A DNA stretch of 64,000 nt, from the NCBI GenBank assembly GCA_965214605.1, contig OZ243961.1:2720001-2784000 (forward strand). The letters run 5' to 3'. Source of the DNA: an uncultured Candidatus Binatia bacterium. GTDB lineage: Bacteria > Desulfobacterota > Binatia > Bin18. Position numbers and translations under genes: made by a program. Shown in pieces: positions 1 to 64,000 of this stretch. How positions within the stretch are numbered: position 1 is the first letter of the stretch; the number at the start of each line of letters is the position of its first letter. The notes under the pieces are model-generated. The model saw only the letters and a program-made list of their open reading frames with translations. It had not been told where the DNA came from and made no database searches.

Positions 1-1330
1 CCTCATATTCCTTGTCGTCTTCAGATACCCGTACTCCGCCACCGACCTCCAGCCCGTCGGTCAGCTTGAAGGTCGCCGAGGCAAACACCGCCCAGGCTTC
101 AGTGCGCTGCTTCTGGCGCGCATAGCCGTTGAGGAGGCTGCCGTTGGACGTATCAAAACTGAAGGTATCAATCGTGAGCGACTCGCGGAAATAGAAGACG
201 CCCAGCCGCCAGTCCAAGCGTTGGGCATCTGCAGCTTCCAGGCGGATCTCCTGACTGAACTGGTATAGGGACGGATGGCCGTCTGAGGTCTCAGACGGAA
301 AGGGAACCGGGTTGTGCGGACTGCCGCCGTCCACATCGCCATGGGACAAGCTGTCCAGCCATTCCGCACCGGTCAGCGAGACCAGCCGAAAGCGCTCCAG
401 GCCGTAGCGCAGTTCAGCAGAAAACCCCTGGCCGCTGATCTCCTGTGAGTTGGTGCCGTCCAGAGAGATCTTGTCACGGCGGAAGCCGTGACGAAGCCGG
501 CTTGTGCCTAGCTTGATAGTGTTGGCTCGGAAGAGTCGTGCCGTGCCGTCAAAGTCGCGGACCTGGACCTTGAACCGCCCGGAGAAATCCTCCAGCGGCG
601 TCCACAACAGTTGGAAGCGGCCGGCGATGTCACGGTATCCGCCCAGAGCGCTGTCTTCACCGGTATAGGTGTTGTCCACCCAGTCGGCCCGCCGCTGGAC
701 GATGAGTGAGGCCCGAGCGGCCAGCACGGATGGGATCAACGGGCCGGACACCGCCCCCTCGAAGTTCACGCCGTCAAACCGTCCATAGGACAGCCGCCCG
801 TAGCCCTCAGGCGTCCAAGTCGGCCGGGCGGATTCGATCTTGATCAGCCCGGCTGGGGTGTTGCGACCGAAAAGCGTGCCCTGAGGGCCGCGCAAGACCT
901 CAATGCGATCGATATCGAAAACCGGCGTGCCCTTAAGCAAGGGGTTTTCCAGCACAACGCCGTCATGAATCACCGACACCGGCTGAGAGGCGTTCAGGTC
1001 AAAGTCGGTGTTGCCAAGACCGCGGATGTAGAAGCGCGGAAAGATCCGCCCGAAAGACGACTTGATTTGCAGGCTAGGGACGCGGCTGTTTAGAAAGCGG
1101 ATGTCGTGGCCCGAGGCGCGCAGCCAGTCGAGTTCTTCACCCTGCAACACGGACAGGGCCAGTGGCACGTCAAAGGACCGCTGTTCCTGCTTGCGGGCGG
1201 TCACAACGATTTCGCTCAGCTCGTGGCGCGGTCGGGTTGCCTGTTGCGCTGCCGCTGCCGTGACGAGGCCTAGCAGCACCCCAATGAGTGCAGGCAGTAC
1301 GGATTTTGACAGTGAACAAGATTTCATCAT
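1..1330 (-). CDS. TonB-dependent outer membrane receptor (5' part; runs off the left edge)
   Basis: Manual translation from ATG 1330: signal peptide MMKSCSLSKSVLPALIGVLLGLVTAAAA, TonB box EIVVTARK, plug motifs FYIRGLGN and IDRIEVLRGPQGTLFGRNTPAGLI. Confidence 0.9.
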   Translation of the reverse strand, partial: MMKSCSLSKSVLPALIGVLLGLVTAAAAQQATRPRHELSEIVVTARKQEQRSFDVPLALSVLQGEELDWLRASGHDIRFLNSRVPSLQIKSSFGRIFPRFYIRGLGNTDFDLNASQPVSVIHDGVVLENPLLKGTPVFDIDRIEVLRGPQGTLFGRNTPAGLIKIESARPTWTPEGYGRLSYGRFDGVNFEGAVSGPLIPSVLAARASLIVQRRADWVDNTYTGEDSALGGYRDIAGRFQLLWTPLEDFSGRFKVQVRDFDGTARLFRANTIKLGTSRLRHGFRRDKISLDGTNSQEISGQGFSAELRYGLERFRLVSLTGAEWLDSLSHGDVDGGSPHNPVPFPSETSDGHPSLYQFSQEIRLEAADAQRLDWRLGVFYFRESLTIDTFSFDTSNGSLLNGYARQKQRTEAWAVFASATFKLTDGLEVGGGVRVSEDDKEYE

Positions 1331-1397
1331 TGGTGAGAAAGGTTTCATCGGCCGGCTATGAGCGAATCAGCACCATCCTAATGTATAGAGCGACTTT

Positions 1398-1738
1398 TTA
1401 CAGTGGCGCTCCGCTGTCAGAGTTGGCAGCCCCATTGACTGCGCCGGGGCCGGACACGCTCGCGGTCTCCAGGCGAGACAGCCCCAATGGTCTGGGCGAC
1501 TTGGACAGGCCGGCTGATGCGAGTGCCTGACTAATGTCGAACTCCCAGACCTCTAGACCGATCTCGGTTGTGACGCTCCACACCTCAGCGCTGGAGAGGC
1601 CGTTTTTGGCCGGCTGCGTCCCAACTGCGGCAAGGTTGACCGCGGAGATGATAGACCATGGAAGGCAGTTGCGTACCCGTTTGGCTCCCGGTTCGTTGTG
1701 CATGGACGCAAGAAGCGCTGCAGCATCACGCACGTCAT
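1398..1738 (-). pseudogene. VapC/PIN-domain toxin, frameshifted
   Basis: DAAALLASMHNEPGAKRV..SIISAVNLA..EFDISQA..PLGLS, then GDR and ACPAPAQSMGLPTLTAE in shifted frames; matches the VLDASALLA..GLSLGDRACLALA..LTAD PIN family. Confidence 0.7.
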
Positions 1739-1965
1739 GAGGCACCATCACGCTGTGCCTCATGACGACGTTCTGCACTGAGTTCGTCAATAAGGCCGAC
1801 TTCAGGGGGGAGACGACGAGCGATAAGCTTTTGCACCCGTTCGATGGCCGTGGCCCGGCTGTAAAGACAGACTGTCAGCCGCAAGAGGACCGTGTCGCCA
1901 TCTTTGATTCCGGGCGTTTTGGTGAGGACCGGTGGGACGGCCAAGCCGGCAGGCGGATATGAGGG
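1735..1965 (-). pseudogene. AbrB/MazE-like (VapB) antitoxin remnant
   Basis: GLAVPPVLTKTPGIKDGDTVLLRL..AIERVQKLIARRLPPEVGLIDELSAERRHEA; stop overlaps the toxin start (ATGA); N-terminus degraded. Confidence 0.6.
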
Positions 1966-2843
1966 GGACTGAGACAGGGGCGAAGCGACCGGCATCAAGC
2001 GACCCCTGCACCGTGCTCCTCGGTTCGTTCGACCACTTGCTGTCGCCCCTCCTGCAGAGGCCATGGAGAGGAGGATTGCCCAAGGCTCCCTGATCTTGAC
2101 ACAGCGGGAAGACCCTTCTCATTGCCTGTTCTATCATTCCGACCAGTGATCCTTTCGAAGTCAGGCCTGTCAGGCCGCTATTCGGGTCAGCATCGACGCA
2201 ATCCGACCGCCTGATCGACCAAGCCGTCAAAGCGGTCAAGCAGCCGCCTTTGCTCTTCGAAGGCCGGAAGGATAGACAAGAAGAGGAAGAGAGTCGTGCT
2301 TAGTAGAGAGGCAGCCGCCCGTTATCCGAGAGGGTGACTGCTACGGCTGATCTGCATTTCATGCCAACAGCGGCTCTAGCGCCGTCGGTAGCTATTTTAA
2401 CGCAAACCGGACCGTTTCGACAGGCAGGTTGAGCGAAACGTGGTCCTCTGTCTCGCCACCGATATCTTTGACCAACACGTCTCAGGCTTGTCTCCTGATC
2501 GCAAGGACGGTTGGAGAGTCGTTTTGGCTCGAGCCCACAAAATTCAGCCCCAAGCTCTCGGGAGTGAGGACGGTGGTTGTGCTTCCGCCACCAACGATCC
2601 GATAGGGGTACCCTCCCGGATCGTTTGAAAGACTGGAATGGAAATCCTGTGGACAAACCGGTAGCAACAGAGCCTTAGCAAATTCTCGGGCGATTGCGGT
2701 AACCGACCGTGTCGGTACCGGGAGCCATGCGACAAGAATGAGAGATTCGCGACCTTGGATTTTGCACTTCGATCCCCATTGGGCCAAAGCCCATCGTATG
2801 AGGCACGCTATCGACAAGTCTGGCTGGGGCTTCGAGTTGGTCG

Positions 2844-2872
2844 TTGACGCCGACTGAGTGGCTTTGTAGGTT
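2844..2872 (+). promoter_or_regulatory. sigma70-like promoter for rlmD (possibly leaderless)
   Basis: TTGACG-17-TAGGTT, with the GTG start 6 nt after the -10. Confidence 0.5.
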
Positions 2873-2878
2873 ACATCA

Positions 2879-4282
2879 GTGGCATCACGACGACCCTCTT
2901 CCCCACCTCGGCAGGGGAACCTACGTTCCACCGGTCAGGGTTCTTCCTCTCCCCATACGCCCCGAACAAAACCCGGCTCCGGCAAGCTGGCACGACCTTT
3001 TCGCGGCAAGTTTCAGGCCAAAGCTCGGCGCTTCCAGGATCGCCCGTCCGTCTTGCGCGACAAAGAACGTCAACAAAACCAGACCCCAGCCGCCCGGCGT
3101 CCGCCCTGTCCGCATTATCCAGCCTGCCATGGCTGCCCCTTTGTCGGTGTTCCCTATGATGAACAGTTGAGCAAGAAACAGGCCCAGATCACGGCCGCTT
3201 TTGCCGACTATCTGTCTCTACGACCTGTCACTATTCCCGTCCCGGTTGCGTCCGGTCGCCGCTTTGGCTATCGCGCTCGGGTCAAGCTGGCCGTGCAACG
3301 CGTAAAGGGCAAGCCGGTCATTGGGCTGTATCGTCCGGAGTCGCACCGGGTTATCGACGCCTCGGCCTGTCCGGTCCATCCGCCGCCGATCAACGCCCTT
3401 GTGCGTTGTCTGAAGCAGCTGATTGAGAAACTCAGAATCACGCCGTATGACGAGCGGCACGATACCGGCCAACTCCGCTATCTCGACATTCGCTATAGTT
3501 TTTGGCAGAGACGCCTGCTGCTCACCCTGGTCACCCGTCACATGGATTTTCCGCAGATCCGTGAGCTTACCCGTGAGCTTGGCCGGCGCTTTCCGCACCT
3601 GGTCGGGGTGGTGCAGAATATCAATGATATCCCGGGGACCGAGGGGAACAGCATCTGGGGACACCGCTTTCACCCGCTGCGCGGACGCGACTCGCTCATC
3701 GAACAGGTCGGTCACCTGCGGCTCCATTCCTCGGCCGACACGTTCACCCAAATCAATCCGCCGGTTGCTCGCCAGCTCTACCAGACGGTCCTGGACTGGG
3801 CAGAGCTGAGCGCAGAGCACATCGCTCTTGATCTGTATTGCGGGACCGGACCGATAGCCCTGTATCTGGCCAGTCGGGCCAAACTCGTTGTCGGGGTTGA
3901 CGACAATACCCGGGCGATCCGGGTGGCTAAAGAAAACGCGCGTCACAATGGCTATCACAACACCCGCTTTTTCGCTGGGGATGCGGCGCATAGACTCAGA
4001 GAGACTGCCAGTCGGCTCGCCCGAATTGACTGTATCGTCGTCAATCCGCCCCGCAAGGGTCTGAGTCCCCGCGCGTTTACCGCGCTTGAGGCGGTGGCTG
4101 CGCCGCGTCTGGCCTACGTCTCGTGCGACCCGCTAAGCTTAGCCCGTGACCTTGATGGACTCTGCCGGGCCGGGTATCGGCTGACCAAACTCCAGCCTTT
4201 TGATATGTTTCCCCAAACAGACAAGGTTGAAACGCTTGTCCTCCTCAATCGGGCAGGTCGGGCGGAGGAGACGGACGCATGA
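2879..4282 (+). CDS. rlmD: 23S rRNA m5U methyltransferase (RlmD/TrmA family)
   Basis: CPHYPACHGC Fe-S motif, FTQIN, DLYCGTG, NPPRKG, YVSCDP, FDMFPQTDKVE. Confidence 0.9.
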   Translation: MASRRPSSPPRQGNLRSTGQGSSSPHTPRTKPGSGKLARPFRGKFQAKARRFQDRPSVLRDKERQQNQTPAARRPPCPHYPACHGCPFVGVPYDEQLSKKQAQITAAFADYLSLRPVTIPVPVASGRRFGYRARVKLAVQRVKGKPVIGLYRPESHRVIDASACPVHPPPINALVRCLKQLIEKLRITPYDERHDTGQLRYLDIRYSFWQRRLLLTLVTRHMDFPQIRELTRELGRRFPHLVGVVQNINDIPGTEGNSIWGHRFHPLRGRDSLIEQVGHLRLHSSADTFTQINPPVARQLYQTVLDWAELSAEHIALDLYCGTGPIALYLASRAKLVVGVDDNTRAIRVAKENARHNGYHNTRFFAGDAAHRLRETASRLARIDCIVVNPPRKGLSPRAFTALEAVAAPRLAYVSCDPLSLARDLDGLCRAGYRLTKLQPFDMFPQTDKVETLVLLNRAGRAEETDA

Positions 4283-5043
4283 GACCTGTGTGGTACACTG
4301 CCGCCGGTTGGGAGCGGATTCCTCATCTGATTCACGGCTTTTCCGGTCGAATAGCCGATCAGGCAGCGGCCCTGTCCGCTCTCTCCGAGGTGCAGCTCCC
4401 GCTGCATACGCTCAAACAGGTGCACGGGAACGAGATCCGGGTTGTTGGGAGCTCAGACCCACCCTGGCCAGACAAGACAAGGGGAACACGGATGCTCCCC
4501 TCTTGGAGGAACAACCCCCAGGCAGACGGGATGCTGAGTGCCGAAGCCGGTCAGCTTTTGGGCATTACCACCGCGGACTGCGTGCCTATCCTGATGGTTG
4601 CCCCACACCACCGCATGGTTGCCGCCCTGCACGCCGGCTGGCGGGGAACGGCCAAAGACATCTGTGGGCGCGCTATCCGGTCTCTGGAAACGGACTGGGG
4701 CGTCCCTCCCGCCGACCTGTTGGTCGCCTTGGGCCCGTCTATTGATGGTTGTTGTTACGAAGTTGGCCGCGATATTGGCGAAACCCTAGCCCAACAGCGG
4801 GGAACGCAGGGCTGGCGTGCCTGGCGGTCGAACGGCGACACCGGCTTCCTGGATTTACGCCTGGTCAATCGCCTGCGGTGTGAACAGTTTGGCGTTGCCC
4901 CCGACCGGATTCAACACGTTGGGCCGTGTACGTTTTGTTCAGGAGCGCTGCTGTCCTCGTATCGCAGAGAAGGAACCCATGCCGGCCGTCAGCTGAGCGT
5001 CATTGGCTGGTACGAGACGCTCGGTCGGAGTATTTGTCCGTGA
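4279..5043 (+). CDS. pgeF: PgeF/YfiH family peptidoglycan editing factor / purine nucleoside phosphorylase
   Basis: LKQVHG, TADCVPIL, HAGWRG, LGPSI..CCYEVG, SYRR. Confidence 0.9.
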   Translation: MRPVWYTAAGWERIPHLIHGFSGRIADQAAALSALSEVQLPLHTLKQVHGNEIRVVGSSDPPWPDKTRGTRMLPSWRNNPQADGMLSAEAGQLLGITTADCVPILMVAPHHRMVAALHAGWRGTAKDICGRAIRSLETDWGVPPADLLVALGPSIDGCCYEVGRDIGETLAQQRGTQGWRAWRSNGDTGFLDLRLVNRLRCEQFGVAPDRIQHVGPCTFCSGALLSSYRREGTHAGRQLSVIGWYETLGRSICP

Positions 5044-5045
5044 CG

Positions 5046-6125
5046 ATGAGAGCTATACGTATTGGTGTCATTGGTGCAGGCGGATGGGGAACGGCGCTGG
5101 CAGCCTTGTTGACCAAGGCCGGTCACGCCGTGTGCCTGTGGGTGCGCAAGCCCGAGCTGTGCGCCGAACTGCAAAAGACTGGCCAAAACCCGCGTTATTT
5201 GCCCGGAGTTCAGCTTCCCGCCGGTTTGACCTCCAGCGCTTCTCTGGCCGAGGTGGCCCGAGAAAAAGATATGCTGGTGCTCGCCGTCCCTGCTCAGGTG
5301 CTGCGTGGGGTGGTGTCCGAGTTGATACCGTTTCTGGCCTTAGAAGTGAACGATGAGGAGCAGTTGGGCAAGAAGCGCTCCTCATCGTTTTCCTCTTCGG
5401 TCGCTCCGGTCTTGGTCAATACTAGTAAAGGTGTTGAAGAAGAGACCTTGCTGACGATGAGCGGAGTGCTCAGAGAGGTGTTGGGACCCGGGGTACAGGC
5501 ACGTCTGGCCACCCTCTCCGGTCCTAGCTTTGCGGCCGATGTGGTGCGTGGCTTGCCAGCGGCGGTCACCGTCGCCGCTGCGAACCAAGTCCTGGCTCAA
5601 GAAGTCCAGCAGCTCTTTGCAACGGCCGAGTTCCGGGTCTATACCACAACCGATGTGACCGGGGTGGAGATTGGTGGGGCGGCAAAGAATGTCATTGCCC
5701 TAGCGGCCGGAGTCAGCGACGGACTGGGCTATGGGCAGAGTGCCCGCGCGGCGCTGATTACCAGAGGGCTGGTCGAGATTACGCGTTTAGCCGAATGGAT
5801 GGGTGGGTTGCCCCAGACCTTGTCCGGCCTGTCGGGCCTGGGAGATTTAGTCCTCACCTGTACCAGCACCCTGAGTCGAAATTATCAGGTGGGTGTACGT
5901 CTGGGCAAAGGCGAACCGATCGACAACATTCTGAACAGCATGACGACAGTAGCCGAGGGAGTGCGGACGAGTCGCTCCATCTTTGCCCTGGCCCAGCAGA
6001 GCGGCGTTGAAATGCCGATTATTGAGCAGGTCCACGCCCTTCTCTATCACCACAAATCTGCCCGCGAGGTAGTGACCGTCCTGCTCGGACGTGAGGTGAA
6101 ACCCGAATTTAGTAGCCGAAATTGA
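5046..6125 (+). CDS. gpsA: NAD(P)H-dependent glycerol-3-phosphate dehydrogenase
   Basis: GAGGWGTALA, SGPSFA, KNVIALAAG, GLGDLVLTC, SRNY, VAEGV. Confidence 0.95.
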   Translation: MRAIRIGVIGAGGWGTALAALLTKAGHAVCLWVRKPELCAELQKTGQNPRYLPGVQLPAGLTSSASLAEVAREKDMLVLAVPAQVLRGVVSELIPFLALEVNDEEQLGKKRSSSFSSSVAPVLVNTSKGVEEETLLTMSGVLREVLGPGVQARLATLSGPSFAADVVRGLPAAVTVAAANQVLAQEVQQLFATAEFRVYTTTDVTGVEIGGAAKNVIALAAGVSDGLGYGQSARAALITRGLVEITRLAEWMGGLPQTLSGLSGLGDLVLTCTSTLSRNYQVGVRLGKGEPIDNILNSMTTVAEGVRTSRSIFALAQQSGVEMPIIEQVHALLYHHKSAREVVTVLLGREVKPEFSSRN

Positions 6126-6150
6126 CAACCTTGGCCCGGTATGGTGAGAT
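6122..6150 (+). promoter_or_regulatory. possible sigma70 promoter of rpmH-rnpA
   Basis: Perfect TTGACA overlapping the gpsA stop, 17 nt spacer, weak TGn-TGAGAT -10. Confidence 0.35.
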
Positions 6151-6179
6151 GAGAGTCTTCTTGGATCACACATACACGG

Positions 6180-6722
6180 ATGAAGGTCAATGAAAAGAAC
6201 CTATCAACCCAGCAATATTCGTCGCAAGCGCACTCACGGCTTTCTGAGTCGGATGAGCACGCCGGCTGGTCGCGCCGTCATACGAAGACGCCGCAGCAGG
6301 GGACGCAAACGTCTGAGTGTCCAGATACCCCCCAAACAAGCACGGCTCTAGACACGCGGTCTGCCCCATCGACGTTCCAAAAAGCGGCTCGTATCTTAGT
6401 CCGCCGTGACTTTGTTGTTCTCCAGCGTAAGGGCAGGCGCCGCCATACTCCGCACTTTGTGGTGATGACAAGACCGAGACAGACCGGCTGCTCCCGTCTC
6501 GGGATTACAGCCACCCGCCGTTTTGGCAATGCGGTGATGCGCAACCGCGTAAAGAGACGTGTGCGTGAATTTTTTCGCCGTCACCAAGCCGATTTCGTCC
6601 CCAGTCAAGATATCCTGGTCATCCCCAAGCCCGGTGCTGGACAGCTGTCCTTTCGCCAGATCAGCCAAGAGCTCGGCCGGGCATTGTCTCTTGCTGAAAA
6701 AACCCGCTTCGGCATACAGTAG
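6180..6722 (+). CDS. rnpA: Ribonuclease P protein component with N-terminal extension overlapping rpmH
   Basis: [38 protein letters not shown] (RNR motif); the only ATG/GTG/TTG upstream of the conserved core is at 6180. Confidence 0.85.
6190..6351 (+). CDS. rpmH: 50S ribosomal protein L34 (53 aa, absent from the ORF track)
   Basis: [53 protein letters not shown]. Confidence 0.97.
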
Positions 6723-6801
6723 GACTGACCGACCAATGACTACTGCTCCCGACTTCTCAATGCCGCATTCCTGATTTTCCGGATAAGGTAGCCGCACCAC
6801 T

Positions 6802-8451
6802 ATGATGGATAAAAGGAGCCTGATCGCAATCGTCCTCTCTCTGGTCATTCTGATTGGCTATCAGGAACTGATCAGCTACCTGTATCCGCCCCCACCGCCA
6901 CAAGAGCCCCCTGTTCTGTCCGAGCGGCTCGGCTCGTCCCCCGCCTCCTCCTCCTCGGTCATGCCTGCGCCTGAAGTTGAGCAAAGCCTCGGGGTCGCGC
7001 CTAACACCCCGGTTGCCCATGCCCAGCCTGAAGAACAGGAAATCGTGGTTGAAAACGTCGTGTATCGCGCCGTATTTAGCTCGCGTGGAGCTCGGCTGAA
7101 GAGCCTCACCCTCAAAGACTATCCCGGAGACGCGGGTGAACACAGTCCGCCCCGGGAAATGGTCCGTCCAGGCGTTGGGGACGTTGCTCCCCTTGAGGTG
7201 CGGCTTGAGGGGGACGGTACGAGTCTGGATGATACGGGTGTTGTCTACGCGGTTGAGAGTGACAATATCGAGTTTGACGCCCAAGAGCAGGCGATTCTGA
7301 CCTTTCGCGGCACTCTCGCCGACGGAACGCCGATTGCAAAGGTGTTCACCTTCACGGTAGACACCTACGGCATACAACTCGCCGTTCAGGTCGGGCAAGC
7401 TCCGCCGAACGTCTCCGCCCTCTCCTTGGTATGGATTGAGAGCCTGGATCCGACCCAGACCGATGATTTCTACACGACCTATGGTCCGGTGGCGCTAGTG
7501 GGCCGAAAATTCGTCTATGAAGGCGCGTCTGGATTGGACGAGCCGGAAATTCTTGGACCCGGCCAGGTACGCTGGGCCGGTTTCACCGATTCCTACTTCC
7601 TCGCCGCTATGATGCCCCCGGCCGGGGAGAGTTATCGCTGTGTGTTCAGGTTGGTCAATAACACGGCCCGAACCACCCTGACCATGCCCTGGGCCGGAGA
7701 GAGCGTCTCCTACACCCTGTATGTCGGTCCCAAAGAAACCGAAGCGCTCAGCGCCGTTGACCCGGTCTTTGACCGGGCGATTGATTTCGGTTGGTTCCAT
7801 TTTATCGCCCGTCCGCTTATCTCCTTGTTACGTCTGTCACACAGTCTGACCGGTAACTACGGACTTGATATCATTTTACTAACCGTCCTGGTGAAACTCC
7901 TCTTTTTTCCCCTGAGCAATAAGAGCTTTCAGTCCATGGCGGCAATGAAAAAGCTGCAACCCCAAATGGAGCGGCTCAGGGAGCGCCACAAAGACGACCG
8001 CCAGAAGCTCAACCAGGAAGTGATGGAGCTCTACAAACGTAACAAGGTCAACCCCTTGGGCGGTTGCCTGCCGATGATTGTCCAATTTCCGGTCTTCATC
8101 GGCCTCTATCAGGGCTTGATGTACGCCATTGAGTTACGTCAGGCCCCGTTTTTTGGCTGGATCACCGATCTGTCCAGCCCCGACCGCCTGGGCAGTCTGG
8201 CTATTCCGTTCGTCGATCCCCCTGGGCTGCCCATCTTGACCCTGTTTATGGGCGGATCAATGTTACTCCAACAATGGATGACGCCCATGACGACCGGAGA
8301 TCCGATCCAGCAAAAAATGATGATGTTGATGCCGGTGATCTTCACCGTGATGTTTGTTAATTTTCCTTCTGGCCTGGTGCTCTATTGGCTGGTGAATAAT
8401 GTCCTGAGTATCGCCCAGCAGTATTGGTATAACGCTCAGCACGTCTCATAG
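6802..8451 (+). CDS. yidC: Membrane protein insertase YidC
   Basis: IDFGWF, GNYGLDIILLT, NPLGGCLP, ELRQAPFFGWITDLS, PSGLVLYW. Confidence 0.96.
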   Translation: MMDKRSLIAIVLSLVILIGYQELISYLYPPPPPQEPPVLSERLGSSPASSSSVMPAPEVEQSLGVAPNTPVAHAQPEEQEIVVENVVYRAVFSSRGARLKSLTLKDYPGDAGEHSPPREMVRPGVGDVAPLEVRLEGDGTSLDDTGVVYAVESDNIEFDAQEQAILTFRGTLADGTPIAKVFTFTVDTYGIQLAVQVGQAPPNVSALSLVWIESLDPTQTDDFYTTYGPVALVGRKFVYEGASGLDEPEILGPGQVRWAGFTDSYFLAAMMPPAGESYRCVFRLVNNTARTTLTMPWAGESVSYTLYVGPKETEALSAVDPVFDRAIDFGWFHFIARPLISLLRLSHSLTGNYGLDIILLTVLVKLLFFPLSNKSFQSMAAMKKLQPQMERLRERHKDDRQKLNQEVMELYKRNKVNPLGGCLPMIVQFPVFIGLYQGLMYAIELRQAPFFGWITDLSSPDRLGSLAIPFVDPPGLPILTLFMGGSMLLQQWMTPMTTGDPIQQKMMMLMPVIFTVMFVNFPSGLVLYWLVNNVLSIAQQYWYNAQHVS

Positions 8452-8492
8452 GGACAACAACCCCCCTAACATGGGAAAGGAAGAAGTCTGGA

Positions 8493-9344
8493 ATGAATGC
8501 GGTAGAAGCGGAAGGACGAACGGTTGAAGAAGCCGTTGCTGTTGCCCTCAGGCAGCTCGGTGTGGAACAGGAGCACGCCGAGATTGAGATTGTGTCACAG
8601 TCAACCAAAGGCTTTCTCGGCATTGGCGGCAAAAGGGCACGGGTGCGGGCCAGTCTGCGCACCCCGTCTGAGGTTACCCAAGAGTCGCCACCCGCCTCTC
8701 CCAGGCGACGGCGGGAAACCCGGAAAGAGAGCCGGGAGAACGCTAGACAAGATCCCTACGCTCCGTCAGGCCGCGCGGTGACCGAATACCTCTCTGAGCC
8801 TGGGCAAGAATCAGATCAAACCGCCGCTCCAGCCACCGCGTTGTCGCCCGAGTTCGTCGAGCGAGCGGGCCAGCTGCTCCGAGAGATCTTAGTCCGTATG
8901 GACATACAGACGGAGGTCTCGTCTTCCATCCAGAACAACGAGATAGTGCTCAATTTCGAGGATGTCACCGACGGGCTTCTCATCGGACGCAAGGGGCAGA
9001 CCCTCGACGCCTTGGAGTATTTGCTCAATCGCATCATCGCCAAAAACGACGACACCGAAGCCCACGTGCTGCTTGACACGGCCGGTTACCAAGAACGGCG
9101 ACGCCAGAATTTGGAGAATCTGGCCATGCGCCTTGGTGAACGGGCTAAGCGGCGGCGGCGGACGGTGACCCTGAGTCCGCTCAATCCGCGCGACCGCCGT
9201 ATTATCCATCTGGCCCTGGAAGGCGATCCGTTGGTGGCAACAAAAAGTGTGGGCCGCGGCTACCTGCGGCGGCTCAGCATTGTTCCCGAAGAAGCCACGC
9301 GCCGTGAACGAGGTCGGGGCGCGGCGCGCATGTCAGCCGAGTAA
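8493..9344 (+). CDS. jag: Jag/EloR (KhpB) RNA-binding protein
   Basis: Jag_N (GRTVEEAV..KGFLGIG), KH (LIGRKGQTLDALEYL), R3H (RDRRIIH). Confidence 0.92.
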   Translation: MNAVEAEGRTVEEAVAVALRQLGVEQEHAEIEIVSQSTKGFLGIGGKRARVRASLRTPSEVTQESPPASPRRRRETRKESRENARQDPYAPSGRAVTEYLSEPGQESDQTAAPATALSPEFVERAGQLLREILVRMDIQTEVSSSIQNNEIVLNFEDVTDGLLIGRKGQTLDALEYLLNRIIAKNDDTEAHVLLDTAGYQERRRQNLENLAMRLGERAKRRRRTVTLSPLNPRDRRIIHLALEGDPLVATKSVGRGYLRRLSIVPEEATRRERGRGAARMSAE

Positions 9345-9349
9345 GGTGA

Positions 9350-10750
9350 GTGTACGCACACGACACGATAGCGGCGATTGCCACTCCGGCCGGTTCTGGT
9401 GGAGTGGCCATTGTTCGTATCAGCGGCGAGCGGGCCGAAGCCCTCGCCCGAACGGTCTTCCGACCCGGCCAGCCCTGGGAACGCCTCCACTCACACCACC
9501 TCTATCTGGGGCGGGTGACCGATCCGCTGACGGGTCAAACCCTCGACCGGGCGCTGCTGGCGCTGATGCGTGCCCCCCACAGCTATACCGGGGAGGATGT
9601 GGCCGAAATCCAGTGCCACGGCGGTAGCTTTCTCGTCCAGCGGATTTTGGAAGCCGTGCTCCAACACGGGGCACGGCTAGCTCTACCCGGAGAGTTCACC
9701 AAACGGGCCTTCCTGAACGGTCGGCTTGATCTGTCTCAGGCCGAGGCAGTCCTTGACCTGATAGAGGCCAAGAGTGCAGCGAGTCTCCGGCTGGCCTGGG
9801 AACAGGTGTCGGGTCGTTTATCCGAACAGTGCGGGCGACTCCGCGAGCGACTGCTCGGCCTCTCCGCTCACATTGAGGCATTTCTCGATTTTCCAGAAGA
9901 GGACATTCCGGCCCGCACCCAAGACGAGTTCTGCTGTGACCTGTCCGAGCTGATTGCTGTGGTCGGCCGACTGCACGCGAGCTTCGCCCAGGGCAAGGTC
10001 TATCGAGACGGGGTGCGGACGGTCATCGTTGGCAAGCCCAACGTCGGCAAGTCCAGCCTGTTGAATGCCCTGACCGGGACGGACCGGGCGATTATTACAC
10101 CGGTGCCGGGCACCACGCGTGATACGCTAGAGGAAACAGTCACTATTGATGATGTACCGTTGGTCGTCTGGGACACGGCCGGCCTCCGCGCTGGGCGGGA
10201 CGAGGTGGAGCGGCTAGGTATCGAACGAACACGGAGCGGGATCAGCCAAGCCGAGTTGGTGCTGGCTGTGTTTGACGCCAGCCGGTCTTTTGATGCCGAA
10301 GACACAATAGTGTGTGAGTCCGTCAGCGGCAAGCGGATAGTCCCCATTCTCAATAAGAGCGATCTGCCGACCGAGATGACCGCCGCCGAGCTTGAGACGC
10401 GGCTGGGGGCCGGACCACCGGTCGTCATCTCGGCCCAAAACGGCAGTGGCTTGGACCGTTTGGCAAACACAATCACCGCCCTGATTTTCGGCTCTTGTTC
10501 GGCCGGACAAAACGGGCTGATGGAAGATGGAGGCGGCGTTGTTGTCACCCGCCTCCGCCACCGAGACGCGTTGAGAAAAGCCGAGCGGTATCTTACAGCT
10601 GCCCTTGAGAGTCTAAGCACCGGACTCCCGCTCGACCTAGTGGCCGTGGACCTGCGAGCAGCTCTGGATCAGATTGGAGAAATCACCGGCGAGGTGAGCA
10701 GTGAGGATATTCTGGACCGCATCTTTGGTGAATTTTGCATTGGGAAATAA
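9350..10750 (+). CDS. mnmE: tRNA modification GTPase MnmE
   Basis: [34 protein letters not shown]-terminal FCIGK. Confidence 0.97.
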
Positions 10751-10764
10751 GTCGGAAATCCGTC

Positions 10765-12639
10765 ATGGACTATGATGTTATCGTCGTTGGTGCTGGTCAC
10801 GCTGGGATTGAGGCGGCGCTTGCCAGCGCCCGTTTAGGGGCAAAAACGCTGATGTTGACGCTCAACCTCGACCACGTTGGACAGATGTCGTGTAATCCCG
10901 CTATTGGGGGGATCGGCAAGAGTCACCTGGTCCGGGAGATTGACGCACTGGGCGGCGAAATGGCCAAGGCTATCGACGAGACGGGTATCCAGTTCCGGGT
11001 GCTCAACACGCGAAAAGGGCCGGCGGTGAGAGCGACCCGGGCCCAGGCCGATAAGGCCCTCTACCGTCAACGCATGAAGCGGCGGGTGGAAAGTACATCG
11101 TCTCTCACCCTGCGTCAGGGTAGCGCAGAGCGCCTGCTCGTCGAAGACGGTCAGGTACGGGGCATAGAGACCCAGATCGGCGAGATTTTTTCGGCTCACA
11201 AGATTATTCTGACGACCGGGACCTTTCTCAAGGGTCTGATTCACGTCGGGCCGAAGCATTACGCCGCCGGTCGGGCGGGAGATTTTTCGGTCGAGGGGCT
11301 GAGCGACCACCTGGCCGTGCTCGGCTTTCAGCTCGGTCGCCTAAAAACCGGAACCTGTCCCCGCCTCGACAGCCGGACGATTGATTACCGCCGGCTTGAG
11401 CCCCAATACGGCGACGAACCGCCGCCGCCGCTCTCGTTCTCAACCGAGACGATCCGGCAGAGTCAAATTCCCTGCCATCTGACCTACACCAATCGGCAAA
11501 CGCACGCGGCTATCCGCGCCGGTTTAGACCGTTCTCCCATGTACTCGGGCGCCATTCAGGGCCGGGGACCGCGCTATTGCCCGTCTATTGAAGATAAGAT
11601 TGTCCGTTTTCAAGACAAGCCGCGCCATCAAATTTTTCTGGAACCCGAGGGCCGGGAGACCGTCGAGGTCTATCCCAATGGGCTGTCCACTAGCCTACCG
11701 CTCGATGTGCAGCTGCACATGGTCCGCTCTATACACGGTCTGGAAGAGGCGGACATTATGCGGCCCGGCTATGCGATTGAGTATGATTATGCCGACCCAA
11801 CCCAACTTTTCCCGAGTTTAGAGACGAAACTGGTATCCGGACTGTATTTCGCCGGCCAGATTAACGGGACGACCGGCTACGAAGAGGCGGCCGCTCAGGG
11901 GTTGATGGCCGGTATCAACGCGGTTTTGAGCCTGAGGAGTGAGGCTCCCCTTATTCTGGGCCGAGATCAAGCCTATATCGGGGTCTTAATAGACGATTTG
12001 GTGACCAAAGGGGTGGGTGGAGAGCCGTATCGCATGTTTACCTCGCGAGCCGAACATCGACTGCTGTTGCGTGAGGATAATGCCGACCTCAGACTGCGTG
12101 AGTACGGGTATCGGGTTGGTCTTGTTGACGCGGCCGCAGCGCAGCGCACACAAGACAAAAAAGCCGCGATTGCCGCCGAAATCCAACGTCATGAAAAGAC
12201 GATGGTCGTCCCAAGCGATGCACTGAATGCGAAATTAGCCGATGTGGACACTCCTCCCATCAAAAATCCCGTGTCGTTGGCCCAACTGCTGCGTCGGCCC
12301 CAACTGTCCTACGCTGTCCTGGCCGATCTGATCCCTGCCCCTCAGGCGTATTCCCGTGAGGTCGGCGCAGAGGTTGAGGTCACGGTCAAGTACGCCGGAT
12401 ATATCCGGCGCCAGGAGGAGGGGGTCGCCCGGCTGCGTCATCTTGAACACACCAGGATCCCGGACAACCTGAACTATATCGGTGTGAGTGGGCTGTCGGC
12501 CGAAATCCAGGAAAAGCTGAGCACCTTGCGTCCTCGTTCGCTGGGTCAGGCGGCCCGCATTCCGGGCATCACCCCGGCAGCCCTGTCGTTGTTGGCCATT
12601 CATCTGAAAAAGGGAAACCTCCGGACCCAAACGGCCTGA
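10765..12639 (+). CDS. mnmG: tRNA uridine 5-carboxymethylaminomethyl modification enzyme MnmG
   Basis: [48 protein letters not shown]. Confidence 0.97.
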
Positions 12640-12686
12640 GTATCCGTATGCTCCTCAATCAAGCCTGCCCGCATAGCATCAGGTGA

Positions 12687-13379
12687 ATGATGAGGCGTGC
12701 CTCTCATCAGGAAGAGAGTAGCGTCCACCTGTTGAGCCAAGGGGCGGTCCGCCTGGCCATGCCCTTATCTCGGACGACCCTTGAGCGTTTGTGTGTCTAC
12801 CTCGAGGAGCTGCAGCGCTGGAGTCGGATCGTCAATCTGGTCGCTTCCCCCAACCCCCGAACCGTCATCCGTAAACACCTGCTGGATTGCTTAGCCCTGG
12901 TCTCCCGACTCGCTTGTGAGGGGCGTCTAGTCGACCTTGGCAGTGGAGCCGGCTTTCCGGGTTTAGTTCTCGCTATAGCCGACCCCAATCGGCCGATTGA
13001 TCTTATTGAAGCCCGCAGGAAACGGGTCCATTTCCTCAAAGCGGTGGTCAGAAGGCTGGAGCTGAGGAATGTGACGGTGTATGAGGGCAGAGCAGAAGCT
13101 TTGCTTTACCAGGAGCGGTTTCGAGCCGCGTACCGGATCGCCGTGTCGCGGGCGACCTGGAAACTGGAGCCATTTTTATCACTCGCCCAGGGTTTTATCG
13201 ATTGCAACGGCTGGGCGATGGCGATGAAGGGGCCTGGTGTAGAGGACGAGTTGCGCGATGTCCAGGCTCGGGTGGGTCCGTTCGTCCTTCACACCCGCTA
13301 CGACTATACTCTCCCGTTTGGAACAGAGAGCCGGACCCTGCTCTCCTTTGCCAAACGGAATCAGTCGTTGGGGATTTGA
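12687..13379 (+). CDS. rsmG: 16S rRNA m7G527 methyltransferase RsmG
   Basis: KHLLDCL, DLGSGAGFPG, GRAE, VSRA; synteny with mnmG. Confidence 0.93.
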   Translation: MMRRASHQEESSVHLLSQGAVRLAMPLSRTTLERLCVYLEELQRWSRIVNLVASPNPRTVIRKHLLDCLALVSRLACEGRLVDLGSGAGFPGLVLAIADPNRPIDLIEARRKRVHFLKAVVRRLELRNVTVYEGRAEALLYQERFRAAYRIAVSRATWKLEPFLSLAQGFIDCNGWAMAMKGPGVEDELRDVQARVGPFVLHTRYDYTLPFGTESRTLLSFAKRNQSLGI

Positions 13380-14728
13380 CGTAGCGGCGGTATTGCTGAT
13401 GTCGAATGCCAAGACAAGCCTATCAAGTTGCCGGCTCAGCCGTGACCGTGAGCGGAATGAGAAATCTGTCTAGTCCATGCGGCAACGTATCCGGGCTGCC
13501 ATGACCACCGACTCGTCTTGTACGTTGAAGCAGGCGGGCCCTCTGTTGGCGACACGCCCCGGCCGGACGAAAAACAAAGACGATCATACCTCCTAGGGCG
13601 CGGGCCTAAAAACTGCGCTTATCAGCGCAGGTGAGCGCAGCGGGTCTCTCGGCTAAGGGTGCCAAGAACCTGAGAGGCAGCAAAGGCATGGTGATGTTTT
13701 TCAAAGAGGCTGTCGCCCTAGAAGGCTCTTTCCTGATGAGGAATCCTTTTCCGGTACCCAGATGAATCACCGGGCGTTGCTTAAGACTTCAGCCGGGCGG
13801 CAAAACCAGCGGTACGTAGGTGACACGGTTTTTGTGACCGCGTCTCGCACTTGAATCTGACCATGCAGCGTCTGCTCGAAGCTCTTCGATCAATTGCTGC
13901 ACTTTCTCTTTTACAGGTATGCTTCTCACGGCTACTCATACCATTTTTCCGCTTAACGGTTCTGGGTTCTCCCAGGGATATAACTCCTGTGACTTATTTC
14001 CTGAACAGGCGCGGCATTTCCGCCACATTTGCAATATTTGCAATAAAGGCTACGTTCCTGCTCTAGTTTCTTCCCTGCCATACTCTTTCCTAACGTCCTT
14101 GGCTTTATCGCAGCTGTCGTGGGTCAGCAGAACCCCAGCTGAGGGACACCGCGCCCAGCATCACCGTCCCCTTCTGGCTGTCGCGTTCCAGTTTTGGGAT
14201 GTGCGGCCGCACGAGTATTCGTCCGGCCTTCGCCGGCGTCTCGCCCGCTCCTCGGCCGGCACCGTCGCAAAGTGGCTCTGCATTGTGCAGGCTAGGCTGA
14301 TTGTGGCCCCGTAGCCGACTGCTTTTCTTTAGAGAAAAGTGGTGCTGAGCTCCCCGGTTTTCATGCCCCGAACAACGCACAGCCGCCCTTTAGCGCATCA
14401 CCGAACTCCGGGCGGCTAGGTATAGCCTCGGTAAAACTCCCGACTGTTCTTTCTCAGTCGTCTCGGCGTATCTGAATCGCTTCTTCGCCGGCCTTCGCCG
14501 GTTTCGCTCTGGGCGTACCGCTCTTTCCTGTTTGACCCGGACAGATCATAACACTGCACGATTGAAGACAGACAGCGGTGGTGGGTCCGGGTCGTGGTTT
14601 GGTCGAGTTGGGAACAGCGGGGCGTGTCCCCCCCTCCCCCCAGAGTACCCGGCTCGAGATGTCGGATGTAATCGGCTTGGGGAGAAAATTGCCGAAAAAT
14701 CTACATCTACATAGGGACCGAGGTATGG

Positions 14729-15082
14729 CTACGTGGTGCGCCGTAACAGCTCGGCCAAGACTTGGCTCTGTCGTTCGAGCGCTTCGCCATGCCGTTCGAG
14801 CGCTTGGCTCTGTCGCTCGAGCGCTTCGCCATGCCGTTCGAGCGCTTGGCTCTGTCGCTCCAGCATCTGCCCCAACGCCTCGCCCTGTCGCTCGAACGCC
14901 TGCCCCTGCCGTTGGAACGCGGCGGCTAGCTCATCAATTTCTCGATCGCGCCGGCGGCCGGCCTTCTTCATCTGGAACAAGCCCCCAACAATGCATCCCA
15001 AGCCTATTATGCTGGCGATAGCCTGAATGATCTGGACCTGATCTGAGATCGACAATACGATGAATTGGTAGAGAGGATCCAT
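14729..15082 (-). CDS. Hypothetical single-TM membrane protein with heptad-repeat coiled coil
   Basis: SD GAAGAAGG before ATG 15082; hydrophobic segment IIQAIASIIGLGCIVGGLF followed by ERQSQAL/ERHGEAL repeats. Confidence 0.65.
   Translation of the reverse strand: MDPLYQFIVLSISDQVQIIQAIASIIGLGCIVGGLFQMKKAGRRRDREIDELAAAFQRQGQAFERQGEALGQMLERQSQALERHGEALERQSQALERHGEALERQSQVLAELLRRTT
14761..14864. repeat. In-frame tandem repeat, ~2.5 x 42 bp (21 bp subunits)
   Basis: CTTGGCTCTGTCG(T/C)TCGAGCGCTTCGCCATGCCGTTCGAGCG at 14761 and 14803, partial at 14845. Confidence 0.9.
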
Positions 15083-15287
15083 GTCTGAACCTTCTTCCGG
15101 CAAGTTGGCTCTCCCGGCCAGTAAAAATAGAGGCTCCTCAGTCAAGGGCGGTGGTCTTTTGCCGGATGCGGGTGCCTAACTCTTTGACTGTGGATACTTG
15201 TTGCGGCGCTGGTACAGGTAAGAGCGAAGGCAAATCGTATCTAGAGCACGGAGAAGGAAAAAACGGCCCGCGCCAGGGACCTCACGG

Positions 15288-16088
15288 CTACTCGGTGGAC
15301 GCAGCTGCACGGTTGCGTTGTTGCTTCCGTCTCATGTCCATCTCCCTTCTCTCGTCACGTGTCACCGCCCACATGACCGCTAGGGCTGCGCGGCAGTCCC
15401 CGAGCGCGGTATGTGCCTCGTGCTCCGGCACTCCCTCACGCTCGACGGCATCGACCAGCCGATGGCGACCGCCGGACCGCAGCTCTCGGTAGTCCTCCAA
15501 TAGGTCATGCCACTTAATCTCCGGCAGCATCAGCTCGTGGCGCTCGGCAGTCTGCGCCAACAGCCTCGAATCGAAGGGCGCGTTCCAGGCGAGCACCATG
15601 GCCGCTTTGGAGAGCACGGCCGCAACCTCGGCATGCACCTCGGGCCACGGCTGTGCCCCGGCCTCTCGCAGCCGAACTCGGGACCAGCCGTTCACCTCGG
15701 CCGCCTTGGCCGAGATCCGCCCCGCCGGCAGACTCAGGACGTGCAGGACCTCCCGCCCCGTGGTGTCGAGAATTGCGAGCTCAATGACCTCCGCTCGCGT
15801 ACCCAGGCCGGTCGTCTCGGTATCAAGAATGAACACGTCGGAGCGATTGAGCAGGCTACGCCACCACTCGCGCGGGTGCGCTTGTTGGCGCACCCGCAGG
15901 CGCCGCACGATGAACCATATCACCAGTAGCACAGCGAGGACGGTAAGCAGCACCCCACCGTAAGTCTCCCATACTGCGGACAGCCACTCCATTGCCAGCC
16001 CCACGGCGATAATGATAACCACTAAGACACCCAGCGGCCCGAACATCATGGACAGCAAGTCTTTTACTACGCGTGTGTCCTTGTCCAT
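15288..16088 (-). CDS. DEDDh (DnaQ-like) 3'-5' exonuclease with N-terminal transmembrane segments
   Basis: ExoI LDTETTG, ExoII WNAPFD, ExoIII HTALGD; two hydrophobic stretches in the first ~60 aa; SD GGGAG before ATG 16088. Confidence 0.85.
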   Translation of the reverse strand: MDKDTRVVKDLLSMMFGPLGVLVVIIIAVGLAMEWLSAVWETYGGVLLTVLAVLLVIWFIVRRLRVRQQAHPREWWRSLLNRSDVFILDTETTGLGTRAEVIELAILDTTGREVLHVLSLPAGRISAKAAEVNGWSRVRLREAGAQPWPEVHAEVAAVLSKAAMVLAWNAPFDSRLLAQTAERHELMLPEIKWHDLLEDYRELRSGGRHRLVDAVEREGVPEHEAHTALGDCRAALAVMWAVTRDERREMDMRRKQQRNRAAASTE

Positions 16089-16093
16089 GTCTT

Positions 16094-16175
16094 GTCTCCC
16101 TTCTCTTATCACGTGTCATCGCCCGCATGACCGCTAGGGCCGCGGCAGTCCCCGATAGCCGTATGCGCTCGCCTT
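16094..16175 (-). pseudogene. Relic 3' end of a second exonuclease copy (direct repeat of ~15340-15420)
   Basis: TCTCCCTTCTCT..TCACGTGTCA.CGCCC.CATGACCGCTAGGGC..CGGCAGTCCCCGA shared by both copies; encodes AHTAIGDCR / AALAVMRAMTRD. Confidence 0.75.
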
Positions 16176-16393
16176 GTGCTGTCGCACGGCGAAGATGGTG
16201 AGCAGCGCCTCGACACTCATCGTTCCGCCTCCAAGGCTGGGGCGACGTTGGATGGAGCTGCCGTCCTCCCTGCCGCGGGAGCATCCGGCTCCTGGTCACG
16301 TTGCCTTTCGATTCAAAGCTGGCCAGACCGGTGAAAAATGTAGCTTCGATATAATAAAGATTAGGAGCCGCGGCAATGAGTTCCAAGACGGCG

Positions 16394-16670
16394 ATGACCG
16401 AAGTTCTCCATTACACCAATGCTGACGGACGAGATTTGATTGCAGCCTGACTGAGCAGCCTGCGAGATCAGCAGGCCGTGGCACGGATTGCGGCCTGGAT
16501 TGAACGCCTTGAACTTGGTTTACTAGGGGACTGTTAAGCGGTGAAAGGTGGGGGTATGGAACTCCCCATTGATTATGGCCCTGGGTGGCGTGTCTATTTT
16601 GCCACGATACAGAAGAGCGTCATTGTGTTGCTAGGTGGTACCAAAGGGACGCAACAGTGCGGCAGCGAGG
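16394..16670 (+). pseudogene. Addiction module killer protein (RelE/HigB-like, HI1419 type) with two in-frame stops
   Basis: MTEVLHYTNADGRDLIAA*LSSLRDQQAVARIAAWIERLELGLLGDC*AVKGGGMELPIDYGPGWRVYF..LLGGTKGTQQ; stops at 16448 (TGA) and 16535 (TAA). Confidence 0.85.
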
Positions 16671-16735
16671 GCGCGGTTGAAGAACTGGCGGGCAAGACCG
16701 TGCCGCCCTATGGGTCAGCTGGAAGTGACAAGAGC

Positions 16736-16999
16736 ATGAAAAAGGTGAAGCACGACGAGGGGCTGCGGGAACAGCTCAAAGACCCGGGTTTCAGCACTGA
16801 GTATCTAACGGCAGCGGTAGAGGACGCAGAGCCGGCCGTCTTCCTGCAAGCGCTGCGGAAAGTCGCTGAGGCGCAAGGCATGGCGGCGGTCGCCAAACGG
16901 GCGGGGATTCCCCGGGAACGTCTCTACCGTATACTATCGGCCAAAGGTAATCCGCGGTGGGCAACACTTGCCCCGGTCGTTCGTGCGAGACAGAATTGA
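16736..16999 (+). CDS. Addiction module antidote protein (HI1420-type HTH), C-terminus probably frameshifted
   Basis: EYLTAAVED..FLQALRKVAEAQGMAAVAKRAGIPRERLYRILSAKGNPRWATL; the expected LKLAV tail continues in another frame. Confidence 0.8.
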   Translation: MKKVKHDEGLREQLKDPGFSTEYLTAAVEDAEPAVFLQALRKVAEAQGMAAVAKRAGIPRERLYRILSAKGNPRWATLAPVVRARQN

Positions 17000-17359
17000 A
17001 GCTGGCCGTGCTTCGCCCGGCGTGAACCACGGCCAGTCGCGACGGCGTGGAAGCTCTCTGCTATGAGCCCGATACCTGGCGTGCGGCGCAGGTGCGCAAT
17101 GGCGGCGGGATTGAGGGCAAGAGACCCGCTACGGATGATGAAGGGGAAACCGTCAAGCAGGGAGGCGGTCAAACGCTGGATTGATAAAGAGATGAAAGGC
17201 CGGTCGTGTTGGTCGGGACTCACACCGCTGTCCGTCCGTGGATCCCCTCCGAGATTCGCAAGTCGTGGGCGGTATCAGCGAGGACGATCTCACCGCCCGC
17301 CGGTCGCCCTCGGCGACTGATGAGCGGGACCGGGGCGGCGCACTGATGCCCCCATCTCC

Positions 17360-18682
17360 TCAGCGCCGGCCGCTGACCATGTTGCGCAGCGAATAGAACT
17401 GCTTGGCACGCCCCGGCGAGAAGGTCCGCTTCAGCACATAACAGTGCGTGTAGGTCGCGTGCGGCTTCTTGGCGTTGATGCTCGTCTCGCCCACATGAAG
17501 AAAGACCTGGTGACCGACATTCTTGGAGAAGTCCTGCTCCAGATACGGGGCCTGCCGGGCAGGCTCCTCGGCATAACTCTCCGAGTATTTCAGAAAGTGT
17601 TGACTCAGCCGCAGGAGCTTGTCGTCCCGCCGGTCAAAAGCCACCATCCAGTGCGTCCAGTAGGTTTCGGTGTCAATAAACACGATCTTGTGGCTGTACG
17701 GATGGGTCTCGCTCTTCGGGTCAATCTGCAGGACGTGGGTGTCGCGCACCTCCCAGCGGGCCTTGTGCGGCACCCACAGATGGGGCCCACCCGCCTCTGG
17801 GTTGGTGGCCACATTGATGGTCGCCAGCACCGGCTTGCGGCCCAAATAGGTCCACTCCTGTTCATAAATTTTGCCGCCAAACCCCATCATGTCTTCCGGG
17901 GTAAAATCCATCCCCATCATCTCGCTAGTGCGCTCCGAGGCCAGGGTGCGGCGCGGCTTGCGCTGCGCCGGCAGATAGGTCCAGCCGCTGTCTTCTTTGT
18001 AGTGATCGACATAGGTGATGGACAGGTTCTTGGCCCCCGTCATATCCCGCGGGGACCGGAACTCCATCAAGGACTTCCGGCGCACCTCTTCATACCCCGG
18101 CACCAGACAGTGCGTCCCCCGCGCATACTCGGCATTGACCGCGGTAAACTCGAACTCCCGATCCAGCTGGCCGTATTCGCTCCGCGACCAGGCCACCATC
18201 GGCATCATATAATCATCCTGCCCGGGCCGCCACAGCATATTCCAGATGACCTTGAGCGCGATCTGCGGATCAGCAGGGGCAATATCTGGAAACGGAAACC
18301 CGCCGCCCTGAAAATCCACCAGCACCCCCTGCGCATCCAGCGCATAGCCGGGTACGACCTGGTGGCCCCACTCCGGCGGCGGCGGATAGTCGCCCGTGGC
18401 GGCGATCTCCATCTCCATGGCCTCAAAGAAGTAATACGCCCAGGCCGACTGGGGGATGAACGGCTCCAGCGCGTGGCGGTCTTGGAAGCCCAGGGTGTGG
18501 CCGGGCTCAAACGTCGCCGGGGCTTCCCGGTAGTGTTCGAGCCAATTCACCAGGGCCTGATAGCTCTGATCTGCCGCGCCACGGGCCGGAGCGGGTGCCG
18601 CCCACGTGTCCGCCAGGATGAGAGCGACACACAGCCCGACTAGGCGCACGACGGAAGGTTGGTGTCTTCGTATTCTGCGCAT
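17360..18682 (-). CDS. DUF1329 domain exported protein (lipoprotein-sorting-like fold)
   Basis: SD AGGAGG, signal peptide, GFPFPDI..KVIWN, WTYLPAQRKPRR, HPYSHKIVFIDTET. Confidence 0.8.
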   Translation of the reverse strand: MRRIRRHQPSVVRLVGLCVALILADTWAAPAPARGAADQSYQALVNWLEHYREAPATFEPGHTLGFQDRHALEPFIPQSAWAYYFFEAMEMEIAATGDYPPPPEWGHQVVPGYALDAQGVLVDFQGGGFPFPDIAPADPQIALKVIWNMLWRPGQDDYMMPMVAWSRSEYGQLDREFEFTAVNAEYARGTHCLVPGYEEVRRKSLMEFRSPRDMTGAKNLSITYVDHYKEDSGWTYLPAQRKPRRTLASERTSEMMGMDFTPEDMMGFGGKIYEQEWTYLGRKPVLATINVATNPEAGGPHLWVPHKARWEVRDTHVLQIDPKSETHPYSHKIVFIDTETYWTHWMVAFDRRDDKLLRLSQHFLKYSESYAEEPARQAPYLEQDFSKNVGHQVFLHVGETSINAKKPHATYTHCYVLKRTFSPGRAKQFYSLRNMVSGRR

Positions 18683-19180
18683 ACGTTCCTCCTTGCAAAA
18701 CATCCGAGAATAACTGATAACTTAGCAAGCCAGAGGGAGGAAGAATAGGCCGGTGTGAGGAGGCGAGGCCGGGACTCCGAGTCGGAGAGCGGGCCGGGTG
18801 AGTGAAATATGTAGGTGTTTGAATGGTCAGGCTTTTCAGTCTGCTCTCCTCCCAATTTCATCAAGCGAAACCTCATCGCGCAAGCGTTGCGGCCATCTCC
18901 ATTCTGCCACCGTTCCGCAGCTACGCGGTCATGTCGCCTCCTTTCCCGTAGCCTTACCAATAATGTCGCTGGTGTCGTCGAGCAGGCTGCGCGTCTCAGT
19001 TGCTGTCAACCGGACGGCGACTAAGATCAATCAGTTCGCGCGTTTCACACTCCGGGCTGTAGCAAAAAACAGTGAGCGGACAAGCCAGAGCGCCAGGCGG
19101 CTTCCTGCTTACCGGACGAGCCAAGGTAGCTGCACACAAGAGACAAGAGGGACAGATGACAAATCCCATTAGCTGCTTGA

Positions 19181-19196
19181 TGTTCAACGTGAAACA
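19181..19196. promoter_or_regulatory. parS site 1
   Basis: TGTTCAACGTGAAACA, 1 mismatch to TGTTNCACGTGAAACA. Confidence 0.8.
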
Positions 19197-19211
19197 ATAC
19201 CGAAGCGAAAA

Positions 19212-19227
19212 TGTTTCACATGAAACA
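19212..19227. promoter_or_regulatory. parS site 2
   Basis: TGTTTCACATGAAACA, 1 mismatch to consensus, just upstream of parA. Confidence 0.85.
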
Positions 19228-19251
19228 TTTGCCAGTCCAAGCGCTGTTTTT

Positions 19252-19260
19252 TGTGGAAAA
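19252..19260. promoter_or_regulatory. DnaA box
   Basis: TGTGGAAAA (reverse complement TTTTCCACA fits TTWTNCACA). Confidence 0.4.
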
Positions 19261-19280
19261 CGTATGCTAGGAAATCCGCA

Positions 19281-20159
19281 GTGGGAAGGGTGATCTGTAT
19301 AGCCAACCGGAAGGGTGGGGTGGGGAAGACGACAACTGCAATTAATCTTGCTGCCTGCCTCGGTGTCGTCAAAGCGCCAACCTTGTTAATCGACTGCGAT
19401 CCTCAGGCCAACGCCACGAGTGGTATTGGAGCGCGTATTGAGCAGCAGAACGCGACTCTATACGAAGTGCTGCTGGGCGAATATCCACTCCAAGAGGCCA
19501 TTGCCAAAACCGTCATTGAGCACCTCGACGTCTTGCCGGCGACGCATGACTTGATCGGCGTCGAAGTTGAGTTGCTCAACACAGACAACCGCGAGTACAT
19601 ACTGCACGGCCTGCTGCGTCGTCTGGCCCAGTATGAGTATATCTTGCTTGACTGTCCGCCTTCCCTGGGACTGTTGACGGTCAACGCCCTAACAGCTGCC
19701 GATAGTGTCTTGATTCCGCTTCAGTGTGAGTATTACGCTCTTGAGGGTCTGCGCTCCCTGTTGGAAACAATTGATCTCCTGCGTGCTCGCTTAAACCCCG
19801 ATTTGGTGATTGAGGGGCTGTTGCTGACCATGTTTGACCAGAGAAATCGTCTGTCTCGACAGGTTGAGGATGAGGTCCGGCAATTTTTTCCTGATCAAGT
19901 GTTTAGGACCGTTATTCCGCGCAACGTTCGGCTCGGTGAGAGCCCAAGTCATGGCCTGCCCATTATTCTCTACGACCCGTCGTGCCGGGGCGCGCAGAGT
20001 TATGTGGCCTTAGCTCAGGAGATCCTCGCACGGAGGCCGACGCCGGTCATCGCCCAGCAGGCTGCTTCTGAGGAAAAAGTGAACGAAGAGACCCATCTCT
20101 CCAAGAAGGGAGCATCGTTCACTTTTGTGGAAACGACACGGGGAGGAATAGATGAGTGA
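19281..20159 (+). CDS. parA: Chromosome partitioning ATPase ParA/Soj
   Basis: ANRKGGVGKTTT, DCDPQANAT, DCPPSLG, QCEYYALEG, IPRNVRLGESPSHG. Confidence 0.96.
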   Translation: MGRVICIANRKGGVGKTTTAINLAACLGVVKAPTLLIDCDPQANATSGIGARIEQQNATLYEVLLGEYPLQEAIAKTVIEHLDVLPATHDLIGVEVELLNTDNREYILHGLLRRLAQYEYILLDCPPSLGLLTVNALTAADSVLIPLQCEYYALEGLRSLLETIDLLRARLNPDLVIEGLLLTMFDQRNRLSRQVEDEVRQFFPDQVFRTVIPRNVRLGESPSHGLPIILYDPSCRGAQSYVALAQEILARRPTPVIAQQAASEEKVNEETHLSKKGASFTFVETTRGGIDE

Positions 20160-21090
20160 AGCCGCGGCCAATACTCAGACGGGCGTCAAATCAACTCCAA
20201 AACGCCGTGGCCTTGGCCGCGGTCTGAGCGCGCTCATACCTGGGGGCATGTCCATGGCGGCGCCAGCTGCTGAACGGCGTGTCCATGTATCCGAAATTCG
20301 GCCCAACCCGCGTCAGCCCAGACGTTATTTTGACGAGCAGCGGATTGCTGAGTTGGCCGAATCGATTCGTCAGCAGGGTGTGCTACAGCCGCTGGTGGTG
20401 CGTAAAGCCGCTTCCGGCTATGAGCTGATTGTCGGAGAACGCCGATTTCGCGCGGCTCAGCGGGCTGGCTTAGAGCGGGTGCCGGTTATTGTGAAGGAGG
20501 TGAGCGACGCCGAGACCCTGGAAATCGCTCTGGTAGAGAACATTCAGCGCGAAGAACTCACTCCAATTGAAGAAGCGCTTGCCTACCGTCAGCTGATAGA
20601 CGAGTTTCGGCTAACCCAAGAGGACGTAGCCAAACGGGTTGGAAAAAGTCGGCCAGTCATCGCCAACCTGCTGCGGATCCTGAATTTACCCGAGGAAATC
20701 AAAGAAGACGTCGACCACGGCACTCTCTCGGTTGGCCATGCCCGTTCACTGCTGGCCCTAGAAACGCCCCAAAAACAGATTGAGGTGGCACGTCATGTCA
20801 TCCGTCAGGGGTTATCGGTGCGGGAAACCGAGACGCTGATTGCCCGCTCTTTAGAGGGGACCACAGCTGTAACGGTCCCAAGTCAGCCTCCCGGCCCAGA
20901 AAAATCGGTCGGTCATGCGGATATTTATTTAAAGGCAATTGAAGAAGAACTAATGCGCGAGCTCGGGACGAAAGTGCGCCTGCACTCCCGAAAAAAGGGC
21001 GGCAGGATTGAAATTGAGTACTATTCCAACCAAGAGCTCGACGGCCTGTTAGCCCGCCTCAGAAATACAAATAAAAAACCGTTTGCCTGA
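20152..21090 (+). CDS. parB: Chromosome partitioning protein ParB/Spo0J
   Basis: GLGRGLSALI, PNPRQPRR, GERRFRAA, ENIQRE, HTH region VGKSRPVIANLLR. Confidence 0.96.
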   Translation: MSEAAANTQTGVKSTPKRRGLGRGLSALIPGGMSMAAPAAERRVHVSEIRPNPRQPRRYFDEQRIAELAESIRQQGVLQPLVVRKAASGYELIVGERRFRAAQRAGLERVPVIVKEVSDAETLEIALVENIQREELTPIEEALAYRQLIDEFRLTQEDVAKRVGKSRPVIANLLRILNLPEEIKEDVDHGTLSVGHARSLLALETPQKQIEVARHVIRQGLSVRETETLIARSLEGTTAVTVPSQPPGPEKSVGHADIYLKAIEEELMRELGTKVRLHSRKKGGRIEIEYYSNQELDGLLARLRNTNKKPFA

Positions 21091-21178
21091 TGTCTCCCTG
21101 ATACACCCTAGCCCTAATGCGGATTTCCCTTTATATAGAAACACGCCGACTCCGTTCGGAGAGAGGAGACTCCAAGCT

Positions 21179-21619
21179 GTGTTAGCATTTCCTCCAGATT
21201 GGACGTTTTTCTGCCAGATTCTTCTTTTTCTTCTCTTGTGGTCTGTGTTGCGCCGGGTGCTGTTTGAGCCCAACCTGACCCTGTTGGCCAACCGAGAACG
21301 GCACAGCGCCGGGGCCCTCCAAGAGGCGGCTCAGATCAAGGCGGAAGCTGAAGTGAAGGGCCAGGAGTATCGCAGCCAGCTCACCGCAGCGCGCTCGGGT
21401 GCCATGCAGGAAGTCGAGGCGGTTTACCGCGAAGCCCAAGAGCAGTCGCAGACGCTGGTCGAACAGGCCCGCAATGAAGCTGCCCAGACACTCGCCCGGA
21501 TGCGGCAGACTCTTGAAGCCGAGATTGCCGCGGCGCGCCAGGACCTTGAACAACGCATCCCCAACTTTTCCAACGAGATTGCCGAGCGACTGCTAGGCAG
21601 ATCCCTGACACAATCATGA
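21179..21619 (+). CDS. atpF2: ATP synthase F0 subunit b'
   Basis: GTG after SD GAGAGGAG; single TM followed by coiled coil; first gene of the atp cluster. Confidence 0.85.
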   Translation: MLAFPPDWTFFCQILLFLLLWSVLRRVLFEPNLTLLANRERHSAGALQEAAQIKAEAEVKGQEYRSQLTAARSGAMQEVEAVYREAQEQSQTLVEQARNEAAQTLARMRQTLEAEIAAARQDLEQRIPNFSNEIAERLLGRSLTQS

Positions 21620-22245
21620 ACACCCACCTGAACAAGATGGTCAGTCTCCTCGCCGTCCTTTCTCCAGTGCTGCTGGTGACCGCGGTCTGGGCGGCCAGCG
21701 GAGGAGAAGGAGACGAGCACCACGGCGTGACCCAGGATCAACTCCTCGGCCTCCTTTTCTTTGCGATTAACTTTGGGCTGTTTGTCCTTGTCCTGCGAAA
21801 ATTTGCCCTGCCCTTTGTCAAGGAGTCGCTCCACAAGCGCAAAGAGACGGTTGTCAAGGCGCTCAACGAAGCCAAGCTGGCCCAGGCCGAAGCCGAGCAG
21901 GTCCGACGTGAGTACGAAGAGAAGCTCGCCGGTTTAGAGGCTGAAGAACAAGCCCTGCGTGCTCAGGCCTTGGAATCGGCCCAACGCGAGAAAACACGCA
22001 TTCTTGAAGAGGCCGGCCGCCTGGCCGAGCGCGCCCGGCTGGAGGCGCAGCAAATAGCCGAGCGCGAGGTCGAACAGGCCCGGCGGACATTACGTGAGGA
22101 TGTGGCTGAGCAGGCGGTAAGAATCGCCACCGAACTGATCCGTATCCAGCTGCGTCCAGCCGACCAGAGCCGTCTGATCAATGATCTTATTGAGAAGGCG
22201 GACGATGAGAGTAGTAGAGAGGGACGGGATGCCAGCAGCCGCTAG
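21616..22245 (+). CDS. atpF: ATP synthase F0 subunit b
   Basis: AASGG..HH leader, INFGLFVLVL TM, coiled coil. Confidence 0.9.
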   Translation: MNTHLNKMVSLLAVLSPVLLVTAVWAASGGEGDEHHGVTQDQLLGLLFFAINFGLFVLVLRKFALPFVKESLHKRKETVVKALNEAKLAQAEAEQVRREYEEKLAGLEAEEQALRAQALESAQREKTRILEEAGRLAERARLEAQQIAEREVEQARRTLREDVAEQAVRIATELIRIQLRPADQSRLINDLIEKADDESSREGRDASSR

Positions 22246-22765
22246 ACGATACGCCAAAGCCCTGCTCAGTCTGGCCCAAGAGGTCGGCCAGGAAGAAGCT
22301 ATTGGGACCGAGCTGAAGCATATTGCCACGGTGCTAGCCGAACCAGACCTAGCCCGGACTCTGGCCCTCCCAACCCTGCCACCTAAAACACGGGGTGAGA
22401 TTGTCGAGAGCCTGATCCGTGCCGCCGCGCCCCACCCGCTGGTGGCCAACTTCCTGCGCGTCCTGGCCGTCAACGACCGTCTGAATGTCCTGGCCGATAT
22501 TGAGAGTAGCTATCAGAGGCTGCTGGAAAAACTGCTGGGGCGGGTAAGAGCCACGGTAAAATCGGCGTTCGAGTTGTCTGAAGACGAAGTCCAGTCCATC
22601 GTTGACGCCTTCAGTCACAAGACCGGGAGGACCGTCATCCCCATCCTGGAGCTTGAGCCTGAATTGCTGGGAGGGGTGACGGTTGAAATCGAGGGTCGGG
22701 TATACGACGCTAGCCTCAGGACACAGCTCCAACGACTCGGTCAGTCTTTGGCCCAACGGTTGTAG
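22229..22765 (+). CDS. atpH: ATP synthase F1 delta subunit
   Basis: ARRYAKAL, LLGGVTVEIEGRVYDASLRTQL. Confidence 0.93.
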   Translation: MPAAARRYAKALLSLAQEVGQEEAIGTELKHIATVLAEPDLARTLALPTLPPKTRGEIVESLIRAAAPHPLVANFLRVLAVNDRLNVLADIESSYQRLLEKLLGRVRATVKSAFELSEDEVQSIVDAFSHKTGRTVIPILELEPELLGGVTVEIEGRVYDASLRTQLQRLGQSLAQRL

Positions 22766-22866
22766 GGGCCTATGTACTCAGAGAGGTGGGGTATCGTTCA
22801 CTGTGACCGGGAGGCACGGGCAGAGAGATCTGAACGATAACGATCAACCGACAAAAAGAGGATGTA

Positions 22867-24375
22867 ATGGAACTGCGTGCGGCTGAGATTAGCGAAATTA
22901 TCAAGCAACAGATTCAGGGCTATGACACCCAGGTTGAGCTACGTGAGACCGGCACTGTTCTGTCGGCCAGCGACGGTATCGCTCGGATTCACGGCCTAGA
23001 CCAGGTCGCGTCCGGTGAATTGCTCCAATTTCCAGACGATATGCTTGGCTTGGCCCTGAATCTCGAAGAGGACAATGTCGGGGCCGCAGTGTTCGGCGAG
23101 GTCCAGGCTATTAAAGAGGGAGACGAGGTCCGTCGTACCGGGCGTATCGCCGGGGTCCCGGTAGGCGAGGCAATGCTGGGCCGGGTAGTCAATGCTCTTG
23201 GTCAGCCCATTGATGGAAAAGGGCCGATTGAGAGCGCCGAGTCGCGACGGATTGAGGTCAAAGCCCCAGGTATCGTGTTGCGCCAACCGGTCAAAGAGCC
23301 CGTCCAGACCGGCCTGAAAGCCATCGACTCAATGATCCCCATCGGCCGCGGGCAGCGCGAACTCATCATTGGCGACCGCCAGACCGGCAAAACCGCTATT
23401 GTTGTCGATACGATTATCAATCAGAAGGACGGCGACATGCAGTGCATCTATATCGCCGTCGGGCAGAAGCGTTCTACTGTCGCTCAGGTGGTTGAGCGTT
23501 TGACCCGAGCCGGTGCGCTCGACTATACGACCGTTGTGGTCGCCAGCGCTTCGGACGCCGCGCCGTTGCAGTTTATTGCGCCCTATGCGGGCTGCGCGAT
23601 TGGCGAGTACTTTCGCGACAACGGCAAGCACGCGCTCGTCATCTACGACGATTTATCCAAGCACGCCGTTGCCTATCGCCAGCTTTCGCTCCTGCTGCGC
23701 CGTCCGCCGGGGCGGGAGGCGTTTCCGGGAGATGTGTTCTACCTGCACTCCCGGCTGCTCGAACGGGCCGCCAAGATGAGTGATGCCGAAGGTGGCGGCT
23801 CGCTGACCGCCCTGCCTATTATTGAAACCCAGGCTGGTGACGTTTCGGCCTATATTCCGACCAATGTGATCTCAATTACCGATGGCCAGATTTTTCTTGA
23901 AACCGACCTGTTCAACTCGGGTATCCGTCCCGCGGTCAACGTTGGCATTTCGGTCTCGCGGGTCGGCGGATCGGCCCAGATCAGAGCGATGCGCCAGGTG
24001 GCCGGTTCGCTGCGCCTCGACTTGGCCCAGTACCGGGAGATGGCCGCCTTTGCCCAGTTCGGTTCTGACCTTGACGCCGCCACCCAGCGGATGCTGGCCC
24101 GCGGCACACGCCTAGTCGAAGTGCTCAAACAGGGCCAGTATGAGCCGCTGTCGGTCGAACACCAGGTACTCATCATTTACGCTGGCACAAACGGTTTTCT
24201 AGACCAGTTCCCAGAGTCGGCGCTCAAAAAATACGAGACCGAACTGTTTCTTTTTGTCGATACCGCCCACCCGGACCTGTTGTCAGATCTGCGCGCCAAG
24301 CGGGAATTGACGGACGATATCAAGGAGCGCCTTGAGGCCGTCCTTCGAGAGTTCAACGAAACTTTTATAGCGTAA
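22867..24375 (+). CDS. atpA: ATP synthase F1 alpha subunit
   Basis: [29 protein letters not shown]. Confidence 0.98.
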
Positions 24376-24377
24376 CG

Positions 24378-26661
<2,284 letters not shown>

Positions 26662-26690
26662 ACAATGGTCTCGTCTTTGGAGTCACCGTT

Positions 26691-27098
26691 ATGGCAGAAA
26701 CACTCCGTCTGGTGTTAGTCACCCCCGAACGCACCCTGCTTGACGAAACGGTCGATGAGGTCAGCGCACCGGGTACGGTCGGGGAGTTTGGCGTCCTCCC
26801 GAACCATATCACCTTTCTGTCCTCCCTCCAGGCCGGTCGCCTCGAATACAAGCAGGGGAGTCGCTCCACACGCTTAGCGCTCAGCGGCGGTTTTGCCGAA
26901 GTCGTCGACAATGTGATGAGCGTTCTAGCGGATCGGGCTGAATTCGCCGACGAGATTGACCTTGAGGCCGCCCAGGCCTCGATAGTCGAGGCCGAAGAAA
27001 AGCTAAAAACGCTTGGCGAGAGCGACCCTGACTACGCCGAAACTGCTCAGACTTGGCAGTGGCAACAGGCCCGGGTCGCTGCCGCTGCCGGGCGCTAA
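26691..27098 (+). CDS. atpC: ATP synthase F1 epsilon subunit
   Basis: LVTPER, GEFGVLPNH, SGGFAEV. Confidence 0.95.
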   Translation: MAETLRLVLVTPERTLLDETVDEVSAPGTVGEFGVLPNHITFLSSLQAGRLEYKQGSRSTRLALSGGFAEVVDNVMSVLADRAEFADEIDLEAAQASIVEAEEKLKTLGESDPDYAETAQTWQWQQARVAAAAGR

Positions 27099-27521
27099 GA
27101 ACTCTCCGTTTCTCTTTTCCCACGCGTCATAAGATTGTCTGAGAGGGGATTTCTTCTTTTGCGAAGTGAGAGGTGGGAGGAGCACTGTTAACGAGATGTG
27201 AGGCCGGGGCGCTGTTTGAGGTACCGGAGCCGCTTCCGTGTGAATATTCCAGTCGGCTAGGCCATAGCCTCGTATCAGCCCCGAGTTTCTCCAACTCCTG
27301 GCATTTTTGAGCGACCCTTTTGGCGATCCGCAGGTTCCACTTCAGGACTTCTTCCTGGTCAAAACAGGCCTTCTTTTCTCGGTCGCCTCTTTTCTTCGCT
27401 CCGTAATGTCTCCGGCCACGCACCAGGAGAAGCGCTCTACAAGATTGGTCGTGCAGAGGTTCAACGACCGCCTCTGTTGCAACTGTGGCTCTGCTTGGGA
27501 TGAAGCGGATTGGAAGTCGTC

Positions 27522-27557
27522 CAGCGTGCCCTCCCGCAGCTGCGGGAGGGCACGCTG
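27522..27557. repeat. Perfect 36 bp palindrome (REP-like or terminator hairpin)
   Basis: CAGCGTGCCCTCCCGCAG|CTGCGGGAGGGCACGCTG, just downstream of the SDR stop. Confidence 0.85.
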
Positions 27558-27580
27558 AGAAGGTTTTATGCCACAGGGGA

Positions 27581-28297
27581 TTAGAACTTTTCCTTGAAGG
27601 GCCGGACTTCCAGTTCGGTGGTCCAGGCGCTAGGGTCCTGATGGGCCAGATGCCAGTAGGTCTCGGCAATGGCCTCGGGCTTGAGCATGTCCTCGGCCGT
27701 GAACTGAGGGATGCTGCGGCCGGGGATGTCGATCACTCCGTCAACATTGACCCAGGCGACGTGAATCCCCTGAGGGCCAAGATCGCGCGCCATTGATTGC
27801 ACCAGGCCACGTAGCGCGAACTTGGCCGGCCCAAAGGCAACCGAGCGCGGGCCTGCCTTGACGCCAGCGGTTGCGCCGGTGAACAGCATGGTCCCGCGAC
27901 CTTTGGCGATCATGTCGGGCACGACTTCCTTGGCGCTCAGAAACGCCCCGTACGCGTTCACCCGCCAGGTTGTTTCGTACTGTTCGGGCGTGACATCGGT
28001 GATCGTGCCAAATAAACCGCTGCCGGCGTTGTAGAGGAGAACGTCGGGCGTGCCGAGCTGGTCACGAATTGTTTTGAAGACGGCCGTAACCTGCGCCTGG
28101 TCGCCGATATCGGCTGGGACCTCTAAGACCCGGCCGCCACCCGCTCTGATCTCTCCGGCTAGTGAACTGAGATATTCCGCCCGACGGGCGTTGATGGCAA
28201 CCGCGTAGCCCTGGGCAAAGCGGCGGGCTAGGGCCGCGCCCAAGCCCGGACCAACGCCGAGTACCGCAGCTACTGGAAGCGATTGTGCGTCTGACAT
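27581..28297 (-). CDS. SDR family NAD(P)-dependent oxidoreductase
   Basis: GVGPGLG, YNAG, TGATAG, FGPAKFALRGL, GIHVAWVNVDG; SD AAGGAGG. Confidence 0.9.
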   Translation of the reverse strand: MSDAQSLPVAAVLGVGPGLGAALARRFAQGYAVAINARRAEYLSSLAGEIRAGGGRVLEVPADIGDQAQVTAVFKTIRDQLGTPDVLLYNAGSGLFGTITDVTPEQYETTWRVNAYGAFLSAKEVVPDMIAKGRGTMLFTGATAGVKAGPRSVAFGPAKFALRGLVQSMARDLGPQGIHVAWVNVDGVIDIPGRSIPQFTAEDMLKPEAIAETYWHLAHQDPSAWTTELEVRPFKEKF

Positions 28298-28929
28298 AAT
28301 GGTGTCCTCCTTATATTGTTACTTGTTCAGGTCGTTGAGCAGGACTGCGTCACTGATTTCCAGCTTAGGAGCGGGCTGCTCGTTCCGCGCTTTGTCGGCT
28401 TCTTCTTTGGTGAAGGCTCCGGTTATGGTCCGGCTGCCTTCCGGGAGGGCGAGGCTTTCTAATTTGCCACGGTGGGATTTCAATTTTTCTCGGAATTCCT
28501 TTGCACTTCCATTGTACGAAGCCGCTCTGGTCGCTGGGATGAATGTAGCGAAATCTGCCGCCTTCTTCTAGGTGGCAGTGTTGAAAAGGCCCCTGGCTTT
28601 TTCGTGGCGGCATATACAAAAAGACGGAGCAATAGAGACCGAGACTTAGCCGAGAAAATTCAGCCGGCCATTGATCGTATTGAGCAGAGTGACCGGAGAA
28701 GATCTCATGCCCTCCCTCGTTTGATACCCGGCTCTATCGCTACCCGCCGCCTTCATATCCCCCTGTAGGCTGCGGGTGCGTCGATTCCGAACAGAAGAGT
28801 CCTAAGAGTTGCCACTGCTCGGACTTTCGGTCATGATCTAGAATCCCCGGCAAGAGAGTCGATACCGTCTGCTCTCCGATTCGTTGCGCTCTGCCCTATC
28901 AAAAGCTGGTGTGGATTAAGAGAAGACGT

Positions 28930-29574
28930 ATGATGGATAAAGAGTTGGGTAGTGTGATTGATGACGAGCTTGACAAGGACGAGGAGGCTGAAGAGCAACG
29001 ACGGGTCGAGCTGCTGGCTGAGCTGGAACGCTTAGGCGAATTGCACTGTATGAGCTGCCAGCGCCCGCTATGCAGCCACGCCTATGTCATCTGCGTAGCC
29101 GTCGGCTTCAAGACCACCCCGCGGTGTGTCGGCTGCCTTGCTGACGGCTATGGTCGGCCCCCGTCCGAGTTGCTGGTCGACGCGCTTCGCTACATTCGAC
29201 GGCACCCGTGTTACTGGAGCGGCTGGCGGTGGGCTAACCAACACGAGGGCCAGCCCAGGAACCTGGAGCGACCGGCCTGTATCTGGCCAGAGGACAGTCC
29301 GCCCGAGGCGGCACTCAGAACAGACAGTCACGAGCCGGTCCTGCACGCTACGGCCGGAGCCGATGCGGTGTGGGATGCCGGAGATATGAGCTGTGGTGAT
29401 CTGGTGCTCAAACTCCGGCTGCGGATGGAAAAACTGCAGGCCGGACAGTTGATGGCCCTGACCGCCCATGATCCCGGCGCACCTCAGGATATCCCGGCCT
29501 GGTGTCGTTTGACCCGTCATACCCTGGTCGCTGCTAGCCATCCCCACTATTGGATACAGCGCCGGGCGGACTGA
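28930..29574 (+). CDS. TusA/SirA-like sulfur carrier domain fused to an N-terminal Cys-rich domain
   Basis: C-terminal WDAGDMSCGDLVLKLR..DPGAPQDIPAWCRLTRH; N-terminal CMSC..C and CVGC motifs. Confidence 0.75.
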   Translation: MMDKELGSVIDDELDKDEEAEEQRRVELLAELERLGELHCMSCQRPLCSHAYVICVAVGFKTTPRCVGCLADGYGRPPSELLVDALRYIRRHPCYWSGWRWANQHEGQPRNLERPACIWPEDSPPEAALRTDSHEPVLHATAGADAVWDAGDMSCGDLVLKLRLRMEKLQAGQLMALTAHDPGAPQDIPAWCRLTRHTLVAASHPHYWIQRRAD

Positions 29575-29626
29575 GCGGGGCAGACAAGTGGCCATGGAAA
29601 AACCAGGGGGGCACACCGAGGCCACT

Positions 29627-32122
29627 TTAGCTCTCACCCTTCTGAGGTCTCAGGGCAATCTTTTCGCCATACACAAAGCGGGGCCGGAGCCTGTTCAGAA
29701 TTGCCGGTAGCACCGTCATTGAAACGAGCAAACACGCCCCCATATTGAGCGACAGCATAGCGCCTAGGTAGAAGTTGGGGCGGAAGTTCGAGGTCAGAAA
29801 GACCATGAATCCGCCGATAACAACCACGGAGTTGAAAAAGATGGCTTTCCCCGAGGTCGCCATGGTCACGGCGGTGAGGTGCTCCTGGTCAGTCAGGCCT
29901 TCTCGGACTTTGACTTGATACTTGTTGAGAAAGTGGATGGTGTAGTCAATACCAATGCCAATGACCATAGAGGCGGTCAGCGATTTGCCAATCTCCAGCG
30001 GGATATTGAGCAAGCCCAGCAGGCCAAAGCTAAAAATCATAACGAGACTAATTGGAATGACATTGATCAGGCCTGCAACCCAGGAGCGGAACATCAGGGC
30101 AGTCAGCACAAAGACCGCGCCTAGCGAGGTCACCAAACTCGACAGCTGACCGGACACAACCAACTCGTTCATCCGGTTCAGCAGATAGCCGTTGCCAGCA
30201 ATACCGATTCGAAAGCCGCTGTTCGTTTCCCAGCCAATGACTGTGGGCTCAATGCCGGCTAGCCAGCGACCAAACCGGACCGTTAGTGCATCAGTCGCCG
30301 CATCGGTATCTCCATTATGGCCAAATTCCTGGACGGCAAAATCCCGGATCGTTTGCACCACCCGTTCGACATCCTGGGTTCTATCAGACCGCAGATAGAC
30401 TGTGACGTTGGCGTGTTGGTAGTCATAGTCGACGATTTCATCAAAATCGTCCGGATCGCCGGAGAATGAGTACAGCAGGAGATACTGGGCTACTAGGTCA
30501 CGCGAGCGAGGTACGATTTCCATCTCTGGGCGGTCCTCATTCATGACCCGGTTCATGCGTTTGATATATTCGGCCAGCGACAGCGAACCGCCCACGTGAG
30601 GATCCTGCTCGACCGTGGCTTGGAGACGGTCGAGTTGACCGAGTAGCACCGGGTCTTTGAGCCGATCCGCCTCCCGGCCCTCAATCGCTACATAGATGGG
30701 TACGGTCCCCTGAAATTTTTCGCGCAGAATAGTGTCACCGACCCGCAGTTCGTGGAGTGAGTCAAACATGCGGATGACCGACGCGTCAACCATAATGTGC
30801 TGGGCGCCAAACAGACACAGCCCAACGACGAGCGTGGTTGGTGTCCACACCGCCAGCGGTCGGCGGGCGACCCCCCGTCCTAAGCGTGACAGCAGGCTGG
30901 CTGCCCAGCCGGTGGCCGCTAGGTCTCCACTGCGGCTCATCTGCCTGCGCAGGCCACGGCTGACGGTCGGCGACAGCAGACTCAGCATGGCTGGCAGTAT
31001 GGTCAGTGAGAAGACCATGGCGGCCAGGATGCCAACTCCGGTAAAGACGCCAAAATAGCGAACCGGGACCATGGCTGCGGTCAGAAAGGAGAGGAAACCG
31101 GCGGCGGTGGTCAGCGAGGTCAAAATGACGGGCCGCCACATCTCGCGCATGGCCACAATCACGGCTTCGGACGAGGATGTATTCGGATGCTCTAACAGTT
31201 CATCGTAATAGCGACTCAGAATATGAATACCGTCGGCGACTCCAACCGCCATCAGCACGACCGGCATCATTGAGGTGACAAAGAACATCGGAATACCGAC
31301 GGCGGCCATGATGCCCAGGGTCCAGATCACCGCGGCGATGACGACGGCTAGAGGCAGCAGGACACCGCGCAGGCTGCGATAGGTAGAGTACAGGGTGGTC
31401 ACAATCACCACCAGGATCAGGGGCAGGAAGGTTTCCATATCACGCCGGCCCTCTTGTTCGAAGTTGACCTCAAGCGCACCGCGGCCGGCTATATGGAAGG
31501 ATTCGGGAACGCCGCTGGCTTCTTTGTCCTGAACCATGTCGCGGATCGTGGTATACACCGCCATCCGTCTGGCTGAGCTTTCCTGAGTGCCCTCCGACGG
31601 CTCCATCTTGGCCATTACCAGGAGCCCGGTGCCGTCCTGTGATACGACCCAATTGACGAACATATGATTGGCGAACAGTCTGTGTTTGAGGCTCTCTAGG
31701 GCGGCTGGGGTGTGGGGGACGACCTCCATAAACGGATCGACGTTCAGGCCATCGACCGTGCCGGTGATGTTGTCCATGGTCGCAACACTCGCCACATCCT
31801 CGTCGCGGACCGCTTTGATTCCCGGCAGAAGGGCGATTTTTTCCGAGAACTCTTTGACAATGCCCAACGTCCGTGGGTTGAAGACGCCATTTTCGTCGGG
31901 GTTGTTGTTGAATACGCCAACCATAATGAGGTCCCGTATGCCAAACCGTTCTTCGATCATTCTGTTATAGCCGATGACCGGATCGTCGGCCGGGAAATTT
32001 GCCTCAACATCACCCTCAAACCGCAGGGTTTGCAGGGGGAGGGCGGCCACAACCGTACTGGCTAGAGCTAGCCCGATGACGAGCCATCGAAAGCGGACGA
32101 TCCATCGAAAAAATGACTCCAC
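29627..32122 (-). CDS. MMPL/RND-family permease
   Basis: Two RND repeats: GVADGIH and GIGIDYTIH, TSLTTAAGFLS; ~12 TM segments. Confidence 0.92.
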   Translation of the reverse strand: MESFFRWIVRFRWLVIGLALASTVVAALPLQTLRFEGDVEANFPADDPVIGYNRMIEERFGIRDLIMVGVFNNNPDENGVFNPRTLGIVKEFSEKIALLPGIKAVRDEDVASVATMDNITGTVDGLNVDPFMEVVPHTPAALESLKHRLFANHMFVNWVVSQDGTGLLVMAKMEPSEGTQESSARRMAVYTTIRDMVQDKEASGVPESFHIAGRGALEVNFEQEGRRDMETFLPLILVVIVTTLYSTYRSLRGVLLPLAVVIAAVIWTLGIMAAVGIPMFFVTSMMPVVLMAVGVADGIHILSRYYDELLEHPNTSSSEAVIVAMREMWRPVILTSLTTAAGFLSFLTAAMVPVRYFGVFTGVGILAAMVFSLTILPAMLSLLSPTVSRGLRRQMSRSGDLAATGWAASLLSRLGRGVARRPLAVWTPTTLVVGLCLFGAQHIMVDASVIRMFDSLHELRVGDTILREKFQGTVPIYVAIEGREADRLKDPVLLGQLDRLQATVEQDPHVGGSLSLAEYIKRMNRVMNEDRPEMEIVPRSRDLVAQYLLLYSFSGDPDDFDEIVDYDYQHANVTVYLRSDRTQDVERVVQTIRDFAVQEFGHNGDTDAATDALTVRFGRWLAGIEPTVIGWETNSGFRIGIAGNGYLLNRMNELVVSGQLSSLVTSLGAVFVLTALMFRSWVAGLINVIPISLVMIFSFGLLGLLNIPLEIGKSLTASMVIGIGIDYTIHFLNKYQVKVREGLTDQEHLTAVTMATSGKAIFFNSVVVIGGFMVFLTSNFRPNFYLGAMLSLNMGACLLVSMTVLPAILNRLRPRFVYGEKIALRPQKGES

Positions 32123-32131
32123 GCTTCTCTC

Positions 32132-32230
32132 CTATAGCAGGCTAGTCCGCGACCAAGCCGGCGGGATAGGGATGGGATTCTTCAGAACTGTCTCTGGTTT
32201 AGCAGGCGCACGCCTCAGCTTCTCAAGCAT
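32132..32230 (-). CDS. Putative 32 aa leader peptide upstream of the MMPL gene
   Basis: SD GGAGGAG; MLEKLRRAPAKPETVLKNPIPIPPAWSRTSLL*; the stop overlaps the MMPL SD; upstream TTGACG-17-TAGTAA. Confidence 0.45.
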   Translation of the reverse strand: MLEKLRRAPAKPETVLKNPIPIPPAWSRTSLL

Positions 32231-32691
32231 AGTCTCCTCCTAGGAGCCTCCCTTACTATGGAGAAGGGGGGTCTGCGTCAAGGACGAAATCCGATTCTTG
32301 TGAGAGGAACGAGGCAGAGATTCCAGGAGAGACCAAGAAGGCTCTTCTCTAGCAGAGACCATTCAGTCACAAGACCGACCTCTGTCATTGGGCTGCAACA
32401 TCCTGACCTGGAGGATATTGTGTTCGACGGAGTGACACTTGGCTTACTGCAAAATGCGGAGCGGGCTTGAACGTGAGCGACGCTTTGAGGCTGTTGTGTT
32501 CGAGGAGCAGACGCTGAAGATTGGGGCTGTCTCCAGAGAACAGCACCGCTGAGGCGGGCAAATACGCTGGGGGGTAGTGGAGTGTGCCTCTTGTTCCTCG
32601 TGTTTCGGTTCTGGCTTCAGGAAATGTTCCTTGACTTCTCGGACAAGTTGTTGCAATGCCTTGGACATATTCTTCAAAGGGGGGTTGGGCT

Positions 32692-33066
32692 ATGGTTATG
32701 AAGGACTATGCGGAGCAGACCTACGCGCTGCTGCGTATCATTACCGGGTTTCTGTTCTTTTTTCATGGCAGCCAAAAGCTGTTTGGCTTTCCGCTGGCGG
32801 TTCCGGAGGCCCCGGCCTTCGTTATTTATGTGGCCGGCGGTATTGAGCTCGTTGGCGGGATTTTGGTCATGATTGGTTTCTACACGCGCTGGGCGGCCTT
32901 TGTGTGTAGCGGTCTTATGGCGGCCGCCTACTGGATGGCGCATGGCATGAATGCCCTGTTGCCTATCGCCAATCAGGGCGAGCTTGCCGTTCTGTACTGC
33001 TTTGTGTTTTTGTATGTTTCGGCCCGGGGTGCTGGTGTGTGGAGTGTGGATGCGGCGAAAGCATGA
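32692..33066 (+). CDS. DoxX family membrane protein
   Basis: LLRIITGFLFFFHGSQKLFG, GFYTRWAAF, NQGELAVLYCF, GAGVWSVD. Confidence 0.9.
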   Translation: MVMKDYAEQTYALLRIITGFLFFFHGSQKLFGFPLAVPEAPAFVIYVAGGIELVGGILVMIGFYTRWAAFVCSGLMAAAYWMAHGMNALLPIANQGELAVLYCFVFLYVSARGAGVWSVDAAKA

Positions 33067-33297
33067 CCGAAGGATTCCGCTTCCTGATAACAACGCCGGC
33101 CCAGACACTGATACAACCCACGGCGCTTTTTCCACCACCACCGGGAACAATCCGACTCTCTAAGACGAGTATAGCTGAGGCGTTTCTACGGAAATGAATG
33201 GGCAAAGACTGTCCAATTCAATGGTAAACCTGTCTGGAATCTGCGACCTGACGCGCGGAGAGAGAAAACTAGCCAACACTAAAGGTATGAGAGGTCG

Positions 33298-36200
33298 ATG
33301 ATGACGACACGACGGCCGCCCGATGACGAGAAACCTCCCTTATATACCTACAAATGTAAAGACGCAGAGTACGAACAGATCAAGGACAAGGTCCGTACAC
33401 AGATGTCTGCGGCGTTGAGTGGTAGACTCGGTCCGGAAGAGGAGCGCCGTTTTGCGGCCTGGTTCTGCGTTTACGGAGCGGAAACTTTTCGCCGCCGGCA
33501 TGAAGGCGGACCGTGGGCCTGGGAGACCATTTTTTCTGAGATTGGACACGCTCTCCCTGATAGTTATCAATCGATTTATAAGTGGGTAGAGACGGGTCTA
33601 GAACTCCTGAAGCGTCCCTTGTTGCAAAAGAGTGGTCGTCGTCGAGAGTTTCTGGTCACCCTCGCCTGTGAAGGCGGACTACCCCTGCTACTACTACGCA
33701 GAGAGAACACGCATCTGAGCCGTTACTTCCGCGAACTGTTGACTGCCGCTGCTCATCGAGTGCGCCACACCTCTCAAGCTGATGCGAGGAAAATGGCTCC
33801 TCACATTGCCGCACGCTATCTTCCTGCCTCTTTACGCCATGATGTTGTGTTTCAACTCAGCGGTGACTTGATCCAATCCATTATTGAACTTCAGGAGAAG
33901 GTCCATGAAGCGACTGACCCTATTGCGTCGCTGGATCGTCTGGAACCGCAGTGGCGGGACCGTCTGCCGTTATCAGTGGAAGATCATACGGTAGAAGCAT
34001 TGCTGAGAAATCTGATGGGGGAGGCCAAGAATCTTGCCCAGACAGAACGGCAACACTGGCGTTGGCGTTGTTTCCTTACTCGACGGGGGGAGAGTTGGAG
34101 TATTGAACGGCACCTGGAGTTGCCTAAGCGTGTGACCGGTGCCAGCCTGCAATCTTTGTTGGAGGACTGGGAGGATTCTCCTGCCCGCTTACGGGTACTG
34201 CTGCAAACGCCAAATGGCCCTAAGCCCATCGCGGTCCTCACGCGACATGAAGGGACAGGTGACCAAATGGTCTATCTGTGTGAAGGATTGCGCAGAGAAA
34301 TACGGTTGGAGGGGAGGGAGGCGGAAGCGGGAGCCCGTCTGTTCCTGAGTCAGGGAAGCAAAAAGATAGAGCTGCCGTCGGTGGGCGGACAGGAGCTTGG
34401 ACCTTTGCCGTGGGTGTTTATTGAGCGCGGTTCGGGCTGGGAGATGTGTAGCGAAGGATCAGTGCGGTGCCGCGAAGCGTCGGTGCGAATGTTGGCGCCG
34501 GATGGGGGGCACTGTGTAGCGGCTGACGTGCAATGGGAAGAACTGGGTCAGGCTCCTGACTTTGAGCGGACTCTGTATCAGATCGCAGGAACGGCCGAGT
34601 GGAAGCACTCGGGACTTGGTATCTGCAAGATACGTTGTGCTAGCCAGGAAGCGAGTGAAGAGCATTTTCTTTTGAGAGGTGATGAGCTGTCCGAGCTGTC
34701 AGCGGTTTTCAACCTTACCCAGCCCTTCCTAGGAATGCCGACCCTTTGGGTGACCGGGCAGGATGGGATACGCCGGATTAACAATGGTCTGCTTGAATGG
34801 CGTCCGGTGAACCCGCCTGAAAGCGACTGGCGTACAGACGCAGCGGCTTGCGCAGGCAAGGTATGGATACGGTATCGGGATACCGACGGCGCTCTACGCT
34901 TCCGTCGCCAAGTCGAGGTCGTACCGACTACTACCCGCGTTGAGGTGGCCCAAGTAGGCGCACCCACAGAGGAAGGCCTAATCCGTCTCTCTGGGCTGCC
35001 TGCAGTTCGGATTACTGTACCGGAGAGGGCGGGTTGTCAATTCCGTACGCGAGCGGTTGTTGATGGCGTGGAGATCGCCTGCCTGAGCCAAGAGAATCTC
35101 TCGCAATTTAGCGCTGACCTGCACTGGCCCGATGGTCGCGCACTGACGTTGACCTTGCCATTTCCTCGCTGGATGGCAGCCTTTGTTCGGGCCGGGCGGA
35201 TATTACCCCCAAAGCAATGCATGGTTCTAGACCGTTTAGCGGCTGTCCAGGCAGTGGTACAAACCCCTAATGTAGGAGAACGGTTCTATCTCAAAGGGAG
35301 GCTGAGGGCACGCGATTCGGTATACGACGGTCTGGAACTATGGGAATCTCTTCCTGCGACCAGTGAATGTATTGATTTTGATCTGCACCGTATTCAAGAC
35401 CGGCTTGGTTCAATGATGGCGGCGACTGATGACTTAGATGCTTTTGTTGCCTTAAGAATTGTCGACCAAGCGGGAACTCCCTTGGCCGAGCTGGAGATCG
35501 CGCGGTTCGATGTGGCGCTGAAGCCTGACCCTGCCCATAATCGCGTTATCCTTCCACTAGATGATCTAGAGCGGCTGAGTGATGATTGGGGGGAGCGCAT
35601 CACAGTCAGGATGCTGCCGCTGTGGGAGCCTTCTGCAATGCCAACCGAGTTAAACTATGACAACGCGGCTAAGGCGTGGATGATTCCTGATGAATCACAA
35701 CCGGGTCCCTGGTGGATACTCGGATACGATGCCGACTGGGCGCGTTTCCGGCCCCTCTTGTGGATCGTGGAAGGGGAAAAGACCGTTGCCGAATCCAGCG
35801 AGTTGGTACAGGCCGTGCGCGAACCGGATCCAGAGAGACGACAGGAAAAATTGCGGACGCTTGTCAACGACCTTGCCGCCGACGCAGAGCATGCCGACTG
35901 GACGCGTATATTCGACTACCTGCAGCTTACGCGGACGTATCCGGCTAGTAGCATTGATCTCTTTCGGCATTTGATAGGATGTCCTGAGGCTATGGTTATG
36001 GGGTTGCTTAAGAGTGGGGACGAAGAATTCAATCTGCTCTGGTCGCTCTCGGATCAGTTGCCGTTCTCCTGGTATTTGGTACCGGTCACTTGTTGGCATC
36101 TCGCTGCCAAACGTTATTTTGATACCCTGCGCGCCGGGCTGGGCGACTCAGATCCTGACGGCAGGCTGCTCGTGAGCGTGTTCGAAAAATTTCGGCAACG

Positions 36201-36660
36201 GGTTGCTGCCCGTCAGGGTTTTTTCAAGTCGGTGTGTGACTGGATCGGGGAGTGTCTATTCCCCGAGCAAAATTTTCCCAACAACGAACTGACGATAGCC
36301 CGCCGTCAGAAGGAATTACCCATCACATTCATACGGAAACACGAGCAAAAGCTGCAATCGAATCATGACTCTGAAGAAGAGTTTCCCTATGGTCCGAATG
36401 TTATGCAGTTGACTGAACAGCCGAATTTTCCCCCACAATTCTGCTATGACCACTTGGACCGTCGTTCTCGTCCGGTTCGCTGCGCCCCCTTTATAGCGGC
36501 CCAGATAAGCTTAGATGCTCAGGATTACTCTAAGAAGCTCTTGTTTGAACTACGCCAGTTACGCGATTTTGATCAAGAGTGGTTTGACCACGCCTTTGCT
36601 TGGGCGCTGTGTATTGGCCTTGCCGGGCGTCCCACTCTCGCAGAAGGAGTGCGTCCGTGA
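33298..36660 (+). CDS. druH: DruH-like (STY4851/ECs_5259 family) Druantia type III protein
   Basis: 1120 aa; PLYTYKC..EY, FCVYGAETFRRRHEGGPWAW, FLVTLACEGGLP; GTGA-coupled to a DUF1998 helicase. Confidence 0.8.
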   Translation: MMTTRRPPDDEKPPLYTYKCKDAEYEQIKDKVRTQMSAALSGRLGPEEERRFAAWFCVYGAETFRRRHEGGPWAWETIFSEIGHALPDSYQSIYKWVETGLELLKRPLLQKSGRRREFLVTLACEGGLPLLLLRRENTHLSRYFRELLTAAAHRVRHTSQADARKMAPHIAARYLPASLRHDVVFQLSGDLIQSIIELQEKVHEATDPIASLDRLEPQWRDRLPLSVEDHTVEALLRNLMGEAKNLAQTERQHWRWRCFLTRRGESWSIERHLELPKRVTGASLQSLLEDWEDSPARLRVLLQTPNGPKPIAVLTRHEGTGDQMVYLCEGLRREIRLEGREAEAGARLFLSQGSKKIELPSVGGQELGPLPWVFIERGSGWEMCSEGSVRCREASVRMLAPDGGHCVAADVQWEELGQAPDFERTLYQIAGTAEWKHSGLGICKIRCASQEASEEHFLLRGDELSELSAVFNLTQPFLGMPTLWVTGQDGIRRINNGLLEWRPVNPPESDWRTDAAACAGKVWIRYRDTDGALRFRRQVEVVPTTTRVEVAQVGAPTEEGLIRLSGLPAVRITVPERAGCQFRTRAVVDGVEIACLSQENLSQFSADLHWPDGRALTLTLPFPRWMAAFVRAGRILPPKQCMVLDRLAAVQAVVQTPNVGERFYLKGRLRARDSVYDGLELWESLPATSECIDFDLHRIQDRLGSMMAATDDLDAFVALRIVDQAGTPLAELEIARFDVALKPDPAHNRVILPLDDLERLSDDWGERITVRMLPLWEPSAMPTELNYDNAAKAWMIPDESQPGPWWILGYDADWARFRPLLWIVEGEKTVAESSELVQAVREPDPERRQEKLRTLVNDLAADAEHADWTRIFDYLQLTRTYPASSIDLFRHLIGCPEAMVMGLLKSGDEEFNLLWSLSDQLPFSWYLVPVTCWHLAAKRYFDTLRAGLGDSDPDGRLLVSVFEKFRQRVAARQGFFKSVCDWIGECLFPEQNFPNNELTIARRQKELPITFIRKHEQKLQSNHDSEEEFPYGPNVMQLTEQPNFPPQFCYDHLDRRSRPVRCAPFIAAQISLDAQDYSKKLLFELRQLRDFDQEWFDHAFAWALCIGLAGRPTLAEGVRP

Positions 36661-39600
36661 GGATTTTCACTTCCCTGGCTGAGCAACTGAATCGAGGTGC
36701 AACGCGAGCCGCTCTGGGGCTCTTGAGTTTTCGTAGCGATGTGCTACGCGAACATCTACGGTGTTTATTCCAGAGTCCTCCTGGTACAGGTGACGCTTTC
36801 CTGGCCGATCCCGTCTTTGAAGCCACCTTTGGATGGCGTCCCGGCAAGACCAATCTTGGTGAGCTCTCCGGCAAGCTTCTCCATCCCGATATTGTCAAAG
36901 CACTGCGCGAACCGTACAAGAATTTCACTAAGGAATACACCTTTTCGGAACGCCCTTATCTGCACCAGTTAGAAGCCTGGCAGGCTCTCATCAAAGCAGA
37001 GCCACCACGTTCCGTGCTGGTAGCTAGTGACACCGGGTCTGGCAAGACGGAGTGCTTCCTGGTGCCTGTTTTACACGACTTGGCAAGCGAGTTGGATAGA
37101 CGCAAAAGTAGATTAACAGGCGTGCGTGCGCTATTTCTCTACCCCCTCAACGCCCTCATCAAAAGTCAACGTGACCGCCTGACAGCCTGGGCGGAACCCT
37201 TTGGCGGAGATATACGCTACTGTCTCTACAACGGTGATACACCGAATGAGGGAAAGCCCCAGTGGCGAAGTGAAGTTTGCGACAGGAAGACCCTACGGGC
37301 CAACCCGCCGCCAATCCTGGTCACGAATGCCACCATGCTGGAATATATGCTGGTACGCGCTGAAGATAAACCGATTCTGGAACAGTCTCAGGGTAAACTC
37401 CGCTGGATCGTTATTGATGAGGCGCATAACTACGTTGGCTCCCAGGCTGCAGAGCTAGCCCTTTTATTGCGCCGAGTACTTCATGCCTTTGACTGTCGTG
37501 CCGAAGAAGTGCATTTCGTTGCGACCTCGGCAACTATTGCTGGCTCAGGGAACAATGCCGAGGATTCGTTACGGGATTTCCTGGCCGATATTGCTGGGGT
37601 GCCTCCTAATCGGGTCTCAGTGGTGTGGGGAAAGCGCCATGTGCCCTCATTACCCGCAGTATCGCACGGCAGAAACCGCCGCTCCCCCGTAGATGTCTCC
37701 GCTCTTGGCGATCTCTCGCCCCAGGAACTCTTCAAGACATTAGCGAGAGACAGTCGGGTCCGCCACTGGCGCTCAGCCTTACTTAAGAAAGCCCATTCGC
37801 TCTCTCAGTTGGCTGAGATGGGCGGGGGCAATGATGACAAAACGGTTTGCCATACCAACACTACCTTGCGTCTTCTAGATTGGTGTACCCAGGCAGTAGA
37901 CCAAAAGGGCGAGCCGCTGTTGCCGCTCCGTTGCCACTTTTTCCAACGCGCCCTGAAAGGTCTCTGGGCCTGCGCGAATACCGACTGTCCCGGACGTCGT
38001 CAGACCCCTCTTGATGACCGAGACTGGCCTTTCGGCAAGGTTTTTCTGGAGCGTCGCCAGCTCTGTGATGCCTGCGAAAATCCAGTGTACGAGCTGGTAC
38101 AGTGCGGCGCATGTGGCGCCGAGTATCTTTCTGGTGAAGAGAAGGTAGTGGAGGAGGGAGACGAGCGTCTCGAACCGCGCCTGGCCCAGGATGAGGACGA
38201 ATTCCAGCAGGAATTGGAATCGTTGGTTGATGAAGATGATGCGGAAAGCGAAGAACCAGCGAAAGAAGAACCGCGTGATGGACTACTCCGCCTGCTAGTG
38301 AGGTCGGATATCGCCGAGTCCAATCCCGTTGGTTTACGGTCCAACGGCTTTCTCGACTGGGAGCAGCATGAAGGCATCCGGGTGCATCTGTTAGTGCCAG
38401 ACCCTGCTGATCGTTGCCTGCGTTGTCCCTGCTGCAATACTCGGGATAGATATGGCAATCTCTTCCGTCCGGTACGGTTGGGTGCCCCTTTCTTACTACA
38501 GACTGCTATCCCAATCTTGCTTCGGCACCTGCCGCCTTACGTGTCAAATACTACTGACCTGCCTTTTGGCGGACGACGTCTTATCAGCTTCACCGACAGC
38601 CGTCAGGGCACGGCACGCTTCGCAGTCAAGATGCGGCTTGAAACCGAGCGCGATTTCGTACGCGCCGTGCTTTATCACAGCGTGGCGGATCGAGCACGAT
38701 CGACTGATAGCCAAGATCTGGACAAATTGCGGCGGGACATAGCCGGGCTAGAGCAGGCCATCGACTCCTCGGATGGGCTGATCAAGGATGTGCTGACTAA
38801 GACGCGTGATGAAAAGCGTAACGAATTGCAGAGCTTATCTGCCCCTGCTCTCGGCCGTCTGAGCTGGCACGACGCGCAGGACAAATTGCTCAACAATCCC
38901 CGCTTTGAGCGTTGGCTATTGCCACCTCTACGCGAGCAGACGTTGGACTTGGTGGATCGTCGACTAGCCGAATTATGCTTATGGCGGGAGTTTTTTCGAC
39001 GGCCTAAACGACAGTTTTCCCTCGAAACGTTCGGATTACTGCAGCTTGGATATCCGGCAGTGGACAAGATCAATCGCGTCCCTCCCGTTGCGGCCCATCA
39101 CGGGGTGAAACTAGAGGAATGGCGATCGCTAGTCCGGGTGACACTTGATTTCTACATCCGAGGCGGCCAGTCAGTGACAATTCCCCGTGATATGTTGCGC
39201 TGGACCGGTTATCCGGGAAGCCCTACTCTGGTCATCGCGCCTAGACAGGAAAAAGTCACTAAAGACCAACGGTCCTGGCCGTCGGTACGCACTGCCGCCA
39301 CACGTCGCTCCCGTCTGGTACGGCTTCTGGCCTACGCTTTGAGATTGAATCCAGAACAGTCACAGGATCAGGGACAGATCCAGGAGTTCTTGGATGTTCT
39401 ATGGAAAGACGTGAAACCCTTATTAAACCGTACCGAGTCTGGCTATAATCTGGAACTCGGGCAACAGGCTGAGATCATGCAGGTGCGCGAAGCCTGGCTC
39501 TGTCCGGTGACACGCCGACTTTTGCCCGTCACGTTTCGTGGCGTTACGCCTTATCTCCCCGAAAAGCCGGATGATGATCTAGCACGTTGCCAGAAAGTCG

Positions 39601-42600
39601 ACATGCCCGTCGTGCCGCATCCCTTTTGGCTGGAGGCGGATCAAGAAGCAGCGGAGCAGTGGCTGGAGACAGACCCTGCTGTATGTCGTCTGCGCGACTT
39701 GGGGGTGTGGAGCAACATGAACGATCGTGTCGCCCGCTTTAGTCCCTATTTCCGTAGCGTCGAGCATTCGGCCCAGATTCAAGGCGTTACATTGAGCCAG
39801 CGCGAGAACGATTTTAAGGCTGGAAAGCTTAACCTGTTGATCTGTTCGACCACTATGGAGATGGGCGTCGACATTGGCGGTCTCACGGCAGTGGCCATGA
39901 ACAACGTCCCGCCTCACCCGGCTAATTTCCTTCAAAGGGCAGGACGCGCTGGGCGACGCCGTGAAAGGGCCGCCGTGAGCTTTACGCTCTGTAAAAGTAC
40001 TCCACACGGGGAAGAAGTGTTTCGGAATCCCTTGTGGCCCTTCACGACGGCTCTGTCGTCTCCCCGGGTTTCGTTGCAAAGTGCGCCAATCGTCCAGCGT
40101 CACATCAACGCCTTGAGCCTTGCGGCTTTTCTTGCGCAAGTGGGATCGGATAGTCTCCTGCGGCTCACAACGAGTTGGTTTTTTGAGAGTACGACTGACG
40201 ACAGCAGCGCTCCCGCAAAGCGCTTTCGTGATTGGTGTCAGACCGCCGCCAGGAATGATACCTTGCAGAATGGCATCCGCCAATTAGTGAGACACACCTG
40301 CCTTGACGGTCGCTCGGCTGAGGATTTGCTGGATAATACTGCTGGGATGCTCGGGCAGGTTGCTGATGCCTGGCATGCTGAAATCAACGCTCTGCTTGAG
40401 AGTCGTGAGATTGTCAAAACGCGAACGGAGAATAGTAAACCTGAGCGTGCCGTCAATTTACAACTGGAACGAATTCGTCGAGAATACCTCCTGAGCGAGT
40501 TAACGACGCGAAACTTTCTCCCCGGCCATGGTTTCCCGACTAACTTGGTCTCGCTCGTCACGACCACAATGGAAGAGCTGAAGCGTCGGCGACAGCAGCG
40601 CGAGGACAATCGTGCGGTACGCAACGGCTACCCTGCCCGCCAATTATCGCTTGCCATCCGTGACTATGCCCCCGGCACCGACACGGTGCTTGATGGTCGG
40701 GTGTACCGCAGCGACGGGGTGACGCTTAACTGGCATGTGCCTGTGGACCAGGAAGGACCGCGGGAAATACAATCCTTGCGCTGGGTGTGGCGTTGTCGGT
40801 CCTGTGGTGCCAGCGGGACTCGTCCGACCATGCCTCAGAGCTGTTTCCATTGTGGTGATAAGCCTTGCCTGACCCGCTTCGAGTATCTGCAGCCAGCAGG
40901 TTTTGCTGTTGACGTCCGCTCGCAGCCGCACAATGACATCACCATCCCCCAATACATTCCAGTCCGTGACCCCCTGATTTTTTTGGAAGGCACGGCTTGG
41001 CTCTCTCTGCCGTCATCAAGGCTGGGACGGTATCGCGTTAGTACTCATGGTTCCCTATTCCATCGTACTGACGGACTACATGGTAAGGGGTTCGCGGTCT
41101 GCCTACGCTGCGGTCGGGCTGACTCGATGGTTACAAACGAACGCCTGCCAGGTGTGTTTGCTGACGAACGCGGGAATCCTATTCCTCACAAGCGGTTACG
41201 CGGTGGGAAAAAGAACGATAAGGAAAAAGCCTGTCCCGGTAGTAATGAGCCGTGGGCCATAAAGCAAAACCTTCGCTTGGGGCTGGTGACGCATACCGAG
41301 GTCTTGGAAATACAACTGCGTGATCCGACTAACGACTGTCCCGTTGACGACATCACGGCGTATTCGCTATCCGTAGCCCTACGCCGAGCGCTCACCCAGT
41401 GGCTTGGAATTGAGGAACAGGAAGTTGGTTGTACAGTCGCACTAAGGCGAGGCAGAGAAGAAGAACGGGTGTACTCCAGCTATCTGTTTGATACTGCCAG
41501 TGGCGGAGCTGGCTACGTCTCTCAAGCGATTAATTGGTTCCCAGAGCTATTCCGTCGGGCCCAGGATATCTTGACATGTCCTCAGCGGCAATGCGACCTA
41601 GTGTGTCATGCTTGTCTGCTGACATACGACACCCAGCACCAGTTGGATAAACTCGACAGACATAAGCCGCTTGCGTTGCTGAGCGACACGTTCCTCAACG
41701 CATTAACCCTCCCTTCCGCCCTTCAGGTGTTTGGACCCAAGACTCGCTTAGAGATGGAGCCATTAGGACAGGCGCTTAGCCGTGAATTGCAGCGCCATGC
41801 TGTAAAAGAGATTCGTATCTTTCTGGGCGGCGAAGCGAAGGACTGGACACCATTGGATTGGCGATTGCATGATGAGCTCCTCCGTCTCAGAGACATACCC
41901 CTTAGCGTTCGCTTGATCGTACCTCGGACCACTCTGAACCGATTGGAATCCTCTCAACGTAATGACCTCGCTGCACTAGCCAGCGCGATAAGGGCTAAGG
42001 TTTATCTCCCTGAAACCACGCCATATACCGATAAGCCCACATTAGTAATGGAAATTGATGGCGAGAAGAGATCCACCTGTTGGGCCGCCAGCACTGTGGA
42101 TGCTTTGGCGCCAAGCGCATATTGGGGGAGTGGAGAGGATGGGGCGCAGTTCGTCCGCATTGAATACGACCGCCCCTTGTCGCGCAGCATTTCAAACCGC
42201 TGGCACCAGGAGGATGTCAACGAGTTACGTTCCACGCCGGGCGCTCTACACGAGATTTCTATCGGAAAGGAGCTAGATGGTTCTTCTCACCAATTTGGGC
42301 CTCGGGCATGGCAATTGGTCTTTGATAAAGTTCCCGAACTCCAAGAGCGGTTCGATGGAAGTCAACCGCTCGCTGAACTACACTACAGCGACCGTTATCT
42401 ACGCTCTCCACTTGCCGTGCTACTGCTGAGGGGAATAGTGAGCACGCTCGGTCGCTATCCGGGTGGAATTGTCGTTAATACCCGTCTATCGGTCGCCACT
42501 AGTCAATTGCGGCGAAATGATATCGCAGATCCCTTGTTGTTCTGGCATGACTGGCGAGATGCTAGTGACAGACGGACCGTCTTTGAAAATGTTTTTGAAG

Positions 42601-42899
42601 GATTGGGGCAATTTACGTTCTCTGAGTCAATACCTAACCGACTGCCTCATGCACGAGAACTCCGATTGACCTGGATTGACGACGTTGCCTGTATCATACG
42701 ATTCGACCAGGGCATGGGTTATTGGCATGGTAAACCTCGTGCTCCTGAATCACAGGGAAGCTTCCCGTTTGAGCGACCTGTGGCGAAGCAGATTGAGTGG
42801 TTTAAATTACGTGAGATTGATATTCAAGCAGGGCATCCGTCCCATCCCACCTATTGGTATGTCAGCCCAGTTCAAAAAGCTGTCTCAATGCGTCCATGA
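36657..42899 (+). CDS. druE: DruE-like DEAH-box helicase with DUF1998 (Druantia type III)
   Basis: ~2080 aa; PYLHQ (Q motif), TGSGKTECF, YPLNAL, DEAH, SAT, FTDSRQ, STTMEMGVDIG, QRAGRAGRR, DTASGGAG plus C..CDLVCHACL DUF1998 cysteines. Confidence 0.88.
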   Translation: MRIFTSLAEQLNRGATRAALGLLSFRSDVLREHLRCLFQSPPGTGDAFLADPVFEATFGWRPGKTNLGELSGKLLHPDIVKALREPYKNFTKEYTFSERPYLHQLEAWQALIKAEPPRSVLVASDTGSGKTECFLVPVLHDLASELDRRKSRLTGVRALFLYPLNALIKSQRDRLTAWAEPFGGDIRYCLYNGDTPNEGKPQWRSEVCDRKTLRANPPPILVTNATMLEYMLVRAEDKPILEQSQGKLRWIVIDEAHNYVGSQAAELALLLRRVLHAFDCRAEEVHFVATSATIAGSGNNAEDSLRDFLADIAGVPPNRVSVVWGKRHVPSLPAVSHGRNRRSPVDVSALGDLSPQELFKTLARDSRVRHWRSALLKKAHSLSQLAEMGGGNDDKTVCHTNTTLRLLDWCTQAVDQKGEPLLPLRCHFFQRALKGLWACANTDCPGRRQTPLDDRDWPFGKVFLERRQLCDACENPVYELVQCGACGAEYLSGEEKVVEEGDERLEPRLAQDEDEFQQELESLVDEDDAESEEPAKEEPRDGLLRLLVRSDIAESNPVGLRSNGFLDWEQHEGIRVHLLVPDPADRCLRCPCCNTRDRYGNLFRPVRLGAPFLLQTAIPILLRHLPPYVSNTTDLPFGGRRLISFTDSRQGTARFAVKMRLETERDFVRAVLYHSVADRARSTDSQDLDKLRRDIAGLEQAIDSSDGLIKDVLTKTRDEKRNELQSLSAPALGRLSWHDAQDKLLNNPRFERWLLPPLREQTLDLVDRRLAELCLWREFFRRPKRQFSLETFGLLQLGYPAVDKINRVPPVAAHHGVKLEEWRSLVRVTLDFYIRGGQSVTIPRDMLRWTGYPGSPTLVIAPRQEKVTKDQRSWPSVRTAATRRSRLVRLLAYALRLNPEQSQDQGQIQEFLDVLWKDVKPLLNRTESGYNLELGQQAEIMQVREAWLCPVTRRLLPVTFRGVTPYLPEKPDDDLARCQKVDMPVVPHPFWLEADQEAAEQWLETDPAVCRLRDLGVWSNMNDRVARFSPYFRSVEHSAQIQGVTLSQRENDFKAGKLNLLICSTTMEMGVDIGGLTAVAMNNVPPHPANFLQRAGRAGRRRERAAVSFTLCKSTPHGEEVFRNPLWPFTTALSSPRVSLQSAPIVQRHINALSLAAFLAQVGSDSLLRLTTSWFFESTTDDSSAPAKRFRDWCQTAARNDTLQNGIRQLVRHTCLDGRSAEDLLDNTAGMLGQVADAWHAEINALLESREIVKTRTENSKPERAVNLQLERIRREYLLSELTTRNFLPGHGFPTNLVSLVTTTMEELKRRRQQREDNRAVRNGYPARQLSLAIRDYAPGTDTVLDGRVYRSDGVTLNWHVPVDQEGPREIQSLRWVWRCRSCGASGTRPTMPQSCFHCGDKPCLTRFEYLQPAGFAVDVRSQPHNDITIPQYIPVRDPLIFLEGTAWLSLPSSRLGRYRVSTHGSLFHRTDGLHGKGFAVCLRCGRADSMVTNERLPGVFADERGNPIPHKRLRGGKKNDKEKACPGSNEPWAIKQNLRLGLVTHTEVLEIQLRDPTNDCPVDDITAYSLSVALRRALTQWLGIEEQEVGCTVALRRGREEERVYSSYLFDTASGGAGYVSQAINWFPELFRRAQDILTCPQRQCDLVCHACLLTYDTQHQLDKLDRHKPLALLSDTFLNALTLPSALQVFGPKTRLEMEPLGQALSRELQRHAVKEIRIFLGGEAKDWTPLDWRLHDELLRLRDIPLSVRLIVPRTTLNRLESSQRNDLAALASAIRAKVYLPETTPYTDKPTLVMEIDGEKRSTCWAASTVDALAPSAYWGSGEDGAQFVRIEYDRPLSRSISNRWHQEDVNELRSTPGALHEISIGKELDGSSHQFGPRAWQLVFDKVPELQERFDGSQPLAELHYSDRYLRSPLAVLLLRGIVSTLGRYPGGIVVNTRLSVATSQLRRNDIADPLLFWHDWRDASDRRTVFENVFEGLGQFTFSESIPNRLPHARELRLTWIDDVACIIRFDQGMGYWHGKPRAPESQGSFPFERPVAKQIEWFKLREIDIQAGHPSHPTYWYVSPVQKAVSMRP

Positions 42900-42922
42900 G
42901 GAGCTATACTGAAAGGGAATCT

Positions 42923-43450
42923 ATGCCTGAGTTTGCCTTTTCTGCCTATGTCAAGGTTGATGAGAACCGCTATCGGGAACGCTATGGTCTTGATTTTGAG
43001 GACTTCGAACCGGGTCAGGTGTTTCAACATCGGCCGGGCATCACCATCTCCCAGCAGGATAATGTGGAGGAGACGGTCGATACCCTCAATCAGGCCATGC
43101 TGCACTTTGACGCCGACTATGCGTCCCGGACCGAGTGGCAGAAGCCGCTGGGGGTCAGCACGCTAACGCTGCAACGGCTGATGGGGCTGACATGGAAGAC
43201 GTTTAATAAAAAAATGCGGATCTGGCGCTGGTCAGAAATCAAGATGACCGCTCCGGTGTTCGGCGGTGATACGCTGTACGCCGAGAGTGAAATCAAAGAA
43301 AAAGCCGACGCCGCAGACAACGCGGACTGTGGTCAGTTGACCGTTGTGACGCGGGGTATCAATCAGGACGGCAAGCTCGTGTGCACGATGGAGTACGCCG
43401 TGCTGATGTATAAACGTGACAGCATTCCGTTTGACAAGGTCGGCTACTAA
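42923..43450 (+). CDS. MaoC-family (hot-dog) acyl-CoA hydratase
   Basis: GLDFEDFEPGQVFQHRPGITI, NQAMLHFD, PVFGGDTLYAESEI. Confidence 0.88.
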   Translation: MPEFAFSAYVKVDENRYRERYGLDFEDFEPGQVFQHRPGITISQQDNVEETVDTLNQAMLHFDADYASRTEWQKPLGVSTLTLQRLMGLTWKTFNKKMRIWRWSEIKMTAPVFGGDTLYAESEIKEKADAADNADCGQLTVVTRGINQDGKLVCTMEYAVLMYKRDSIPFDKVGY

Positions 43451-43475
43451 TCGTGCGATACCCAGGATAGGCACT

Positions 43476-43997
43476 ATGACGACGTTTTACTCGCACCGAA
43501 AAGTGGCCGAGAACACCTATATCGAAGTGGCCGGGATCGAGTTTGAGGACTTTGCCGAGGGACAGATTTTTGAGCATCGTCCGGGCCGAACCTTTACCGC
43601 TGAAGAAAGCCGGCTACACGCAATCCGCTCGCTAGATCTGTCCATGCGTCATGTTGATGCGGTCTATAACGAGAAGATCTATGGCGGGCAAGAGATTGTT
43701 AGCGAGCCTTTCCTCATCAGTGTGGTGACCGCGCTGACGACCAAGACGTTTGGCAAAGTAGTGGCCAATCTGGGCTGGACCAACATTCAGTGCCCGGTTT
43801 CGGTTCGCGCCGGGGATACGATTTATGCCGAATCCGAGATCCTCGGGAAACGGGAATCTCGCTCCCGTCCCCAGCAGGGTGTTATGCACGTCAAAACGCG
43901 GGCTCTGAACCAAGACGGGGAAGAAGTGTGCTCGTTTGAGCGGCGGTTTTTGCTCTACAAGCGCGGTCAGGGGCCGTATGAGACGGCGGGCTATTAA
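43476..43997 (+). CDS. MaoC-family acyl-CoA hydratase (paralogue)
   Basis: FEDFAEGQIFEHRPGRT, VANLGW, GDTIYAESEILGKRESRSRP. Confidence 0.88.
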   Translation: MTTFYSHRKVAENTYIEVAGIEFEDFAEGQIFEHRPGRTFTAEESRLHAIRSLDLSMRHVDAVYNEKIYGGQEIVSEPFLISVVTALTTKTFGKVVANLGWTNIQCPVSVRAGDTIYAESEILGKRESRSRPQQGVMHVKTRALNQDGEEVCSFERRFLLYKRGQGPYETAGY

Positions 43998-44941
43998 GCC
44001 GCGAACACGCCGTGGCTGACCTTGTTAAAATAGGTCATATCAGGATTTGTCATCGACTCCCCGACCTTGGAGTCAAGCCGCCGCTTCACGACCTGCGTGG
44101 CCCAGCGGCCGATTTCGACAATTTTGTCGAGATGCACGCCGGTCTCAATACCGAGACCGTTTAGCATATAGATCAACTCTTCAGATGACAGATTGCCGCT
44201 GGCACCGGGTGCGTTCGGACAACCGCCCAAGCCGCCACAGGCACTCTCTAGCACGCTGACTCCCATCTCCATGGCCGCATAACAGTTGGCCAGAGCCATG
44301 CCGCAGGTGTTGTGAAAATGGGCGGTCAGGACGGAGACCGGGACTCCTTCGTCAATACACGCCTGGATAATGGCTTGAATCGACTTTGGCGTCCCCACCC
44401 CGATGCTGTCCCCGAGCCCAATCTCACAGCAGCCCATGTGATAGAAGCGGGCAACGAGTTTCCCCACTGTGGCGGCGTCGACTTCCCCCTCATACGGACA
44501 CCCGGCCACGCACGAGACCGCTCCCCTCAGACCAATCCCGTGTTTCTTTGCCGCAGCGGCAACCGGCTCAAAGCGGGCAAAACTCTCTTCGATCGTGCAG
44601 TTAATATTGGCTTTGCTAAACCCTTCGGTCGCACTTCCAAAAATTGTGATATACCTGACCTTTGCCTTCAGGGCATCCTGAAAGCCGCGCATATTGGGAA
44701 CGAGGACGCTATATTCAACCCCAGGTTTTTGTGTGATCTGAGCCGCAACCTGATCGGTCAGCTGCATGGCCGGAATCACCCGGGGGCTGACAAACTCGCC
44801 GATTTCAATCGAAGGAAGTCCAGCATCGGTCAGACGATCAATCAACTCAACCCGGAAATCAACAGGGATAAGATATGGAAAGCCCTCAAGCCCATCACGG
44901 GCGGTGAGATCAACAATTTTGACTGCGCTCGGCAATGCCAT
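43994..44941 (-). CDS. Hydroxymethylglutaryl-CoA lyase-like (DRE-TIM) enzyme
   Basis: ARDGLE, FVSP, LVPN, GCPYEG, LGDSIGVG, HFHNT, GLGGCPNAPGASGN. Confidence 0.88.
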   Translation of the reverse strand: MALPSAVKIVDLTARDGLEGFPYLIPVDFRVELIDRLTDAGLPSIEIGEFVSPRVIPAMQLTDQVAAQITQKPGVEYSVLVPNMRGFQDALKAKVRYITIFGSATEGFSKANINCTIEESFARFEPVAAAAKKHGIGLRGAVSCVAGCPYEGEVDAATVGKLVARFYHMGCCEIGLGDSIGVGTPKSIQAIIQACIDEGVPVSVLTAHFHNTCGMALANCYAAMEMGVSVLESACGGLGGCPNAPGASGNLSSEELIYMLNGLGIETGVHLDKIVEIGRWATQVVKRRLDSKVGESMTNPDMTYFNKVSHGVFAA

Positions 44942-45038
44942 AGGAGTGTCGCTCCCTCTCCGGAAAATGCAAACGGCCCAGCGGAGTCTATCAAGCTTGT
45001 CAGGGACGTGCAAGCGGCCGCGTCAGGAGGCAAGACCA

Positions 45039-45608
45039 ATGAAAGCAGCACTCCCGTCTATCAATACCGCTCGGCTGCGGCTGCGTCCGTGTCGGCAGGA
45101 CGATATCGACGTATTGCACCACATATGGATCGATCCCGGGGTCCGCAAATATGTGTGGGACGATCAGCTCATTGGTCGCCAACAGGCGGCTGAGGTGGTC
45201 GAGGTGAGCCTGGTGCAGTTTCAGCAGCAAGGACATGGCTTGTGGGTGATGAGGTGCGGTCGAGACGAGACGTGTATTGGCTTTTGCGGCTTTTGGCTGT
45301 TCCATCAACCCGCCCAACTGGAGTTGCTGTACGGCCTTGTTCCGCACTACTGGAACAGAGGGCTGGCCACCGAAGCGGCCCGGGCCCTGCTGCGGTTTGG
45401 CTTTGAAGAGCATGGCTTTACGGCAATCACTGCCAGTACGGATGTCCCCAATACGGCCTCAGTCCGAGTGATGGAAAAGATCGGAATGCGCTTCTCCAAA
45501 CGCGAATTGAGCAACGGTCTGGAGACGCTTTATTACACCATCTCGCGCCAAACCTTCTGTTGGAGCGGAGAGCCGTATCAGCTTGAGTGGAGACGCGAAA
45601 AAATCTGA
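45039..45608 (+). CDS. GNAT (RimJ/RimL) N-acetyltransferase
   Basis: TARLRLRP, IGFCG, WNRGLATEAA, NTASVRVMEKIGM; SD AGGAGG. Confidence 0.9.
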   Translation: MKAALPSINTARLRLRPCRQDDIDVLHHIWIDPGVRKYVWDDQLIGRQQAAEVVEVSLVQFQQQGHGLWVMRCGRDETCIGFCGFWLFHQPAQLELLYGLVPHYWNRGLATEAARALLRFGFEEHGFTAITASTDVPNTASVRVMEKIGMRFSKRELSNGLETLYYTISRQTFCWSGEPYQLEWRREKI

Positions 45609-46730
45609 ACGTGCTGGCCTAGGTCAAAGTGGAACAGATCGGTCAGAATCGCCTCCACGACCTTGAGTTCGGCCTGAAAGTCAAGTCCTGCACTTTGGAG
45701 CGTGGACAGCCGCCCGGCCCCGTACCAGGCTCCAAGCAGGGTACCGAGAAACGAGGCCAGCGTGTCGGTCTGGCCACAGCTATGGGCGATGGTGCGCAGA
45801 GCGACGGCCGGATCGTCGGGCGCGTAGGCAATCGTCGCCGTGATGTGGGCTAGGGCACGGTACGGATCGTGCGTTCCTCCCAGAAAGGCGTGGGTGAGAA
45901 AGGGTGGGGTCGGTGGATCGAAGACCTGCTGTTTAAAGGCGGCATTGAGGGTTCCCTCTGTCTCGCCGCGCAGCCCGGTGCCGAGCCGTGCCATCGCTTC
46001 CAGCAGCCTGCGTAGGGCTGTGGCGTGCCTCCTGCTGAGATGCGGCCAGCTCATCCAACACGGCGTGGCCGTGGCCGAAGAACCAGTCGCCAAAAGAGTC
46101 CGTCTGCGCGGGTTCATTGACCGCCAGCGATACCAGTGTGGCCAGAAAGGCGGTGACATCTTTGGCATAGCCCTGGTCCAGACATGCCTGCTGTCGGTAT
46201 AGAGCAAAGGTTTCAAGTGGAGTCGTGCCGTGTCGGACGGCGGCCATTTCCAGATACAGGAAGAGGCCAAAAACCCCCGGAATTCCTGGACTGAACAAAC
46301 CTTCACTACGATTTTCTTCTTGCGCTTGGAACATATCTAGCCAGGACTTGAGATGATCTCGACAGGCGAACGAATACCACTCGGGATACAGAGGCTCATG
46401 CCGGAGCGCAGCCATGAAGTCTCGCAAAGACGCTTCGCTAAACGGCCGTTTGTCCACTGCGTGAGCAATCGCCGCTAGCCAGGGGTGGAGGATACACAGG
46501 CGATAGCAGGTTTCGTGGGTCGGCATACCGATCGTCTTGGTATGCACAATCGCCGGCAGCCAGGTTCCCCAGGCTTCGCCCCACTCGGGCATGTCACGGG
46601 CAGTCAAAGTTTTGGGTAGCGGGTCTGGAGTCGGCGTTTCCTGGCCTTTCTGGGCGGCGCCAAACGCATCGCCATAGGCTCCAAGCAGGAGCATGCCTCT
46701 GATTTTGTCATCAAATGTGCCTGGGTTCAT
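45578..46730 (-). pseudogene. ADP-ribosylglycohydrolase family protein split by a frameshift near 46030
   Basis: N-part DKIRGMLLLGAYGDAFG; C-part in another frame GQTDTLASFLGTLLGAWYG. Confidence 0.7.
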
Positions 46731-46793
46731 GTCTCTTCTCTTGCAGACGGCTTGGGTGCTCTTTAGCACGTGGGCTGGGTCGCCAAAACTCAA

Positions 46794-46824
46794 ACGCCCC
46801 GAAGTCGTGGCCGCTTCGGGGCGT
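46794..46824 (-). terminator. Intrinsic terminator after tRNA-fMet
   Basis: ACGCCCCGAAG/CTTCGGGGCGT 11 bp stem, followed on the - strand by TTGAGTTTT. Confidence 0.65.
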
Positions 46825-46829
46825 CAAAC

Positions 46830-46906
<77 letters not shown>

Positions 46907-46974
46907 TCAAGAAAAGAAAACAACACAAGAACCGTGCTGCTCGCCCTTATGCATATCGACTGTGCCGGGCGAAG

Positions 46975-47859
46975 TCAAGACCGGGAGCCGGAGAGAAGAC
47001 CGACGGCTCGTTTGAGGGACTGGACCTCGACCGGGGCGAGCGGACGATAGGCGCCTGGGACGAGGTCGCTAAGCAGGAGCGGACCAAACCGGACCCGAAT
47101 CAGTTTTTCGACCGGATAGCCGATGGCGTCGCACATCTGTCGAACTTCGTGGCGGCGTCCTTGGTGTAAGGTGAGCTCAATCCAGGTTTTCCGCTCGCTG
47201 CGCCGGATGGTATGGATCTCGACCGGTCCACTCAGTCTGCCGTCGGCCAGAGGCACGCCGTTCTTTAACCTGGTGAGTATGCGTGGTGAACACTTGCCCG
47301 TCAGCTTGACGTGGTAGGTCCGGGGAATCTGGTAGCGCGGATGAAGCAGGCGAGCGGTCAGTTCTCCGTCATTGGTCAACAATAACAGCCCGGCTGAGTG
47401 ATAGTCGAGCCGACCGACCGGAAAGACGCGCTCACGTACCTTGCCTAGCAGCTCACGAACTGTTGTGCGTCTCTCTGGATCGGCCAGCGTACTGACCACG
47501 CCGGTCGGTTTGTTGAGGAGAAAGTACAGCCAGGACAAGTCGAACGACACGGCCTGGCCGTCGACGACGATGGTGTCATGTTTTGGATCCGCCGTCGTTC
47601 CCAGCCGGGTGATCGTCTGGCCGTTGACCTGGACCTTGCCGGCTTGGATCAGCGTCTCCGCTTTTCGCCGTGAACTCACCCCGGCTTGACTCAACAGCTT
47701 GTGCAGGCGCTGCGCTCGCGCGGGGCGCGTCGGCTGGAGTGGCTGGTCCGCTTGGGAGACCGGGGCATTGTGGGCGGTCCGGTGTGGCTTCCTGGCCGTT
47801 TGCTCTGCGGTGTGGCGCGTCTTCGACTGCCCCCTTGGGGCTCGGGATATCTTGGGCAT
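46975..47859 (-). CDS. rluB: Pseudouridine synthase RluB (RsuA family)
   Basis: S4 domain RLHKLLSQAGVSSRRKAE, LNKPTG, PVGRLDY, LLLTNDG; start codon uncertain. Confidence 0.9.
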   Translation of the reverse strand: MPKISRAPRGQSKTRHTAEQTARKPHRTAHNAPVSQADQPLQPTRPARAQRLHKLLSQAGVSSRRKAETLIQAGKVQVNGQTITRLGTTADPKHDTIVVDGQAVSFDLSWLYFLLNKPTGVVSTLADPERRTTVRELLGKVRERVFPVGRLDYHSAGLLLLTNDGELTARLLHPRYQIPRTYHVKLTGKCSPRILTRLKNGVPLADGRLSGPVEIHTIRRSERKTWIELTLHQGRRHEVRQMCDAIGYPVEKLIRVRFGPLLLSDLVPGAYRPLAPVEVQSLKRAVGLLSGSRS

Positions 47860-48460
47860 GTGGCTCTCCGCCGTTGGCGATGGTACTCGCGACGTCTCCC
47901 CCGCGCACGCTGTCGAAGGCCTGGTCGGCTAAGGAGTTGAGGCTTGGTTCGTGGATGTCGGGTAGCGGCGGTAAATCGTTGAGGTCGCTCAGACCAAAAA
48001 GTTCCAAAAACTGGGAAGTTGTCCCGTACACCCAGGGCCGACCGGGCACATCTTTGCGGCCCATTTCACGAATCAGCTTTTTGGTGAGCAGTGAGTGCAG
48101 GACGCCGTCGATCGTCACTCCACGCACCGCCTCGATATCCAGCTTGGTGATGGGCTGACGGTAGGCAATAATGGCCAGGGTCTCCAAGGCCGCCCGACTC
48201 AGTCTCCCGGGTTTTTCTTGCAGCAGAACCTTGACGTATTCCGCGTTATCCGGCGTGGTGCGAAACTGGTAGCCACCGGCCACCTCGGCAAAGAGAATAC
48301 CGCGGCCTGCATCTTGGTATTCGCGGCGCAGGAGCGCTATGGCTGGTTTGACTTCTGCTGGTGTCACACCAATGACTTCTGACAGTCGGCGGAGAGAGAT
48401 CGGGTTGCCAGCGGCAAAGATCAGGCTTTCGGCGATCGGTTTGAGCTCGGTGGGGTCCAT
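47576..48460 (-). CDS. scpB: SMC-Scp complex subunit ScpB with long disordered C-tail overlapping rluB
   Basis: VAGGYQFRT, LSRAALETLAIIAYRQPIT, PGRPWVYGTT..FLELFGL. Confidence 0.93.
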   Translation of the reverse strand: MDPTELKPIAESLIFAAGNPISLRRLSEVIGVTPAEVKPAIALLRREYQDAGRGILFAEVAGGYQFRTTPDNAEYVKVLLQEKPGRLSRAALETLAIIAYRQPITKLDIEAVRGVTIDGVLHSLLTKKLIREMGRKDVPGRPWVYGTTSQFLELFGLSDLNDLPPLPDIHEPSLNSLADQAFDSVRGGDVASTIANGGEPHAQDIPSPKGAVEDAPHRRANGQEATPDRPQCPGLPSGPATPADAPRASAAPAQAVESSRGEFTAKSGDADPSRQGPGQRPDDHPAGNDGGSKT

Positions 48461-48474
48461 AGCGGCATTGCGGC

Positions 48475-49218
48475 TTAGAGTTGCTCTAGGCCGTGCGGGA
48501 GCGGGGTGTCCGGACTGACGGCTAAGCTTAGGAGAATAGGACCAAAGGGATCCCTTTGGTGCACATCGATCATGCGACTCCTGACCAACTCTAAGCTGGC
48601 CAAGAAGGTCACTGCAATCTGTAACCGGGTCGTGTCGGCCGAGAATAATTCGGTGAAGGTGATGCGGCTGCGTTCCCGGAGGAGATCAAGGACTAATCCC
48701 ACCCGCTCGCGCAAGGAGATCTGCTCAAGGGCGATCTCGTATACCAGCTTGGGCTCGGCCTTTTTCAGCAGGTCCTGGAAGGCGTCGAGCAAGTCCCATA
48801 GACCGACATCGTGCACGTGCTCAGTCCGTTCTTCATTGGGCAGCGGCGGGCGGCTAAAGACATCCCGTCCTAGCAGCGGCTTACGGCTGAGCGTTTCTGC
48901 GGCTTCCTTAAAGCGCTGATATTCCAGCAGTTGCCGGGCCAGCTCGGCCCGCGGGTCGGGGCCGAGCTCCTCCACTCCATCCGCCTCCTGTGCGGGCAGC
49001 AACAGGCGCGACTTGAGGTGGAGCAGAGTAGCGGCCATGACGAGATATTCTCCGGCCAGGTCAAGATCGAGCTGTTGCAGGAGGTCCAGATAGTCGAGGT
49101 ATTGATCGGTGATGCTGGCAATCGGAATGTCCGAGAGGGAGACCTCGTTCTTTTTGACCAAGTGCAGGAGGAGGTCGAGGGGTCCCTCAAAGACATCGAG
49201 CCTGACACGGTATGCCAT
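48475..49218 (-). CDS. scpA: Segregation and condensation protein ScpA
   Basis: FEGPLDLLLHL, EYLVMAATLLHLKSRLLLP, VTFLASLEL. Confidence 0.95.
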   Translation of the reverse strand: MAYRVRLDVFEGPLDLLLHLVKKNEVSLSDIPIASITDQYLDYLDLLQQLDLDLAGEYLVMAATLLHLKSRLLLPAQEADGVEELGPDPRAELARQLLEYQRFKEAAETLSRKPLLGRDVFSRPPLPNEERTEHVHDVGLWDLLDAFQDLLKKAEPKLVYEIALEQISLRERVGLVLDLLRERSRITFTELFSADTTRLQIAVTFLASLELVRSRMIDVHQRDPFGPILLSLAVSPDTPLPHGLEQL

Positions 49219-49235
49219 CGTTTGTTGTTGCGATG

Positions 49236-49886
49236 CTACAGCAGAGCGTTTAAGAGAAAGATGGTGACCGGACGAATGATATCTCCTAGGACTCCGGTCA
49301 CGAGCAGGCCGATAATGATGAACATCCCGTAGGGCTCAAGCCGCGCTAGGGGGAAAGCCAAGCCCTGGGGCAACAGGCCAACGGCCACCCGTCCGCCGTC
49401 TAGGGGAGGTACGGGGAAGAGGTTGAAGACCGCCAAGGCAACATTGATAATAATACTGGCTGTGAGCATGGCCGCCACCAGACCCATGGCCGCCGGTTGA
49501 GACAGGGGGAGATCGGACGGCGGCTGACCTGCATGGAAGTGTTGAAGAAGAAAGGCTGAAATCAGAGCTAAGAACAGATTCATAGCCGGGCCGGCCGCCG
49601 CAACATAGACCATATCCCGACGTGGATTGTGGAGATTGGCAAAGTTGACCGGGACGGGTTTAGCGTAGCCGAACAGGAAGGGCGAGCCTGTCACAATCAG
49701 TAGCAGCGGGAGTAAGACGGTGCCGAACAGATCGACATGGACAAGTGGGTTGAGGCTGAGCCGTCCGAGCCGGGCTGCGGTTGAATCCCCTAGTCGGTAG
49801 GCCGTATAGCCGTGGGCCAACTCGTGCAGGACGACCGCCACCAGCACTGGAACTGACCAAAAGGCGATTTTTATCGCAAGCTCCAT
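49236..49886 (-). CDS. Site-2 protease (M50 family)
   Basis: HELAH zinc motif, AAGPAMN, FNLFPVPPLDGG. Confidence 0.92.
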   Translation of the reverse strand: MELAIKIAFWSVPVLVAVVLHELAHGYTAYRLGDSTAARLGRLSLNPLVHVDLFGTVLLPLLLIVTGSPFLFGYAKPVPVNFANLHNPRRDMVYVAAAGPAMNLFLALISAFLLQHFHAGQPPSDLPLSQPAAMGLVAAMLTASIIINVALAVFNLFPVPPLDGGRVAVGLLPQGLAFPLARLEPYGMFIIIGLLVTGVLGDIIRPVTIFLLNALL

Positions 49887-49893
49887 GCCCCAC

Positions 49894-49922
49894 AGTGTAT
49901 AGCTTGACGGTTGGAGAGACAA
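49894..49922 (-). promoter_or_regulatory. sigma70-like promoter of S2P-scpAB-rluB (possibly leaderless)
   Basis: On the - strand TTGTCT-17-TACACT, then 7 nt, then ATG. Confidence 0.5.
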
Positions 49923-50125
49923 GAGACTGGAGGCGGCAGAAAGGGGGCCCCTGATGACCACTTGTCAACAAGAGCGCATCATTCACCTGTCACCAGAGGG
50001 AAGCGTCCAGCCTGCCTGGCTCAGGGGAGTGTGTAGACGGGAGCCAGAGAGCCCAAGCCGTGTCACCTCCGAATGAGACCGCCGCTGAAAGATATCGGTG
50101 CTCTCCTCCTAATGAGGAGAATCAG

Positions 50126-52288
50126 TCATCGAATGATCTCTCTTACATCCGCTTGGCCGTGCTTCTCAGAGCTTGGGATATCGGGCAGGATCTGGCCGGT
50201 TCGGGTGAACTCGTACAGCCGTTCCTGAGAGCGAATTGGGGGAGTGGTCGCTCTGCGCAGGTAGTGCGAGCGACCGTCGGCCAAGACTTCCCGGGCCTTG
50301 GTTGAGTCGGCTAGCTGAATGTCCAAAATATGCCCGAGTTGGGTTTGGAGCTTGGGATCAAGCACGGGAAAGGCAACCTCGACCCGGTAGTCAAGGTTGC
50401 GTGGCATCCAGTCGGCGGAGGCTAAAAAGTACTCCGGATCGCCGGCGTTCTGAAAATAGAAGATACGGGCGTGCTCCAGAAAGCGGTCAATAATAGAAAT
50501 CACACGGATATTGTCCGACACGCCCGCAAGACCGGGTCGTAAGCAGCAGATGCCGCGGACAATGAGATCGATCTGCACTCCGGCCTGGCTGGCGGCGTAG
50601 AGTTCTTCGATGAGGGTTTTGTCAACCAAACTGTTGAGCTTGGCAATGAGTCGAGCCGGGCGGTTGGCTTGGGCGTGCTCGATTTCACGCCGGATACGGG
50701 CGATCATGCCGTCTCTCAGCTGGGTCGGGGCAACCAAGAGATGATGAAAGTCCTGGGGCTCGGTATAGCCAGTCAACATATTGAACAGCTGGGTCAGATC
50801 TTCCCCAAATGATTCCTCACAGGTGAACAGCCCTAGGTCACCGTAGATAGTACTGGTTTTGACATTGTAGTTGCCGGTCGCCAGGTGGCAGTAACGACGA
50901 ATTCCGTCCGCCTCTTGACGGACGACTAAGCAGGCTTTGCAGTGGGTCTTGTAGCCGACCAAGCCGTACACTACATGCGCGCCGACCTCTTCCAAGGCCC
51001 GTGCCCAGGAAATATTGGCCTCTTCGTCAAAGCGAGCGCGCAGCTCAACCAAGACCGCGACTTCCTTGCCGGCTTCGGCAGCCTTGGTCAGCGCCTGTGC
51101 GATCGGCGAGCTGGGGCTCACCCGGTAGAGGGTCATTTTAATGGCCAGGACTTTAGGATCACGGGTGGCTTCTTCGACAAAATTAGTGACCGCGTCAAAG
51201 GACTGATAGGGGTGGTGGACCAAAATGTCATTGTCTTGGATCGCCTGCCAGATGCTCGTCGTGCGCTCAAACGCCGGAACCGACAGCTGCGGCAGGGGCC
51301 GATCTTTGAGCTGCGGCAGGTCGACTGCGGCGTAGAGCTGGAACAGATCGGTAAAAGCGGTGAAGCCCTTACTGGCGTATAAGTCGGACGGTTGCAGGTC
51401 AAGCTCGTCCACCAATAGAGACAAAATGTTGGTCGGCAGATCCGTGTCGTGCTGGAGCCGCACGGCGGTGCCCATGCGTCGCTCACGCATAGCCTCCTCA
51501 ATGCTGGTCAGTATATCTTCTAAGCGATCCTCGGGCAGCTCAAAGTCGGCGTCACGGGTTACGCGCACCGCATGACAGGACAAAATCTCATAGCCCCGGT
51601 ACAGGCGTGGTAAGTAGTGTTGCAAAACGTCTTCGAGCAAAATAAAGGCGTACTGGCCGGACTCGGTGGGCAGAGAGATAAAACGCGGCACCACATGACT
51701 CGGAATATGGACCATGGCCAGGGGGGTACGCGGCAGATGCGACCGGCTCAGCGACCGCAGCCCGGCTACTAGGTACAGCGAGCGATTGGCCAAATGCGGG
51801 AAGGGGTGGCCGGGGTCGATTGCTAGGGGAGTGAGGACCGGAAAGAGGGTTTTGCGAAAAAAGTTTTCAAGAAAGCGTTCCTGCTCGACGTCTAAGGCCG
51901 GCGGCGTGACAAACTGCACCCCCGCCTCGGCGAGTTGGGGGTGGATGGTGTCTAAAAAGCAGCGGTGTTGCTCATCGACGAGTTCATGAATCCGAGCCGA
52001 GATGGCTGCTAGTACCTGACTCGGCGTCAGTCCGTCCGGGCCAACTCGAAAGTTCCCCTCGCTAATCTGTCGCTTGACACCGGCGACGCGGACCATGAAG
52101 AATTCGTCCAGATTTGAGCTGAAGATGGACAGGAACTTGATCCGTTCCAACAAGGGGACACTCTCGTCCTGGGCTTCTTCCAGGACCCGTTTATTGAACT
52201 CTAGCCAAGACAGCTCTCGGTTGATAAAAGGGAGTTCTCCGGTCGGGGATGCCGGGGGTGTCGAAAGTTTCTCGCATGAGGATGCCAT
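50126..52288 (-). CDS. ppk1: Polyphosphate kinase 1
   Basis: NRELSWLEFN, HHPYQSF, ELRARFDE, KTHCK, RFLEHAR, SADWMPRN; SD GGAGGAG. Confidence 0.96.
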   Translation of the reverse strand: MASSCEKLSTPPASPTGELPFINRELSWLEFNKRVLEEAQDESVPLLERIKFLSIFSSNLDEFFMVRVAGVKRQISEGNFRVGPDGLTPSQVLAAISARIHELVDEQHRCFLDTIHPQLAEAGVQFVTPPALDVEQERFLENFFRKTLFPVLTPLAIDPGHPFPHLANRSLYLVAGLRSLSRSHLPRTPLAMVHIPSHVVPRFISLPTESGQYAFILLEDVLQHYLPRLYRGYEILSCHAVRVTRDADFELPEDRLEDILTSIEEAMRERRMGTAVRLQHDTDLPTNILSLLVDELDLQPSDLYASKGFTAFTDLFQLYAAVDLPQLKDRPLPQLSVPAFERTTSIWQAIQDNDILVHHPYQSFDAVTNFVEEATRDPKVLAIKMTLYRVSPSSPIAQALTKAAEAGKEVAVLVELRARFDEEANISWARALEEVGAHVVYGLVGYKTHCKACLVVRQEADGIRRYCHLATGNYNVKTSTIYGDLGLFTCEESFGEDLTQLFNMLTGYTEPQDFHHLLVAPTQLRDGMIARIRREIEHAQANRPARLIAKLNSLVDKTLIEELYAASQAGVQIDLIVRGICCLRPGLAGVSDNIRVISIIDRFLEHARIFYFQNAGDPEYFLASADWMPRNLDYRVEVAFPVLDPKLQTQLGHILDIQLADSTKAREVLADGRSHYLRRATTPPIRSQERLYEFTRTGQILPDIPSSEKHGQADVREIIR

Positions 52289-53219
52289 GTCGGACTCCTC
52301 CTTGGGGAAGAACGGTGAGGCTTGAGAAACCGCTGCGCAGCATGATCTCCTCAACCGTCACCATACCGGCGACAATAGTATCAGCCCGTTCAGCCTTGAG
52401 GCCAGGGTAGACACGTTCTTCAGCAGGAATTGTTCCCAATTGTTCGAGGAACGTGGTAATTACAGACCGCTGTAGCGGGAAAAGTTTGTTTTGACAAGAT
52501 GGCGGCTTTTTGCGGCGTGGCAAGGACGATGACCTCTTCTTTGATCGGCGGCTCTCCCCGGCCTCCCTGTTGGCCTTATTCATGCGACACAGGGCGCGGA
52601 TAGTGCCTCCGAGTCCGATCAATTCTTCATGTGCTTGAGCCGGAGCGAGGACGTCGGCTAGCTGGGCGGCGATTTCCCGGCGCAGACCGACCATTTCGTC
52701 CGGACGTGGCGGGTCATGGCGAAAGAAGCGGGCGGTTGTCCGGACCACCCCGAGTGGCAGGCTGACGGCCGACACGATGTGGCCGTTGCTGATGCGGGTG
52801 AGTTGGAGGCTGCCGCCACCCAGATCAAGGACTAGACCGTTCCATTCGGGCCAACGACGGAGCACGGTCTGGGCACCGAGACACGCCTCTTCTTCGCCGC
52901 TCAGGATGTGAACGCTGAGCCCGGCGTCCCGGTGCAGAGGGTCAAGCAGGCTCATTTTATTGGCCGCGTCCCGGACCGCGGCGGTGGCTACTCCAATCCT
53001 GCGCGTGTCTTCACCACGGATTTCGTTCAGGAAGCGGTCGACCGCTTTGAGCGTTTTCCGAACGGCCGACGGCTTGAGAAGCCCGGAAGCACCGCAGCCT
53101 AAGCGGGTCGACACCCGCTGCTGAGACAGAATCTCAAAACCCTGTCCCGGCTTGATACGGGCGGTGAGCAAACGGACGGCGTTTGATCCCAGATCGACAA
53201 GGGCGATACGTTCAGACAT
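52191..53219 (-). CDS. ppx: Exopolyphosphatase Ppx/GppA family
   Basis: DLGSNAVRL, ATAAVRDAAN, SGEEEA, DLGGGSLQL, GLGGTIR, GVRHG. Confidence 0.92.
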   Translation of the reverse strand: MSERIALVDLGSNAVRLLTARIKPGQGFEILSQQRVSTRLGCGASGLLKPSAVRKTLKAVDRFLNEIRGEDTRRIGVATAAVRDAANKMSLLDPLHRDAGLSVHILSGEEEACLGAQTVLRRWPEWNGLVLDLGGGSLQLTRISNGHIVSAVSLPLGVVRTTARFFRHDPPRPDEMVGLRREIAAQLADVLAPAQAHEELIGLGGTIRALCRMNKANREAGESRRSKKRSSSLPRRKKPPSCQNKLFPLQRSVITTFLEQLGTIPAEERVYPGLKAERADTIVAGMVTVEEIMLRSGFSSLTVLPQGGVRHGILMRETFDTPGIPDRRTPFYQPRAVLARVQ

Positions 53220-53468
53220 AGTTGCCAGGGAGCGGGCGATCTACGGTTTCTGGAACGGGTAGACCGTCTCCTGAAATTCCTCCTCCAATCTGCCGAGGTC
53301 GTTTTCTCCTCAAGAGGGCCTGCCTCCACCTCAACACAAGCTCTTTGGAGCCCGTCGTGTTGTGTTTTGTCGGAGTTCTCCAGAAATTAGGTACTTCAGT
53401 CGGGGAGCAATTGCAGGAATCTCTCCGTTATTTTCCTTAGAGGCAGCATATTGTCCGTACACAGCATG

Positions 53469-53497
53469 TGTTACAGGAGTGTTACAGCCGCATGAAA
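53469..53497 (-). promoter_or_regulatory. Pho-box-like direct repeats upstream of ppx-ppk1
   Basis: TGTTACA-ggag-TGTTACA-gccg-CATGAAA (11 bp period); reads CTGTAAC-N4-CTGTAAC on the - strand. Confidence 0.6.
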
Positions 53498-54019
53498 TAT
53501 GGACGTTTTAGAGGAAAAAGATGGGGAGTAACCCCAGGGAGCCCTCCCGACAGGCGAGGGATAAAGGTGCGGGGAACGCTTTCTTGATAGACTGTGTGGG
53601 ATGAGAATACGGTGCGGCTCGTTTGACGGCGCTTGTCTTGATGAGGGGTCTCGGTATTGAGGAGCTTCGCTCAGATGTGTGGTGTGCCCTTTTTCACCCC
53701 TCTGTCAAACAGAGACTCAGTTCCTGCCCAGTACTAGTTGAAATCAGGTTGATGATGAACACCCGGACACTCGCCCGGGGTTCTGCATCCTGTCACCTCA
53801 CCCCTTCCCACTCCTGCTCTGCGATCAAGAAGAACAGTCGCCGAGGGGAGTGGTGATGATGGGCTATCCCGGCCCGGATCACGATTGGTAGCAGCAGCAT
53901 CCCGGTTTTCCGTGTCCCTTCTATTCGTCTCGGTGTGTTAAGCCCCCTCCCCATAGCTCCCCGCCTAAGGGGCTGATAGGGAAAGAACACCCAAGTGCCT
54001 GTCCACCCGAGTCTGTGCC

Positions 54020-55399
54020 ATGACGTCGACTTCGGTCCCTCAAGCGATATCTCTTGACCGTGACGCTGCCCTTGCCGACCTGGTGATTGCGGCAGAATTA
54101 GGTCAGAATGAGCGGGTTCGAACGGGTATCACGAGTTTGCACCCCGCCGACATCGCCGACCTCCTCGACGTGCTTGAAGAAGCCGAGACCAAACAGCGGG
54201 TCTTCGGTTTTCTGCCGCCTCAGCTGGCCTCTGAGGTGTTGAGCTTTGTTGCCCCGCCCACCCAAGAAATTTTGACCCGGGAGTTGTCCGACGCTGCCCT
54301 GGGCACGGTCGTCAAACACCTCAAATCGGACGACGCGGTTGATCTGCTGGCGACGCTGTCTCCTCAGCGGACGAGCGCCGTGCTGGCGTACGTCTCTGGA
54401 GAGCTGGCCGCCGAGATCAGCCAGCTGATGCGCCATCCCGAAGATGTCGCCGGCGGCATTATGCAGACCGAGTATATCGCGGTTGGGGAAGGGGCTCGGG
54501 TTGAGCAGGCGATTGAAACCATCCGCGCCCATGTGGATGAGATCAGCGATTTGCACAGCGTTTTTATTGTCAATACGGTCGGCCATCTCGTCGGTGTCCT
54601 GCCGCTCAGAAAGCTAATCCTGGCTCGCCCAACCGATCTGGTCGAACGCATTATGGCTCGTCAGGTGATCTCGGTCCGGGTCGATCTCGATCAGGAAGAC
54701 GTCGCCCAGGTGTGTCAAAAATACGACCTGGTGTCCCTGCCGGTGGTGGACGCCGCGGGGAAGTTAGTCGGGTTGATCATGGTCGATGATGTGGTCGACG
54801 TACTCGAAGAAGAAGCCACCGAAGACATCTATAAGCTGGCCAACCTGAGTCAGGAAGAAGAGGTATTTGAACCGCCGTGGCGGTCAATTCGGCACCGTCT
54901 GCCGTGGTTGGGGCTCAATCTGATCACGACCAGCCTGAGTGCGGCGGTGATTGCCCTGTTTGAAGACACGATTCAGGCCTTGGCCGTGGCCGCGGCGTTC
55001 ATGACCATTGTCGCCGCCCAAGGAGGGAATGCCGGCATTCAGACTTTGACCGTGACGGTGCGCGGCTTGGCGCTGGGCGAGGTGAGTCTGAAGCATGCCA
55101 GGCGGGTGTTGTTCAAAGAGCTGAGTGTGGGGCTGGGCAACGGGGTGATTCTGGGCGTCATTGCCGGAGCGGTTGCATATCTGTGGGAGGGAAGTCCCCT
55201 GCTGGGCGGGGTGTTGGCCCTGGCGCTCGTTCTTAACCTGGTGGTGGCGGCTTTCGTGGGCACTGTAGTGCCGTTTTTGTTGGACCGCAGCGGGATCGAC
55301 CCAGCGGTGGCGTCCAACGTCTTTGTCACCGCTTGTACCGATATTTTTGGCTTCTTTTCCTTTTTAGGAATTCTGGCCCTGTTGTGGGGCTTGGTATAA
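54020..55399 (+). CDS. mgtE: Magnesium transporter MgtE
   Basis: LHPADIADLL, AGGIMQTE, CBS pair, GGNAGIQT, GIDPAVAS..TDIFG. Confidence 0.95.
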   Translation: MTSTSVPQAISLDRDAALADLVIAAELGQNERVRTGITSLHPADIADLLDVLEEAETKQRVFGFLPPQLASEVLSFVAPPTQEILTRELSDAALGTVVKHLKSDDAVDLLATLSPQRTSAVLAYVSGELAAEISQLMRHPEDVAGGIMQTEYIAVGEGARVEQAIETIRAHVDEISDLHSVFIVNTVGHLVGVLPLRKLILARPTDLVERIMARQVISVRVDLDQEDVAQVCQKYDLVSLPVVDAAGKLVGLIMVDDVVDVLEEEATEDIYKLANLSQEEEVFEPPWRSIRHRLPWLGLNLITTSLSAAVIALFEDTIQALAVAAAFMTIVAAQGGNAGIQTLTVTVRGLALGEVSLKHARRVLFKELSVGLGNGVILGVIAGAVAYLWEGSPLLGGVLALALVLNLVVAAFVGTVVPFLLDRSGIDPAVASNVFVTACTDIFGFFSFLGILALLWGLV

Positions 55400-55467
55400 G
55401 TGGCCCTCCCGTTGGGCCGGATGACTTCCTTGGGGTGGTGAGGTGCTCAGCCGAGCGGTCCTGACTC

Positions 55468-56697
55468 CTAGCGGGTGCTGTTCAGCGCATAGTCCACAAT
55501 GTCAAAATTCCGTATATGGGCCCGACTCGCGTAGGCATCGGCAACCGGCTCTGACACAATAAACGGCACCTGCTGCTCGCTGAGCCCGCCGTGTGAACGG
55601 AGAGGGACATTGCGGAGCTGTGAGAGATCGTGCTCTACAGGGCTCGTGCCAAGAGCCGTATCTTGATCCCCAATCACGACCAGATCGCCCTCGCGGTCGG
55701 GCGGCAGGCCAAACTGTGTGCACGCCTGTTCGCGTTCATAAACGGCGGCGACGCCGGTCAGTTCTTGTATAACGCCGCCGACTGTGTGGGTTGTGAGGGA
55801 CGGGCAGTAGACGCGGACGAAGGAGCCTAGGGCGCCGTGATGGACGACATACGGATCGGTGATGGGGCAGATGACACGGGTTGTGCCGGGTTCAAAATGG
55901 TGATCTAGGACCTCCTGCAGAAAAATCACCCGAGGTTTGAAATTCATGCCATGATCGGCCGTTAGCGCGACTGTGGCGCCTTTTTCGGCAAACTCGCCCA
56001 GCCGGGCATCTAGGCTATGATAAAAGGCGTCAGCCTCAGGACGACCTGGGGCATGTTTATGTTGCACATAATCGCTCAAGGACAGATACATGAAATCCGG
56101 CCGCTCGCGTTCAAGGAGACGCAGGCCGGCGTCCAAGACAAACAGCGATACGTCGGCCGAGTAGACCTTGGGTTGCTCCCGTCCAACGAGGTCGAGAACG
56201 TGGCTGATGCCGTTGTCCTCTGTTGTACACTTGGCCGCCCGTTCAGCAGAGAAACACACGCCGCCCCTGAGCCGATGTCCGAGCATACGGCGCAGTTTGT
56301 CTTTGGCGGTGATAATCACCACCTTGCAGCCGTTGTGGGACAGTACGGCCGGCAGCGTGTCACAGCGCACATAGGCCGGATCGTCCAGCATGACTGCCTG
56401 GTTTTTGAGCGGATCGAAAAAATAGTTGCCCGAAATCCCGTGTACGGACTGAGGCGCACCAGTGACAATCGACAGGTTGTTGGGATTGGTAAAGGTCGGG
56501 ACCGCGGCTTCAGCAATGGTGGCAAAGCCGGTGTCGCAGAAGGCTTGCAGGTTGGGAAGAATCCCCTTGTCAAGCCCCCGCTCAATATAGGCTGGGTCGC
56601 AGCCGTCAACGCATACCACGACCACTGGTCGACGTGGAACGGCGTAGGTTCGATTCTGCAAACTCACCGTTGGGGCTGAAGCGGGCATGAGCGACAT
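55468..56697 (-). CDS. phnA: Phosphonoacetate hydrolase
   Basis: VVVCVDGC, PTFTNPNNLSIVTG, DYVQHKHAPG, TADHGM, PITDPYVVHHGALGSF, RSHGG. Confidence 0.92.
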   Translation of the reverse strand: MSLMPASAPTVSLQNRTYAVPRRPVVVVCVDGCDPAYIERGLDKGILPNLQAFCDTGFATIAEAAVPTFTNPNNLSIVTGAPQSVHGISGNYFFDPLKNQAVMLDDPAYVRCDTLPAVLSHNGCKVVIITAKDKLRRMLGHRLRGGVCFSAERAAKCTTEDNGISHVLDLVGREQPKVYSADVSLFVLDAGLRLLERERPDFMYLSLSDYVQHKHAPGRPEADAFYHSLDARLGEFAEKGATVALTADHGMNFKPRVIFLQEVLDHHFEPGTTRVICPITDPYVVHHGALGSFVRVYCPSLTTHTVGGVIQELTGVAAVYEREQACTQFGLPPDREGDLVVIGDQDTALGTSPVEHDLSQLRNVPLRSHGGLSEQQVPFIVSEPVADAYASRAHIRNFDIVDYALNSTR

Positions 56698-56800
56698 ATA
56701 CCTGACTTTCCGCTCAGCAAGAAGAGTCGGGCGTCGGTCAGCGAGTGCACCTCTCCACTGGCCGCTGCAAGACTTTCTCAGCAGCCCGCCCGGCGCCGGG

Positions 56801-56995
56801 TTAGTCGTCTGTCGTGGGTGTTTGTTCGATTTGGATCAGGGCGCTTTGAAAAGCTTGAACCGAAACCCGATAGTCGCGCATCAGGCGACGCGCATCGACA
56901 AGGTCTTCGGGACGGGTCCGTAAGTGTTGAACGAGACGGGAAGCTGGCTCCTGTTGCTCGATGTCGGAGGAGGCGGAGTTTGCATCCGGATCCAT
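56801..56995 (-). CDS. Small hypothetical protein (64 aa)
   Basis: SD GAAAGGA before ATG; same strand as and upstream of phnA. Confidence 0.55.
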   Translation of the reverse strand: MDPDANSASSDIEQQEPASRLVQHLRTRPEDLVDARRLMRDYRVSVQAFQSALIQIEQTPTTDD

Positions 56996-57562
56996 AAATA
57001 TTCCTTTCTGACTGATAGATTTGTGTTGAGGAACACGTTAACAGACACACCTCAGTCCGCAAGGGGGGACACGAAGAGCTGACAAACAGAGTGGCCGTTT
57101 CTGTCACGATACCTCGGCAGCTCCTCGCAAAAGCCTTGATACATGAGGAACTTCGGCTGAGAGACCTCTGCAACATCGAAGCGGAAGTTGACCAAACAGC
57201 ATGATGTTACAAAAAAATAGGCAATGACATTAAAATAACGATGTTTGTCTTTCTGTCGTTCTGAATATTTTTAGAAGTAAGATGAACAAAAAGGACGTTC
57301 TCTCACGCGATTTTCTGCACAGCACGGCCCGTCCTCAGGTCTACGGGAGAGCGTTAGAAGTCCGAGGAGACGACAAGAGCAGCTCGGACAGCCTGTATCT
57401 GCGTTATGCCGATTACCCGCGGCAGACTCTACGCACAGACTACTAGCTGCAGTGGGCGCGTGTGGGGAGCTGTCTGCGAGGTGATGCTGACGATTATAAA
57501 ATATTCTAATATTTTTTTAAATTTTAATTCTTCATTGCTTATATTCCAATTTCTTGTGTATC

Positions 57563-57571
57563 TGCTATGCT
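57563..57571 (+). promoter_or_regulatory. Extended -10 promoter with AT-rich upstream tract
   Basis: TGcTATGCT; TTCCAA 16 nt upstream; AT tract 57493-57535. Confidence 0.5.
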
Positions 57572-57576
57572 CTGAA

Positions 57577-57670
57577 GGAGTCGACTCACGACATGCATCG
57601 TTGAGATCTCCCCAACTCAACGAAGGCATAAGCCCGCAGGTTTCCCCTCCTTTTTCCTGCGGGCTTTTTT
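57577..57670 (+). ncRNA. Candidate small RNA with two C-rich loops
   Basis: Promoter, hairpin TCGTTGAG-ATCTCCCCAA-CTCAACGA, then terminator hairpin with a CCCCTCCT loop and U-tract; no plausible ORF. Confidence 0.55.
57631..57670 (+). terminator. Intrinsic terminator
   Basis: AGCCCGCAGG/CCTGCGGGCT 10 bp stem followed by a T-run. Confidence 0.8.
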
Positions 57671-58073
57671 CATGCGGCTGGCTCCAAGACTTTTTGGAAG
57701 ATTGAAGATGGTCTGCACTTACAACTCCCACCCTAGTGCTCAACCTTCAATACGGGTCCCCTCACTATCACCGGCCGCGAACACCGGCTGAACGATGGCC
57801 GCTTGCAACAGGGGGCCCATCGCTTGAGCGATGCTGGTAGACCAACGTCCTGGCGCAATCTGTTTGAAAGCCGCATCCGTCCATCTGAGATTATCCTCAG
57901 AACGGGTGCTGTTCTGAGTGAAGAAGACCGTAGTTTGAGGACCAAGATTTTACCTCCGACCGAGAGGTCGGTGTGACTCCCCCGGAGGACGAGCAGGGCG
58001 ATAATAACCACAGCCCCGACTCTATCGAGTGAGAGCCCTGGGATAGATGAGGCCCATGTGTACCGCGAGTCCA

Positions 58074-58091
58074 TGTTACAAGAATGTGAAA
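58074..58091 (-). promoter_or_regulatory. Pho-box-like repeat pair
   Basis: TGTTACA-agaa-TGTGAAA, 11 bp period, same motif as at 53469. Confidence 0.4.
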
Positions 58092-58150
58092 TTTAGGGCC
58101 TGGTGGTCGATTTTTGTGGACCACAATTGGCGACTTTGCTAATGGTGGAC

Positions 58151-58420
58151 ATGCGGGTCGGGACTAACGGCTTCGGCTGCATAGGACGCCTCAGTTTGCA
58201 CATCGCCTGGGCGTGGTTGGACATCGTCCACGAGATCACAGGTGCGCAACCCATCTGCTGGATTTAATCCGGTTCACGGTCGCTGCCCGCTCGGCATTCG
58301 GACTGAGAACGAAACCATGTGGCTTGAGAGCAAACTGATGTCTTTCAGCACTTTCACCCGAACCGCTGGGGATGTCCGACATTGGGGTCAGTATCGTTGG
58401 CGAGTGCTCAGGACAGTGCC
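58151..58420 (+). pseudogene. ArsJ-associated GAPDH remnant (N-terminal part)
   Basis: MRVGTNGFGCIGRLSLHIAWAW, then GFNPVHGRC and GVSIVGECSG in shifted frames (cf. GINGFGRIGR, DSVHGRW, GVDIVLECSG). Confidence 0.75.
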
Positions 58421-58469
58421 GCCCCCCGGAACTGTGGCAGCCCGACTTGAATGCTGGGGGGCTTTGGGA

Positions 58470-58665
58470 CAGGGTTGGCCCTGGTGCTGCAAGCCGGTGG
58501 TATCCCGTACTCTCTGTCATTGTTGGGCTGATCTTTGCGGTCAACTCGTCGGTTCACTCGTATATGATTCTGGCCTACACTAATGCTGACTAGGTCACAC
58601 TGAACGGTTGGATGTTCCTACATGATAAACGCGACCGGTCAGCTGCTCGGGACGCTGCTGCTGCC
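58470..58665 (+). pseudogene. arsJ: ArsJ organoarsenical MFS exporter remnant (C-terminal part)
   Basis: GLIFAVNSSVHSYMILAYTNAD*VTLN..YMINATGQLLGTLL (cf. FAVNSSLHSYLI..VSLDVGFYYMANAMGRLIGT). Confidence 0.7.
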
Positions 58666-58749
58666 GATCGGTCGTCTACTTCAGATGGAGGAAAAAGGAG
58701 ACGATGATCTCATCCGACTCGGAAGACCGTCATTGTCAACTTTTCTAGT

Positions 58750-60447
58750 ATGATGCTGCCACGCCGACAATTTTTGCGCTATCTGGGGATAGGAACATAC
58801 GCGGCACTATGCAATCCCCTGCTCCTCGCCGCTACTGCACCACGAGCGAGTGGTGCGGCCTGGAGACCGTCGTTTTTTGATCCCATCGTCCCCAGCACCG
58901 CCGACCGACTCAGGCTGCCGGCCGGCTACCGAGCCGACCTGCTTGGCGTATGGGGAGATGAGCTGGGCTTTCCCGACTCGACCCAAAACCGCGAGCTGAC
59001 CTTTGGGTATAATAACGACTTTCTGGCCTATTTTCCCGTTGCCTCCCGGCAGGACGATACCGCGGCTGAGCAGGGCGTGCTGTGGGTCAACCACGAGTAC
59101 CCTAACCCGCTCTTTGTCAGCGGTTACAGTCGTGCAGACGCCAAGGCCGACCGACCCAAAACGGTAGAACAGATACGGGCCGAAAAGCGCAGTATGGGTG
59201 GCAGTGTGCTCTACCTCCGGCGGGAGGCAAACGGGGGCTGGACGCGAGAGTATCATTATCGCTATACCCGTCGCTTCACCGCCTGCGGTCCGCGCTTTGA
59301 TTTTGATGGACCGGCGGCCGAAGCCATCGCCAACCTGAGTGGGCGCCAGGACTGCTCCGGCACGCTGGCCAACTGTTCGGGTGGGGTCACGCCTTGGGAC
59401 AGCGTGCTGTCGTGCGAAGAAAACTACCAGGTCTACAATGCAGAGTTTCGATGGAGGGATCAGCCCGACGAGGCCCTTGCCGACATACAGTTTGGCTGGG
59501 TGGTTGAGGTAGACCCCTTTGGCGAACTGCCGCCCGTCAAGCACACGAGCCTGGGCCGCTTCAACCATGAGAATGTCGCGCTGCGCCATGACGGGCCGAC
59601 CGGGCGGCTCGTGGTGTATCTCGGTGACGACCGGGCCGATCAGTTTGTGTACAAGTTTGTCAGCGCCCAGCCGTTTTCTGCCTCGGCCTCGCGGCTTGAG
59701 CAGCGGGCGGTGCTGAGCCGGGGGACCCTATACGCCGCCGACTTTCGGCACGGCAGGTGGCTGGCGCTGGACTGGGAGGTGCAGAAAAACCGTGACAAAT
59801 GGCAGCAATATAATAGGGGACGGAGAGAAGATGAACCGGCTCTCAACTCGCAGGCCGATCTTCTCATCCATCCCCGGATCGCGGCCCAGGTGTTAGGCGC
59901 CACGCCCCTGGACCGGCCCGAGGACTGTGAAATACATCCGGCCGACGGTTCGGTGTACATTGCGCTGACCAATAATATACCGCGGGCTAACTTCTACGGT
60001 CAGATCGTGCGCTTGATAGAGGACAACGACAATCCCGAAGGAGAGCGCTTTCGGTTTGAATTGTTTCTGCTCGGCGGCCGCGAGAGCGGCCTGGCCTGCC
60101 CCGATAATCTGGCCTTTGACAGGCAGGGCAATCTGTGGGTGGCATGTGATATGAGCAGCTCGCTCCTGGGTCAAGATCCCTATCAGCCGTTTGGCAACAA
60201 CGGGCTGTTTGTTGTGCCTACCTCCGGCCCCGGAGCCGGCCAAGCCTCTCAATTCGCCTCCGGTCCCAAAGACTGCGAACTCACCGGTCCGTGGTTCAGT
60301 CCCAACGACCAGACGCTGTTCCTGTCCGTCCAGCATCCGGGAGAAAACAGCCCCAGCCTTGAGCGGCTGTCAAGCCACTGGCCGCACGGCAGCCCAACCC
60401 TCCCCCGCCCAGGCGTGGTAGCGATTCGCGGCTTTCCCCGGTCCTGA
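58750..60447 (+). CDS. phoX: PhoX-family alkaline phosphatase, Tat-exported
   Basis: PRRQFL Tat motif, VNHEY, NCSGGVTPW, SCEEN, GRFNHE, DRPED, PDNL, ELTGP, VQHPGE. Confidence 0.93.
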   Translation: MMLPRRQFLRYLGIGTYAALCNPLLLAATAPRASGAAWRPSFFDPIVPSTADRLRLPAGYRADLLGVWGDELGFPDSTQNRELTFGYNNDFLAYFPVASRQDDTAAEQGVLWVNHEYPNPLFVSGYSRADAKADRPKTVEQIRAEKRSMGGSVLYLRREANGGWTREYHYRYTRRFTACGPRFDFDGPAAEAIANLSGRQDCSGTLANCSGGVTPWDSVLSCEENYQVYNAEFRWRDQPDEALADIQFGWVVEVDPFGELPPVKHTSLGRFNHENVALRHDGPTGRLVVYLGDDRADQFVYKFVSAQPFSASASRLEQRAVLSRGTLYAADFRHGRWLALDWEVQKNRDKWQQYNRGRREDEPALNSQADLLIHPRIAAQVLGATPLDRPEDCEIHPADGSVYIALTNNIPRANFYGQIVRLIEDNDNPEGERFRFELFLLGGRESGLACPDNLAFDRQGNLWVACDMSSSLLGQDPYQPFGNNGLFVVPTSGPGAGQASQFASGPKDCELTGPWFSPNDQTLFLSVQHPGENSPSLERLSSHWPHGSPTLPRPGVVAIRGFPRS

Positions 60448-60502
60448 GCCGACGAGAGATGTCGCCGCTCCATATCGAATTTCGATACGCGTCGTGTGAG
60501 GG

Positions 60503-60558
60503 GCGTAACGGACAAATAACTGCTCTGTCATTCTCCCGTAACATTATTTTTCTACCTT
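60503..60558 (+). promoter_or_regulatory. Pho box array and -10 upstream of porin-pstS-pstC
   Basis: GCGTAAC, AAATAAC, CTGTCAT, CCGTAAC at 60503/60514/60525/60536 (11 bp period); TACCTT 10 nt after the last repeat. Confidence 0.75.
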
Positions 60559-60598
60559 CCTTTCCAACTCTATAGGGAAGGAAGGAGAAGGAAGCGAT

Positions 60599-61978
60599 AT
60601 GAAGAGACAAGGCAGCTTGCTGTGCGGTGGGCTTATCGCTGCAGGATTCCTGTTGGCGAGTCCTGCATTTGCGCAAGAGAAAAGCGTGGCGGTTGAGATT
60701 CTCGACATCCTCAAGGCCAACGGACAGATCAGCGACGAGCAATACCGCGCTCTGATGAAGAAAGCCCAGGCTGAAGAGGAGAAGGTTGAGGCAGCGGCCG
60801 CCAAGAGCGAGGAGAAAAAGCCCGCCCCCAAGACCATGCGCGTTTACTGGTCATCAGGGCTGCGAATGAAGTCCAATGACGGAAATTTCTCGCTGAAGGT
60901 CGGCGGTCGGATCATGAACGACTGGGCGATCTACAGCACCGACAGCGACACGCCTGACACGTTTCGGAGTATTGGGGACGGGACAGAGTTTCGGCGGGCA
61001 AGGATGTACCTCGAAGGCGAGATCTATAAGAACATCAAGTACAAAGCCCAGTACGACTTTGGTGGCCAGGACGCCGACTTTAAAGACGTGTACATCGAAC
61101 TGAAAAAGATTCCCACTCTGGGCAATCTTAGGATCGGACATTTCAAAGAACCGATGTCGCTTGAAGAGTTGACCAGCAGCAAGTACATCACCTTTATGGA
61201 ACGCTCGCTGTCGAACGTGTTTGTCCAGGGCCGTAACACCGGCTTCCAGATTGCGAACAGTTTTGCCGACAAGCGGGCGACCGCCGCGATTGGCGTGTTC
61301 CGCGATGTAGGCGACTCAGGCAATGGGTTTGGGAAGAATTCAGACTATAATGTGACCGCCCGTGTAACCGCTCTGCCGTGGTATGAGGACAAGGGGAAGC
61401 GGCTCCTGCACGTCGGCTTTGGGTACACCCACGAATTCCGTCACGATGCAGAGAGCATGGTCCGTTTTCGGGCGCGGCCGGAAGCCCATCTGGGGCCGCG
61501 CTTTGTCGATACCAAGGCTTTTCCGGCTAAGAGCGTCGATTCTTTCAACCCTGAGTTTGCCGCGGTCTACGGGCCGTTCTCGCTGCAGGGCGAGTACATG
61601 TTCACTGAGGTGAACTCAAAAGAATATGACGACCCGAGTTTTGATGGGGCCTACCTCTACGGTAGCGTATTCCTGACCCCGGACGATTATCGTCGGTACA
61701 AGATCTCGAGTGGAGCCTTTGATCGGGTCAAGCCGGCCAGAGATCTGAGCTGGAGCGGGGGCGGGTTTGGAGCGATTGAGGCAGCGGTGCGCTACTCCCA
61801 GCTCGATCTGACCAACGGTATGATCCGGGGGGGAACGCTCAGTACTCTTACTGCGGGGCTCAACTGGTACCTAAACCCGAATGTCCGCTTCATGCTGAAC
61901 TACGTTTATGCCGACCAGAAGCACCCCCACGACTTTGAGGCGGACATCGTTCAGATGCGCGCCCAGGTCGATTTCTAA
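60599..61978 (+). CDS. OprO/OprP-type phosphate-selective porin
   Basis: Signal peptide, FRRARM, GHFKEPMSLEELTSSKYITFMERS, QGEY, GLNWYLN, terminal F. Confidence 0.92.
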   Translation: MKRQGSLLCGGLIAAGFLLASPAFAQEKSVAVEILDILKANGQISDEQYRALMKKAQAEEEKVEAAAAKSEEKKPAPKTMRVYWSSGLRMKSNDGNFSLKVGGRIMNDWAIYSTDSDTPDTFRSIGDGTEFRRARMYLEGEIYKNIKYKAQYDFGGQDADFKDVYIELKKIPTLGNLRIGHFKEPMSLEELTSSKYITFMERSLSNVFVQGRNTGFQIANSFADKRATAAIGVFRDVGDSGNGFGKNSDYNVTARVTALPWYEDKGKRLLHVGFGYTHEFRHDAESMVRFRARPEAHLGPRFVDTKAFPAKSVDSFNPEFAAVYGPFSLQGEYMFTEVNSKEYDDPSFDGAYLYGSVFLTPDDYRRYKISSGAFDRVKPARDLSWSGGGFGAIEAAVRYSQLDLTNGMIRGGTLSTLTAGLNWYLNPNVRFMLNYVYADQKHPHDFEADIVQMRAQVDF

Positions 61979-62045
61979 ACGCTCATCGCCGGCGGCCACG
62001 GCTGGCCGCCATGTTGCACCAGTATTCCAACGGAAGGAAATTGTT

Positions 62046-63020
62046 ATGAAAATGAAGAAATTTGCAGTCCTTATCACCGGACTCGTGCTGAGTCTGGCCA
62101 TCAGCGGTCCGGCCGTCGGCCAGGTGACAGTGGACCCCAATCTGCCCGCCTATGAGAAGGTCAGCGGTATCTCAGGCAGTCTCAACAGTGTGGGTTCGGA
62201 TACCCTCAACAACCTGATGACCCTGTGGGCCGAGGGATTCAAAAAGGTCTATCCAAATGTGAACATCCAGATTGAGGGCAAGGGGTCAAGCACTGCGCCA
62301 CCGGCCCTGATTGAGGCCACCGCCCAGTTGGGTCCTATGTCGCGGGCGATGAAGAGCAGCGAGATGGACAAATTTGAGAAGGAGTTCGGCTATAAGGCTA
62401 CCCCGCTGCGGACCTCACTCGACTCTTTGGCCGTGTTTGTAAATAAAGACAACCCACTCCAGGGCCTGTCGCTGGACCAGATCGATGCCATGTTCTCTAA
62501 AACCTTGCGCTGCGGGGCGGCAAAAGAAGTCACGGTCTGGGGCGACCTCGGTCTGGGTGGTGAGTGGGCCGCCGTGCCAATTAGCCTGTACGGTCGTAAC
62601 TCCGCCTCCGGGACCTATGGCTTCTTTAAAAAGCAGGCCTTGTGCAGAGGCGACTACAAAGATACGGTCAAAGAGCAGCCGGGTTCAGCCTCTGTGGTGC
62701 AGGGGGTGAGCGAGGATAAAAACGCCGCCGGGTATAGTGGTATCGGCTATACCACCTCTGGCGTGCGGGCGCTGGCCCTGTCCAAGAACGGCGCCAACTA
62801 CATTGAGCCGACCCAGGAGACTGTGGGCTCGGGTCAGTATCCGCTGTCGCGCTTCCTGTTCATCTACATCAACAAAACGCCCAGCAAACCGGTTGATCCC
62901 CTAGTCCGCGAATTTGCCAAGTTTATATTCAGCAAAGAGGGGCAGGAAGTCGTGGTAAAGGACGGGTACTATCCCGTCTCTGCCCAGATCGTTACCCAAG
63001 AACGGGCCAAGCTCGACTAG
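62046..63020 (+). CDS. pstS: Phosphate ABC transporter substrate-binding protein PstS
   Basis: GSDTL, GKGSSTAPPAL, GPMSR, GRNSASGTYGFF, YPLSRFLFIY. Confidence 0.95.
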   Translation: MKMKKFAVLITGLVLSLAISGPAVGQVTVDPNLPAYEKVSGISGSLNSVGSDTLNNLMTLWAEGFKKVYPNVNIQIEGKGSSTAPPALIEATAQLGPMSRAMKSSEMDKFEKEFGYKATPLRTSLDSLAVFVNKDNPLQGLSLDQIDAMFSKTLRCGAAKEVTVWGDLGLGGEWAAVPISLYGRNSASGTYGFFKKQALCRGDYKDTVKEQPGSASVVQGVSEDKNAAGYSGIGYTTSGVRALALSKNGANYIEPTQETVGSGQYPLSRFLFIYINKTPSKPVDPLVREFAKFIFSKEGQEVVVKDGYYPVSAQIVTQERAKLD

Positions 63021-63173
63021 GCAATGTTTGTGTGTCCGGGCTCAATTCCAAACAAGCCGGGAGGGGGGACAGGCCCCCCTCCCCCTTTCCTGCTCCACCA
63101 CGATGGTGGTAACCTAGAGGGCGAGATATGAACGCCTCTCGCCCTTGTCTGTCAGGCCGGCGTTGAGAGTCTC

Positions 63174-64000
63174 ATGTCAGAATCACGACAACGCGTCGAA
63201 ACGCGACCGTCCTCCCCCTATTCCACCGACCGGGCCAAGGTCGATGTTCGGTTGTCGGCGACCGAGGATAAAGGCCGGCTACGCCGTAAGAAGATCTACG
63301 ATAAGGCCGTCGGCTTGATGATTACCTTTGGCGGTATTGCGGTTATTCTGAGTATTGCCGCTATCCTGTTCGTGATCGTGGCTGAGACGTTGCCTCTGTG
63401 GTCGGCGCCCAAGACAGAATTTGGTGGCGCGGTCGCGCTGTCCGAGGTGCTCGATGGGCAGGACGCTCGTCCGATCGCCTTTGGTGTTGAAGAATACCAA
63501 GAGATCGCCTATGTGGTGACCGAGCACGGCGTGCTGTACTTCGTCTCGCTTAAGGACCACACCGTCCTCCACGACTACGAAATACGCCAGCTCCAGGGAC
63601 AACGCCCGACCGCGGTGTATCAGAACGATTTTGAGCACAGCCTGGCGATCGCAACGGCAAACGGGAGCGTCGTGCCGGTGGATGTCGGCTTTGTGATTAG
63701 CTATGATGACCAGAGCAGACGCATTATTACGCCCCGCGTTGGCGAGGAGGAGGCAATTCTTGTCGATCCTCAGGGACGGGCTATTCAGCAGCTCGTGTAC
63801 CGGACCGGGGAAGATGACGAGGGCATACGTATTGCGGCGCTGCTCGGTCCACGCTCCCTGCTGTTCTACTCCCAGATTGAGCACGAGTCGTTTCTAGGCC
63901 CGACCGAGACCCAGGAAAATCGGCGCGAGCTTTCCTCCGAACTGCCGGCCGATGTCACTGCTCTGGCCCTGGACTCCTTTCTCACCAACCTCTTGGTCAG
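63174..64000 (+). CDS. pstC: Phosphate ABC transporter permease PstC, long form (5' part; runs off the right edge)
   Basis: RRKKIYDKAVGLMITFGGIAVILSIAAILFVIVAETLPLW followed by a periplasmic domain; follows pstS. Confidence 0.8.
   Translation, partial: MSESRQRVETRPSSPYSTDRAKVDVRLSATEDKGRLRRKKIYDKAVGLMITFGGIAVILSIAAILFVIVAETLPLWSAPKTEFGGAVALSEVLDGQDARPIAFGVEEYQEIAYVVTEHGVLYFVSLKDHTVLHDYEIRQLQGQRPTAVYQNDFEHSLAIATANGSVVPVDVGFVISYDDQSRRIITPRVGEEEAILVDPQGRAIQQLVYRTGEDDEGIRIAALLGPRSLLFYSQIEHESFLGPTETQENRRELSSELPADVTALALDSFLTNLLV

Follow-up and report, generated by a model that had tools for sequence, protein, structure and literature searches.

The window analysed here is a stretch of 64,000 nucleotides from an uncultured Candidatus Binatia bacterium. 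Within it rpmH, which encodes ribosomal protein L34, is wholly enclosed by the open reading frame of rnpA, coding for the RNase P protein, on the same strand and in another frame, with the two starts 10 nt apart. The features of the locus and its neighbors, numbered from the first nucleotide of the window, are as follows.

4279-5043, + strand: gene of the Cu-oxidase_4 family
about 5046-6125, + strand: gpsA
6122-6150, + strand: promoter-like block recognized by family comparison, consisting of TTGACA (6122-6127), 12 nt, and TATGGTGAGAT (6140-6150)
6150-6152, + strand: TGA in the rnpA frame, the upstream bound of that frame (ORF listing)
6176-6182, + strand: ACGG-ATG motif (family conservation), whose ATG at 6180-6182 is the proposed rnpA start
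6180-6722, + strand: rnpA in its long form, 180 aa including an N-terminal extension of about 65 aa; stop TAG at 6720-6722
6190-6351, + strand: rpmH (Pfam), encoding L34 of 53 aa, a 44-aa family core plus 9 C-terminal residues
6348-6374, + strand: junction and linker, with CTA over the rpmH stop TAG and then nine codons to F-[PQ]-K
6375-6689, + strand: RnpA core (Pfam Ribonuclease_P, aa 66-170), with the RNR motif at aa 121-130 (6540-6569)
6802-8451, + strand: yidC, the next gene of the operon (Pfam 60KD_IMP and YidC_periplas)
8493-9344, + strand: jag

The rnpA frame is open from ATG 6180 through the whole of rpmH, and the 180-aa ORF at 6180-6722 described in the initial annotation was recovered. 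ATG 6180 is the earliest canonical start available to this gene, none lying between it and the TGA at 6150-6152. As had also been claimed, no further ATG, GTG, or TTG occurs in the frame before the conserved core begins; the next is GTG 6459, inside that core. Over the rpmH stop stands CTA (6348-6350), and the junction reads CTAG without a start codon. A long N-terminal extension had been noted as well, and because the Pfam core begins at aa 66, its length comes to about 65 aa. The frame stands in the same register as that of Thermus (start spacings of 10 and 4 nt, both 1 mod 3), and the peptide named beforehand as a target for proteomics is present in the 180-aa translation. From this arrangement and the comparisons that follow, we consider it likely that rnpA is translated from ATG 6180, through rpmH in the second frame, to yield a 180-aa RNase P protein.

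Downstream, yidC begins 80 nt 3' of rnpA in the window (gap 6722-6802). This region was compared with loci L015, L016, L019, L021, L023, and L024. At one locus of genus g5 (L015), a yidD-like ORF lies 3' of rnpA. In loci of genera g4, g5, and g9, the region 3' of rnpA has an internal stretch of yidC as its longest frame, and the yidC N-terminus was matched in three of these. Where rnpA encodes the RNR motif and E-F-F, a terminator-like hairpin followed by a T run lies within the gene itself at 6546-6575 and is probably a by-product of those codons.

The L34 product matches Pfam Ribosomal_L34 (PF00468) over aa 1-44, equivalent to profile positions 1-44 of 44 (E = 3.8e-23, 81.6 bits), and RnpA matches Pfam Ribonuclease_P (PF00825) over aa 66-170, equivalent to profile positions 1-106 of 109 (E = 1.3e-26, 93.2 bits against a cut-off of 22.3). 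Residues R121, N122, K125, R126, R129, and E130 of RnpA are invariant in an 18-sequence alignment. Eleven distinct RnpA sequences of the PDB were matched, with aa 64-173 aligning to the structures at E values from 2.6e-16 to 1.5e-9; the closest is that of Thermotoga maritima (3q1q/1nz0, E = 2.6e-16). The RNR motif is common to the Binatia protein and to the solved structures (1nz0/3q1q; Bacillus subtilis, 1a6f; Staphylococcus aureus, 1d6t). The solved proteins, however, are 112 to 137 residues long and none carries an extension of about 65 residues, whereas the Binatia RnpA does. AlphaFold2 gave pLDDT values of 83-94 for the core, which is predicted with high confidence to adopt an alpha/beta fold, and of 37-56 for aa 1-65; the extension is thus predicted to be disordered. 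The only PF00825 match in this genome, which is 99.99% complete, is the rnpA locus, and a type A RNase P RNA is encoded in the same genome (RF00010, 286 bits, gathering score 100; G000:C1:832691-833093). Since this is the sole rnpA and the RNA partner is present, rnpA must be expressed somehow.

L34 is 68-100% identical over aa 1-44 among 30 loci. Its length is 52-53 residues throughout the class, 8-9 beyond the 44-residue profile (the added part lying at 6322-6351 in the window), and 44-50 residues in distant members of the phylum. Between genera, the extension is 45% identical, much of this imposed by L34, which is 81% identical. As a check for selection on the sequence of the extension, third-position likeness between genera was compared; it is 0.516 for rpmH versus 0.389 for the rnpA core, a difference that the codon bias of a highly expressed gene would produce as well.

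An open frame of this kind has to be measured against chance. A stop in the rnpA frame requires an rpmH codon ending in T followed by a codon starting with AA, AG, or GA, and the rpmH of the window has 10 such stop-prone sites. When the L34 codons were resampled, the probability of a stop-free frame was 0.31 with genome-wide codon usage and 0.33 with context-specific usage; with the local frequency of T at third positions (rpmH and rnpA), it was 0.03. For the window genome by itself, an open frame is nothing unusual (P about 0.33), and the case for anything beyond chance rests on relatives. Among the 150 phylum matches listed, 70 are in register, with the match running from the first 15 residues of the extension; 24 of the 68 in-register matches from outside the family, counted by eye among the matches listed, are stop-free.

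Of the 55 genomes of the family (f1) that were searched, 52 gave a match, and with one locus cut by a contig end, 51 were informative. The initial annotation had proposed that a Thermus-like gene within a gene arose in parallel in a distant lineage, and had pointed to an alignment of relatives as the check; the family comparison supports the proposal, with 46 of the 51 loci (43 distinct DNA sequences) combining the upstream ATG with an uninterrupted frame into the RnpA core. Only one of these 46 long-form loci has another canonical start before F-P-K (L008, GTG at +125), and in many loci an in-frame stop lies just three codons before the upstream ATG, leaving no other upstream start usable there. 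Across the 46 long-form loci, T was found at 0 of 414 third positions where it would create a stop, whereas it fills 378 of the 1582 other third positions able to hold it. Taking a single locus from each genus gives 0 of 68 and 72 of 278. The critical sites vary among C, A, and G at no fewer than eight codons, and third positions are about 49% identical between genera, so T is being kept out of positions that otherwise go on changing. Multiplying the per-genus chance probabilities for eight genera gave 8.5e-5 under a conservative model; the relatives are not independent, and pooled values of this sort overstate the evidence and are upper bounds on its strength.

The position of the protected sites is also informative. 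The 5'-most are at rpmH codons 7-8, the first places where a stop could arise, and reading in the rnpA frame must therefore begin before them. Across the family, 7, 9, or 11 codons separate the rpmH stop from F-P-K; this linker differs only by whole codons, which implies at least three indels, all of them frame preserving. Over the rpmH stop, the 46 long-form loci have CTA (29), TTA (8), CTG (7), or ATA (2); no position of the linker shows a conserved near-cognate start, and in 12 of the 46 the linker contains no such codon. Among the outgroups, pooled, T is also scarce, at 2 of 55 critical sites versus 47 of 198 elsewhere; in two of these six outgroups, codons ending in T are very rare overall, and one outgroup (L030) is itself a candidate nested case. 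As judged from these patterns of substitution, selection is keeping the second reading frame open in the family.

An ATG in the rnpA frame lies 10 nt before the rpmH ATG (13 nt in L016) in all 51 informative family loci, preceded by GG in 49 and by ACGG in 42. The ACGG-ATG motif persists, however, in the five family genomes in which the long frame is broken, so its conservation alone is no proof of its use; at least in part, it may serve rpmH instead of rnpA. Overlapping this motif, 7 nt before the rpmH ATG, is a weak Shine-Dalgarno-like GGAUG, the only such element before rpmH. No Shine-Dalgarno sequence was found before ATG 6180, where pairing was estimated at -4.9 kcal/mol (random genomic median, -4.2). 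Across 24 family loci, pairing at the upstream ATG ranged from -1.1 to -7.6 kcal/mol, with eight loci at -1.1 and 19 no stronger than about -4.5. A search for conserved RNA structure around both starts found none (consensus energy of -0.01 kcal/mol, no covariation).

Further upstream, a block of AAATTGACA, 12 nt, and TATGGTGAGAT is conserved 5' of rpmH in most family loci compared, at a distance to the ATGs that varies from about 30 to 100 nt. In the window, the block at 6122-6150 can be read as a putative -35 element, a 17-nt spacer, and a TG-extended -10 element (TGAGAT), which would start the mRNA near 6157 and leave a leader of about 23 nt before ATG 6180. A consensus promoter scan called no promoter on the + strand, passing over the block because it has no A at position 2 of the -10 element. 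A leaderless mRNA beginning at ATG 6180 was considered and dropped, the promoter-like block of the family lying at least 30 nt upstream of the ATG. In three outgroups, where TTGACA is only about 41 nt before the rpmH ATG, the start may be leaderless.

The five family loci with a broken frame, which furnish the strongest evidence, fall into two groups. In genus g4 (three genomes), the upstream ATG is kept, the rnpA frame contains two or three stops, the first at codon 8, and a GTG overlaps the rpmH TGA (GTGA) as an ordinary coupled start. T occupies 7 of 25 critical sites in this genus, no different in rate from the rest of the gene (24 of 107). In a tree built from the RnpA core and YidC, g4 lies deep within the family as sister to g9 plus g5 (SH-aLRT 99), and a tree forcing all long-form sequences together was rejected (AU p = 0.0018, for a grouping that was chosen after the tree was seen). 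For rnpA, outgroups from the order and class use ATGA, TTGA, or a separate start, and they have no ATG at -10. Given the nested position of g4 and the rejection of the all-long-form grouping, g4 is most likely a revertant, and the simplest history has the nested form arising once at the base of the family. Stops in the frame of relatives, which the initial annotation had named as evidence against nesting, do thus occur; because they come together with a regained GTG over the rpmH stop, they fit the nested-gene reading and do not refute it.

The second group comprises two genomes of genus g8 (G432 and G437), in which a 58-nt palindromic element follows the rpmH stop (L089:477-540 in G432 and the same place in L090). 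The element forms a perfect stem that folds at -27.8 kcal/mol, and about 40 further copies with 75-89% identity are present in the G432 genome, as in a REP/MITE-like family. Its insertion puts the core out of register with the long frame and supplies AGAGGAA followed by a GTG in the frame of the core. A canonical start near the junction is thus found in all five broken-frame loci and is absent in 45 of the 46 intact-frame loci. The extension has been lost twice while rnpA persisted.

Other ways of producing RnpA from this locus have to be weighed against initiation at ATG 6180. In one, the usual protein of about 115-120 aa would start at a non-canonical or near-cognate codon by the rpmH stop (in the window, ACG 6354, ACG 6372, or ATC 6393), perhaps through ribosomes that have just finished L34; the long frame would then reflect chance and codon bias, and the upstream ATG would be part of the ribosome-binding region of rpmH. 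Such a start could be very weak and still suffice, as RnpA is needed at about 1/130 of the amount of L34 in E. coli (PMC9945441). The open frame by itself has a probability of about 0.33, the ATG motif is kept where the frame is broken and overlaps the weak GGAUG of rpmH, and the open frame of one locus elsewhere in the phylum (L062, below) holds not a single canonical start. Against this, no near-cognate codon is conserved in the linker, where 12 of the 46 long-form loci lack one altogether, and the codon over the stop is mostly CTA (29) or TTA (8), two changes away from AUG. Left unexplained, moreover, are the absence of stop-creating T (0 of 414, compared with 7 of 25 in the sister genus with its GTG start), the frame-keeping indels of the linker, and the canonical GTG in both broken-frame lineages. 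We therefore regard a start near the rpmH stop as unlikely.

Alternatively, the locus might yield two forms, with ATG 6180 giving a long RnpA and a weak internal start giving a short one, so that the nested frame would be an auxiliary source. A TTG or GTG is present in the A-R-L-L motif just after F-P-K in 14 of the 46 long-form loci, and the extension is dispensable within the family (g4, G432, and G437). The window has no ATG, GTG, or TTG at A-R-L-L, however; the Leu codons of this motif vary freely among CTG, TTG, CTC, ATC, and GTG, and a start there would remove the conserved F-P-K-x-x-R, all of which makes the production of two forms quite improbable. A frameshift within rpmH, after initiation at the rpmH ATG, would give an L34-RnpA fusion. 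It is true that the two frames share 162 nt and that, between 6180 and the core, the rnpA frame offers no further canonical start, but stop avoidance reaches rpmH codons 7-8, showing that the frame is read from an earlier point, no conserved RNA structure surrounds the starts, and the first stop in g4 is at codon 8. We find such a fusion scarcely credible. Initiation at ATG 6180 thus remains the reading that we carry forward.

Beyond the family, open frames with only upstream canonical starts were found in other families of the Binatia, namely, in G036 (ATG at -46), G030 (ATGs at -49 and -40), G032, and G296. In f34, all five sampled genomes (L047, L049, L051, L053, and L054) encode an L34 beginning M-Q-Q-L-T, and the rpmH ATG is preceded at a distance of 28 nt by a conserved ATG in the rnpA frame; this frame is open, with no canonical start near the junction; f34 is a candidate second nested lineage with a different offset. 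A further case comes from f38 (G065, L055), at a locus with 30% GC. Its frame is open across rpmH with canonical starts only at -64 and -37, and its 12 critical sites are without T versus 45% T at comparable sites (P about 0.001). Judged by this count, G065 is a stronger single-genome case than the window. Ordinary starts are present in 12 of the 20 open-frame phylum loci examined. At L062 (G110, f64), an open frame reaches from 103 nt before rpmH into the core and holds no ATG, GTG, or TTG, so this rnpA probably has to use a non-canonical start, and such starts probably do occur in rnpA. The nested layout thus seems, from these loci, to have arisen several times in the phylum. One genome (G011) also has a second, divergent rpmH-rnpA pair (L039) on a 2-kb contig (G011:C347), with a 44-aa L34 and an RnpA-like frame that contains a stop; this pair may be assembly contamination.

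The known counterpart is found in Thermus, where rpmH is fully nested in rnpA, the starts are 4 nt apart (AUGGAUG), and one strong Shine-Dalgarno sequence, GGAGG, serves both (Feltens et al. 2003, PNAS 100:5724, as described in PMC9841429). The same 2022 paper calls the Thermus pair the sole described bacterial case of two overlapping frames read from one ambiguous initiation site. In the literature, we found no described nested rpmH/rnpA pair other than that of Thermus; in PMC4072686 and PMC2099444, the genes come up in other connections. As far as the Thermus system is described in PMC9841429, the two share the gene pair, the strand, the register, closely spaced AUGs, and an N-terminal extension of RnpA. 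They differ in start spacing, which is 10 nt at the Binatia locus (ATG-N7-ATG) and 4 nt in Thermus, and in ribosome binding, Thermus having a common GGAGG whereas the Binatia locus has no Shine-Dalgarno sequence at the upstream ATG and the weak GGAUG for rpmH. Expression of both proteins has been shown in Thermus, whereas the Binatia layout comes from the sequences of organisms known only as metagenome-assembled genomes. The lineages are unrelated, and the L34 of the Binatia locus has 9 extra C-terminal residues. By its layout, the Binatia locus is of the Thermus kind of nested rnpA/rpmH and does not constitute a new kind.

The ordinary rpmH-rnpA operon, with a 4-nt overlap (ATGA, GTGA, or TTGA), has the same gene order and promoter side and a similar RnpA core; this state is found in outgroups (L025, L026, L029, and L034) and in genus g4. 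It carries a start codon over the rpmH stop, whereas the window has CTAG and a frame that continues upstream through rpmH. The ambiguous AUGUG and GUGUG starts of E. coli, as in pqiA, tamA, and narQ (PMC9841429), are alike in placing the starts of two frames within one ribosome footprint, where one choice excludes the other. According to the same source, however, those starts overlap directly and mostly serve a short alternative ORF, whereas at the Binatia locus 10 nt separate the starts and each of the two products is an essential housekeeping protein.

A model of the nested locus can be proposed from these comparisons. The ancestor would have had the usual rnpA start over the rpmH stop (ATGA, GTGA, or TTGA), as outgroups still do. 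At the base of the family, this stop-coupled start would have been lost and the upstream ATG would have taken over, capturing a frame that chance would leave open in roughly one such GC-rich gene in three and from which stops would subsequently have been selected out. In the present genome, a ribosome starting at ATG 6180 would cross the entire rpmH in another frame before reaching an ordinary RnpA core, and the first 65 or so residues of RnpA would be a disordered by-product of the L34 codons. With two AUGs 10 nt apart within one ribosome footprint on an unstructured leader, the two initiation complexes would be expected to exclude each other. The rpmH AUG lies in an A-rich context with AAA-AGR after it and the weak GGAUG before it, and the rnpA AUG has neither, which may favor rpmH. 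A weak rnpA start lacking a Shine-Dalgarno sequence would yield little RnpA beside much L34, matching the roughly 1:130 ratio of RnpA to L34 reported for E. coli (PMC9945441). It is plausible that competition between the starts, as put forward in the initial annotation, sets the L34:RnpA ratio.

More broadly, nesting of rpmH in rnpA may be a recurrent end point reached independently in bacteria, a reading that, taken whole with its origins, losses, and consequences, we hold to be evenly poised. By this reading, rnpA loses its stop-coupled start and captures an upstream AUG in a frame that, owing to GC-rich L34 codons, stays open in about one case in three. If so, there would have been at least three or four origins within the phylum, with different offsets of the rnpA start (-10 in f1, -28 in f34, -37 or -64 in f38, and -40 to -49 in other Binatia), and nesting would have been lost again on at least two occasions, through a regained GTGA in one and through a repeat element bearing a Shine-Dalgarno sequence and a GTG in the other. 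The extension of about 65 residues would be a dispensable passenger, and the upstream AUG without a Shine-Dalgarno sequence would be a built-in means of making little RnpA and much L34. A second, family-wide lineage unrelated to Thermus, complete with natural revertants, indicates that the layout is selected and able to evolve repeatedly, and the 46 nested and five un-nested loci within one family offer a comparative system for the L34:RnpA ratio in the absence of a Shine-Dalgarno sequence. The literature and annotation examined held no description of the overlap in relatives, in which automatic gene callers predict RnpA proteins of 176-180 aa. For annotation more generally, a pipeline that does not allow genes on one strand to overlap extensively would leave out rpmH or cut rnpA short at loci of this kind.
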